The notes beneath the pieces were generated by a model. That model saw only the letters and a program-made list of their open reading frames with translations. It had not been told where the DNA came from and did not search any database. A stretch of DNA of 8,799 bases. Origin: a virus. Its lineage: Duplodnaviria > Heunggongvirae > Uroviricota > Caudoviricetes. Within the stretch, counting starts at the first letter, position 1. The number at the start of each line of letters is the position of its first letter. This document shows, one piece after another, positions 1 to 8,799 of the stretch. A program made the translations under genes and the position numbers. The DNA lies in the IMG/VR virus record IMGVR_UViG_2534681774_000024; one strand, given 5' to 3'.

Positions 1-666
1 CGGAAAGGTATCCATCCACAAAATCATCTGGCCGGTTACAGCGGTGTGCTTCAGGCCGATGCTTACGGTGGTTACCGGGTGTTATACGAATCCGGCAGAA
101 TAACGGAAGCCGCGTGTATGGCTCATGCCCGGAGAAAAATCCACGATGTGCATGCAAGAGTGCCCACCGACATCACCACGGAAGCCCTGCAGCGTATCGG
201 TGAACTGTATGCCATAGAGGCAGAAGTCCGGGGATGTACAGCAGAACAGCGTCTGGCGGCAAGAAAAGCCAGAGCTGCGCCACTGATGCAGTCACTGTAT
301 GACTGGATACAGACTCAGATGAAAACACTGTCGCGTCACTCGGATACGGCAAAAGCGTTCGCATACCTGCTGAAACAGTGGGATGGCCTGAACGTGTACT
401 GCAGTAATGGCTGGGTGGAAATCGACAACAACATCGCAGAGAACGCCTTACGGGGAGTGGCCGTAGGCCGGAAAAACTGGCTGTTCGCGGGTTCCGACAG
501 CGGTGGCGAACATGCGGCGGTGTTGTACTCGCTGATCGGCACATGCCGTCTGAACAATGTGGAACCAGAAAAATGGCTGCGTTACGTCATTGAGCATATC
601 CAGGATTGGCCGGCAAACCGGGTACGCGATCTGTTGCCCTGGAAAGTTGATCTGACCTCTCAGTAA
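1..666 (+). CDS. IS66-family transposase, C-terminal part (5' end lies upstream of the window)
   Basis: The frame is open from nt 1; the ORF track starts at the first Met (nt 46). The translation carries the region [29 protein letters not shown] (DNN-x-AEN-type motif) that I recall as characteristic of IS66/ISEc8-type transposases. The stop lies 30 bp before an IS66-type terminal repeat. Confidence 0.85.
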
Positions 667-696
667 ATATCAATACGGTTCTGGCGAGCCGCTTAC
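1..696 (+). mobile_element. IS66-family insertion sequence, right-hand portion with terminal inverted repeat at about 677-696; the element continues upstream of the window
   Basis: The reverse complement of 677-696 is GTAAGCGGCTCGCCAGAACC, so the outward-facing terminus begins GTAAGCG, as I recall for IS66-family ends. The integrase-like minus-strand translation stops making sense exactly at nt 696/697. The 8 bp at 697-704 (GTATATTT) are a candidate target-site duplication, but the left end is not in the window. Confidence 0.75.
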
Positions 697-1552
697 GTAT
701 ATTTCCTCCATTAATCATAAAGTGAGCAGCAAAGGTATGGCGTAGAACATGTACAGCCTGTCCTTTTGGTAGGTCTGGCTTAACACTGCGAAGCACCTTG
801 CGATATTCCTCATAATTGACGTCAAACAAAAGGCCGGATTTCTTTGTTTTGATCTCACTAACAACTTCATCAGAGACAGGAATAATTCGAACTTTTCCGT
901 TTTTAGTTTTGTTAAACGTCACGCGATTATTGATGATGTGTTCCGCGCGCAGATTTTTCGCTTCTCCCCATCTCGCCCCAGTACTGAGACAAAGTAGCGT
1001 AATCCGCCGGGCATCACCGCTTACTGCATCCAGTAATTTGGCGATTTCTTCCGTGGTGAGATACGTCATTTCGGGTGATTTTCGTTTCAAAGAGGGGAGG
1101 GCGCGGAGCGGATTTTCTCCGTGAAATTCCCCGGCATTTGCCAGGAGTGTAAACATTCCTCCGAGATCCGACTCATCACGCCGAACAGTAGACTCTTTTA
1201 CTCCCAAGGATAAACGGGAGCTTCGATAAGCGGCCATGAAACGAGCATTAATCTGGCTAACCCTTGGATCATTCATTTCTTTGATGATTTTTTTCAACCT
1301 GGTTAGAACGCCGTTAGCATATGGCTTATTGCGTCCACCCAATTCCCACCATAACGGAAGCAGATCTGAGAGATGACGTTGCTCTGTTGGCTTTTCAAGC
1401 CATTCCTTATCGTGCATGTGGCTGAGAACATAACGCTCAAAGGCCACTGCATCTGCCTTTTTCTTAAAAATCCGCTGAATCCGACGTCCACTTCGGCCAC
1501 GCGGTCTAACATCCACTTTATACCGTCCACCATCGAGCGCTTTAATTGCCAT
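697..1552 (-). pseudogene. int: P2-type tyrosine integrase, truncated at the C-terminus by the IS insertion (about 285 codons retained; catalytic Tyr region not present here)
   Basis: Part of minus-strand ORF 587-1585. Probable start is ATG 1550-1552 (MAIKALDGGRYKVDV...) with GGAGGG 7 nt upstream. It contains LCLSTGARWGEA and HVLRHTFAAHFMINGGNI, matching the P2 Int family as I recall it. After ...GGNI the reading frame continues into the IS terminal repeat ([11 protein letters not shown]... is translated IS sequence). Confidence 0.8.
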
Positions 1553-1618
1553 TGGCAAGCCCTCCGGTGAAACGAGGAAAGACATTTCCAGTTTGTAAAA
1601 CGTAAGAATAATAAAGGG

Positions 1619-1921
1619 TTAGCCAATTTTCCTTTCGGATGGGGGTAAGTCCGTTGGCTCTTGCCCATAGTGTGCGAGAGCCGGAGCTATCTGCCCGGAT
1701 TCAGGCGCAATTTTCCCAGTCATAAACCACAACGCATATTTCTCAAATCTGGGGTTGTTTAGTATTTGCTCAATTACTTCAGCATTAGGGATAGTTTTAC
1801 CGCTTTCATATCTCCACAGAGCATCACGGTTTAAACCAAGCATTTTTGCTGTATCCGGGAGGCTAGTAAGTCTCTCGCTTTCACGCATGATTTTTATGCG
1901 CTCTCCAATAGTCATACGCAT
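1619..1921 (-). CDS. C-type immunity repressor, XRE-like HTH, about 100 aa
   Basis: Minus-strand ORF 1619-1936. The ORF-track start at 1934-1936 is a TTG; the first ATG is 1919-1921 (MRMTIGERIKIMRESERL...) with GGAG 9 nt upstream. There is an HTH-like segment LPDTAKMLGLNRDALWRYESGK. Size, orientation and position (between int and the rightward early operon) match the P2 C repressor; the C-terminal ...IAPESGQIAPALAH... resembles what I recall of P2 C. Confidence 0.65.
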   Translation of the reverse strand: MRMTIGERIKIMRESERLTSLPDTAKMLGLNRDALWRYESGKTIPNAEVIEQILNNPRFEKYALWFMTGKIAPESGQIAPALAHYGQEPTDLPPSERKIG

Positions 1922-2016
1922 GTTGTAATTCTCCAACGTCTGTATTAATGTTTATGCAAATGAGTTTGATTTGGGGCATCCGTCGCAAGAAATACCCCAA
2001 ACAGGGAGATTATCAC
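1922..2016. promoter_or_regulatory. Divergent repressor / early-operon switch region (Pc/Pe-type), inferred from gene arrangement
   Basis: A 95-bp AT-rich spacer between the divergently oriented repressor and Cox-position genes. It contains imperfect repeated motifs (AATGTTTATG / AATGAGTTTGAT) that could be operator half-sites. I could not identify unambiguous -35/-10 hexamers by eye. Confidence 0.4.
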
Positions 2017-2343
2017 ATGAATGAAGAACTATTGAGGGCATTGTTTAAGATCCCAGACCCCATCACCGTCGATGAGTTTTCCCGCCGCACAGGTAAGACC
2101 GAATCAGCCGTAAGAAAGTTGGTAGAGCGTCGACTCATCCCTCTAACTACTGAGCGCGAGGTTTTAGGCGAGGAAGGGAGTTCGCGCCGTCTTCTCATCC
2201 TTTGGAATGAGTGGCTCGAAATGGTCTATGACGCAACGAAACAGCTTCCTCCTGAGCGTAAAGATTGGCGCAATCACTGGCTTAAGAAAGCCAAGAAGCT
2301 GGCGGAAGATTTGGGATTAGGCTTTCTTAATTTTGCTGCATGA
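2017..2343 (+). CDS. Cox-position small regulator / excisionase candidate (108 aa)
   Basis: ATG 2017 with AGGGAG 8 nt upstream; the upstream in-frame ATG at 1948 lacks an RBS and would fall inside the switch region. First rightward gene opposite the repressor, as cox is in P2. The basic helical segment DEFSRRTGKTESAVRKLVERRLIP is HTH-like. The sequence does not obviously match P2 Cox as I remember it, so the functional call is positional. Confidence 0.45.
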   Translation: MNEELLRALFKIPDPITVDEFSRRTGKTESAVRKLVERRLIPLTTEREVLGEEGSSRRLLILWNEWLEMVYDATKQLPPERKDWRNHWLKKAKKLAEDLGLGFLNFAA

Positions 2344-2361
2344 GATGCAGGGAGTTTTGAT

Positions 2362-2703
2362 ATGAAACAGCAACGTAATTCACGCTTTCGTAATGGTGCT
2401 GAACGCCACGCTAACCGTTTCGCTACCAGTGCATCACGCAGCAACATCCGCTACAGCCTGAGTGATACACACGCAACGCCGGATGGCTACCCAGTAAAAC
2501 AAATCGGCGAGCATGCCTGGCTGATTGAGAAAGCTGGAATCGTGGTCCACAAATGCCCACGCAATCCGTTTACCGGAAACCGCATTTTTGCATTGAGCTG
2601 CGGCGACAATCAATTCGGGCAGGATTTCACATTATACGAAGCACTTCGCACGGTTGATCGTCTGCTTCGTGGGCAAAGTTTTATTAAACAGGCTGATTTA
2701 TAA
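2362..2703 (+). CDS. Hypothetical early-operon protein (113 aa) with a strongly basic N-terminus
   Basis: ATG 2362 with AGGGAG 7 nt upstream, 18 bp after the preceding stop. The N-terminal 35 residues are rich in Arg/Asn/Ser (MKQQRNSRFRNGAERHANRF...). No family recognised. Confidence 0.5.
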   Translation: MKQQRNSRFRNGAERHANRFATSASRSNIRYSLSDTHATPDGYPVKQIGEHAWLIEKAGIVVHKCPRNPFTGNRIFALSCGDNQFGQDFTLYEALRTVDRLLRGQSFIKQADL

Positions 2704-2713
2704 CAGGTGCTTT

Positions 2714-2992
2714 ATGACCAAAGAGCATGCACAAGGTGTATTTATCCGTTTTATTGATTTTCGCGGTGAACTGTTATTACGCGCATCAGCCATTGACGGA
2801 GTTGTTCCATCCGAAAAAAACGCAGCTACTTACGTTTATCTGAACGGTACGCGCCTGACTGTGGAGCTTCCGTACCAGACCGTGCGAGAAATCATTAGCG
2901 AAGCTGAAAAGGCACGTCAGGTTAATGGCGATGAACCATATATCGAAATTATTTGTATGGATTCAGAAGCTGAAATTCAGAAAGCAGATTAA
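2714..2992 (+). CDS. Hypothetical early-operon protein (92 aa)
   Basis: The ORF-track start at 2654 is a TTG overlapping the previous gene. The first ATG is 2714, 11 nt after the upstream stop, with a weak AGGTG upstream. Composition is protein-like. No family recognised. Confidence 0.45.
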   Translation: MTKEHAQGVFIRFIDFRGELLLRASAIDGVVPSEKNAATYVYLNGTRLTVELPYQTVREIISEAEKARQVNGDEPYIEIICMDSEAEIQKAD

Positions 2993-3003
2993 AGGGCGTT
3001 GCG

Positions 3004-3246
3004 ATGGGCAAAGAATATAAAACTCTCATTAACAAAGCACTTGAACGATTTTATTTTCGCTTAAGTGCATCAGGCGCTCATGCTGAACGTGCAGCCCGTG
3101 ACTCATTGACCAGGGCAATCCGGAGTTTGTATGACGTCGCTTTTTACGCTGATGATCTGGATGCACTTAACGAACTTTCCGAGCTGATCTGTGCCGCAGA
3201 ATGCGGGGAACATATTGAACCGTATAAGCTGGGGAATATCGCATGA
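3004..3246 (+). CDS. Hypothetical early-operon protein (80 aa)
   Basis: ATG 3004 with AAAGGG 7 nt upstream. Its stop overlaps the start of the next small ORF in an ATGA arrangement. Confidence 0.5.
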   Translation: MGKEYKTLINKALERFYFRLSASGAHAERAARDSLTRAIRSLYDVAFYADDLDALNELSELICAAECGEHIEPYKLGNIA

Positions 3247-3356
3247 GTATATTTATCTCATGGCTTGTTCTGATTATTTCGGTGGCCTGCGCCATTGGAA
3301 TTATGCGAATTATTCATTCAGTAAAAAAGATTGAACGTTTTTTCACTGGTGAATAA
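3243..3356 (+). CDS. Small single-pass membrane peptide (37 aa), not in the supplied ORF track
   Basis: ATG 3243 overlaps the stop of the upstream gene (ATGA); GGGGA lies 7 nt upstream. The translation is MSIFISWLVLIISVACAIGIMRIIHSVKKIERFFTGE: one hydrophobic helix followed by a short basic tail. Stop TAA is at 3354-3356. Confidence 0.45.
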   Translation: MSIFISWLVLIISVACAIGIMRIIHSVKKIERFFTGE

Positions 3357-3450
3357 CGATACAAATAAAACATCAAATTAAATAAGAAAACGTGAAAACC
3401 ATCCGTATTAACGGAGGTATTCGCACACGCAAATAACGGAGATACAAAAA

Positions 3451-3861
3451 ATGCACGCAAAAGAAGAAGGTATCATCAGAGCACTGAAAGAAATTTCAAA
3501 GACAGAAAACGAAGTAGCGAAAAAAGCCATAGCAAATAATCATATGGACGTCGCAACCCACACACTGATAGTCGCAAGAGTCACGGCAGAAGCAGCCGAA
3601 ATTATCGCAAAACAGGATGCTGAACTGGCGGTTCTCAGAACACAACCAGTCACCGGACTGGATTTGTCTAACACCGGACGCCTTATTTACACAATTGGCT
3701 CGGAGCTACAGCGATACACCATTATCGCCGGGTTACAGGATAAATACCTGATCACTCCTCACCCCATAAGGGAATCAGAAATTCTGACAAATCTCCGCCT
3801 GATAGAGCGCTCTCAAGTCGCATTCATTGATGACGCACAGTGCACCGTATTTAACGCATAG
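3451..3861 (+). CDS. Hypothetical protein (136 aa) whose 5' end lies in an AT-rich islet
   Basis: ATG 3451, preceded by a duplicated AACGGAG motif and a roughly 95-bp AT-rich non-coding stretch. No family recognised. Confidence 0.5.
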   Translation: MHAKEEGIIRALKEISKTENEVAKKAIANNHMDVATHTLIVARVTAEAAEIIAKQDAELAVLRTQPVTGLDLSNTGRLIYTIGSELQRYTIIAGLQDKYLITPHPIRESEILTNLRLIERSQVAFIDDAQCTVFNA

Positions 3862-3884
3862 AGTTACTGGACAAAGGGGGCGCA

Positions 3885-4088
3885 ATGGCAATTAAGCATT
3901 TTCCCGTCGTTCGCTTTACCTCCAGAGGGCGCGAATACGAGGTCGACGAACGCCTGATTACCACTATCGACAAACATCGTTCGGAAAAGGATGCACACCA
4001 CATCTACCTCACTGACGGCACTTACTTCTGCGCCACTAATGTGGCGCGGGTAAACCTTATCCGACAGGTACAGGAGCCACGCAGATGA
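3885..4088 (+). CDS. Hypothetical protein (67 aa)
   Basis: ATG 3885 with AAGGGGG upstream. Its stop overlaps the next start (ATGA at 4085-4088). Confidence 0.5.
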   Translation: MAIKHFPVVRFTSRGREYEVDERLITTIDKHRSEKDAHHIYLTDGTYFCATNVARVNLIRQVQEPRR

Positions 4089-4351
4089 CCATTCTGGACT
4101 ACATCGCTACTCATCCGGGGTGTAGCGGCGGAGAGATCGCCGCAGCACTGAATACTCCAACCACAGCCATTAATGCTGAGTTACGCCAACTTTGGCGCGG
4201 CGGCTTAGTCATCAGAACAAACCGCAGCACAGGTGGTCGCGCTCGCAAAACTGGAGGCCAGGCTTCTTACCACGTAAACCCGATGCCGTTCGGGTGTAGC
4301 AATCCACTTACTCACATGTTTAACCAGCTACTGAAGGAAGCCAGAACATGA
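4085..4351 (+). CDS. Putative winged-helix DNA-binding protein (88 aa)
   Basis: ATG 4085 with AGGAG 8 nt upstream. The N-terminal LDYIATHPGCSGGEIAAALNTPTTAINAELRQLWRGGLVIR looks like a winged HTH by pattern. Translationally coupled on both sides. Confidence 0.5.
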   Translation: MTILDYIATHPGCSGGEIAAALNTPTTAINAELRQLWRGGLVIRTNRSTGGRARKTGGQASYHVNPMPFGCSNPLTHMFNQLLKEART

Positions 4352-4647
4352 GCACCATCAACCACCAGAAGCTACGCGAACTGGCATTTGCCCTGCAACG
4401 AATGGCAACACCTCAAAAATTACTGGCATTTCGCGCAATGCTCTCGCCGTCTGCTGCGCTGGCATTGCTGGATGAGCTGGAGCACGCCAGAACCACGGCT
4501 CCTGCCATTCGCCTGACGCTCCATCATGAAATCGCTGATTTCTGCGCGACATTGGAGGTGCCAGGCGAACCGGAAACGCCGGAAGCAATACAGCAAGAGC
4601 TGCTGCAACGTATTGACAAGGTTTTTGATTTTTTTCTGAACCAGTAA
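4348..4647 (+). CDS. Hypothetical protein (99 aa)
   Basis: ATG 4348 with GAAGGAAG 7 nt upstream, overlapping the upstream stop (ATGA). It is the last gene before the structured non-coding gap. Confidence 0.5.
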   Translation: MSTINHQKLRELAFALQRMATPQKLLAFRAMLSPSAALALLDELEHARTTAPAIRLTLHHEIADFCATLEVPGEPETPEAIQQELLQRIDKVFDFFLNQ

Positions 4648-4665
4648 GAAACCAGAGCATGCACA

Positions 4666-4793
4666 CACAAAAAAACCGCTTGCCATGCCGCAATCAGTCA
4701 GGTTACATTTCCGCTGCACCTCATAAAACGGGTGCCGGGTTTCGCAGCCTGCTGACTACAAGAGCGCACAACCGCGCCAGCGGTTTTTTTGTG
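4666..4793. repeat. Perfect 15-bp inverted repeat pair (CACAAAAAAACCGCT at 4666-4680; reverse complement at 4779-4793) bracketing 98 bp
   Basis: Read directly from the sequence. Each arm contains a run of seven A (or T) next to CCGCT/AGCGG. Confidence 0.7.
4770..4790 (+). terminator. Candidate intrinsic terminator: AACCGC-GCCA-GCGGTT hairpin running into T7
   Basis: A 6-bp stem (4770-4775 / 4780-4785) with a 4-nt loop, followed by a T-run through 4790. The stem is short, so this is tentative. It sits about 120 bp downstream of the stop of ORF 4348-4647. Confidence 0.35.
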
Positions 4794-4969
4794 CGTACTG
4801 TATTGCCACGTTTTTTTCGCGTCAGAATTATGGCGGGGCGTACGGGGCCGACTTCGGTCGGGCCGGGATCTCTTGTAGCCGGTACTGCGAACCTCGTACG
4901 TCTCGCCACCCACAGTTTCGCAGCTCTGGATGGTGAGTTTTCACAACTTACTACAAGAGGCCACATATC

Positions 4970-5200
4970 ATGGCAAACCGCAAACAGCACCGCACTATCG
5001 CGGAGCGTCGTCACATCCAGACTGAAATCAACCGCAGACTTTCCCGCGCATTCCGCGTCGCTAAAATCATGCACATCAATATGCTGCATGAGCGTAGCTG
5101 CGAACTTTCAAACCTCTATTCATCCGCTGTTTTCAGCTATCTGGCGGATGATCTGCGCGAGCTTCAACAGCTCATCCAGCAGCAAAACAAACTCCATTAA
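4970..5200 (+). CDS. Hypothetical protein (76 aa), predicted helical
   Basis: ATG 4970 with AAGAGG 9 nt upstream. The product is Arg/Gln-rich but protein-like, whereas the overlapping frame (ORF 4659-5276) is Ser/Arg-rich and low-complexity. Confidence 0.5.
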   Translation: MANRKQHRTIAERRHIQTEINRRLSRAFRVAKIMHINMLHERSCELSNLYSSAVFSYLADDLRELQQLIQQQNKLH

Positions 5201-5272
5201 TTCCTGTTCCGGACCTTTCCTGCACCTTGCGGCGGGAGGCCTTCGCACATCTGTAACAAGAGGATTGCCGCA

Positions 5273-5638
5273 ATGATTCTCGCCAACGACTTTCTTGAAT
5301 ACCTGCTCAACACAGAACGTGATCTTGCCGCTCGCGTGCGTGATCGTTATGACATGTACCTGAAATCCCTGCCTGTACCGCAGCTCGCTGACGGAAAGAT
5401 TGTTATTGATGGTCGCTACATGATTGACAGCCACGAGGGAAATTACAGGCTTTACCGCATTGAAGGTGGCACCCCGTCCGTTATTGGCATTTACCAGCGC
5501 CCATCCTCTGCAATCGTCGATGTGATTGCCGACAGCATCCGCATCACACATCGCCATGCCGACACAGAAGACACCGTGCTGGAAATTCAGCGGCTGGCTG
5601 CCGTCTGCCGCGACACCCTGAATGGCATGACGAAGTAA
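5273..5638 (+). CDS. Hypothetical protein (121 aa) immediately upstream of gene A
   Basis: ATG 5273 with AAGAGG 9 nt upstream. Its stop is 6 nt before the gene A start. Confidence 0.5.
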   Translation: MILANDFLEYLLNTERDLAARVRDRYDMYLKSLPVPQLADGKIVIDGRYMIDSHEGNYRLYRIEGGTPSVIGIYQRPSSAIVDVIADSIRITHRHADTEDTVLEIQRLAAVCRDTLNGMTK

Positions 5639-5644
5639 ATCACT

Positions 5645-8468
5645 ATGACGGCAGAGTACATCAGGGACTGGCAACAACCGCGCCACGCAGTGGGACGTGA
5701 AGGAACGGGGATCCCCGTTCCTGAATCTGCGCTTTCTTCCTGGCTGGATGCCTACCGGGCAGAGAACGAGCGCCGCCAGGAAATGGCTGATGCGGCGTTC
5801 TCCGCCACGCCGCTGGGCAACCTGATTAATAAAAGCCTGGATGCACAGGAAAAACAGGACAAAACCATCACACTGGCAGGAGACGCCAGAAAACAGGCAC
5901 GCGGCGCGGTGGATGAAGCCATGGCCTCGCTGCGCCTGCTGCCGTCCTATCTGCGCGATCCGCTTATTCGCCACCTCTCCTTCCTGCGCAAAAAACAGGA
6001 AGTCGATCGCCGGAAAGGCAAAAAGAGCTGGCAGGCTGAACGCTACGCGCGCGGAACCCTGCGCAAAATATTCGAACGTCTGGACCGCACCGACCACCGC
6101 TGGCTGACACCGGGTTATCGCTCCCTTGCCGGACGCGAACGCCTGGATGATTTGCTTTACCTGCCGCAGCTCAACAAGCACCAGATACAGACGCTGGCCA
6201 CCATGACGGCGGCGATGTTCAGCAGCACCTTCGAAAAACTCTGCGATGGCTTTGGCGCGACTGATGGCGAACTGACCATGGATGTAACGCTGAAGGCGTA
6301 TCAGATGCTGGCCCGCATGGCGTTACACCTGCACGCCATGCCTCCACATTATGACGCACTGACAACAGACAAAGACCGGAGGAACGAACCGGACACGGAG
6401 CTGCTGCCGGGCGCAATCCTTCGCCTGACCTGTGCGGAATGGTGGAAACGCAAACTGTGGCTGTTACGTTGCGAGTGGAGAGAAGAACAACTCCGCGCCG
6501 CCTGTCTGGTTTCCAGAAAAACATCACCCTATCTGAGCCAGGACGCGTTAAGCGAGTTTCGCGCACAGCGCGAGAAAACACGCGATTTCCTGAAAAGTTT
6601 CATGCTGGAAAATGAAGACGGGTTCACGATTGATCTCGAGACAGTGTATTACGCGGGAGTAAGTAACCCGGTTCACCGTAAGGCAGAAATGATGGCCACC
6701 ATGAAGGGACTGGAACTTCTGGCCGAAGCCCCGTGGCGACAGAGCGGTGTTTCTGACTGTCACCTGCCCGTCAAAATACCACGCAACAACGGAGAACGGT
6801 CATCCGAACCCCAAATGGAACGGGGCCACCATGCGCGACTCCAGCGATTACCTGGTTAACACGTTTTTTGCGGCGGTCCGCAAAAAACTGAACCGCGACG
6901 GCCTGCGCTGGTATGGCATCCGCACGGTGGAGCCTCACCATGACGGAACCGTGCACTGGCATATGATGGTCTTTGCCCATCCGGAAGAAATCGACACCAT
7001 TGTGTCCCACACCCGCGATATTGCCATTCAGGAAGATCGTCACGAGCTGGGCGATGATATTACTCCGCGCTTTAAGGCGGAGTATGTAGACGGCTCAAAA
7101 GGCACGCCAACCAGCTACATCGCCACCTACATCGGAAAGAACCTGGACAGCCGCGCCGTGGATGGCATCGACCCGAAAACGGGCAAGCCACGCGTTGACC
7201 ACGAAACAGGAAAATCAATGGCCGAGAGCGTGGAGCGCGCCATCGGCTGGGCGCGCCTTCACCGGGTCCGCCAGTTCCAGTTCTTTGGCATTCCCTCCCG
7301 TCAGGTGTGGCGTGAACTCCGCCGCCTTGCCAGCCAGATGGCACGCAACCCGGAAGGCCCGCAACGGCTGAAGGATGACGCAATGGATGCGGTTCTTGCT
7401 GCCGCTGATGCCGGGTGTTTTGCCACCTACATTGAAAAACAGGGTGGCGTACTTGTTCCGCGCAAGGACTACCTGATTCGCACCGCCTACGACCTCGCAG
7501 ATGAGCTGAACGATTACGGCGAACAGAGTGTACAGATTTACGGGATCTGGTCGCCATTCATCGGGGAATCCTCCCGTGTGTGCACGCATCCGGATAACTG
7601 GAAGCTGGTAAGACGTAAACCGGAAGCGGAGGACAGCGCCCGCGAAAATGGTTTTGACCTTCAGGGCGGCCCTGCCGCCCCTTGGACTCGTGGCAATAAC
7701 TGTCCCCGTGTACAGGAAACGGACAACAACGGGACAGAACAGTCGGAAGAACGGCCAGCACCGTGGCCGCAGCTCCCTGACGGCGTTGAAGTGAACGAAT
7801 GGATGCGCTCACTGAAACGGCACGAACGCCGGGCGCTGATGCGTTCGCTTCGTGACAAACAGGCAAAAAACAGCAGTGATGAAATGCAGAGCTGGACACA
7901 GAGCCGCAAACAGCAGTGGCCTTTGCCTGATAACCACGAATTACTCGCTAAAGAATGGCGGAAGTCTGCTGAATCTCTCGGCCTGCATATCGGTGAACAA
8001 CAGATGCAGCACCTGTTACGGGGCGGCAGTCTGTACGTTGACGGCAGCATCATTGCACCGCAGGGATTTGAAATTGTACGCAAACCGGATACCCGCCCGG
8101 ACAGTCGAATCACGCAGCTCTGGCAGCGCCTGAGCCGTAATCATGGCGTAAGCAGCACGGAGATCCGCCATAACCCGGTCGCCAGCTATCTGGCACAGCT
8201 GGGGGCATCAGACCCTGAAGCCGCCGCACGCCTGGCATCCACACTTCAGCAGGACCAGAACACCATGAAAACACCCGTTACCGTGCTTTCTGACATGCTG
8301 CGCGCCATCCGCGACGCAGAGCACGCACAGAGAATCAGTGAAATCACTGAACGCGCCAGCCGCAAAGCAGACCTGCTGCGGGGTGGCCTGACCAGCGGAA
8401 ACAAAAAACAGACAGAAACGGGACTCACGAATCCCGTAAATGAGCAAAAAACGCGCAGCGATATATGA
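5645..8468 (+). pseudogene. A: P2 gene A-type rolling-circle replication initiator (HUH endonuclease), read in two frames with a frame change near 6729-6732
   Basis: ORF 5645-6859 (frame 2) and ORF 6747-8468 (frame 0) overlap by 113 nt. The downstream part carries FLTVTCPS, the HUH motif in GTVHWHMMVF, and a paired-tyrosine motif TSYIATYIGKN, matching what I recall of the P2 A / Phage_GPA family. Frame 0 is open from 6705. Removing one C from the CCCC run at 6729-6732 gives a continuous reading ...[27 protein letters not shown]... The 6747 start in the ORF track is a GTG inside this reading. Confidence 0.75.
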
Positions 8469-8513
8469 AGCGCGCACAAAACAGGCAAAAACGGGATTTC
8501 AGAATCCCGTAAA
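8402..8513. repeat. Two ~38-bp direct repeats (8402-8440 and 8477-8513), each with a palindromic core ACGGGA-N8-TCCCGT
   Basis: Copy 1: CAAAAAACAGACAGAAACGGGACTCACGAATCCCGTAAA, inside the 3' end of gene A. Copy 2: ACAAAACAGGCAAAAACGGGATTTCAGAATCCCGTAAA, intergenic; here the stem is a perfect 8 bp (ACGGGATT / AATCCCGT) with a 4-nt loop. On the minus strand each hairpin is followed by a T-run. Confidence 0.7.
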
Positions 8514-8544
8514 CGATTAATTAATCAACATAAGGAAAAGCGAC

Positions 8545-8799
8545 ATGAAAATTTGTATCGACGACGGCTCCACCAACATCAAGCTGGCATGGACTGAGAA
8601 CGGCGAATGCCGCAACGCCATCAGCCCGAACAGCTTCAAGTCGGAATGGTCTGCGCCGTTCGGTGGCTCGCAGCCTGCGAACTACATGCTTGATGGCGTG
8701 CGCTATGGTTTTGATCCGGTCAGCGATCGCTTTGTCCAGACGACCGACACGCAATACCAGTACAGCGATGTGAATATAATCGCCATTCACCACGCGCTG
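8545..8799 (+). CDS. parM: ParM/StbA-like actin-family ATPase, N-terminal 85 codons (3' end beyond the window)
   Basis: ATG 8545 with AAGGAAAA about 8 nt upstream; open to the window edge and in frame. The translation MKICIDDGSTNIKLAW...ISPNSFKSEW...YQYSDVNIIAIHHAL closely parallels the N-terminus of plasmid R1 ParM as I recall it (MLVFIDDGSTNIKLQW...WQYSDVNVVAVHHAL). It is not in the ORF track because it has no stop within the window. Confidence 0.8.
   Translation, partial: MKICIDDGSTNIKLAWTENGECRNAISPNSFKSEWSAPFGGSQPANYMLDGVRYGFDPVSDRFVQTTDTQYQYSDVNIIAIHHAL

Follow-up and report, generated by a model that had tools for sequence, protein, structure and literature searches.

An IS679 insertion splits the integrase gene of a P2-like prophage in Escherichia coli and probably fixes the prophage in the chromosome

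Can a P2-like prophage whose integrase gene runs into an insertion sequence still leave the chromosome by means of its own recombinase? This question is raised by a stretch of 8,799 nucleotides from a virus of the class Caudoviricetes (IMG/VR identifier IMGVR_UViG_2534681774_000024; hereafter, the window), for which the original prediction, made from the sequence of the window, was that an IS66-family element interrupts the integrase gene (int) and that the prophage is probably unable to excise on its own. Since the window starts within the element, which begins outside its left edge, the far side of the insertion was taken from related sequences. The comparisons described below indicate that IS679 has inserted into int, that the catalytic tyrosine is lost from the product and that one host genome, FDAARGOS_1059, holds no second integrase gene recognizable by DNA similarity, and the P2-like prophage is thus very probably fixed in the chromosome.

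The features of the window that bear on this question are collected in Table 1. At its left end, the translation of positions 1-666 matches PF03050 of Pfam over profile positions 114-283 of 284 (E-value of 9e-59) and the IS66 C-terminal element PF13817 (E-value of 1.3e-16), and both the list of ORFs and the raw sequence place its stop codon at 664-666. The corresponding protein (RefSeq identifier WP_000381456.1) is labeled 'IS66-like element IS679 family transposase'. The last base of the element is at position 696, where ...GCCGCTTAC is the reverse complement of a GTAAGCG terminus. Directly upstream of int, the HTH repressor gene stands where C is found in the P2 layout; the IS leaves it untouched. 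The product of the first early gene is tentatively Cox-like and would partner the integrase in excision, given that phrog_272 is described as 'Cox-like excisionase and repressor' and that a relative's annotation list contains a 'Cox family DNA-binding protein'. An Rfam scan of positions 1-1552 did not find any RNA elements.

Table 1. Features of the left-hand part of the window (coordinates are window positions; L001 is the related locus that carries the whole insertion)
Feature	Position	Strand	Evidence
Right-hand 696 bp of the 2704-bp IS679 (IS66 family)	1..696	+	L001 9001-9696, 100% identical
TnpC (IS679 DDE transposase; complete protein 523 aa), C-terminal 221 codons	1..666	+	PF03050, PF13817, RefSeq WP_000381456.1
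IS679 right terminal inverted repeat, ...CGCTTAC at 696	672..696	.	End-to-end alignment 17/25
8-bp target-site duplication GTATATTT, right-hand copy	697..704	.	Twin at L001 6985-6992 abuts the left IS end
P2-type integrase 5' fragment, codons 1-285 plus one base	697..1552	-	PF24624, truncated PF00589
Chimeric ORF of 321 aa (285 integrase and 36 IS-end residues)	587..1552	-	RefSeq WP_024182697.1 'phage integrase'
HTH repressor gene, directly upstream of int, same strand	1619..1921	-	HTH_31, HTH_19, HTH_3; RefSeq WP_001242988.1
First early gene, divergent, candidate Cox-like excisionase/repressor	2017..2343	+	phrog_272, weak, E-value of 2e-4

When window positions 1-1700 were compared by megablast with 5426 complete E. 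coli genomes, just two proved to contain the entire IS-int junction with 100% identity, viz., O111:H2 strain 12A (NZ_CP077479.1) and FDAARGOS_1059 (NZ_CP066032.1), and among the matches listed the integrase is uninterrupted in all remaining records. The full 8799-base window differs from these two genomes by one or three bases only. In both genomes the RefSeq features follow in the order pheA, pheL, a 141-nt int remnant named 'phage integrase, incomplete, missing N-terminus', tnpA, tnpB, the IS679 transposase, the 321-aa integrase, the HTH repressor and the early genes. The insert, which carries tnpA, tnpB and tnpC, has a length of 2704 bp (L001 6993-9696), and its ends (left GTAAGCGCATC..., right ...GAGCCGCTTAC) are imperfect inverted repeats that match at 17 of 25 positions, including the terminal GTAAGCG. 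Read across the insertion, the order is ...GCGTAA-GTATATTT-IS679(GTAAGCGCATC ... GAGCCGCTTAC)-GTATATTT-CCTCCATT..., such that a perfect 8-bp duplication, one copy on each side of the IS, replaces the single copy of GTATATTT in the uninterrupted gene of strain 504838 (L002). An 8-bp target duplication is the norm for the IS66 family.

The Pfam family matches of the three encoded proteins are all full-length. Outside the window, TnpA (L001 7078-7728) matches HTH_Tnp_1 with an E-value of 7.5e-17 and TnpB (L001 7728-8075) matches TnpB_IS66 (PF05717) with an E-value of 2.8e-40, while the complete TnpC of 523 aa covers PF03050 from position 1 to 283 of 284 and additionally matches PF13005, PF13007 and PF13817, in keeping with a DDE transposase of the IS66 type that has zf-IS66, LZ and C-terminal elements. 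Thus, the element is apparently an intact and full-length IS679. Several plasmids of E. coli and Shigella carry a complete and 100% identical copy of this 2704-bp unit, and because such discrete copies recur on plasmids, these boundaries can be taken as those of the true mobile unit. The assignment to IS679 is likewise indirectly supported by these plasmid copies and by the RefSeq family name. IS679 is said to have been first described by Han and colleagues in 2001, on plasmid pB171 of the EPEC O111 strain B171. In each of the two insertion carriers, the query of positions 1-1700 matches 15-16 places, mostly IS copies, and the 12A/FDAARGOS_1059 lineage therefore has an expanded IS679 population. 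A three-ORF layout of tnpA, tnpB and transposase is classic for the IS66 family, and a GTAAGCG terminus has been reported for ISPsk01 and other IS66-family relatives (PMC12888890). In its three genes with a DDE TnpC, its imperfect inverted repeats starting from GTAAGCG and its 8-bp duplication, the insert therefore resembles other members of the IS679/IS66 family; it does not differ from them structurally, and only its target, codon 285/286 of a prophage integrase, is particular.

Turning to the target, the integrase gene is read from a minus-strand ORF at 587-1585, with an annotated start at 1552. Its product matches Int_N (PF24624) with an E-value of 5e-23, and PF00589 with an E-value of 1.7e-9 over profile positions 2-148 of 172 only, as against 2-169 of 172 for the intact allele. 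The protein is native through I285 (...AHFMINGGNI); below base 696 the ORF reads the IS inverted repeat (...HVLRHTFAAHFMINGGNI, followed by a tail translated from ...GTAAGCGGCTCGCCAGAACCG...), which adds 36 foreign, IS-derived residues before the stop at 587. The native stretch at 705-1552 is 100% identical to intact alleles across 848 bp. The integrase matches PDB identifier 1aih, the HP1 integrase, with an E-value of 9e-43, and its identity to the integrases of P2-like phages, for example L-413C and P2_AC1, is 52-54%, with 64% at most to any phage record. It also matches PDB identifier 5c6k, labeled only 'Integrase', with an E-value of 1.6e-96; we take this entry and 5dor to be the P2 integrase structure of Skaar et al. 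(2015). These results bear out the original prediction that the frame is of P2 type up to ...FMINGGNI and then runs straight into the terminal repeat of an IS66-family element, the refinement being one of positions only (IS at 1-696, duplication at 697-704 and int fragment at 697-1552).

The IntP2 subgroup is the one typified by the integrases of P2 and HP1, and a Tyr nucleophile together with the RKHRH pentad constitutes the catalytic set conserved in all tyrosine recombinases (PMC8138268). The intact allele (L002) encodes a protein of 329 aa (RefSeq identifier WP_000974887.1), in which Int_N and PF00589 are present with the full catalytic set of R194, H268, R271, H294 and Y303, as in the IntP2 members from P2 and HP1 (PDB identifiers 5c6k, 5dor and 1aih). 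The window copy has the IntP2 N-terminal region and its closest likeness is to the P2/HP1 integrases; it retains the arm- and core-binding regions along with R194, H268 and R271, whereas it ceases to be an integrase after residue 285 and its catalytic domain lacks H294 and Y303. The insertion point is after codon 285, and the 44 residues missing from the product (286-329; LTLQRIMGHATIQQTMTYAHLAPDFLQDAISLNPLKGGIHISST) are encoded 2.7 kb away by displaced codons (LTLQRIMGHATIQQTMTYAHL...) that adjoin attL and pheL. H294, the second histidine of the catalytic set, and Y303, the tyrosine that serves as nucleophile, are both encoded in this displaced segment. When the lost segment, LTLQRIMGHATIQQTMTYAHLAPDF..., is aligned with the integrase of 5c6k/5dor, the HP1 integrase, XerA and XerD, it falls on their GH...Y-x-H box, wherein MGH(294)...TMTY(303)AH corresponds to GH...MVYAH in 5c6k/5dor, GH...MRYAH in HP1 (1aih) and GH...QIYTH in XerA (5hxy) and XerD (5dcf). 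By this alignment, the displaced motif comprises the box II histidine and the tyrosine nucleophile. Since H294 and Y303 are missing and the PF00589 match stops at 148/172, the window copy is to be classed as a truncated pseudogene of a family member and not as a functional member. From the established enzymology of these proteins, the 321-aa product would be unable to form the phosphotyrosine link and hence is predicted to be inactive. The segment expected to contain the catalytic tyrosine is thus absent from this side of the IS, as had been anticipated.

The insertion could be reversed in silico by deleting IS679 and one copy of GTATATTT from L001 and comparing the resulting CDS with intact alleles. 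The reconstructed int is 990 nt long and shows 0/990 mismatches to the alleles of strain 504838 (L002) and of plasmid pCREC455-3 (L006), and 1/990 to that of strain MFDS1022581 (L005). The perfect duplication, the absence of mismatches over the 990 nt of int and the 100% identity of the IS to plasmid copies together suggest that the insertion of IS679 into int is a recent event. The spacer that separates the stop codon of int from the att core, in the P' arm region, contains a G-run (L001 6820-6830, L002 3842-3850) of six G in FDAARGOS_1059 and 12A and of five G in 504838 and pCREC455-3, a small length polymorphism.

The prophage that carries the split gene is about 38 kb long in strain 12A, IS included, and lies between raiA and pheL. 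Its annotated genes (L004) encode gpA, portal, terminase, capsid, lysis, baseplate, tail-fibre, tail sheath and tube proteins and ogr, along with cargo genes for Hok/Gef, a TM2 protein, and Com with a DNA methyltransferase. The gene set is that of a P2-type phage, with gpA, Q/P, O/N/M, a contractile tail, ogr, and int-C with divergent early genes at one end; within the window, Pfam identifies Phage_GPA (PF05840). A 27-bp att core, ACAAAAAACGCGCCCGAAGG[T/C]GCGTTG, occurs at each end of the prophage and coincides in part with a hairpin resembling the raiA terminator. The att site of this integrase, in the raiA terminator region, appears to have a core of its own. An empty attB, assembled in silico by joining the outer flanks through one core, is uninterrupted in 5273 of the 5426 genomes, with 100% identity among the matches listed. 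The displaced int fragment is situated about 90 bp from attL and thus precisely at the place expected for the 3' end of int. Reading across the whole IS in the two complete genomes, which had been proposed as a check, therefore revealed the displaced 3' fragment, the 8-bp duplication and the att site; the alternative envisaged, a much shorter insert with the C-terminus continuing in frame beyond it, does not apply, the insert being 2704 bp long and the C-terminus not being in frame.

Several other features of the prophage and its relatives merit description. The tail genes (sheath, tube, E/E', tape measure and U; L004 29508-36350) are on the strand opposite to the D-like gene and ogr, and the D-like CDS is only 267 aa long with a 93-nt partial CDS upstream (L004, and also L005 and L006). 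We considered the opposite-strand position of the FI-U block and the short D-like CDS as further lesions and rejected them, as the same layout is present in the intact-int relatives L005 and L006; both are thus a lineage trait and not damage. A gene for ParM, an actin-type plasmid segregation protein, begins just after gpA and runs off the window (8544-8799, plus strand; L001 17544-18819), and the product of the next gene is annotated as a 'plasmid partitioning/stability family protein', which may be a partner of the ParR type. It is noteworthy, because unusual, for an integrating P2-like phage to have a partition system. Rfam matches above the gathering score were obtained for the Hfq-binding sRNA isrK (4716-4790, plus strand; 66.7 bits) and C4 antisense RNA (4826-4913, plus strand; 81.1 bits), which are adjacent to each other in a 320-bp gap devoid of RefSeq annotation, upstream of two small hypothetical genes and gpA. 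The same P2-like phage is also integrated in the 129-kb plasmid pCREC455-3 (NZ_CP183151.1; L006 1-34400), where its int allele equals the IS-less reconstruction. This plasmid also carries baseplate, tail-fibre and transglycosylase genes, and the phage is bounded on the right by an att core with 2/27 mismatches, ACAAAAAACGCGCCCGAAGGAGCATTG. The pCREC455-3 copy looks like an integration at a secondary site, and the presence of the identical intact allele in a plasmid-integrated copy points to activity of the uninterrupted allele, now or in the recent past.

Based on these observations, we propose that a full-length IS679 moved by transposition into a P2-like prophage residing between raiA and pheL, where it entered the integrase gene at codon 285/286 and generated the usual 8-bp target duplication, in which N284 and I285 now fall. 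The integrase gene has been left in two pieces, viz., the promoter-proximal 285 codons, fused to 36 codons of the IS, and a remnant of 46 codons (residues 284-329), lacking a promoter or start codon of its own, 2.7 kb off next to attL. A product without H294 and Y303 could not be expected to cleave and rejoin DNA at attL and attR, and, unless a similar integrase acted from elsewhere, the prophage would be inherited as a fixed chromosomal island. In FDAARGOS_1059, a DNA-level blastn search in its 'distant' setting, which reaches about 65-70% identity or better, found a single int-matching place and no second copy, and therefore no close paralogue to act in trans in that genome. The originally predicted inability of the prophage to excise by its own integrase, which follows from the need for the tyrosine nucleophile, is in all likelihood correct. 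Related evidence comes from E. coli O157:H7 Sakai, in which the lambdoid prophages Sp3, Sp11 and Sp12 have a disrupted int, were predicted to be non-excisable and do not belong to the set of nine prophages from which circular forms were obtained; other defects in that strain were complemented between prophages (PMC2669165).

The fixation of the prophage by the IS has to be weighed against readings in which the IS is real and excision persists, through a tyrosine recombinase acting in trans or through precise loss of the IS. Complementation among the O157 Sakai prophages is documented for replication and packaging (PMC2669165), the strains studied here carry several prophages, and in the complete genomes no damage is apparent in the att sites, the Cox-like gene or other parts of the prophage. 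However, the Sakai prophages with disrupted int yielded no circular forms (PMC2669165), a second DNA-similar int locus was not detected by blastn in FDAARGOS_1059, the nearest integrases among the phage records share only 52-64% identity with this one, and precise IS excision is rare. Moreover, P2-family integrases are att-specific. We consider continued excision very unlikely, even if it is the least improbable of the alternatives; what doubt remains is that a divergent integrase with overlapping specificity may act in trans, or that rare precise loss of the IS may restore int. Somewhat lower in our ranking is the reading in which the prophage was dead beforehand, the IS having struck a neutral target as a symptom of decay and not the cause of immobility. 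It draws on a difference within the window, where CCCC is present at 6728-6731 against CCC in both insertion-carrying complete genomes, the extra C causing a +1 frameshift that splits the 940-aa replication endonuclease gpA into the overlapping ORFs 5645-6859 and 6747-8468. Yet gpA is an uninterrupted 940-aa protein in both IS-carrying genomes, and the frameshift is therefore later than the IS, or else a homopolymer error; the other prophage genes are annotated as intact, save for the short partial CDS shared with intact-int relatives, and the int fragments are free of any decay (0/990). Prior death of the prophage is hence highly improbable. For the window's own source the extra C could represent a genuine further lesion or, alternatively, an error in sequencing the homopolymer, and there the IS may be neither the sole nor the first inactivating event. 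As for gpA itself, the Pfam GPA domain extends to about residue 136 of the ORF at 6747-8468, and the remaining ~430 residues of the 940-aa protein did not match any Pfam family; the protein thus appears to carry a long uncharacterised C-terminal extension past the GPA domain.

A different kind of proposal concerns what the split gene and the trapped prophage might do. The 321-aa chimera keeps the arm- and core-binding regions and so could bind att DNA, and it would be co-transcribed with the repressor; putatively, it may then hinder the integration or excision of incoming related phages. Alternatively, with replication, packaging and lysis genes intact and excision blocked, induction could lead to in-situ replication that mobilizes the pheA-tyrA-aroF or raiA-bamD regions. 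We regard such consequences as remote, less probable again than prior death of the prophage, and the perfect conservation of the int fragments is fully explained by the recency of the insertion. The least probable of all is that the junction is an assembly artefact in which an IS679 end was wrongly joined to int. IS679 is indeed a multicopy repeat of about 15 copies per genome, and the one homopolymer base by which the window differs from both complete genomes implies that the source assembly may contain errors. Nevertheless, two independently assembled complete genomes hold both junctions, each with a perfect 8-bp duplication that a false join would not produce, the displaced 3' fragment of int sits exactly on the far side of the IS, and removal of the IS restores int with no mismatches. 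Misassembly is accordingly rejected as extremely improbable, on the agreement of two genomes, the duplication at both junctions and the exact reconstruction. Immobilization of the prophage by the IS679 insertion thus remains the preferred reading.

The anatomy of the locus shows, as far as these comparisons go, no departure from known IS66-family or IntP2 behaviour, and the event is an ordinary and well-documented kind of prophage decay; RefSeq already has annotations for the IS and for both pieces of int. Like Sp3, Sp11 and Sp12 of Sakai, this is an otherwise recognisable prophage that is 'grounded' by a disrupted int. Those prophages, however, are lambdoid and have several other defects, whereas the present one is P2-like and, in the complete genomes, shows no obvious lesion other than the IS, so the grounding looks very recent. 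For prophage-prediction tools, the locus illustrates that an ORF of almost full length (321 of 329 aa) that is named 'phage integrase' can lack all catalytic activity. The insertion may also serve as a lineage marker, being present in 2/5426 complete E. coli genomes. Beyond annotation its importance is small: it provides a clean, datable case of prophage grounding by a single IS hit, with a perfect duplication and undecayed int fragments, and the prophage is best treated as fixed in the O111:H2 12A/FDAARGOS_1059 lineage.

Follow-up and report, generated by a model that had tools for sequence, protein, structure and literature searches.

A conserved gene for a predicted membrane micro-protein, next to an optional one-gene cassette, at an early-operon boundary of P88-like prophages

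Relation of the locus to described systems

The closest described counterpart of the small gene analyzed here, pep37, is gp07 of phage P88 (YP_009113050.1; RefSeq WP_000021656.1), and the two are one gene: their products are 100% identical over the 37 residues, and gp07 likewise follows a DUF4754 gene, with the same ATGA overlap. The slot that follows gp07 is empty in P88, whereas in the DNA examined here it holds an open reading frame of 136 codons (orf136). The RefSeq entry is named "hypothetical protein" and the P88 entry "membrane protein"; pep37 is thus already annotated, although uncharacterised, and the original prediction was mistaken in calling the peptide gene unannotated. It belongs to a known kind of protein, small membrane proteins encoded by phages. 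Because P88 and phiSM are both active phages that can be induced (PMC6456863), pep37 is easy to test. Within the library of papers searched, none described pep37, DUF4754, DUF4761, or orf136, and profile and homology searches returned no homologue of known function for pep37, for DUF4754, or for orf136.

Several other systems resemble parts of the locus. By position, the nearest likeness is to fil and dhr of phage 186, two short genes that end the first block of the early operon and lie directly before an intergenic gap. The gap after dhr is the tR1 terminator region, and the terminator region after gene B of P2 is comparable in position to the gap between pep37 and orf136; here, by contrast, a consensus scan of the gap gave no terminator-like site on the plus strand. 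Neither Fil (75 aa) nor Dhr (66 aa) has a transmembrane helix or any sequence similarity to pep37. By shape, pep37 resembles two groups, the type I toxins Hok, Ldr, TisB, and Ibs and the small inner-membrane regulators of the AcrZ, MgrB, and MgtS type; it shares with both a length below 50 aa, one hydrophobic helix, a charged tail, and a predicted N-out/C-in orientation. No Pfam family of either group matches pep37, however, and unlike the type I toxins pep37 is a coupled gene of a phage operon for which no antisense RNA, promoter, or long leader was detected. The DNA that carries orf136 resembles the morons of temperate phages in being a single accessory gene at a fixed site, subject to presence/absence and allelic replacement. 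Morons bring their own promoter and terminator, whereas the cassette here consists of a Shine-Dalgarno sequence and an open reading frame, and such signals were not found. The protein family of orf136, PHROG 9338, carries no annotation; the present analysis adds to it a domain model, modular short forms, and a fixed slot.

The window, by which we mean the whole 8,799-nucleotide stretch of DNA analyzed, corresponds to the early lytic operon in a P88-like prophage of Escherichia coli (Xuanwuvirus, Peduoviridae, P2 family). This identity follows from 98–100% DNA identity to P88-like phages and prophages over 1.75 kb around the feature, and from the layout of int, C, cox-like gene, and gene A. Over 7.9 kb, the window differs from E. 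coli FDAARGOS_1059 (NZ_CP066032) by one mismatch and one single-base indel. In annotated relatives, the integrase and a C-type repressor are encoded on the minus strand, and the plus strand carries in order a cox-like gene, DUF4761, orf92 (92 aa), DUF4754, pep37, the gap or spacer, the optional cassette (orf136), orf67, a MarR-type winged helix-turn-helix (wHTH) gene, an Ead-like (Ead/Ea22-like) gene, and then the replication gene A. By this order the feature falls midway along the early lytic operon, at the point where two blocks of that operon meet. The features are listed in Table 1. For comparison, 85 loci were collected with the DUF4754 protein as anchor, comprising 80 IMG/VR contigs, 2 genome contigs, and 3 annotated records.

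Table 1. Coordinates, strand, and evidence for the features of the locus (positions in the window)
Feature	Position	Strand	Basis
DUF4754 gene, 80 aa; stop overlaps pep37 start	3004..3246	+	Pfam PF15946, E = 2.8e-54
Shine-Dalgarno-like GGGGA, 7 nt before the pep37 ATG, within DUF4754 codons	3231..3235	+	sequence reading
pep37, gene for a 37-aa micro-protein, predicted single-pass membrane	3243..3356	+	85-locus comparison, hydropathy, annotated relatives
AT-rich intergenic spacer, 94 nt, G+C 0.33	3357..3450	.	sequence, 85-locus comparison
Conserved stem-loop	3392..3424	+	fold energy, pairing across 20 alleles
Variable one-gene cassette, 442 bp (Shine-Dalgarno, orf136, 11-nt tail)	3431..3872	+	junction alignments, slot states
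orf136, 136-aa accessory protein, PHROG 9338	3451..3861	+	profile match, AlphaFold2 model, family comparison
orf67, conserved gene, 67 aa, right flank of the slot	3885..4088	+	comparative loci, junction alignments

Coding status and conservation of pep37

We examined whether the pep37 frame, which encodes MSIFISWLVLIISVACAIGIMRIIHSVKKIERFFTGE, has the marks of a translated gene. Its ATG overlaps the TGA of the DUF4754 gene as ATGA, the start codon and the overlap being invariant in all 85 loci, and the Shine-Dalgarno-like site ahead of it reads GGGGA or GGGAA in every one. The frame is intact throughout, with premature stops in 0 of the 85 loci; the product has 37 aa in 78 loci and 45 aa in the other 7. 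The longer form arises from a one-base change in a T-run near the 3′ end, by which the last four residues are replaced. It is represented in the databases by 15 clusters at 75–98% identity, one of them with 63 member sequences, and is therefore not a sequencing error; this natural 45-aa isoform was used as the query for the pep37 homology search.

The pattern of substitution is that of a protein-coding sequence. Among the 32 distinct 37-aa alleles, which come from loci related to one another and so do not count as independent events, the variable sites comprised 15 third, 10 first, and 4 second codon positions. The pN/pS ratio was 0.26 in the annotated frame vs. 1.40 and 1.01 in the two remaining forward frames, and 0.21 for codons 1–32 across all 85 loci. 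A control in frame 1 of the reverse complement also gave a low value (0.30), as expected because this frame and the coding frame have their third positions in common. Amino acid changes were conservative (V/I, A/V, H/N, R/Q). Residues 1–33 as a whole change very little across the 85 loci, and M1–F4, S6, W7, L10–V14, C16, I18–I20, I23, I24, S26, K28, I30, and R32 are invariant in all of them. The ATGA overlap, the frame intact in 85/85 loci, and the pN/pS of 0.21–0.26 bear out the proposal that the 37-aa open reading frame is a real, translationally coupled gene; a broken frame and a lack of purifying selection among relatives had been named as grounds for giving it up, and an intact frame and purifying selection were found instead.

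These data also bear on a reading in which the 37-codon frame is untranslated and owes its conservation to an RNA or DNA element, for instance a folded mRNA segment or a regulatory site, where the first operon block ends. A conserved stem-loop lies just downstream, as such a reading would have it, and in E. albertii the peptide region is 91% identical, compared with only 78% for the DUF4754 gene. Against it stand the distribution of substitutions over codon positions, the confinement of low pN/pS to frame 0 among the forward frames, the conservative nature of the replacements, and the invariant start codon and overlap without a premature stop in any locus. The sole frameshift class falls within the last four codons and yields a stable 45-aa isoform. 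We therefore consider it highly improbable that the frame is untranslated.

pep37 was found in 14 phage records, the identical set that contains DUF4754 and orf67, and the segment 3200–3430 that includes it was found in 1305 of 5426 complete E. coli genomes (~24%). Its relatives are limited to Escherichia (including E. albertii and E. fergusonii) and one Citrobacter phage. Roughly one complete E. coli genome in four carries a P88-like prophage, O157:H7 and ST131 strains being among the carriers, so pep37 would be a widespread, conserved small membrane protein of the early operon that is under selection. Collectively, the comparisons show pep37 to be a conserved coding gene under purifying selection and part of the core of the P88-like lineage. 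Two groups of database matches were set aside. DUF4754-peptide fusions were sought because natural ones would be evidence of partnership; the 103–116-aa entries of this type proved to be frameshifts into the +2 frame, mostly in draft assemblies. A copy of pep37 in phage 503458, 57% identical, is degraded and frameshifted and does not represent a distant homologue.

The topology of the peptide was judged from hydropathy and charge rather than with a dedicated transmembrane predictor. Residues 3–21 give the best 19-residue Kyte-Doolittle mean, 2.68; across all six frames of the window, a mean of 2.5 is attained by only one other open reading frame with 30 aa or more. The N-terminus has no charged residue, and the tail, RIIHSVKKIERFFTGE, contains four basic and two acidic residues, with a net charge of +2 over residues 22–37. 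The single hydrophobic helix with a basic tail of the original prediction agrees with these values: residues ~2–21 are predicted to form a transmembrane helix and residues 22–37 a basic, amphipathic tail. The orientation of membrane proteins follows the positive-inside rule, from which, given the basic tail, an N-out/C-in arrangement is predicted. The hydrophobic residues of the tail (I23, V27, I30, and F34) recur every 3–4 positions, a periodicity that would suit an amphipathic continuation of the helix, and the small residues S13, A17, and G19 are conserved. The sequence SVAC16 is somewhat lipobox-like, but A15 is replaced by V or I in many alleles and a basic n-region is lacking, and assignment as a lipoprotein was rejected. 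No family match for pep37 was obtained in Pfam, PHROG, NCBIfam, or PADLOC, the best Pfam hit being PET117 (E = 0.19).

Base composition, spacer, and cassette slot

Low G+C content, about 28% at 3301–3420, had suggested a separately acquired insert, or moron, within the operon. The low value itself was confirmed: G+C at 3300–3419 is 0.283, close to the lowest 120-nt value in the 8.8-kb window (0.275, starting at 3292; mean 0.518; z = −3.45). The lowest-G+C part is made up of the pep37 tail (0.25) and intergenic DNA (0.33). At silent sites, no composition that sets pep37 apart from its neighbors orf92 and DUF4754 was found, GC3 being 0.32 vs. 0.35 and 0.39, respectively. The drop lies mainly in GC1, which is 0.38 in pep37 vs. 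0.57–0.60 in the two upstream genes, in keeping with a protein rich in Ile, Phe, Ser, Lys, and Met. The dip is thus mainly the Ile/Lys/Phe-rich 3′ codons of pep37 plus a conserved spacer with a small stem-loop.

The distribution of the parts likewise argues against an insert that takes in the whole AT-rich stretch. If the peptide gene, the spacer, and orf136 had been acquired horizontally as one moron, acting as a toxin, exclusion, or kil module, then both the G+C dip, which is real and is the window minimum, and the presence or absence of orf136 among relatives would be accounted for. However, pep37 and the spacer are present in 85/85 loci, even in those without orf136, and in all 14 phage records together with the flanking core genes, and the peptide occurs without orf136 in 45 of the 85 loci. 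In addition, the GC3 of pep37 matches that of its upstream neighbors. Only the orf136 cassette varies, and it starts only at 3431, beyond the lowest-G+C part, with a G+C content of 0.45 vs. 0.48 for the early operon. A promoter or terminator of its own was not found for the presumed moron by the scan. Acquisition as a single moron is accordingly very unlikely. At this locus, a sharp G+C dip marks hydrophobic and Lys-rich coding sequence and intergenic DNA rather than foreign DNA, and the exchangeable element adjoins the dip and is itself unremarkable in composition.

The AT-rich spacer and its repeated AACGGAG motif, both pointed out in the original prediction, are present, with copies of the motif at 3410 and 3435. 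The two copies differ in context: the second (3435–3441) is the Shine-Dalgarno sequence of the cassette gene orf136, and the first (3410–3416), together with a GGAGG, lies in the 3′ arm of the stem-loop. The first 74 nt of the spacer are conserved in 85/85 loci, whether or not a cassette follows. Folding of 3350–3455 gave −16.5 kcal/mol (z = −3.37 vs. shuffles), and the core of the stem-loop at 3402–3415 has the form TCCGY-N4-RCGGA, which in the window reads TCCGT-ATTA-ACGGA. Pairing was retained in 91% of cells when 20 distinct alleles were compared, and one base pair showed covariation (CG in 13, UA in 6) alongside two G-U wobble variants; the covariation probably stands for one or two evolutionary events and lends the structure modest support. 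It matched no Rfam family, and no U-tract follows it on the plus strand. The stem-loop might serve to stabilise or process the mRNA where the two operon blocks meet, or to regulate how ribosomes reach the sequence downstream.

Two further elements considered for the spacer were rejected. An upstream leader frame through the stem-loop, from GTG at 3392 to TAA at 3436 (MKTIRINGGIRTRK), is uninterrupted and, in relatives with an empty slot, shares the reading frame of orf67, but its start codon varies (GTG, ATG, CTG, GTA, GAG), and a seeming 3-nt periodicity in its variation is too faint to carry weight. A minus-strand small RNA would run from the only promoter-like site of that strand, at 3499–3472, with the hairpin at 3415–3402 as its terminator; the promoter has only 9/12 matches, which is chance level, lies inside protein-constrained orf136 codons, and is absent in relatives with an empty slot. 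The minus-strand fold is unexceptional (z = −1.27).

The sole presence/absence element at the locus is the cassette between the spacer and orf67. On the left, the sequence is common to all loci up to ...GGAGGTATTCGCACACGC (window 3430), and on the right shared sequence resumes ~12 nt before the ATG of orf67 (window ~3873), a gene with a pN/pS of 0.16. The slot is empty in 45 of the 85 loci, where the spacer runs into the orf67 Shine-Dalgarno sequence; it holds an orf136-family member of 122–138 aa (136, 138, 137, or 122 aa) in 34, a protein of 87–105 aa corresponding to the N-terminal domain only in 5, and an orf136-family member with a second open reading frame in 1 (E. albertii), fractions that are indicative only, since the loci were chosen as the closest DUF4754 matches and the frequencies are biased in consequence. 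A simple consensus scan of 3243–3900, which weak or non-sigma-70 signals could escape, found no plus-strand promoter-like site, and the only plus-strand terminator-like site was a weak hairpin inside orf136 (3646–3661). With no transcription signals of its own detected, the cassette is not a classic moron. It looks like an optional plug-in gene within the operon that would share the expression of the early genes and would not be expressed by the prophage, and the slot is an ordinary, though neat, site for an accessory gene.

Candidate roles of pep37 and orf136

The position and shape of pep37, from which its function is read here, suggest as the best inference an early-lytic, single-pass inner-membrane micro-protein that is co-produced with DUF4754. 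On this model, synthesis of pep37 would be confined to the period after infection or induction in which the early promoter is active, and would keep a fixed ratio to that of DUF4754. The peptide would insert in the inner membrane with its N-terminus out and its C-terminus in, and may act by protein-protein contact through the conserved helix (W7, S6/S13, C16, G19) and the juxtamembrane tail, either binding a host membrane protein or recruiting DUF4754 to the membrane. This would mark pep37 as a host-interaction factor of early lytic growth and not as a gene for lysogenic conversion or exclusion. A role in exclusion or conversion would require expression from the prophage; pep37 lies within the early lytic operon, after the cox-like gene, and the consensus scan detected no promoter for it. 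In the same model, orf136 would be an optional in-operon accessory protein that is dispensable for pep37. We hold the anatomical and evolutionary claims on pep37, the dip, the spacer, and the cassette with high confidence and the proposed mode of action only tentatively; for the model as a whole, anatomy and action blended, the balance is somewhat in favor.

pep37 might instead be a membrane-damaging toxin of the type I, holin, or kil kind, causing early depolarisation or a block of division to the end of host shutdown or abortive infection. It is a small hydrophobic membrane peptide, as type I toxins are, with the size and shape of Hok, Ldr, or TisB (one hydrophobic helix and a basic tail); the conserved small residues S13, A17, and G19 would fit such an activity, and the position in the early operon, just before an intergenic gap, equals that of fil and dhr of phage 186. 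On the other hand, no toxin, holin, or kil family was matched in Pfam or PHROG at E ≤ 1, and no Rfam antisense RNA was found over pep37 or elsewhere in 3243–3861 at E ≤ 1. Nor was a promoter of its own, a structured 5′ leader, or a long 5′ UTR found, because the overlap of its start with the DUF4754 stop in 85/85 loci couples it to that gene. The likeness to 186 is weakened by Fil, which has neither a transmembrane helix nor sequence similarity to pep37, and early formation of pores would harm a phage that has still to replicate. Many small single-pass proteins regulate membrane proteins rather than act as toxins, which also speaks against a toxin. Taken together, we regard a toxin as unlikely, and the model of an early-lytic micro-protein that contacts other proteins is preferred.

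The neighboring orf136 had been described as a 136-aa protein with no recognisable family. It is indeed an orphan in Pfam, NCBIfam, and PADLOC, none of which gave a match, but it belongs to phrog_9338, a family of unknown function (E = 1.9e-75; residues 1–136 on profile positions 1–138). A profile search against PDB sequences returned nothing below E = 0.06. The family is very small, with 89 clusters that come only from Escherichia, Shigella, or Citrobacter and 24 representatives among 1.84 billion proteins. orf136-family DNA is present in 836 of 5426 complete E. coli genomes, which suggests that roughly two-thirds of P88-like prophages carry some version of it.

These numbers bear on the possibility that pep37 works with orf136 as a two-component system, in which, for example, a membrane effector is paired with a soluble sensor or antidote. 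The two genes are adjacent, on the same strand, and in the same operon, and 6 of the 7 alleles for the 45-aa peptide adjoin an orf136-family gene. Yet pep37 is intact beside an empty slot in more than half of the loci and is found in 1305 genomes vs. 836 for orf136, and the association of alleles can be put down to linkage within recombination blocks. A two-component system thus has very little to commend it, and under the preferred model orf136 would be an accessory to the operon.

A bolder extension of that model would make pep37 the founder of a new family of phage early membrane micro-proteins which, with DUF4754, binds and disables a particular host inner-membrane machine such as a division, transport, or membrane-anchored defence system. 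The slot would then be a new in-operon hotspot at which P88-like phages swap fast-evolving orf136-family adaptors for counter-defence or exclusion. We consider this extension improbable.

The alleles of orf136 are mosaic, with a family pN/pS of ~0.53 that rises to 0.77 in parts of the N-terminal domain. An AlphaFold2 model built from a diverse alignment (mean pLDDT 84.8) has an N-terminal helical hairpin at residues 3–64, where pLDDT exceeds 90; a variable linker joins it to a beta domain of five strands (residues 78–125), which may be an SH3/KOW/Tudor-like small beta-barrel. orf136 is probably a rapidly evolving, dimeric protein-binding adaptor, an assignment we put forward as a weak inference. 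The empty, long, short, and mosaic alleles of the slot constitute a natural experiment on the role of an orf136-type protein. In E. albertii, the linker is expanded by DTGLNLS repeats.

Composition and reading frames at the slot

Silent-site composition changes stepwise at the AT-rich spacer (3357-3450) that precedes the optional cassette slot. GC3 is 0.32-0.39 for orf92, DUF4754 and the gene of the 37-aa membrane peptide (pep37) on the 2714-3450 side, versus 0.53-0.65 for orf67, which encodes a 67-aa protein, and the genes beyond it (3885 onward). In the early operon, two modules with different histories seem to be joined at the slot. An open frame at 3392-3436, GTG...TAA (MKTIRINGGIRTRK), runs through the conserved stem-loop of the spacer; relatives with an empty slot have this frame in register with the 67-aa gene, and in the short-cassette loci it fuses to an 87-aa ORF. 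Because its start codon showed no conservation among relatives, this frame may be a relic of an older N-terminus.

Variants of pep37 and orf136, and unusual records

The T-run at 3338-3345 (in CGTTTTTTCAC) is one base shorter in some relatives, whose peptide is 45 aa long instead of 37 aa and ends in a different, polar C-terminus (...ERFSLVNNDTNKTSN). Present in 7 of the 85 loci collected through the DUF4754 anchor and in 15 database clusters, the 45-aa isoform is a recurrent and diverged class of pep37 alleles rather than an error. A 47-aa ORF also lies in the +2 frame across the end of DUF4754 and the peptide gene (table below), where pN/pS is about 1. Several database proteins of 103-116 aa named 'DUF4754' are no true DUF4754-peptide fusions; they are frameshifted reads into the +2 frame.

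In two E. albertii homologues of the 136-aa accessory protein orf136 (P0073 and P0077), tandem DTGLNLS/DTRLNLP heptad repeats expand the interdomain linker, bringing the protein length to 149-156 aa. The only degraded copy seen was that of phage 503458 (NC_049341), in which frameshifts or a small deletion disrupt both DUF4754 and the peptide gene. Another record, labelled Vagococcus sp. (NZ_JBQPOM010000071.1), is a contig of 226 kb from a Firmicute assembly. It contains the E. coli prophage region described here, with 95-97% identity at the DNA level; the assembly is likely contaminated or mislabelled.

Integrase, replication gene A and a putative immunity module

An IS66-family (IS679) transposase gene (46-666) and the integrase gene (587-1585) overlap at their 3' ends, so that the integrase ORF may take its final residues from IS sequence; if so, the prophage would be incapable of excision. 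Replication gene A is split into two ORFs by an extra C in the C-run at about 6729-6732, where the window has one C more than its close relative NZ_CP066032 (GCCCCGTGG versus GCCCGTGG). The split gene is either a pseudogene or the product of a homopolymer sequencing error.

RNA features and ORFs
Feature	Position	Strand or frame	Remark
Alternative-frame ORF, 47 aa	3191-3334	+2 frame	overlaps DUF4754 end and peptide gene
c4 a1/b1 target	4703-4755	+	weak match
isrK Hfq-binding RNA	4716-4790	+	66.7 bits (gathering score 50)
C4 antisense RNA	4826-4913	+	81.1 bits (gathering score 45)
Replication gene A, 404-aa ORF	5645-6859		5' part of split gene
Replication gene A, 573-aa ORF	6747-8468		3' part of split gene

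Taken together, the isrK, C4 and c4 target matches at 4703-4913 resemble an antisense-RNA immunity module of the P1/P7 type. The long ORFs called across 4659-5276 are probably spurious. Downstream of the isrK and C4 matches lies a 76-aa ORF (4970-5200), and the annotated relative P88 encodes a 'derepression protein' (gp14) at a comparable position.

Follow-up and report, generated by a model that had tools for sequence, protein, structure and literature searches.

The window analyzed here, a stretch of 8,799 nucleotides, represents the early region of a prophage of the P88-like type (Xuanwuvirus, Peduoviridae, P2 family) and is collinear with phage P88 and its relatives, which share the order int, C, cox, DUF4761, DUF4754, a block of three small genes (hereafter, the triad), and gene A. 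The integrase (587-1585) and the C-type repressor (1619-1936) are encoded on the minus strand. The repressor gene is followed by genes for a Cox-like protein, DUF4761, a 92/112-aa ORF, DUF4754, a 136-aa ORF, and the triad; past the triad lie the isrK and C4 RNAs and the genes for a 76-aa 'derepression' protein, a 121-aa Orf83-like protein, and the replication protein A. The immediate upstream neighbour of the triad, the 136-aa protein of unassigned function (3451..3861, plus strand; phrog_9338), ends 23 nt before ORF1. The presence of this gene varies independently of the triad, and its alleles are highly divergent.

The triad consists of ORF1 (67 aa; 3885-4088), ORF2 (88 aa; 4085-4351), and ORF3 (99 aa; 4348-4647), all on the plus strand, and the ATGA stop-start joins reported in the original prediction are both present, at 4085-4088 and 4348-4351. 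All three ORFs are real coding genes. Each matches a protein family of the PHROG collection end to end (ORF1, phrog_3459, 1e-45; ORF2, phrog_1687, 7e-32; ORF3, phrog_4144, 3e-61), and each start codon has its own Shine-Dalgarno-like motif, namely, aaaggggg (3872-3880) for ORF1, aggag for ORF2, and gaaggaag for ORF3. Pairwise dN/dS values against diverged alleles indicate purifying selection on all three genes (0.04-0.21 for ORF1, 0.24-0.29 for ORF2, and 0.20-0.33 for ORF3).

Of 5426 complete E. coli genomes, 1264 contain the 763-bp block, with at least 80% of its length covered in 1041 of these; many copies, among them those in ST131-type prophages, are 100% identical. A simple consensus scan of positions 3057-4680 predicted no sigma-70-like promoter on the plus strand, and the sole terminator-like match in the same range is weak and lies inside the upstream 136-aa gene (3646-3661). 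With no promoter predicted in this range, the block is most simply taken as part of the Pe early transcript, and we infer that the triad is co-transcribed from Pe as a member of the early operon.

ORF1 (3885..4088; pI 9.4; phrog_3459), the member that stays constant where the block varies among P88-like prophages, encodes an orphan small protein with no match in Pfam, NCBIfam, or PADLOC. The family is tiny: it comprises 65 clusters at 90% identity, essentially all from Escherichia, and of the species-representative genomes scanned, only 3 carry ORF1. When 1.84 billion representative proteins were searched with a profile, only 16 clusters were recovered, all of them close relatives, and no distant family emerged. 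The confident AlphaFold2 model (pLDDT 87) is all-beta, with five strands, and Foldseek searches of the PDB and BFVD with this model gave weak matches to small barrels of the Sac7d/Sso7d, Tudor, and FlbD-like types (E values of 0.01-0.2). We did not accept homology to any of these SH3-like barrels and take the matches (best E value of 0.01) as a fold class. A link to the FlbD-like 74-aa protein that adjoins the Klebsiella homologue of ORF2 was likewise rejected (hhalign probability of 0.5%). As modelled, ORF1 is a lineage-specific small basic beta-barrel that belongs to a narrow orphan family.

The winged helix-turn-helix (wHTH)-like N-terminus that had been noticed in the middle ORF was borne out by profile comparison. 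ORF2 (4085..4351; pI 10.0; phrog_1687) matches Pfam MarR_2 over residues 2-53 (4088..4243) with an E value of 1.1e-6 and 29.1 bits, above the cut-off of 27, and also matches HTH_24 (3.8e-4). The wHTH core carries an Arg/Lys/Gly-rich wing, which in the window contains a 7-residue insertion compared with the 81-aa P88 allele; ORF2 alleles of 88, 81, and 79 aa occur, and their identity ranges from 60 to 100%. Invariant and near-invariant alignment columns delineate a C-terminal tail, NPMPFGCSNPLTHMFNQLLKEAR (4280..4345), with the strongly conserved pattern PFGxxNPLxxMFNQLLKxxR, which is the signature of the family. This tail is common to homologues from three other phage lineages, that is, Stx phages, Klebsiella RothD, and Serratia Eta, at 33-44% aligned identity.

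Databases annotate ORF2 as a member of the MarR family, with which it shares the wHTH core above the MarR_2 threshold. However, MarR family proteins are about 140-160 aa long, and their N- and C-terminal helices form an obligate dimer interface, whereas in ORF2 nothing precedes the wHTH, and the match covers the wHTH part of the profile only. Because 88 aa leaves no room for the MarR dimerisation helices, we classify ORF2 as a stand-alone wHTH protein rather than a MarR regulator. There was no full-length match of ORF2 to any solved MarR structure: the best sequence matches in the PDB had E values of 0.1-0.9, and those to MarR proteins were at 0.4 or worse. ORF2 probably binds DNA. Repeat and promoter scans in and near the block gave no convincing repeated motif that could serve as an operator for ORF2; the structured repeats found by the repeat scan all belong to the isrK/C4 module described below.

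Beyond the MarR family, ORF2 shows a distant resemblance to lambda Ren. Both are stand-alone winged-helix proteins, of some 90-100 aa, encoded in early operons of temperate phages. Lambda Ren matches phrog_1687, the family of ORF2, at 1.5e-10, and a Klebsiella relative of ORF2, which occupies the ren position after gene P, matches the Ren family phrog_142 at 9.5e-8. Direct comparisons yielded weaker signals: ORF2 itself matches phrog_142 (Ren-like exclusion protein) at E=0.042, and hhalign of the ORF2 family alignment against lambda Ren gave a probability of 63.7% and E=6.7e-5 over the wHTH only. The PFGxxNPLxxMFNQLLK tail characteristic of the ORF2 family is absent from Ren, and the genomic context of ORF2 is P2-like whereas that of Ren is lambdoid. 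Through these intermediates, ORF2 might be indirectly and distantly linked to Ren at the level of the wHTH. Ren reportedly lets lambda escape Rex exclusion, as Toothman and Herskowitz are said to have found in 1980, and this weak resemblance is the sole hint at the anti-defence role that had been proposed for the block. That proposal gained nothing from database searches: PADLOC produced no match to the triad, and among the defence, toxin, and antitoxin models of PADLOC, Pfam, and NCBIfam, ORF2 elicited wHTH-level noise (E values of 0.007 or worse), and ORF1 and ORF3 matched nothing.

ORF3 (4348..4647; pI 5.5; phrog_4144) is predicted to be an all-helical, chimeric protein that combines an Ead/Ea22-like N-terminal module with a separate C-terminal helical module. 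The N-module (residues 1-47; 4348..4488) is homologous to the N-terminal module of the Ead/Ea22 proteins of Stx lambdoid phages: in the hhalign comparison with the Ead_Ea22 protein of phage Stx1_499, which itself scores 2.2e-20 on PF13935, 47 columns aligned with 57% identity, at a probability of 98.1% and E=8.6e-14. On the Pfam Ead_Ea22 profile (PF13935), ORF3 scores 20.7 bits, which is below the cut-off of 27, and the match is confined to profile positions 57-86. The N-module also matches phrog_250 and phrog_368.

The C-module (residues 50-99; 4495..4644), delineated using tblastn and translations, is an acidic helical hairpin that is unrelated to Ea22 and is found only within P88-like phages. 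In Chuche-type phages and a Salmonella prophage, this module is joined to a different, Arg-rich N-terminus, and the respective gene directly follows ORF1; the 72-aa protein of Chuche matches positions 34-97 of phrog_4144. The AlphaFold2 model of ORF3 consists of four helices (pLDDT 84), and Foldseek detected no meaningful fold match in the PDB (best E value of 1.7). Structure prediction, a route that the original prediction proposed for all three proteins, supplied confident single-chain models of ORF1 and ORF3 and no significant PDB fold match for either. Lambda Ea22, a tetramer, is defined by a coiled coil and a dimeric C-terminal domain (PMC10834534). Both the long central coiled coil and the dimeric C-terminal domain are absent in ORF3, with its four predicted short helices. 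ORF3 and the Ead/Ea22 genes are alike in that they belong to early operons and are located amid small mosaic ORFs. The probable role of ORF3 is that of a small adaptor of the Ea22-like kind.

To characterize the composition of the block, we compared 88 ORF1-carrying loci, which were picked by high ORF1 identity and are phylogenetically non-independent and skewed towards close relatives. Most of these loci (about 65 of the 88) have the full triad. In about 16 loci, ORF1 is accompanied by the 72-aa C-module protein and ORF2 is absent, and a few loci encode ORF1 and ORF2 without ORF3. Across the loci, ORF2 alleles are 60-100% identical while ORF1 is conserved at 80% or more. ORF2 and ORF3 are dispensable in naturally occurring phages that seem to be complete, for example, Chuche and 520873, and lambdoid phages encode ORF2 together with Ea22-type genes in genomes that lack ORF1. 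The three genes do not, then, co-occur wherever one of them occurs.

These distributions bear directly on the claim of the original prediction that the overlaps imply fixed stoichiometry, with a regulator and two partners. In its strong form, this would mean an obligate three-protein regulatory complex, held at a fixed ratio by translational coupling and serving anti-defence or host take-over. Such a complex would account for the perfect conservation of the 4-nt overlaps (71/71 related loci for ORF1/ORF2 and 63/63 for ORF2/ORF3), for the full triad being the commonest architecture, and for the complementary charges of the basic ORF1 and ORF2 and the acidic ORF3, and the remote resemblance of ORF2 to lambda Ren would fit an anti-defence role. 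We nevertheless consider it quite unlikely. The ATGA overlap downstream of ORF1 is also present in phage Chuche, where the next gene is different; ORF2 and ORF3 are each missing in some otherwise collinear phages; lambdoid phages pair ORF2 with Ea22-type genes without ORF1; and there are zero PADLOC matches. Furthermore, overlaps of this kind are normal in P2-type early operons: in the window, DUF4754 and a 37-aa ORF also overlap by ATGA, and in P2, genes overlap at 5 of the 7 junctions between orf78 and A. Because the ORF1 overlap is kept whatever partner follows, it reflects operon packing. The translational coupling is real, but it does not argue for a complex of fixed stoichiometry, even if the prevalence of the full triad and the perfectly conserved overlaps are compatible with a physical complex. 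Judged by gene distribution, the triad is a set of genes that are shuffled independently between phages and not a fixed three-part machine.

The other phages that encode an ORF2 homologue with the same C-terminal tail show a recurrent neighbourhood. In Stx1 phages, the homologue resides in the early-left accessory/recombination arm and is followed by DUF4752 and then by two Ead_Ea22 genes (Pfam E values of 4e-10 and 2e-20). In RothD-type phages of Klebsiella, gene P of the replication region immediately precedes the homologue, which thus occupies the place that ren has in lambda; in RothD itself, the next gene, which is annotated as Ead/Ea22-like, overlaps the wHTH gene by 4 nt. Among about 80 loci in RothD-related viral contigs, a 150- or 174-aa gene of related type is the first one downstream in 52 and the second in 17 more; these genes were typed by the shared C-terminal motif ENxALK...TPATD...GIKADGVEEF and not by a profile scan. 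In Serratia Eta, the homologue follows bet and precedes a coiled-coil gene. Given this recurrent wHTH/Ea22 adjacency and the homology of the N-module, ORF2 and ORF3 together look like a lambdoid-type cassette, and the comparison suggests that ORF2 and the Ea22 N-module entered the P88 lineage in this form. Part of this adjacency might stem from how densely Ea22-type genes populate accessory regions. One could go further and propose a conserved two-protein module, made up of an Ead/Ea22-type protein and the small winged helix with its tail (phrog_1687), that is mobile between lambdoid and P2-like temperate phages and controls lysis/lysogeny or counters exclusion by a host or prophage system in the manner of Ren, with ORF1 as a lineage-specific third component or adaptor in P88-like phages; at present, we regard this extension as unlikely.

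The slot occupied by the block, between cox/apl and A, corresponds to that of orf80-83 in P2 and CP80-84 in phage 186, which, like the triad, are small, overlapping ORFs, mostly with unassigned, non-essential functions; the 186 record annotates CP80-84 as 'not essential'. The original prediction set the triad apart from known P2 early-gene families, and this separation holds: when the triad profiles were compared with all ORFs of at least 40 aa in the early regions of P2 and 186 (hmmsearch --max), the best E value was 0.17. Nearby, the only family shared with the P2/186 slot is that of the 121-aa DUF5405/Orf83-like gene (5273-5638), which is only weakly matched and lies outside the triad. The accompanying statement that none of the three proteins belongs to a nameable family survives insofar as there is no match to P2 early or replication proteins, but it does not extend to ORF2, which passes the MarR_2 threshold, or to the N-terminus of ORF3, which is homologous to Ead/Ea22. 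A search of the literature on Xuanwuvirus, Ea22-like proteins, isrK, and P2 orf80/81 retrieved no paper on these three genes.

The same location, in the replication-proximal slot between cox and A, also raises the question of whether the block is a replication accessory that helps gene A set up rolling-circle replication, for instance, through the loading or recruitment of host factors, and substitutes for the P2 B/Orf81-type functions that are missing. No B homologue was seen in this region of P88-like phages, the RothD-type homologue of ORF2 directly follows gene P as ren does in lambda, and Ren has been described as 'likely involved in DNA replication' and as an interactor of Rex proteins (bioRxiv 10.1101/2021.04.19.439022). 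Still, a replication function of the block seems improbable to us considering that the triad proteins show no similarity to P2 B, Orf80-83, or the 186 early proteins; that ORF2 and ORF3 are dispensable in the natural phages Chuche and 520873; that the genes filling this slot in 186 are annotated as non-essential; and that the ORF2 homologue of Stx phages is located in the early-left arm, away from the replication genes.

Downstream, a structured non-coding gap bounds the block, as originally described, and this gap turned out to be a known element. It encodes an isrK-like RNA (4716-4790, plus strand; Rfam, 66.7 bits), with a terminator at 4770-4785, and a C4 antisense RNA (4826-4913, plus strand; Rfam, 81.1 bits), both above the gathering score, and is followed by the gene for the 76-aa 'derepression' protein (4970-5200; Pfam PF25738 Derepression, E=4e-7), the ribosome-binding site of which is covered by a target-like repeat of the C4 RNA. 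The element is analogous to isrK and P4 CI/seqA (PMC4825925). From these sequence features, isrK/C4 is best described as a separate RNA-immunity module that is predicted to control the derepression gene, with which it travels. The module is present without ORF2 or ORF3 in three of the compared loci (L008, L009, and L070) and is missing in another one (L006) that has ORF1 and ORF2. ORF2 could conceivably regulate the module; their co-occurrence is strong but is explained by linkage, and the two are separable in these four loci.

Directly downstream of the block, there is an insertion hotspot that in P88 and a Salmonella prophage harbors SPFH/membrane genes. This surrounding, together with the resemblance of small overlapping genes with a wHTH member to toxin-antitoxin operons, could be accommodated by a prophage-expressed toxin-antitoxin or defence (moron) cassette, in which ORF2 would be the antitoxin or regulator, the other proteins would be small effectors, and the lysogen would benefit. 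We find this very hard to credit, with no toxin, antitoxin, or defence family detected in Pfam, NCBIfam, or PADLOC, with no promoter of its own predicted upstream, with the block lying inside the lytic early operon and oriented like it, and with its members shuffled independently.

The triad is better compared with the accessory regions of lambdoid phages. Ea22 proteins of lambda and Stx phages are early, non-essential, and pro-lysogenic (PMC7093339, PMC10834534), and both ea22 and ren of lambda score as non-essential (PMC10695390). P2 Orf82 and lambda Orf73 are both TraR/DksA-like (PMC9239242), which shows that a common pool supplies genes to the P2 slot and to the exo-xis region. Taken together, the position of the triad, its mosaicism, and its family ties suggest that it is to the P2 family what the exo-xis/nin accessory genes, early and non-essential modulators of host physiology and of the choice between lysis and lysogeny, are to lambdoid phages. 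Starting from three coding genes with assigned families, a mosaic distribution, and a winged helix that recurs beside Ea22-type genes, we therefore regard it as on balance probable that the triad represents non-essential accessory genes of the Pe/cox-to-A early operon of P88-like prophages, rather than an obligate complex, and that these genes modulate early development in the way the exo-xis and nin genes of lambda do. Both the non-essentiality and the modulatory role are inferred by analogy with these better-known regions.

Under this accessory-gene scenario, a lambdoid-type cassette, in which an Ead/Ea22-type gene comes after a small Ren-like winged helix, would have recombined into the slot, giving rise to the chimeric ORF3. 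The triad genes would be transcribed together upon infection or induction, and their local translational coupling would be a consequence of tight gene packing in the early operon. ORF2 would use its basic wing and its recognition helix to bind nucleic acid, and a small helical adaptor of the Ea22 type would be provided by ORF3. The triad proteins would most likely fine-tune early development by affecting the lysis/lysogeny bias, host physiology, or the set-up of replication, although any one specific target is far less certain than this general scenario.

About one in four complete E. coli genomes harbors the block, which is also present in ST131 prophages. It is ordinary accessory sequence of phages, coding and with entries in databases already, and the present analysis would reclassify it: instead of a new three-part system, it would be the P2-family counterpart of the exo-xis/nin regions, assembled from the same shuffled parts, among them a Ren-like winged helix and modules of the Ea22 type. 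If the pairing of the winged helix with Ea22-type proteins has no functional significance, the triad is ordinary phage dark matter. If the pairing is functional, it would provide a handle on the mechanism of the Ea22-type pro-lysogenic proteins, which would be relevant to the induction of Stx phages.

The 67-aa all-beta protein ORF1 is also represented by near-identical copies (90-96%) in records bearing Gram-positive species labels, namely, contig NZ_JBQPOM010000071.1 (locus L008, labelled 'Vagococcus sp.') and protein P0015 ('Enterococcus faecalis'). The early region of L008 is P88-like and collinear with the window, with a truncated ORF2 and no ORF3. Most likely, these labels reflect contaminated or mislabelled assemblies rather than the true host range.

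Compared with the 81-aa allele of P88, the 88-aa window allele of the winged-helix protein ORF2 contains 7 extra residues in the wing (RTNRSTGGRARKTGG vs RKERKTGG; residues ~45-51, window 4217-4237). This insertion looks like a local duplication, and it could shift the DNA-binding specificity between the two alleles. In Chuche-type phages, ORF2, isrK/C4 and the derepression gene are all missing, and ORF1 is directly followed, with an ATGA overlap, by a 72-aa protein in which a markedly arginine-rich N-terminus (MSRRRITRRHHRTRL), reminiscent of RNA-binding ARM peptides, is fused to the C-module of ORF3. Proteins of this type containing the C-module are encoded in loci L005 (3701-3919) and L009 (5195-5377).

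The spacer between ORF3 and isrK, short in the window (4648-4715), is an insertion hotspot among the relatives, with inserts in loci L001 (3884-4914), L009 (5411-6441) and L003 (4239-4790). In P88 and a Salmonella prophage, the spacer holds genes for a 67-aa membrane protein and an SPFH/Band 7 lipoprotein, and in Citrobacter phage Shae_phiSM, a gene for a 183-aa HTH protein; these genes are possible moron or defence cargo. Elsewhere in the early region, a 37-aa hydrophobic ORF (MSIFISWLVLIISVACAIGIMRIIHSVKKIERFFTGE; 3243-3356), which the P88 annotation lists as a membrane protein, shares an ATGA overlap with the end of DUF4754.

The replication gene A (5645-8468) is broken into two ORFs (5645-6859 and 6747-8468) because of one additional C in a C-run at ~6729-6732, as judged against a 98%-identical phage in which the gene is intact (2823 bp). 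The split gene is either a pseudogene, in which case the prophage is defective, or the result of a sequencing error. Homology of the integrase to its relatives ends at approximately residue 296 of 332, so that int appears to have been truncated or altered by an IS66-family insertion; the int/IS66 junction is a second sign, after the split gene A, of a degenerate prophage. The IS66-family transposase fragment lies on the plus strand (46-666), directly adjoining int at its 3' end (site 46-700).

The region downstream of the triad (4663-5200) is an RNA immunity module resembling P1 immI and P4 CI, comprising an isrK-like RNA (4716-4790; terminator, 4770-4785), a C4 antisense RNA (4826-4913) and a 76-aa protein of the Pfam family 'Derepression' (4970-5200), with promoter-like sites at 4680-4709 and 4803-4831. 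A 21-nt inverted repeat (4663-4683/4776-4796) flanks isrK on both sides, and the second copy of a direct repeat (4752-4770/4947-4965) covers the ribosome-binding site of the Derepression gene. The module lies between the early accessory genes and the replication gene A and, therefore, may gate read-through into gene A.

Follow-up and report, generated by a model that had tools for sequence, protein, structure and literature searches.

Related RNA-controlled loci

The P1/P7 immI region with its c4 antisense RNA was reportedly described by Citron and Schuster in 1990, and the N15 anti-immunity locus with its CA RNA is said to go back to Ravin et al. in 1999. In P1 and P7 (NC_005856), immI consists of a1-b1, c4, a2-b2, icd, and ant. 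In N15, a small processed RNA (the CA RNA) controls the anti-repressor operon icd, antA, antB. The satellite phage P4 carries an immunity region in which the same RNA families (seqA, the CI RNA or seqB, and seqC) are followed by epsilon, orf151, cnr, and alpha, and its epsilon protein is an anti-repressor of P2-type C repressors. For Gifsy-1 of Salmonella, IsrK was found experimentally to be an RNA of ~77 nt, with read-through leading to a processed species of ~80 nt; the model proposed there has IsrK activating in trans, with the C4 region read as a translated orf45 (PMC4825925). IsrK and C4 have been equated in print with P4 seqA and CI and with the P1, P7, and N15 systems (PMC3632133; PMC4825925). 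Our literature search found nothing on IsrK or C4 in P2-like phages, nor on the regulation of P88 or Xuanwuvirus.

Here, we analyze a gap in a P2-family prophage that is a new copy of this well-studied system, and thus an element of a kind already known. We consider it highly likely that the gap is an IsrK-C4 RNA immunity module in the early operon, which keeps an epsilon-type anti-repressor gene silent.

The gap and its host prophage

The sequence analyzed (the window) is a stretch of 8,799 nt from a P88-like (Xuanwuvirus, P2-family) prophage of E. coli. The gap, positions 4648 to 4969, extends from the TAA stop of the upstream gene (4645-4647) to the ATG of the next supported gene (4970). 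The initial annotation had described these ~320 bp as non-coding and strongly structured, and this description holds. In RefSeq the gap is left blank, and several phage records have spurious CDSs laid over it. Of 5426 complete E. coli genomes, 1400 contain a match to the gap and adjoining gene (4600-5300), at a median of one place per genome and always in the same prophage context; P2 and 186 are without the IsrK-C4 module. Conservation was assessed in 51 P88-like (P2-family) prophage copies, with 48 distinct sequences aligned, and in 86 related modules from fetched loci. The source prophage looks defective, with gene A frameshifted and int truncated by an IS, so the module in this copy is perhaps not under current selection.

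An IsrK-like RNA followed by a C4-type RNA

An IsrK-like small RNA occupies positions 4716-4790 (+ strand), matching Rfam RF01394 over model positions 1-77 of 77 with 66.7 bits (gathering threshold, 50). It is a homolog of P4 SeqA and of the P1 a1b1 leader, and comprises two 5′ hairpins (4716-4735 and 4737-4750), a linker, and an intrinsic terminator. The two hairpins are 98% and 89% paired across relatives, with one-sided changes only. The terminator (AACCGC-GCCA-GCGGUU plus U7; 4770-4790, + strand) was found by a terminator scan, matches the Rfam IsrK terminator, and has an invariant stem in the P88-like alignment; the hairpin and T7 element that had been noted here as terminator-like is therefore the IsrK terminator. 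The c4-a1b1 motif (RF03163) reached 20.5 bits at 4703-4755 against a gathering threshold of 46.7, whereas in P1 the pattern of the two scores is reversed; the region here is better described as IsrK than as a c4-a1b1 motif. From the traits predicted for the family, we would expect a discrete RNA of ~75 nt made from its own promoter and binding Hfq.

A promoter scan placed a putative sigma-70 promoter, TTGCCA-18-TACATT, at 4680-4709 (+ strand), with a start expected near 4716. Both hexamers are invariant or nearly so in the P88-like alignment, and the position fits both the start of the Rfam IsrK model and the P1 promoter P1c4 upstream of a1/b1. The scan also returned a second promoter-like site at 4803-4831 (+ strand), whose −10, AATTAT, ends at 4831. 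This site is unlikely to be a C4 promoter: the start would fall at ~4837-4840, inside the C4 outer stem. Its −35 reads TCGCCA in about half of the relatives and is hence poorly conserved, and all C4 precursors share AAUUAU as a conserved leader, including that of P1, which has no promoter annotated at this position. The second T7 run that had been pointed out at 4811-4817 is present, but it does not stand as a conserved signal or terminator, having no preceding hairpin and being T5 in most relatives.

The C4/CI-type antisense RNA precursor spans 4826-4913 (+ strand) and matches Rfam RF01695 over model positions 1-87 of 87 with 81.1 bits (gathering threshold, 45). By homology with the C4 annotated in P1, we predict a mature RNA spanning about 4832-4910. 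It folds into an outer stem of 17 bp (4831-4847/4892-4908), hairpin 1 with a UUCG loop (4848-4861), and hairpin 2 (4862-4883); the minimum free energy (MFE) structure of the segment is the Rfam architecture, at −47 kcal/mol (z −4.2, 0 of 200 shuffles). In the 48 P88-like sequences, the outer stem is 99.9% paired with three compensatory pairs, hairpin 1 is 100% paired with two, and hairpin 2 is invariant. The AAUUAU leader, the acceptor-like outer stem, and the CCACC tail are kept from P1 to the window. The initial annotation had drawn a UUCG hairpin at 4845-4864. Its C(UUCG)G loop (4852-4857) is real, but the 8-bp stem is broken by a G-G mismatch at 4847/4862; in the supported fold the stem has 5 bp (4848-4852/4857-4861), the hairpin is C4 hairpin 1, and the G and C residues on either side are part of the outer stem and of hairpin 2. 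An ARAGORN search for tRNA and tmRNA was negative although the outer stem is acceptor-like, and we rejected such an identity for the gap. The suggestion of a structured small RNA, regulatory or part of a system, proved correct, with the IsrK- and C4-type RNAs both above their Rfam gathering thresholds.

Target sites that change together with the C4 RNA

A key feature overlooked in the initial annotation is that the C4 loop and junction have complements at four short sites, and that one of these sites lies over the ribosome-binding site of the next gene. The C4 RNA has two recognition elements, b′ (CUCUUGUAG, 4870-4878) in the hairpin-2 loop and a′ (CUGCGAA, 4885-4891) in the single-stranded junction, and both are unpaired in the MFE structure. 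Upstream, a1 (UUCGCAG, 4741-4747) lies in the loop and 3′ side of IsrK hairpin 2 and is complementary to a′, while b1 (CUACAAGAG, 4756-4764) lies in the single-stranded IsrK linker and is complementary to b′. Downstream, a2 (UUCGCAG, 4917-4923) begins a few nt past the predicted C4 3′ end, and b2 (CUACAAGAG, 4951-4959) overlaps the Shine-Dalgarno sequence AAGAGG (4955-4960) ahead of the ATG at 4970; all six elements are on the + strand. The position of a2 fits that of P1 a2, located 3 nt after C4, and b2 has the same geometry as b2/icd of P1. The distance from the b2 end to the ATG is 9-11 nt in most types with a clear b2 match.

The pairing is maintained by co-variation. Across the 48 sequences, a1/a′ (7 pairs) and b1/b′ (9 pairs) are both 100% paired, with 4 and 7 compensatory pairs, respectively (11 of 16 together); a2/a′ (7 pairs) is 100% paired with 4 compensatory pairs, and b2/b′ (9 pairs) is 97% paired with 6. 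The observed co-variation score was reached by 0 of 500 shuffles, and controls with slid sites collapsed to 27-52% paired. Across the 51 P88-like copies, the recognition and target elements are hypervariable yet always change together. Among the 86 modules, the b′ loop has 13 variants and a′ has 5; the type of P88 itself is AACUACAG/UUUCCAC. When duplex energies were computed for 18 specificity types, cognate duplexes averaged −23.7 kcal/mol against −13.7 kcal/mol for non-cognate ones, and every one of the 18 C4 types preferred its own target. Where modules reside together in one genome, the b type differs in 3 of 3 informative pairs, which is far too small a sample.

A possible third target was considered at the ribosome-binding site of orf121, where ACAAGAGG (~5257-5264) matches the b type of the window over 7 nt. 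This site does not co-vary with b′ in relatives, and orf121 is thus not a direct C4 target.

A lineage-specific inverted repeat

The perfect 15-bp inverted repeat recorded in the initial annotation is confirmed, with fully complementary arms. The left arm (CACAAAAAAACCGCT, 4666-4680, + strand; an A7 tract plus CCGCT) sits immediately before the −35 of the putative IsrK promoter, and the right arm (AGCGGTTTTTTTGTG, 4779-4793, + strand) overlaps the 3′ half of the terminator hairpin and its U-tract. The repeat can be extended to 21 nt at 90%. Both arms are invariant in the 48 distinct P88-like sequences, which left no variation in either arm for a co-variation test to score; among variants, the A and T tracts match in length (A6/T6) in one relative, while the changes in two are uncompensated. 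The left arm is also the left boundary of the conserved module, as homology among at least five different upstream contexts begins there. In the lambdoid, N15-like, P1, and P4 modules, the corresponding left-arm positions are complementary at 7-10 of 15, which is the range of shuffled sequences. The segment 4660-4800 folds at −55.5 kcal/mol (z −4.2); in this fold the arms pair and the terminator hairpin is lost. We take the A-tract of the left arm to be a possible UP-element, presumably corresponding to the −46 to −38 consensus. The inverted repeat is thus real, invariant, and lineage-specific, and the IsrK-C4 model does not account for it.

The adjoining genes and the resident repressor

The gene that follows the gap (4970-5200, + strand) encodes a 76-aa protein of the P4-epsilon type, named “derepression protein” by PGAP. 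It matches Pfam PF25738 over residues 8-67 with 30.1 bits (cut-off, 27), a family of which P4 epsilon is the type member (170 bits), and aligns with P4 epsilon by BLASTP at 30% identity over 66 aa (E 2e-9); judged by these scores, its membership in the epsilon family is marginal. NCBIfam has no model for it. The reading frame bears a coding signature, with 22/22/40 variable columns by codon position. By analogy with P4, the protein would act as an anti-repressor that binds C and derepresses the early promoter. The presumed target is the resident P2-type C immunity repressor (1619-1936, − strand), which shares 52% of its residues with P2 C (E 6e-34) and retains the Leu63/Trp64/Thr67/Ile70 region. 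P2 C is bound by P4 E, with the sos mutation mapping to Thr67 (PMC2995052).

Downstream lies orf121 (5273-5638, + strand), a gene for a 121-aa product of unknown function (phrog_3237); it has a Shine-Dalgarno sequence of its own, ACAAGAGG, no Pfam or NCBIfam match, and no similarity to P4 orf151. It may be affected by polarity. The replication endonuclease gene A (5645-8468, + strand) is frameshifted by an extra C at about 6729 relative to an intact relative, and its Pfam domain (PF05840) is split over two ORFs. Gene A could be the last gene under polarity from the module, and its control by C4 would follow the example of P4.

Comparison with the described systems

The order IsrK, then C4, occurs in seven other phages, each time ahead of an anti-repressor-type gene (Rha, Ant, or icd-antA), and also in P1 and P4; IsrK lies upstream of C4 in P88, Shae_phiSM, mEp460, Stx1/Stx2 phages, ST64B, phiKO2, and P4. 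The locus corresponds to P1/P7 immI in element order and spacing, site for site: a promoter, a1, b1, a three-helix RNA of 80 nt that carries b′ in the loop of hairpin 2 and a′ in the junction, a2 just after the RNA (3 nt in P1), and b2 over the Shine-Dalgarno sequence of the first gene. As in P1/P7 heteroimmunity, specificity is set by the a/b sequences. The P1 C4 and IsrK regions are 69% and 62% identical to those of the window. The cargo differs, as P1 has icd and ant whereas here the gene presumably regulated is of the P4-epsilon type and no Ant follows; the module is also placed within an early operon of the P2 type, ahead of replication gene A. The 76-aa protein gave no alignment with P1 Icd. 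The locus would thus work like immI but is no icd-ant operon, and since the 76-aa gene is unrelated to Icd and no Ant- or Rha-type protein follows, the transfer of the P1 mechanism rests on geometry rather than gene content.

P4 shares the same two RNA families in the same order (60.8 bits for isrK and 74.9 bits for C4), followed by an epsilon-family gene and then a replication gene, and the source prophage carries a repressor of the type that P4 epsilon acts on. The RNAs are 64-67% identical. P4 differs in that control is by premature termination and epsilon begins ~245 nt after CI, whereas here b2 would mask the Shine-Dalgarno sequence directly; in addition, the epsilon-like protein is 30% identical to P4 epsilon and 19 aa shorter, and the host is a complete P2-like (helper-type) phage rather than a satellite.

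The closest RNAs outside the P88 group are those of Gifsy-1 (isrK-orf45/STnc1160-anrP) and of the lambdoid modules of mEp460, ST64B, and the Stx phages (72-78% identity for C4 and 78-79% for IsrK). There too, IsrK has its own terminator, and a C4-type RNA follows 25-36 nt on, then an anti-repressor gene. Their cargo is of the Rha, Ant, or AnrP type, and they are without the 15-bp left arm; the translated orf45 of the Gifsy-1 model finds no coding support in the window. N15 and phiKO2 are more distant (68% for the RNAs), with other cargo genes and another replicon type; in phiKO2, the models for IsrK, c4-a1b1, and C4 each give a hit, ahead of icd/antA/antB. Regulation may not have the same sign or follow the same logic in every member of this group.

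Proposed mechanism

The two RNAs, IsrK/SeqA-like and C4/CI-like, very probably silence the adjoining anti-repressor gene by base pairing. Family assignment, fold, the four complementary sites with their co-variation, and the b2/Shine-Dalgarno overlap are observed in the sequences. In the scheme below, the transcripts, RNase P processing, translational block, polarity, and target of the protein are taken over from P1, P4, and Gifsy-1, and the promoter, terminator efficiency, processing sites, and regulatory outcome are predicted for this locus. Transcription would start near 4716 from the conserved sigma-70-type promoter, and most transcripts would stop at the terminator, giving an IsrK-like RNA of ~75 nt that displays a1 and b1. 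Read-through transcripts would carry the C4 precursor, from which RNase P would cut after the AAUUAU leader (about 4831/4832), with 3′ trimming to about 4910. The resulting C4 of ~79 nt would expose b′ in the hairpin-2 loop and a′ in the junction, and these would pair with a2 and b2 on any transcript crossing the region. Because b2 overlaps the Shine-Dalgarno sequence, the 76-aa anti-repressor gene would not be translated, and the untranslated mRNA would probably expose orf121 and gene A to premature termination. Since IsrK presents the same two sites as a1 and b1, it would be a competitor or co-target for C4. Once C4 is out-titrated, the anti-repressor would be made and the P2-type C repressor inactivated. 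The a/b sequences would serve as an address code: as they differ among otherwise near-identical prophages, each C4 would silence only modules of its own type.

Alternative readings

Two alternatives concern the mode of action. As in P4, the C4-like RNA might act mainly through premature transcription termination upon pairing with a1/b1 and a2/b2 in nascent transcripts, whether these start at Pe or at the promoter of the module; this would make it a genuine immunity factor turning off gene A and the epsilon-like gene, with translational masking secondary. The gene order is that of P4 (isrK-like, C4-like, epsilon, replication gene), an intrinsic terminator stands just after a1/b1, and a1/b1 co-vary as strictly as a2/b2, suggesting that the upstream sites have a function of their own; in P4, CI RNA causes premature termination by pairing with seqA and seqC, so that the replication genes stay off (PMC4825925; PMC3632133). 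Against this, b2 sits exactly on the Shine-Dalgarno sequence, 9-11 nt before the ATG as in P1, whereas P4 epsilon begins about 245 nt after the CI RNA; C4 and IsrK resemble those of P4 (67% and 64%) no more closely than those of P1 (69% and 62%), the closest being the lambdoid modules (72-79%). We regard this mode as possible, if short of probable; it leaves the identity of the element untouched and is not exclusive of the P1-like scheme. We are more doubtful of a mode like that of Gifsy-1, which we consider rather unlikely, where the read-through transcript would fold on itself into an inactive form (a1/b1 with a′/b′ in cis) until opened by IsrK in trans, making IsrK the active, positive regulator and leaving the C4 segment chiefly as an inhibitory structure in cis. 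The MFE structure of the unprocessed RNA (4716-4975; −105.5 kcal/mol, z −4.0) does pair a1/b1 with a′/b′ in cis, and in Gifsy-1 IsrK in trans lifts anrP translation more than 100-fold. However, Gifsy-1 itself yields a stable processed ~80-nt species (STnc1160) from this segment, which, together with the leader, acceptor-like stem, and CCACC tail conserved from P1 to the window, argues for a processed trans-acting C4. The b2/Shine-Dalgarno pairing is also kept by compensatory change, and the orf45-like frame from AUG 4830 has no coding signature (synonymous/non-synonymous changes of 68/224, compared with 122/172 in the epsilon frame).

The initial annotation had offered an intrinsic terminator with an internal promoter splitting the early operon, and the scans do give one terminator-like and two promoter-like sites (4680-4709 and 4803-4831); the terminator at 4770-4790 and the promoter at 4680-4709 stand as parts of the module, but they are not the whole explanation. 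Operon punctuation of this kind, in which an internal promoter merely restarts the early operon and no RNA acts in trans, is very improbable, as it explains neither the full-length matches to two RNA families nor why four sites co-vary with the C4 loop and junction through compensatory changes, and transcription from 4803-4831 would begin within the C4 outer stem, its −10 being the conserved leader AAUUAU. Insertion of a 128-bp miniature inverted-repeat element (4666-4793) had also been proposed. The perfect 15-bp terminal repeats are the only feature of such an element present, and we give this reading next to no credence: the segment is the IsrK gene with its promoter, homologous IsrK genes occur without the left arm in lambdoid, N15-like, P1, and P4 modules, the 15-mer occurs in the window only at its two arms, there is about one copy per genome and always in this prophage context, and the flanks (ACA and CGT) show no target-site duplication. 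Comparison with related prophages for an empty site lacking the segment found none, the unit being present in all 86 modules recovered. Equally remote is a protein-coding gap, whether through a 205-aa ORF (4659-5276) or a 148-aa ORF from the conserved AUG at 4830. The former is free of stops across the gap in 48 of 51 relatives, the latter is open in ~82 of 86 loci and overlaps orf121 at its end through ATGA, and annotators of lambdoid phages have extended Rha/Ant CDSs over the region. A fully open frame nonetheless arises in 407 of 2000 dinucleotide shuffles (20%), variable columns in the gap lack codon periodicity or a third-position excess (22/80, 33/83, 30/79), and the frame is broken in several relatives with intact RNA elements, three of them breaking the 205-aa frame. 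The product would be rich in Ser, Arg, and Cys, and the variation is explained by RNA pairing. The ORF from AUG 4830, already set aside above as orf45-like, precedes a gene that has its own Shine-Dalgarno sequence. The earlier judgment that the gap holds no convincing ORF is thus upheld: the 205-aa ORF spans it but fails the shuffle, codon-periodicity, and relative-frame tests.

Implications

With the IsrK-C4 assignment, a widely distributed gap that had gone unannotated is now explained, and the basic picture of C4/CI-type regulation is unchanged. The sharply bounded, co-varying a/b cassettes form a natural data set on the specificity of kissing interactions, and they predict heteroimmunity classes among P88-like prophages. 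They comprise 5 a-types and ~13 b-types in 18 or more combinations, and the three copies of any one element change in step.

More tentatively, and with the odds against it, we suggest that the exchangeable a/b cassettes make up a combinatorial RNA code of self and non-self that gates the epsilon-type anti-repressor, with promoter-dependent logic added by the inverted repeat. If so, Pe transcripts would carry the left arm and mask the IsrK terminator, while transcripts from the module's own promoter, being without the left arm, would terminate. A resident C4 could then keep the anti-repressor and replication genes silent in an incoming phage that shares its type, and an epsilon-type protein from a helper-type P2-family phage could derepress other resident P2-type prophages in trans.

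For the P2 family, the module means that some of its phages probably have a second, RNA-based layer of the lysis-lysogeny decision, built from the same parts as the P4 immunity region. P2 has been considered a non-inducible phage, and 186 makes use of Tum, a protein under LexA control. An epsilon-type anti-repressor gated by RNA would, if true, be a third route to derepression in this family.

An IsrK-C4 module in the gap

Scanning the whole window against Rfam, with curated thresholds of 50 bits for IsrK and 45 bits for C4, returned both RNAs at full length: IsrK (RF01394) at 4716-4790 with 66.7 bits, and the C4 antisense RNA (RF01695) at 4826-4913 with 81.1 bits. A structured small RNA had been one reading of this gap in the initial annotation, and that reading held. 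The strong secondary structure it described was also borne out by folding: compared with shuffles, the C4 segment reached -47 kcal/mol (z -4.2) and the segment 4660-4800 reached -55.5 kcal/mol (z -4.2). The hairpin followed by a T7 tract at 4770-4790 fits the terminator pattern, and is the IsrK terminator. The second T7 run is present, but as a signal it fell away, having no hairpin and being T5 in most relatives. The UUCG hairpin is hairpin 1 of C4; its loop is real, but the 8-bp GC stem drawn for it contains a G-G mismatch, and the supported fold is a nested 5-bp hairpin.

IsrK followed by C4, with 25-36 nt between them, was found in P88, Citrobacter phage Shae_phiSM, mEp460, Stx1 and Stx2 phages, ST64B, and phiKO2, each of which carries an anti-repressor-type gene 3' of the pair. 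The pair also occurs in P1, whose record annotates C4, a1, b1, a2, and b2, and in the satellite P4, where the matches fall on the stretch encoding seqA and CI RNA, 5' of epsilon. IsrK/C4-type systems have already been equated in print (Barquist et al.; Hershko-Shalev et al. 2016; PMC3632133, PMC4825925). Hershko-Shalev et al. (2016) described IsrK as a structural homolog of P4 SeqA and detected a processed RNA of ~80 nt (STnc1160) downstream of IsrK (PMC4825925). The early regions of canonical P2 and 186 contained neither IsrK nor C4, even at E = 1, so the module and its epsilon-like gene are an addition of the P88 lineage.

We also considered coding readings of the gap, in which the initial annotation had seen no convincing ORF. 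A 205-aa frame does span it, but does not speak for coding: of 2000 dinucleotide shuffles, 407 contained an equally long open frame, the three codon positions have similar shares of variable columns (22/80, 33/83, 30/79), and the frame is broken in three relatives that keep every RNA element. Separately, a 148-aa frame (4830-5276) begins at a conserved AUG within C4's AAUUAUGG leader and crosses C4, its targets, and, in another frame, the epsilon-like gene, ending in an ATGA overlap with the start of orf121; about 82 of 86 relatives keep it open. Translation has been reported for orf45 of Gifsy-1, a 45-aa ORF located between isrK and anrP; the orf45-like 148-aa frame showed no coding signature and was rejected. 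Public phage records place CDSs over the IsrK and C4 genes (5033-5221 on the minus strand in L001, 1641-2792 in L004, 1773-2795 in L006, 1647-2804 in L007, 2059-2235 in L008, and 8168-8584 in L010, all phage records). These CDSs are probably mis-annotations; examples are P88 gp13, the old P4 "cI protein," phiKO2 gp30, and the Rha/Ant CDSs annotated in mEp460, ST64B, and a Stx1 phage, the last three each stretched ~350 nt upstream through both RNAs.

Recognition sites and their co-variation

The C4 fold leaves two stretches unpaired: b' (4870-4878, CUCUUGUAG) in the loop of hairpin 2, and a' (4885-4891, CUGCGAA) in the junction. For both, the same strand holds two perfectly complementary sites, one within IsrK (a1, 4741-4747; b1, 4756-4764) and one downstream of C4 (a2, 4917-4923; b2, 4951-4959). 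The b2 site overlaps the Shine-Dalgarno sequence AAGAGG, 10 nt upstream of ATG 4970. This order and spacing match the annotated layout of P1 almost site for site, where a2 lies 3 nt 3' of C4 and b2 covers the icd ribosome-binding site. Going by the P1 annotation, mature C4 should extend from ~4832, after the conserved AAUUAU leader, to a CCACC end at ~4910. A sigma-70-like promoter (TTGCCA-18-TACATT, 4680-4709) has conserved hexamers and the right spacing to the start of the IsrK model. A second promoter-like site was rejected as a C4 promoter, because its start site would fall within the C4 stem and the AAUUAU there is the conserved processing leader.

We collected 83 further loci encoding close relatives of the 76-aa protein that begins at ATG 4970, from E. 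albertii, Salmonella, and IMG/VR prophages, and aligned 51 non-redundant upstream regions. In this alignment the module is 88% identical on average, and the six recognition elements hold most of the variation and change together. The seven a'/a2 pairs are 100% paired, with two-sided changes in four; the nine b'/b2 pairs are 97% paired, six of them compensatory; and a1/a' and b1/b' are 100% paired, with compensatory changes in 11 of 16 pairs. None of 500 shuffles reached the covariation score, and sliding the partner by 1-3 columns lowered pairing to 27-52%.

Five a-types combine with about thirteen b-types to give 18 specificity types among 86 modules. By predicted duplex energy, all 18 C4 types bind their own target best (cognate mean -23.7 kcal/mol vs. 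-13.7 for non-cognate). By analogy with P1 versus P7, an antisense regulator that sets immunity specificity through short recognition sequences would be expected to behave in this way. Where an IMG/VR source genome holds two modules (L042/L050, L033/L053, L044/L089), the a type is shared and the b type differs in all three informative pairs, which, for three pairs only, fits a need of co-resident prophages for distinct specificities.

The presumed regulated gene

The 76-aa ORF has a coding signature, with variable columns of 22/22/40 by codon position and synonymous/non-synonymous changes of 122/172, vs. 68/224 and 51/231 in the other frames. Its product matches the P4 epsilon derepression protein family (PF25738; 30.1 bits against a cut-off of 27, where P4 epsilon itself scores 170) and is 30% identical to P4 epsilon over 66 residues (BLASTP, E 2e-9). 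P4 epsilon (E) acts as an anti-repressor by binding P2 C (PMC2995052). Resistance to E maps around Thr67 of C, a region that the resident repressor retains. The gene order, namely seqA-like, CI, epsilon, and then the replication gene, is shared with P4. The 76-aa protein is unrelated to P1 Icd.

Downstream, orf121 encodes 121 aa of no known family. Its Shine-Dalgarno region (5257-5264, ACAAGAGG) matches the window's own b2 site over 7-8 nt. As a third C4 target it was rejected, being unchanged in relatives of other b types with no co-variation, and the resemblance appears fortuitous.

The 15-bp inverted repeat

The perfect 15-bp inverted repeat at 4666-4680 / 4779-4793 is present as first described. 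It is not part of the classical module. All P88-like copies carry it without change, and the lambdoid, N15-like, P1, and P4 modules lack it. The right arm consists of the IsrK terminator's 3' half and the U-tract. The left arm, an A7 tract plus CCGCT, lies directly upstream of the -35 hexamer and thus outside IsrK but inside any early-promoter transcript; it is also the exact start of homology between prophages with different upstream genes. When RNA 4660-4800 is folded, the two arms are predicted to pair with each other at the expense of the terminator hairpin. An attractive possibility is promoter-dependent antitermination; the A-tract could also serve as a UP element. A miniature inverted-repeat element, which such a repeat had suggested, is contradicted by a single copy per genome, no empty site, and no target duplication.

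Prophage setting and distribution

The window covers the early region of an E. coli prophage of the P2 family. Its minus strand encodes an integrase (587-1585) and, at 1619-1936, a C repressor of P2 type that shares 52% identity with P2 C. The plus strand carries a Cox-like gene and a series of small early genes, closed by the replication endonuclease A gene (PF05840). Gene A here comprises two overlapping ORFs (5645-6859 and 6747-8468), split by one extra C in a C-run near 6729 (CCCC vs. CCC) relative to the intact 940-aa gene of a prophage 98.8% identical; the gene is thus a frameshift pseudogene, unless the extra base reflects a sequencing error. An IS66-family transposase C-terminal fragment (ORF 46-666) adjoins the prophage (46-690), and since homology with an intact prophage beside pheA begins only at 691, the integrase has had its final ~35 codons replaced. 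Taken with the gene A frameshift, this suggests a defective prophage. At 3446, just 5' of the start of a 136-aa ORF (3451-3861), an A-run is A6 vs. A5 in a relative.

In relatives, parM and a partition-protein gene follow gene A (8856-10131 in L001 and 8945-10220 in the related record L002), and the end of the window (~8545-8799) seems to lie inside parM. A segregation system of plasmid type may be present in P88-like phages, an unusual feature for P2-like prophages that integrate.

About ten RefSeq E. coli genomes contain a 701-bp segment around the gap at 100% identity, and it is matched in 1400 of 5426 complete genomes, mostly as one copy each. RefSeq annotation is blank from the upstream gene to the 76-aa "derepression protein." Among named phages, P88 and further members of Xuanwuvirus (Peduoviridae) are nearest, a Citrobacter phage among them. 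One locus, L013 (NZ_JBQPOM010000071.1), labelled as the Firmicute "Vagococcus sp. WN89Y," holds an enterobacterial P88-like module and epsilon-like gene (83% amino-acid identity), and is probably contaminated or mislabelled.

Proposed mechanism and novelty

With family membership, the fold, the complementary sites, their co-variation, and the overlap of b2 with the Shine-Dalgarno sequence established, we propose a mechanism by analogy with P1, P4, and Gifsy-1. Most transcription from the module promoter would end at the IsrK terminator, and read-through would yield a C4 precursor, freed by RNase P and 3' trimming. C4 would pair with a2/b2 on every transcript crossing the region, blocking anti-repressor translation and probably exerting polarity on orf121 and gene A. 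IsrK, carrying a1/b1, would act as a competitor for C4 or as a termination target; once C4 was out-titrated, anti-repressor would be made and C inactivated. Two variants are compatible with this model. Premature termination might dominate, as in P4, or the read-through RNA might be self-inhibited and opened by IsrK, as in Gifsy-1; in its predicted structure, the full-length RNA has a1/b1 and a'/b' pairing in cis, in line with the latter.

IsrK and C4 belong to curated families, and P1, P4, N15, and Gifsy-1 provide well-studied examples of the system. Our literature search turned up no account of it for P2-family phages or for P88/Xuanwuvirus. Its placement in a helper-type phage, the combination of an epsilon-type cargo with P1-type Shine-Dalgarno masking, and the extent of combinatorial a/b diversity may be undescribed so far; none of the three departs from the known scheme, of which each is a variation.

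Follow-up and report, generated by a model that had tools for sequence, protein, structure and literature searches.

The window, i.e. the entire stretch of 8,799 nucleotides that was analysed, corresponds to the early region of a prophage of the P88-like type (Xuanwuvirus, P2 family). Gene A, which encodes a P2-type replication endonuclease, is followed there by the 5' part of parM, encoding an actin-like segregation ATPase (Table 1). The full-length ParM ortholog of P88 matches the ParM protein of plasmid R1 (1MWK) over the whole length with an E value of 9e-93. In P88 and in every related locus examined, parM is itself followed by parR, the product of which measures 101-134 aa and belongs to family PF10784 (Plasmid_stab_B, E 1.6e-24). 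A sequence search for a relative of this ParR among solved structures returned none.

The junction between gene A and parM is occupied by a pair of repeats. A repeat search of the window identified a single direct-repeat family, made of two copies of 42 nt that are 81% identical and start 73 bp apart. The first-pass annotation had described two palindromic copies of about 38 bp, spaced by about 75 bp, one at the end of gene A and the other in the parM leader. Both elements are real and only their dimensions had to be adjusted: the first falls within the final 22 codons of gene A and the second is intergenic. Each copy contains a 20-nt dyad core of the form ACGGGA-N8-TCCCGT, and the minimal conserved element GGG-N10-CCC is located at 8420-8435 in dyad 1 and at 8493-8508 in dyad 2, that is, at positions -125 and -52 from the parM ATG. 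The end of dyad 2 is separated from this ATG by 35 nt and from the Shine-Dalgarno sequence by 21 nt. The spacer between the copies contains a short direct repeat of its own (CGCGCA, at 8453-8458 and 8471-8476) and is not conserved in distant lineages.

Table 1. Features of the gene A-parM junction and their coordinates in the window
Feature	Coordinates	Strand	Remarks
Gene A, P2-type replication endonuclease	5645-8468	+	3' end reads into copy 1 and the spacer; frameshifted at 6729 in this sequence
Homolog of the P2 ori nick region	7660-7705	+	From sequence alignment to P2; context only
Repeat copy 1, 42 nt	8402-8443		Within the final 22 codons of gene A; reference copy of the repeat family
Dyad core 1, ACGGGACTCACGAATCCCGT	8418-8437		Proposed distal ParR-binding site
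Spacer between the copies	8444-8474		Holds the gene A stop (8466-8468)
Repeat copy 2, 42 nt	8475-8516		Within the 76-bp intergenic leader
Dyad core 2, ACGGGATTTCAGAATCCCGT	8491-8510		Proposed proximal ParR-binding site or operator
parM leader	8517-8544	+	Conserved TTAATCAA block and Shine-Dalgarno TAAGGA (8531-8536)
parM, 5' part, actin-like segregation ATPase	8545-8799	+	Pfam StbA_N, E 2e-41; runs past the end of the window

The two dyad cores are the only exact matches to ACGGGA-N8-TCCCGT in the 8.8-kb window and no other match appears when two mismatches are allowed; the chance expectation is 0.22, and at least two loose matches were obtained in 4 of 200 shuffles. Apart from the dyad pair, the strict motif was found neither in the window nor in the first 18 kb of P88, the C/Cox control and late-promoter regions included. 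The shorter core CGGGA-N8-TCCCG has one further exact match in P88, inside the tape-measure gene, and GGGATAACCTCATCCC is present in some portal alleles. Both were treated as chance occurrences, their flanks being dissimilar. An assignment to REP-like dispersed palindromes was also rejected: the window holds two copies only, and P88 holds two together with the one isolated intragenic match.

Distribution, inheritance and conservation of the repeat pair

Of 5426 complete E. coli genomes, 1321 carry the junction with 90-100% identity, as do 14 phage records. Related parMR cassettes were retrieved from prophages of Hafnia, Plesiomonas, Serratia and Enterobacter. When viral contigs were scanned with the ParM sequences of the Hafnia and Plesiomonas lineages, almost no further members of these lineages were recovered, and a metagenome scan returned mostly P88-like loci. 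No occurrence of the repeat region was found on plasmids outside the same prophage; one 34.5-kb circular record labeled as a plasmid is a complete P88-like genome.

The comparison of these loci indicates that the repeats belong to the par module and travel with parMR rather than with gene A. Whichever of three different ORFs reads into them from upstream, the repeats stay with parMR. In locus L045, the tail of gene A differs and is followed by an unrelated ORF of 155 aa, and homology to P88 restarts at the start of copy 1. In the Hafnia locus L092, the gene A stop falls inside dyad 1; the remaining region is non-coding yet conserved. In locus L103, the sites are covered by another unrelated ORF, of 167 aa. 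The dyad motif is absent after gene A in P2 and Fels-2, both of which lack parMR. The parMR pair is a conserved module of this phage lineage and not variable cargo. Its cassettes are nevertheless recombinogenic: ParR is mosaic, with a supplementary piece of ParR in one locus and a piece of parM in another.

Conservation was evaluated at two distances. When E. coli is compared with Hafnia L092, hand counting gives 81-86% identity for the repeat copies (86% for copy 2), whereas identity at four-fold sites amounts to 63% in parM and 49% in gene A. Both copies are therefore under purifying selection. At a larger distance, L103 and L104, which are prophages of Hafnia and Plesiomonas with ParM sequences 62% and 63% identical, respectively, keep the cores, their spacing and their distance to the parM ATG in flanks that are otherwise unalignable. 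The GGG-N10-CCC pair lies at -125/-52 in the window, -124/-51 in L092, -128/-55 in L103 and -131/-59 in L104, which corresponds to a spacing of 73 bp in the first three and of 72 bp in L104. Dinucleotide shuffling of the upstream region of L103 or of L104 yielded no such pair in 20,000 trials. Across all 48 distinct site variants, the GG and CC are invariant.

The presence of the pair was also examined against the type of ParR. The pair, defined as two GGG-N10-CCC elements 70-75 bp apart, is present in 161 of the 211 loci whose ParR contains the strand RRISFYLKP, in all five loci with close variants of this strand, in four of the five loci with an unreadable ParR and in none of the 31 loci with other ParR N-termini; it was encountered only beside ParR proteins with the N-terminal strand RR[IV]SxYLxP. 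The RRISFYLKP loci that lack the pair presumably carry single-base variants of the strict motif. Site and ParR type appear to co-vary at the level of clades only, at which such covariation is not separable from shared ancestry. Among the P88-like loci, the strand TRRISFYLKP is invariant while the remainder of ParR is mosaic, with diversity sitting in the linker; covariation within these loci offers no contrast because the DNA-contacting strand does not vary.

The repeats as a candidate ParR site

The two repeats are likely to form the parC-type centromere, and probably also the operator, of a type II (ParMRC) cassette carried by P88-like prophages of the P2 family. A candidate ParR operator or centromere was also the leading proposal of the first-pass annotation, and on sequence comparison it appears to be the best fit: a true ParM is followed by a PF10784 ParR, the pair is inherited with parMR, and both the cores and their spacing are kept. 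The repeats are probably not terminators, a replication origin or a scar.

The geometry of the site suggests a mode of assembly. The half-sites of each dyad, (C)GGGA-N8-TCCC(G), are about one helical turn apart. The 73 bp between the dyads correspond to about seven helical turns, and both dyads therefore face the same side of the DNA. Dimers of ParR, a ribbon-helix-helix (RHH) adaptor, would bind the half-sites, with two dimers per dyad. The resulting ParR-DNA complex would capture the growing ends of ParM filaments, and these filaments would push the circular copies of the phage genome apart. Occupancy of the proximal dyad, immediately upstream of the parM start, would probably also limit the expression of parMR. 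In this scheme we infer the binding of ParR, its stoichiometry, autoregulation and the segregation activity.

Two additional scans were performed at the junction. No sigma-70 promoter was detected between or beside the sites in four lineages, using a scan that also misses the known R1/R100 parC promoter. Phased A-tracts or curvature, features reported for R1 parC, were also looked for: the periodicity of AAA peaks at 10.2 bp but is not significant against dinucleotide shuffles (p of about 0.16), the R100 parC positive control reaching only about 0.08.

As to the replicon concerned, P88-like and related P2-family phages insert into the chromosome and nevertheless all retain an intact ParM-ParR cassette; P2-type phages package monomeric circles. 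We tentatively suggest that the cassette might actively segregate the excised or replicating circular phage genome, which could sustain a plasmid-like carrier state or distribute the monomeric circles. The circular P88-like record mentioned above is compatible with an episomal state.

Alternative readings of the dyads

The dyads could be bound by a protein other than ParR, such as gpA, a host nucleoid protein or another phage regulator, and serve to regulate the A-parM junction rather than partition. The binding of ParR is itself something we infer, P88-like phages show an overlap between the sites and the end of gene A, and gpA is the product of the only other gene found upstream in every lineage examined. 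However, the distance of the sites is constant relative to the parM ATG and not to gene A, from which they are separated by one ORF in L103 and L045, and P2-like phages that possess gpA and lack parMR also lack the sites. The homolog of the gpA nick region is located elsewhere, the motif is missing from the C/Cox control and late-promoter regions, and the presence of the sites follows the N-terminal type of ParR. Binding by such a protein is considered unlikely.

A second reading treats both hairpins as intrinsic (Rho-independent) terminators of the minus strand, insulating gene A from antisense transcripts coming from the variable cargo region or the late P-Q operon. In E. coli and in the closer Hafnia lineage, the sites do resemble such terminators. 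In the window, a pattern scan classified both dyads as minus-strand terminator-like, with an 8-bp stem, a 4-nt loop and a T-rich tail, and the T-run noticed in the first-pass annotation after each hairpin on this strand is indeed found, as a T-rich run, at both sites. Folding of the minus-strand RNA yields -10.2 and -11.3 kcal/mol with a z of about -2.5, the same terminator calls are made in Hafnia L092, and the A-rich left flank, which supplies the minus-strand U-tract, is included in the direct repeat. The difference with genuine terminators resides in their context and in their fate in other lineages. No minus-strand gene or transcription unit ends here, the plus-strand parM and parR genes separate the hairpins from any minus-strand gene, and P88 possesses its own hairpins right after parR and after the portal gene. 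L103 and L104 keep the pair with its spacing and position, but their hairpins reach only -3 to -5 kcal/mol instead of about -10, A occupies just 1-3 of the 8 upstream positions and the terminator scan is negative. Among the pair cells compiled over the 48 site variants, 34 of 384 are broken and only 4 of 384 are changed on both sides; the excess of both-side changes over shuffles is marginal and originates from G-U types, and broken pairs are left uncompensated. The conserved feature is the DNA sequence together with its spacing, and not the pairing of the hairpins. The proposal of minus-strand terminators, also raised in the first-pass annotation, is considered quite improbable.

The same data bear on a possible role of the hairpins in plus-strand RNA, either as a processing or stabilising structure in an early A-parM transcript or in the translational control of parM. 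Plus-strand folding yields -9.0 and -11.2 kcal/mol with a z of about -3.3, the common variants A8491G and C8508T retain G-U pairs on this strand, and co-transcription of parMR with gene A is possible, a promoter not having been detected. Other variants, however, produce a mismatch on the plus strand and a wobble on the minus strand only, so that no strand is consistently favored. In addition, L103 and L104 have lost the pairing with no compensatory change, the region has no match in Rfam, and dyad 2 is clear of both the Shine-Dalgarno sequence and the start codon. This role is regarded as very unlikely.

The repeat could alternatively be a functionless duplication or recombination scar, left by the insertion of the par cassette beside gene A. 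The earlier suggestion of a scar marking a cargo boundary holds in one respect, as in L045 copy 1 delimits the par module on its left side and coincides with the homology breakpoint; it fails in the other, parMR being no variable cargo. The recombinogenic character of the cassettes, with their mosaic ParR and their extra ParR and parM fragments, would also suit a scar. Both copies are nevertheless conserved above synonymous sites, and lineages whose ParM is only 62-63% identical still retain the pair with its spacing and position between unalignable flanks, a distance at which a neutral scar would have decayed. A scar of this kind is highly improbable.

Finally, a contribution of the repeats to a P2-type replication origin, or as secondary gpA sites, is extremely improbable: the P2 origin does lie inside gene A, as stated in the first-pass annotation and in agreement with the P2 annotation (nick 427 bp before the end of the gene), but the homolog of its nick region, GCGGC..GCCGC..GGA.TC.TG.CAATAACTGT, was found at 7660-7705, about 740 bp upstream of the repeats and not at the repeats, and P2 and Fels-2 are devoid of such dyads.

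Implications and comparison with known systems

ParMRC is the textbook actin-like DNA-segregation machine, and its characterised centromeres are arrays of direct iterons located on plasmids. The likely ParR site described here is new in being a compact candidate centromere, made of two dyads 73 bp apart and lying partly within the preceding gene. The cassette is moreover fixed in an integrating P2-like prophage lineage carried by roughly one in four complete E. coli genomes. If the cassette does segregate the phage genome, as tentatively suggested above, a complex able to capture filaments would need no more than four ParR half-sites set seven helical turns apart. This raises the questions of the minimum DNA required for a ParR complex to capture ParM filaments and of the role of a plasmid partition system in an integrating phage. 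In terms of annotation, the repeat explains the 21-residue tail common to the unrelated ORFs found upstream of parM, and caution is advised against naming these hairpins terminators.

The closest reference is the parC-parM-parR system of plasmids R1 and R100. Its elements come in the order found here (cis site, parM, parR), ParM is homologous over its full length and ParR belongs to the same PF10784 family; the N-terminal strand of R100 ParR, RRTIAFKLNP, is similar to RRISFYLKP. In both cases the site abuts the Shine-Dalgarno sequence of parM, and CATAAGGA before parM is common to R100 and to the leader of the window. R1 also shares an A-rich top strand and the occurrence of a CCC/GGG triplet in the repeated units. 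By eye only, and not as a statistical match, the half-site GGGATTT looks similar to GGGTTTT, which is the complement of the R1 iteron end. A similarity to the iterons was also sought with a weight matrix derived from the ten R100 iterons, and was discarded as the matches in 8395-8545 are no more numerous than in shuffles. The differences concern architecture and replicon. R1 parC spans 159 bp and comprises ten direct 11-bp iterons, arranged as two blocks of five around the par promoter, whereas two dyads (four half-sites) 73 bp apart are present here, with no recognisable promoter and with the distal site in the upstream coding sequence. R1 is a low-copy plasmid and the present replicon an integrating P2-like prophage.

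The nearest relatives outside the P2 family are the parMR genes of the P1-like plasmid-prophage D6 (StbA-type) and of IncFII and IncL/M plasmids, whose ParM proteins are 48-53% identical. There too, parR follows parM and repeated motifs are found upstream of parM. These sites are however AT-rich direct arrays of many short iterons extending over 150-250 bp, of the TCTCA type in D6 and of the TTTCTATAT type in the plasmids. The N-terminal strands of their ParR proteins differ from the one described here and their replicons are true plasmids. A direct-iteron array, as in R1, D6, IncFII and IncL/M, is absent from the P88-like junction.

Within P2-like prophages, four loci from Serratia and Enterobacter (L105, L106, L109 and L110) carry parMR at the equivalent place, flanked by gpA on one side and the portal gene on the other, with ParM proteins 54-58% identical. 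Their sites hold CGGGAAC half-sites, and the flank AACAGGCAAAAACGGGA of copy 2 is found unchanged in the Serratia locus L105. Instead of two compact dyads, these loci display one long inverted repeat, GGGAAC..ATAGAAAAAT-N26-28-ATTTTTCT..GTTCCC; the GGG-N10-CCC pair is absent and the ParR strand is NRKISFYLKP.

The operators of RHH repressors such as Arc, CopG, omega and ParG provide a last term of comparison. They consist of short inverted half-sites about one helical turn apart, and by analogy each dyad of the junction could accommodate two adjacent RHH dimers on the same face of the DNA. The operators of Arc, CopG, omega and ParG are single sites overlapping a promoter, whereas the P88-like junction holds two dyads seven turns apart, which are proposed to organize a partition complex capable of capturing filaments.

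Paired dyads at the junction of gene A and parM

Two palindromic elements of ~38 bp, spaced about 75 bp apart, had been noticed at this junction in the first-pass annotation. The pair is real: a direct-repeat search of the window returned, at 8402-8516, two units of 42 nt with 81% identity and a start-to-start distance of 73 bp, in each of which an A-rich flank on the left precedes a dyad of 20 nt. Their placement was likewise confirmed from the coordinates, copy 1 lying within the 22 codons that end gene A (stop 8466-8468) and copy 2 within the 76-bp leader of the gene that follows (ATG 8545). With two mismatches allowed, the sole matches to ACGGGA-N8-TCCCGT in the window are both dyads, for a chance expectation of 0.22. 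In the spacer, a short direct repeat, CGCGCA (8453-8458 and 8471-8476, 18 bp apart), flanks the gene A stop codon; both of its copies have changed together to CGTGCA in the Hafnia locus L092, and nothing comparable was found in Hafnia L103 and Plesiomonas L104.

Repeats, dyads and related sites; positions of GGG-N10-CCC pairs are relative to the parM ATG
Feature	Record	Position	Length or sequence
Repeat copy 1 (direct-repeat search)	window	8402-8443	42 nt
Repeat copy 2 (direct-repeat search)	window	8475-8516	42 nt
Dyad 1	window	8418-8437	ACGGGACTCACGAATCCCGT
Dyad 2	window	8491-8510	ACGGGATTTCAGAATCCCGT
GGG-N10-CCC pair	window	-125/-52	
GGG-N10-CCC pair	L092	-124/-51	
GGG-N10-CCC pair	L103	-128/-55	
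GGG-N10-CCC pair	L104	-131/-59	
Long inverted repeat upstream of parM	L105	3375-3480	GGGAAC..ATAGAAAAAT-N26-28-ATTTTTCT..GTTCCC
Long inverted repeat upstream of parM	L106	3383-3450	same pattern
Long inverted repeat upstream of parM	L109		same pattern
Long inverted repeat upstream of parM	L110		same pattern

A P88-like prophage (genus Xuanwuvirus, Peduoviridae, P2-like) is the source of the window, which represents its early region. At 95-100% identity the junction recurs in phage P88 and in 13 further phage records, and 1321 of the 5426 complete E. coli genomes carry it. The gene order in P88 is gene A (940 aa), parM, a 103-aa gene, variable cargo and the portal gene. Since the downstream ORF of the window matches Pfam StbA_N (E 2e-41), the full P88 ParM matches R1 ParM (1MWK, 9e-93) and the 103-aa protein matches Plasmid_stab_B of the ParR/StbB family (1.6e-24), the genes form a type II partition cassette. 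Such a cassette in plasmid R1 has its centromere, parC, directly upstream of parM.

Compared with P88, gene A (5645-8468) has one base inserted at 6729 (an extra C, GCCCCG vs GCCCG), which splits its 940 codons into ORFs 5645-6859 and 6747-8468; either the prophage is decaying and the gene is a pseudogene, or the frameshift is a sequencing error in a homopolymer. A circular E. coli 'plasmid' record of 34,461 bp (NZ_CP148288.1), as large as an entire P88-like phage genome, includes a terminase gene as well as a P88-like gpA-parM-parR region and may represent an episomal form of the phage.

Conservation of the site with parM and ParR type

Sequence comparison shows that the repeats are part of the par cassette rather than of gene A. 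Alignment of the junction across P2-like prophages, suggested in the first-pass annotation, showed them to be kept with parMR behind differing upstream ORFs. In locus L045, a different gene A C-terminus is followed by an unrelated 155-aa ORF, and nucleotide homology to P88 restarts at the first bases of copy 1, so that this ORF ends with the same 21-residue tail. The gene A stop of Hafnia L092 falls inside the centre of dyad 1, the remainder being non-coding with its similarity kept, and in Hafnia L103 the sites are covered by an unrelated 167-aa ORF. No such motif was found in P2 and Fels-2, where gene A is present and parMR absent. Where the 151-bp region is found on plasmids, it lies in every case within a copy of the same prophage.

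In the comparison of P88 with L092, identity at four-fold degenerate sites is 63% for parM and 49% for gene A; the repeat copies are 81% and 86% identical (hand count), with unchanged GGGAT/ATCCC cores. This conservation rules out the proposal that the repeat is a neutral recombination scar. ParM relatives of 54-63% identity are without exception encoded in P2-like prophages, between gpA and the portal gene; the hosts are Hafnia, Plesiomonas, Serratia and Enterobacter. Loci L103-L106, L109 and L110 carry parM-parR in this same slot, which we take to be the P2 tin/old slot. Downstream of parR the gene content varies widely, HicAB, a HigBA-like pair, a KAP NTPase, an SSB and a ClpX zinc-finger protein being among the genes found. 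The dyads are represented by GGGATTGAGGAAACCC and GGGTTCATTAAATCCC, 73 bp apart, in L103 and by GCGGGACAACAAAAACCCGA and GCGGGACAACACTAACCCAC, 72 bp apart, in L104; a GGG-N10-CCC pair was obtained in 0 of 20,000 dinucleotide shuffles of either upstream region.

The presence of the pair was surveyed in 251 loci with a ParM gene, using a GGG-N10-CCC pair 70-75 bp apart as criterion. It was found in 161 of 211 loci whose ParR has the RRISFYLKP strand, the remaining ones presumably carrying single-base variants such as TCCTG, in all five loci with close strand variants (RRVSFYLKP, RRISFYLNP, RRISLYLKP, RRISYYLKP), in four of five with an unreadable ParR and in none of the 31 with other ParR strands. 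Being clade-level, the association is not statistically independent evidence, although a matched adaptor and site would be predicted to show it.

The ParR of P88-like loci is itself a mosaic, with linker classes 83%, 57% and 52% identical between two constant ends, the N-terminal ~45 aa with the strand TRRISFYLKP and the last 8 aa, NIRALFPE. Among loci L089-L100 the linker is swapped between classes while the ends stay constant; an extra partial ParR gene lies downstream in one (L089 5602-5910) and a parM fragment follows parR in another (L095 4309-4437), which points to recombination between par cassettes. In the Serratia/Enterobacter clade, where the ParR strand reads NRKISFYLKP, the site is related but has been rearranged into a single long inverted repeat whose arms carry GGGAAC; Serratia L105 retains AACAGGCAAAAACGGGA, identical to the copy 2 flank in the window. 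The centre of this repeat is a small GC palindrome whose sequence varies by locus (GCCGC-CA-GCGGC vs AGCCG-GA-CGGCT), palindromy being kept.

Alternative readings of the dyads

Both dyads scored as terminator-like on the minus strand, and the local pattern expected of minus-strand intrinsic terminators, as also proposed initially, fits in the window and L092. However, there is no transcription unit for them to end, and these features are not conserved in relatives keeping the element: the predicted hairpins of L103 and L104 reach just -3 to -5 kcal/mol, the upstream A-run (equivalent to a minus-strand U-tract) is lost and a terminator scan of both loci found none. Conservation thus applies to a sequence motif of double-stranded DNA, its spacing and its position, and not to a hairpin. 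The pair count in 48 distinct site variants agrees with this, as central G-C pairs are invariant, 34 of 384 pair cells are unpaired and both sides have changed in 4.

Binding of the dyads by a protein other than ParR is a less likely possibility, since the sites follow parM and ParR type, not gene A, and the strict motif is absent from the C/Cox control and late-promoter regions. A third exact CGGGA-N8-TCCCG (CGGGACATCTCTTTCCCG) lies in the P88 tape-measure gene (L268 12281-12298; P88 ~30280-30297); the estimated probability of finding an exact match genome-wide by chance is ~0.04, so that either a stray ParR site or a coincidence is conceivable. A plus-strand RNA element would suit some common variants, which retain G-U pairs on that strand, but others retain them only on the minus strand and an Rfam search gave no match.

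The suggestion of origin-related sites was rejected, as the P2 nick region, annotated 427 bp before the gene A end, aligns to window 7660-7705 (GCGGC..GCCGC..TTGGACTCGTGGCAATAACTGT), ~740 bp upstream of the repeats. This segment inside gene A is likely to be the replication origin of the phage.

A putative centromere and known parC sites

The element is best described as a probable cis site bound by ParR. In the proposed mechanism, dimers of ParR would occupy the GGGA/TCCC half-sites, which are separated by about one helical turn in each dyad, the dyads being seven turns apart on the same DNA face; the resulting complex would capture ParM filament ends, and the proximal dyad would probably double as an operator. 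What is new is the atypical layout of the putative centromere, and it is puzzling that a partition system is conserved in P2-like phages that integrate.

The R1 parC has been described as 11-bp iterons arranged around the promoter, and the R100 parC sequence displays ten such A-rich iterons ending in (A)ACCC in the same arrangement. The nearest plasmid relatives and phage D6 also have AT-rich iteron arrays. A sigma-70 scan found no promoter at our site; it also misses the experimentally known R1/R100 par promoter (L102 25480-25720), and negative promoter scans therefore carry little weight. A-tract phasing at the site is not significant. An R1-iteron weight matrix gave no significant match. 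The operator/centromere reading initially offered is supported. The site resembles R1 parC in position, A-rich top strand, GGG/CCC-containing unit and CATAAGGA Shine-Dalgarno context, and differs in having four half-sites organized as two dyads. The element would thus work like a parC, whose context it shares without having an iteron array, and is regarded as a putative parC-like site whose architecture is unlike that of known iteron arrays.

Follow-up and report, generated by a model that had tools for sequence, protein, structure and literature searches.

An extra C that splits the gpA-type replication endonuclease gene of a P88-like prophage in the Escherichia coli DEC12E draft is probably a sequencing or assembly artefact

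Why does a replication endonuclease gene that is a single reading frame in its relatives appear as two overlapping frames in the draft genome of E. coli DEC12E? The DNA analysed here, which we call the window, is 8,799 nt long and was identified by exact-protein match as the entire contig AIHE01000081.1 of the 2012 draft of this strain (assembly GCA_000250295.2). An earlier note on this DNA described a gpA-like initiator split by a change of frame inside a run of four Cs, and attributed it either to an inactivating mutation or to a homopolymer sequencing error. The split is present as described, with coordinates and a 113-nt overlap that are exact, and the two explanations are the only ones that the evidence leaves. 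The gene, its two reading frames and the run of Cs are located as follows.

5645..8468, plus strand: gpA-type replication endonuclease gene, complete; 2824 nt here, 2823 nt (940 aa) in all relatives
5645..6859, plus strand: upstream ORF from the ORF list, 404 aa, ATG start, deposited as EHX39666.1
6747..8468, plus strand: downstream ORF from the ORF list, 573 aa, GTG start at 6747, with the catalytic motifs and the C-terminal part
6729..6732, plus strand: C4 run with the extra C, C3 in relatives; the only indel in the gene

The two ORFs, which are in different frames, share the stretch 6747-6859. The sequence across the break is GGCCGAAGCCCCGTGGCGAC, in which CCCC occupies exactly 6729-6732, and the upstream frame around the break reads LLAEAPWRQSGVSDC, with its stop at 6857-6859. 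The upstream ORF consists of 362 native N-terminal residues and 42 out-of-frame residues (PWRQSGVSDC...LPG), followed by TAA. The zero-frame codons at the C run are GAA GCC CCG TGG (E A P W), and the shift falls at codon 363, five codons ahead of the first catalytic motif. In the deposited record, EHX39666.1 is annotated as [quoted passage not shown], and the downstream ORF is started at ATG 6831, which gives a product of 545 aa. The earlier note had also proposed that removing one C at 6729-6732 restores a single reading. It does: the resulting 2823-nt gene encodes a 940-aa protein identical to WP_000123484.1 of strain 12A.

We next considered what kind of protein is interrupted. The upstream ORF matches positions 1-179 and the downstream ORF positions 185-321 of the 321-position Pfam profile Phage_GPA (PF05840), whereas the intact protein matches the whole profile (positions 1-321, E = 5.5e-131, 436.8 bits against a cutoff of 31.4). 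Because both halves share this profile, the locus is one gene broken within a single conserved domain rather than a chance pair of ORFs. In BLASTP, the intact protein aligns with P2 gpA at 31% identity over 688 columns (E = 2e-80), and the alignment is continuous over the junction, where the P2 gpA stretch is MNTIAGIERYAAAEGDVGMFITLTAPSKYH. A weak match to PF23343 (REP_ORF2-G2P), at 25.1 bits, is under the cutoff of that profile (27.8). Three catalytic motifs can be placed on the DNA.

6747..6773, plus strand: VFLTVTCPS (VFLTVT at 6747-6764), aligned with MFITLTAPS of P2; it corresponds to motif 1 of rolling-circle initiators
6954..6962, plus strand: HUH motif HWH (H437-W-H439 of the intact protein), inside PHHDGTVHWHMMVF and aligned with HHDGTPHWHMMLF of P2
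7116..7130, plus strand: YxxxY pair YIATY (Y491 and Y495), aligned with Y450 and Y454 of P2 gpA, presumably the active-site tyrosines of that protein

All three motifs lie 3' of the break, where they make up a complete HUH rolling-circle Rep set. P2 gpA (NP_046795.1, 761 aa), a site-specific nicking initiator of rolling-circle replication, shares motif 1, the HUH motif, the YxxxY pair and PF05840 with the P88-type protein and is collinear with it over about 690 residues. The P88-type protein, at 940 aa, is extended at its N terminus relative to P2 gpA and has a tail of about 200 residues at its C terminus without a P2 counterpart. In P2, the nick site is annotated inside gene A. Judged by its sequence, the gene belongs fully to the P2 gpA / Phage_GPA family of HUH initiators; the profile match, the collinear alignment and the motifs all uphold the earlier designation of a gpA-type initiator. 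From homology to P2 gpA, its product would be predicted to nick a specific origin and to become covalently attached to the 5' end.

The exact position of the lesion was established by alignment to intact homologues, as the earlier note had recommended. The DNA of the gene is 97.5-97.8% identical to that of phages P88 (97.5%) and vB_EcoM-569R5 and 97.0% identical to that of Shae_phiSM; the alignment with these three contains a single gap, at the C run, where all three have CCC, and a whole-gene alignment with P88 gives the same result. P88, vB_EcoM-569R5, Shae_phiSM and the E. coli strains 12A, FDAARGOS_1059 and MFDS1022581 all have the gene annotated as a single 2823-nt CDS. In P88 (YP_009113059.1) and in 12A and FDAARGOS_1059 (WP_000123484.1), the same gene lies in the same neighbourhood as in the window, with a 121-aa ORF upstream and parM and a partition gene downstream; in contrast to their one CDS, the frame here is split by the extra C. 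The intact protein identical to WP_000123484.1 is found on 10 contigs, including those encoding EHX20775.1 and EHX29507.1, whose accession numbers are near that of EHX39666.1.

The record closest to the window is NZ_CP077479.1, a complete chromosome from E. coli O111:H2 strain 12A. Over 8,798 aligned bases the two have only two differences, namely the extra C, which is the only indel of the whole window, and an A/G difference at 8776. FDAARGOS_1059 shows one further difference from the window, at position 1926. The A for G at 8776 (V78I in ParM) lies 23 nt from the contig end and was found in 0 of 1,292 complete E. coli genome records containing the segment (best match 119/120); it probably reflects an error in the consensus at the end of the contig.

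The element is a P88-like (Xuanwuvirus, Peduoviridae), P2-related prophage adjoining pheA in the E. coli O111:H2 "DEC12" clone. Its contig is short and bounded by repeats, with IS679 at the left end and, at the right, a family of prophages that has three locations in strain 12A. The 12A chromosome (NZ_CP077479.1) has the gpA segment at three places and FDAARGOS_1059 has it at two, and we therefore conclude that the DEC12 clone carries several P88-like prophages, which probably explains why the draft contig ends inside parM. The left edge of the contig (window 1-690) is the end of an IS66-family element, with an IS679 transposase ORF at 46-666. Two further features of the prophage are relevant here.

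587-1585, minus strand: integrase gene, cut by IS679 128 nt short of its normal stop
8545-8799: segregation pair, continuing in locus L005 at 11544-12819; the contig ends inside parM

The uninterrupted integrase gene, as seen in strain MFDS1022581, is 990 nt long, and in strain 12A a 141-nt remnant of it lies beyond the insertion sequence. The same insertion of IS679 in the integrase gene is common to 12A, FDAARGOS_1059, the NCTC assembly (UGEB01000001.1) and the sister draft (AIHC01000073.1). Because this integrase-cutting insertion is shared by clone-mates, the prophage is probably excision-defective throughout the clone. The segregation pair, a ParM/StbA actin-like ATPase and a Plasmid_stab_B protein, is of plasmid type and directly follows gpA; it is also present in P88 and all close relatives and is unusual equipment for an integrating phage. 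Upstream of gpA, a 205-aa ORF is called at window 4659-5276 in one FDAARGOS_1059 annotation, and a 76-aa "Derepression"-like ORF in another frame inside it (4970-5200) is the sole call there in RefSeq and in the DEC12E record.

We then asked whether the CCCC allele occurs anywhere else. An 86-bp segment around the C run was located at 1,407 places in 1,274 complete E. coli records, none of which contains the identical segment; at best, 85 of 86 positions match, with a gap of one base. With a 41-nt query built so that any 28-base seed must contain CCCC, the CCCC-spanning 28-mer was found in 0 of 5,426 complete E. coli genomes and 0 of 50,697 phage records. In IMG/VR, the CCCC 24-mer had no matches, compared with 113 for the CCC 23-mer, and every alignment to these 113 loci has a one-base gap at the C run. 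None of the 113 is a DEC12 clone-mate, the nearest of them reaching 99.9% identity over 3.3 kb. The CCCC 24-mer was likewise absent from metagenome contigs (241 million metagenome records). At the protein level, the 404-aa and 545-aa products are encoded by this contig only, among about 15 billion proteins, and the 573-aa product has no record in the exact-protein search.

These searches bear directly on a possibility raised by the earlier note, that close relatives have a natural two-protein version divided at the same point. None has one: more than 1,270 complete E. coli genomes and the close phages read CCC. The RefSeq annotation of phage 520873 (NC_049344.1, locus L004 1492-4312) does divide gpA, into three CDSs with differing product names, but its breaks are at other positions, namely a change from A6 to A5 at the window equivalent of 5990 and a one-base deletion at 6863, and its C run is CCC. 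These deletions are likely assembly errors carried into RefSeq. The gpA gene of phage 503458 is fragmented in a like manner.

Could the two frames instead be joined by programmed +1 ribosomal frameshifting at GCC-CCG, or form a deliberate, functional two-protein initiator? Such a scheme has as its sole support the 113-nt overlap of the frames and the fact that shifting by +1 at the C run would yield the native protein. Against it, relatives at 92-99.9% identity all carry CCC in frame, with the gene annotated as a single CDS; with the site in frame in every relative, no feature here can have been shaped by selection for recoding. The CCCC arrangement is not conserved, with 0 occurrences in the 1,274 complete-genome records, the 113 IMG/VR contigs and the P88-like phages; none of the relatives is divided at this boundary, and the split falls within a single conserved domain, Phage_GPA. 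The local codons are also unfavorable. The C run is read GCC CCG in frame 0, not CCC-N, and an alanine tRNA on GCC is unable to re-pair with CCC once it has slipped by +1. E. coli does not translate CCG slowly, a run of four Cs is shorter than transcriptional slippage requires, and GAA GCC CCG TGG is presumably not a recognized shift-prone context (examples being CCC-N and a Shine-Dalgarno sequence followed by a hungry or stop codon). We consider programmed frameshifting or a natural two-gene arrangement extremely improbable and ruled it out, because every relative has CCC in frame and none shares the boundary. It is just as hard to credit that DEC12E truly carries CCCC and nevertheless makes a working initiator, either because a low level of +1 frameshifting occurs at GCC-CCG or because the N-terminal fragment of 362 residues is complemented by a catalytic fragment started internally. 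If it did, a P2-type cis-acting initiator could function in two pieces.

A real and very recent +1 insertion, private to DEC12E and caused by replication slippage in the C run, deserves more weight, although we consider it unlikely. The insertion is present in the sequence as deposited, and it breaks a single conserved domain five codons ahead of motif 1. IS679 has already cut the integrase gene clone-wide, so gpA may be under relaxed selection. Clone-mates differ by real-looking substitutions, at about 1 per 7-15 kb to a few per 10-15 kb, and other assemblies have gpA broken at other sites (phage 520873), although those breaks are perhaps errors too. DEC12E is, moreover, an isolate distinct from 12A, FDAARGOS_1059 and the strains of the other drafts, and a private real mutation fits all of the comparisons equally well. 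However, CCCC was found in no other genome, phage, viral contig or metagenomic contig searched. Substitutions usually outnumber indels, and at about 1 substitution per 10 kb the number of real indels expected in 8.8 kb is far below 1. The private change near the contig end, together with a private homopolymer indel in a sister draft, also points to consensus errors instead.

That sister draft, AIHC01000073.1, belongs to the same accession series. Compared with FDAARGOS_1059 over 12.7 kb, it contains one change, A6 for A7 at 11306-11313 of locus L011, where five other clone-mate sequences have A7; the change shifts the start of an 87-aa ORF. Each of two drafts of the series thus has, within this prophage, one homopolymer indel of its own that breaks a frame, accompanied by 0 and 1 substitutions in the two drafts, and this favors an artefact. 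So do three properties of the contig itself: CCCC is private to this one 2012 draft, while clone-mates are otherwise identical; the private change at 8776, near the contig end, fits an imperfect consensus; and the contig is short, with repeat ends.

Homopolymer indels are also seen in another assembly of the clone. Relative to FDAARGOS_1059, the NCTC assembly UGEB01000001.1 has three one-base indels (T5/T6, C4/C5 and an extra C, at 12480, 13472 and 14606 of locus L009), which disrupt the portal and terminase genes of this prophage and look like uncorrected long-read errors.

On balance, we regard the extra C as probably an artefact of draft sequencing or assembly. The writing of CCC as CCCC would mean that the consensus of the 2012 assembly misstates the homopolymer length, the resulting frame shift would turn one 940-aa gene into two overlapping ORFs, and strain DEC12E itself would carry an intact gpA gene. 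We infer, then, an origin in sequencing or assembly and not in the cell. The pattern is that of known homopolymer-length assembly errors, in which a one-base change in a run, confined to one assembly, breaks a conserved gene; such errors are seen in A6/A7 of AIHC01000073.1, in T5/T6, C4/C5 and the extra C of UGEB01000001.1, and in A5/A6 of 520873. A point against the artefact is that the run is only 3-4 bases, at the short end for errors of this type and short for a consensus error at normal coverage. We also considered mis-assembly from paralogous P88-like prophages. The window shows no mosaic of paralogue differences, and we retain this route only as a sub-case of the artefact.

The consequences for the prophage would differ if the mutation were real. 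The product would then comprise the 362 native and 42 foreign residues, and motif 1, the HUH motif and the YxxxY pair would be made only through an internal restart at GTG 6747 or ATG 6831. With a single conserved domain cut five codons ahead of motif 1, the initiator would very probably lack activity, leaving the prophage without the means to replicate. Even so, this would not be the first crippling lesion of the prophage, because IS679 already interrupts its integrase gene.

In either case the class of lesion is a familiar one, a homopolymer-length error in a draft or a slippage frameshift in a decaying prophage, and nothing about it is new. EHX39666.1 and its 545-aa neighbor are the halves of one well-known replication endonuclease, and the split products of DEC12E should be tallied neither as new gene families nor as a variant with a split gene. 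The importance of the finding is limited to this bookkeeping, and it has no bearing on how gpA-type initiators function. If the mutation is real, a prophage that IS679 in the integrase gene had already disabled would have gained a further lesion.

Follow-up and report, generated by a model that had tools for sequence, protein, structure and literature searches.

In roughly a quarter of the P2-like phages of Escherichia coli, the interval from gpA to gpQ contains what Rousset et al. (2022; PMC9122126) described as a putative plasmid partitioning system, and in the paper on phage phiSM the gene is given as a fitness factor for 'plasmid stability and chromosome partitioning' (PMC6456863). The plasmid loci with which such a system invites comparison are the ParMRC (parA/stb) loci of R1, IncF, IncI and IncL/M plasmids, in which parM is followed by parR. 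Elements that are normally integrated may also carry partition genes of this general kind. The SXT/R391 integrative and conjugative elements encode SrpMRC, a type II-like partition system in which a small number of repeats, direct as well as inverted, precede the M gene and form the centromere (PMC4489591), and the integrated prophage CGP3 of Corynebacterium glutamicum encodes AlpAC/alpS, in which an actin-like protein works with a DNA-binding adaptor. The P1-like phage-plasmid D6, in turn, lives as a plasmid prophage of 91 kb and cannot do without partition, whereas the P88-like phages considered here integrate.

The cassette that we describe is the one seen by Rousset et al., and isolates that carry it include P88, phiSM and 520873. 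The first-pass annotation of this DNA, which had put the locus forward as a top candidate for an undescribed system, was mistaken on that point, since the presence of the cassette at the P2-like gpA-gpQ location is already published, RefSeq names the protein ParM, and PHROGs files both ParM and ParR under 'partition protein'. About every fourth complete E. coli genome contains the cassette, yet in the literature searched we found no functional study of P88-like parMR. To the published picture we add that parMR belongs to the phage backbone and is not cargo, that the truly variable slot begins only past parR, and that a specific 115-bp region can be named as a candidate centromere, which makes it testable.

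We analysed a stretch of 8,799 nucleotides (IMG/VR record IMGVR_UViG_2534681774_000024, hereafter the window), which is 99.97% identical, with two substitutions and one extra base, to a locus in the chromosome of E. coli FDAARGOS_1059 (L001). The window ends inside parM, and L001 was used to read the truncated gene through past that end. From its left side the window holds the terminal part of an IS66-family IS679 transposase (46-666), inserted in the 3' end of the integrase gene; a tyrosine integrase on the minus strand (587-1585), whose C-terminal end is removed by IS679; a C-type HTH repressor, also on the minus strand (1619-1936); and a Cox-like gene (1948-2343). Small early ORFs then lead up to an isrK/C4 antisense-RNA pair recognised by Rfam (4716-4913), which is followed by the P2-type replication gene A (5645-8468, plus strand; Pfam Phage_GPA) and by the start of parM (8545-8799, plus strand), where the first 85 of its 319 codons are seen; the full gene lies at L001:20146-21105. 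Beyond this point the L001 prophage continues with a complete set of P2-type genes (Q, P, O, N, M, L, lysis, tail, D and ogr), with hok/gef and then a com/methyltransferase pair after ogr, and the insertion site of the whole lies between pheA-pheL and raiA. Gp17 of Escherichia phage P88 shares 99.4% identity with ParM, whose close phage matches all belong, by their taxonomy lines, to the genus Xuanwuvirus of the Peduoviridae. Judged by these sequence matches, the window prophage is P88-like (Xuanwuvirus, Peduoviridae, P2 family). The cassette is thus found inside an otherwise complete P2-like prophage, and the case of a plain co-integrated plasmid partition locus with no prophage context, which had been named beforehand as one that would undo the idea, does not apply.

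The window's own copy of the prophage appears to be grounded or defective. The Pfam match of its integrase covers the profile no further than position 148 of 172. The IS679 insertion is common to the window and to L001, in which a leftover integrase fragment is found on the far side of the IS679 element; a prophage whose integrase is cut in this way is probably unable to excise. Gene A in the window differs from that of L001 by an extra C in the C-run at 6726-6729 (GAAGCCCCGTGG versus GAAGCCCGTGG in the alignment), which splits the gene into two ORFs (5645-6859 and 6747-8468). Both halves match Pfam Phage_GPA (E = 5e-63 and E = 4e-58), and L001 carries a single CDS of 940 aa. The extra base may be a mutation that has made gene A a pseudogene, or else a sequencing error in a homopolymer. 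If the integrase cut and the gene A frameshift are both real, the prophage would neither excise nor replicate, and parMR would probably be without a substrate in this host.

The early region of the window also contains two gathering-level Rfam matches on the plus strand, the Hfq-binding RNA isrK (4716-4790, 66.7 bits) and a C4 antisense RNA (4826-4913, 81.1 bits), and just downstream of them a 76-aa ORF (4970-5200, plus strand) whose P88 homologue is annotated as 'derepression protein'. Taken together they look like a P1/P7-type c4-RNA/antirepressor immunity module placed in a P2-like early operon.

The ATG of parM is at 8545, which is 76 nt past the TGA of gene A (8466-8468), and from there the frame stays open for 85 codons up to the window end. 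A Shine-Dalgarno-like AAGGA can be read from the sequence 8 nt before the ATG (8532-8536, plus strand). The 85 visible residues match positions 1-85 of the 158 positions of the Pfam profile StbA_N (PF06406) with E = 2e-41 and 142 bits, against a cut-off of 24.6 bits, a match that is far beyond chance, and the phosphate-1 motif IDDGSTNIKL is visible in this part of the protein. The ParM/StbA-like identity that the first-pass annotation had read from 8545-8799 is confirmed by the complete protein: the 319-aa ParM of L001 matches both StbA_N (E = 2e-82) and the ParM C-terminal domain (E = 1e-68) in Pfam, and a full-length match to R1 ParM (PDB 1mwk; E = 3e-93) covers residues 2-316. The actin-fold motifs that were to be sought in the full-length product are there, with IDDGST, DLGGTT and GGGAE aligned to their R1 counterparts, and the protein carries all those tested, namely phosphate-1, phosphate-2 and adenosine.

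Despite this end-to-end alignment with conserved nucleotide-binding motifs, the phage protein is not close to any plasmid ParM that we retrieved. Identities to plasmid ParMs are only 47-53% among the best 5000 plasmid matches, with F-type plasmid ParMs at 47-48%, which indicates that the phage lineage is old and distinct. Among 50,697 phage records the only match outside this group is the ParM of the plasmid prophage D6, which is 48% identical over its full length.

The partner gene lies outside the window. In L001 a 103-aa ORF begins 4 nt past the parM stop and matches Pfam Plasmid_stab_B (E = 1.5e-24) as well as phrog_2515 ('partition protein'), and we refer to it as parR; a sequence search of the PDB at E values up to 10 gave no match for its product. 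The alternative offered at the outset, that the element carries a type II partition module, is thereby supported. The gene order, parM and then parR, is that of the plasmid ParMRC loci, and the phage protein shares with plasmid ParRs the Plasmid_stab_B family and a C-terminal tail motif, but is shorter, with 103 aa as compared to 116-147 aa.

At least three allelic types of ParR exist (seen in L004, L014-L016, L018, L020, L030 and other loci). Their linkers are nearly unrelated, their first 14 residues are identical and their C-terminal tail is conserved, and the ParM that adjoins them is almost invariant. All types have in common the N-terminal MTTPTRRISFYLKP, the strand with which a ribbon-helix-helix adaptor would be expected to read DNA, and a C-terminal tail, NI(R/Q)a(L/F)FP(E/K), that can be aligned with the ends of plasmid ParRs (R1-type KKNAMKLIN, IncI RNNIKNLFPDDE and IncL/M RKNVQHLFPDDD). 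From what is known of R1, we take this tail to be the part that docks on ParM. The dN/dS ratio of parR is 0.14 in the N-terminal domain, 0.61 in the linker and 0.04 over the last 11 codons; constrained ends joined by a free linker are the pattern that a working ParR should show.

Since the 400-bp A-parM junction was detected in 1304 (24%) of the 5426 complete genomes of E. coli, the description of an actin-like ATPase as an unusual occupant of this position cannot be upheld. When coverage of at least 80% is required of both, the gene A lineage is found in 1355 genomes and the A-parM junction in 1290, so that about 95% of the genomes with this gene A lineage carry an adjacent parM. A set of 88 loci combined genomes and isolated phages with the best 80 of 249 IMG/VR matches, which were all at least 98% identical and served the selection analysis and not a deep comparison; parM is directly 3' of gene A in all 88. 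In P88, phiSM, 520873 and others, parMR directly follows A and the genes past parR differ, and across 61 loci the stretch that separates the stop of parR from Q measures between 1.0 and 4.2 kb and falls into more than 30 length classes. In L001 the A to Q segment is cos-proximal, as in P2, and the placement of parM after gene A in the P2-like accessory interval was correctly recognised from the window. When the locus is followed past 8799 up to the next structural gene, as had been suggested, parM is completed, the small parR appears, and variable genes and then Q come after it. The variable part of L001 comprises a protein with a ClpX-type zinc finger, five small lambdoid 'moron'-type ORFs and a non-coding stretch of about 0.5 kb, after which the portal gene Q stands on the opposite strand.

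The same slot has other contents elsewhere. PADLOC identifies the IetA/IetS defence system between parR and Q in L044 (7655-10938), L048 and L053, and the candidate system PDC-M11A/B in L089 (7439-8900), and in phiSM the slot holds a DUF4760 membrane protein (L007:5867-6385). Thus parMR is a fixed backbone component of P88-like phages and not exchangeable cargo, and the variable anti-phage slot starts past parR. The variable, exchangeable occupancy expected of hotspot cargo is seen in the latter and not in parMR, and where Rousset et al. (PMC9122126) list the cassette among the 'systems' of the hotspot, it behaves in our comparison as a module that stays the same and goes with a single lineage of gene A. 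The description, in the first-pass annotation, of the locus after gene A as an anti-phage hotspot of P2-like prophages holds insofar as the hotspot is real, with IetAS and PDC-M11 in it, but it begins only past parR and not at gene A.

These observations also bear on the suggestion that an uncharacterised anti-phage or exclusion system begins with the gene of the ParM-like ATPase. Defence systems are documented to cluster in the gpA-gpQ interval as a hotspot (PMC9122126), and relatives have IetAS and PDC-M11 in it, but we regard such a role for parMR as extremely unlikely. ParM, ParR and the six ORFs that follow them are without a PADLOC match, with the detection of IetAS and PDC-M11 in the relatives as a positive control, and for this reason the defence reading was dropped. 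In addition, the partner of ParM is a canonical ParR, ParM is orthodox along its whole length, and parMR is constant in position and sequence, whereas the defence genes sit past parR and vary. A search of the parMR-cargo region with Rfam at E values up to 0.1 gave no match.

The first gene of the slot in L001 (L001:21485-21817), directly after parR, encodes a protein of 110 aa that is also present in P88. Its ClpX-type C4 zinc finger (Pfam E = 8e-18) is preceded by an N-terminal part that has no assigned family, and the protein might interfere with host ClpX or with the adaptors of ClpX.

The parM gene is intact in 87 of the 88 loci, the exception being an error-ridden phage record, and its DNA is at least 95% identical across them. 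By pairwise Nei-Gojobori estimates dN/dS is 0.054 for parM and 0.25 for the last 300 codons of gene A, and parM is under strong purifying selection. We consider it very unlikely, although not to quite the same degree as a defence role, that the cassette is an inert relic of an old phage-plasmid recombination that travels with gene A and has no present function. An old acquisition would agree with the identity of no more than 53% to plasmid ParMs among the best 5000 plasmid matches. However, parM is more strictly constrained than gene A, the selection pattern in ParR is domain-specific, nearly every copy of parM is intact, and capsid size constrains phage genomes.

Plasmid parC and the repeats of the phage locus are alike in that both lie upstream of parM and consist of two blocks about 73 bp apart. 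In the window a 42-nt direct repeat is found once within the last codons of gene A (8402-8443) and again in the A-parM spacer (8475-8516), the copies being 73 nt apart, and each copy holds a 20-bp palindrome of the form ACGGGAyTynnGAATCCCGT (ACGGGACTCACGAATCCCGT at 8418-8437 and ACGGGATTTCAGAATCCCGT at 8491-8510). The palindrome pattern occurs at these two sites only in 40 kb, with 0.04 occurrences expected by chance, and no other repeat family stood out when the locus was searched for repeats. In about 85 loci the core GGATT-N4-AATCC is retained in both copies and its centre is variable, and 58 of 62 loci have their palindromes spaced by 73 nt. The parC of R1-type and IncL/M plasmid relatives consists of two iteron blocks that are 72-73 bp apart. 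A-tract phasing of about 10.5 bp reaches its strongest value of the window at the repeats, a value matched by 73 of 2000 shuffles. We propose the two palindromes, in the 115-bp region 8402-8516, as the candidate parC of the cassette.

Two of the loci show how the repeats change: L085 has a 73-bp deletion that leaves one repeat copy, and L052 has the same G-to-A change in both palindromes, a concerted change. The second 42-nt repeat, in another frame, gives KQAKTGFQNPVND followed by a stop, in parallel to the C-terminal KQTETGLTNPVNE of GpA, which indicates that the repeat originated when the 3' end of gene A was duplicated. A search across the loci for covariation of the palindrome sequence with the type of ParR found none, as is expected when the N-terminal strand of ParR is identical in all types.

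The candidate centromere also departs from the plasmid arrangement. Plasmids have arrays of 10-11-bp iterons (10 x 11-bp in R1), whereas the phage candidate consists of two 20-bp palindromes, one of them inside gene A, and arrays of 10-11-bp iterons were not found upstream of parM. The loss of one of the two copies in L085 likewise speaks against the assignment. Plasmid parC encloses an autoregulated promoter, whereas in the phage no promoter was detected between the blocks, the promoter scan giving no sigma-70 consensus either upstream of parM or between the palindromes.

Viewed on the minus strand, each palindrome is a weak terminator-like hairpin of -10.2 kcal/mol with a U-rich tail, so that the pair could simply stop antisense transcription. 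According to this explanation the palindromes would be intrinsic terminators that halt leftward transcription, coming from the late P-Q operon or from the cargo genes, before it enters gene A, and the real parC would be elsewhere or absent. The terminator-like form of both palindromes and the conservation of the stem with a variable loop fit this role, but there is no minus-strand gene upstream of the palindromes, and the stems are weak, with 8 bp of which 4 are G-C pairs. The 73-bp spacing of the palindromes, moreover, matches that of two-block plasmid parC, the position upstream of parM is the one that parC has in plasmid type II systems, and the locus offers no other repeat family that stands out. 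We therefore judge it improbable that the palindromes are terminators in place of a centromere; the two roles are not mutually exclusive. We retain the palindromes as the candidate parC in what follows.

The protein identities, the operon anatomy, the conservation, the purifying selection and the way in which the cassette is linked to gene A are the observations on which we base the explanation that we favour and consider probable, namely that parM and parR form a canonical type II (ParMRC-type) partition cassette that serves extrachromosomal phage circles and is part of the backbone of P88-like phages. With the palindromes taken as parC, we would picture the mechanism, the stage at which the cassette is expressed and what it does for the phage as follows. 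ParR, a small adaptor of the ribbon-helix-helix type, would bind the centromere-like site that straddles the gene A stop codon; ATP-bound ParM would polymerise into actin-like filaments, whose ends would be captured by the conserved C-terminal tail of ParR; and the growing filaments would push sister DNA circles apart.

With regard to timing, neither a promoter nor a plus-strand terminator was detected by the scans between gene A and parM, which indicates that the cassette probably belongs to the early replication operon, co-transcription of A and parM being deduced here from the absence of a promoter. Membership in the early operon implies that parMR would be made after infection or induction and would be silent in a repressed lysogen, and expression at that stage implies in turn that the substrate would be the free circular phage genome. 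Replication of P2-type phages yields monomeric circles. The benefit would likely be that unintegrated or excised genomes reach both daughter cells, or that they spread through the cell for efficient replication.

By analogy, two described systems are precedents that partition genes of this kind can serve integrating elements. The srpMRC genes of the SXT/R391 elements come to expression only when the ICE is activated, and they stabilise its excised form (PMC4489591). Their products are no more than distant relatives of ParM and ParR, no domain can be recognised in SrpR, and they belong to a conjugative element and not to a phage; SrpMRC has been shown experimentally, whereas the phage cassette is known from sequence. 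AlpAC of CGP3 is induced early, tethers circular phage DNA to filaments and is required for efficient prophage replication (PMC4446434), but AlpC is a distant actin-like protein from a Gram-positive host, and its adaptor gene comes before the motor gene, unlike the order in parM-parR. The replicon itself also distinguishes our cassette from plasmid ParMRC, since it is carried by an integrating phage and not by a plasmid.

A stronger version of the explanation that we favour, also stated as a possibility by Rousset et al. 2022 (PMC9122126), is that P88-like phages are facultative plasmid prophages which ParMRC keeps as low-copy plasmids for many generations, for example when attB is absent or occupied. 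The ParM homologue of the plasmid prophage D6, at 48% identity, would be in line with this, and a complete P88-like genome of 34.5 kb has been deposited as the circular plasmid pZ1323PEC0009-2 (L002, NZ_CP148288.1) from an E. coli cat isolate; this single circular contig, however, may just be induced phage DNA. The A-parM junction is chromosomal at 1441 of its 1443 places in E. coli and on plasmids at the other 2, the integrase is retained in all these phages, and in a survey of PLSDB with the P2-like portal gene, the phage-sized P2-like 'plasmid' records were mostly not P88-like, several of them had no copy of this parM, and parMR-bearing phages were not enriched among them. With one P88-like circular record beside so many chromosomal places, the assemblies give no sign of a stable plasmid state, and extrachromosomal maintenance in lysogens is not what the chromosomal places, the integrase and the single 34.5-kb record point to. 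The rolling-circle replication driven by gene A is repressed in lysogens. A plasmid state would, to our knowledge, need a replication regime that is not known for P2. For these reasons we think a long-lived plasmid prophage unlikely and continue to favour the service of extrachromosomal phage circles after infection or induction.

A further match to a 'plasmid', of 26.8 kb in Shigella boydii, proved to be a linear fragment riddled with insertion sequences and was set aside as not informative.

The same phages also carry hok/gef, the other classic stability function of plasmid R1, which adds to the points in favour of a plasmid prophage. The hok/gef genes lie after ogr and beside the com/DNA-methyltransferase pair (L003:7415-7555 and L002:1291-1431). 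With parMR and hok/gef in one phage, homologues of both classic R1 stability loci are present, and we read this as a suggestive parallel with plasmid R1, and no more. Somewhat less doubtful than a plasmid prophage kept for many generations, but still tentative, is the broader idea that P88-like phages, which account for roughly one quarter of the P2-like prophages of E. coli, depend on ParM filaments and hok/gef for an episomal phase of their life cycle. When integration fails, such a phase could take the form of a carrier state or low-copy plasmid that is inherited; alternatively, it could consist of a filament-driven spacing of the replicating monomeric circles that is needed for a normal burst size or for lysogenisation. 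If this were true, P88-like phages would be very common unrecognised facultative phage-plasmids, or else the first Gram-negative counterpart of CGP3 AlpAC, and the view of the stability, loss and transfer of these prophages and of their defence cargo would change accordingly.

The search of genome contigs with ParM reached no distant phage relatives and returned three near-identical loci only, in E. albertii, in Salmonella and in a record titled Vagococcus. The last of these (L005, NZ_JBQPOM010000071.1), labelled Vagococcus sp. WN89Y, contains a P88-like enterobacterial parM locus at 97% identity, and the contig most likely reflects contamination or a mislabelled assembly.
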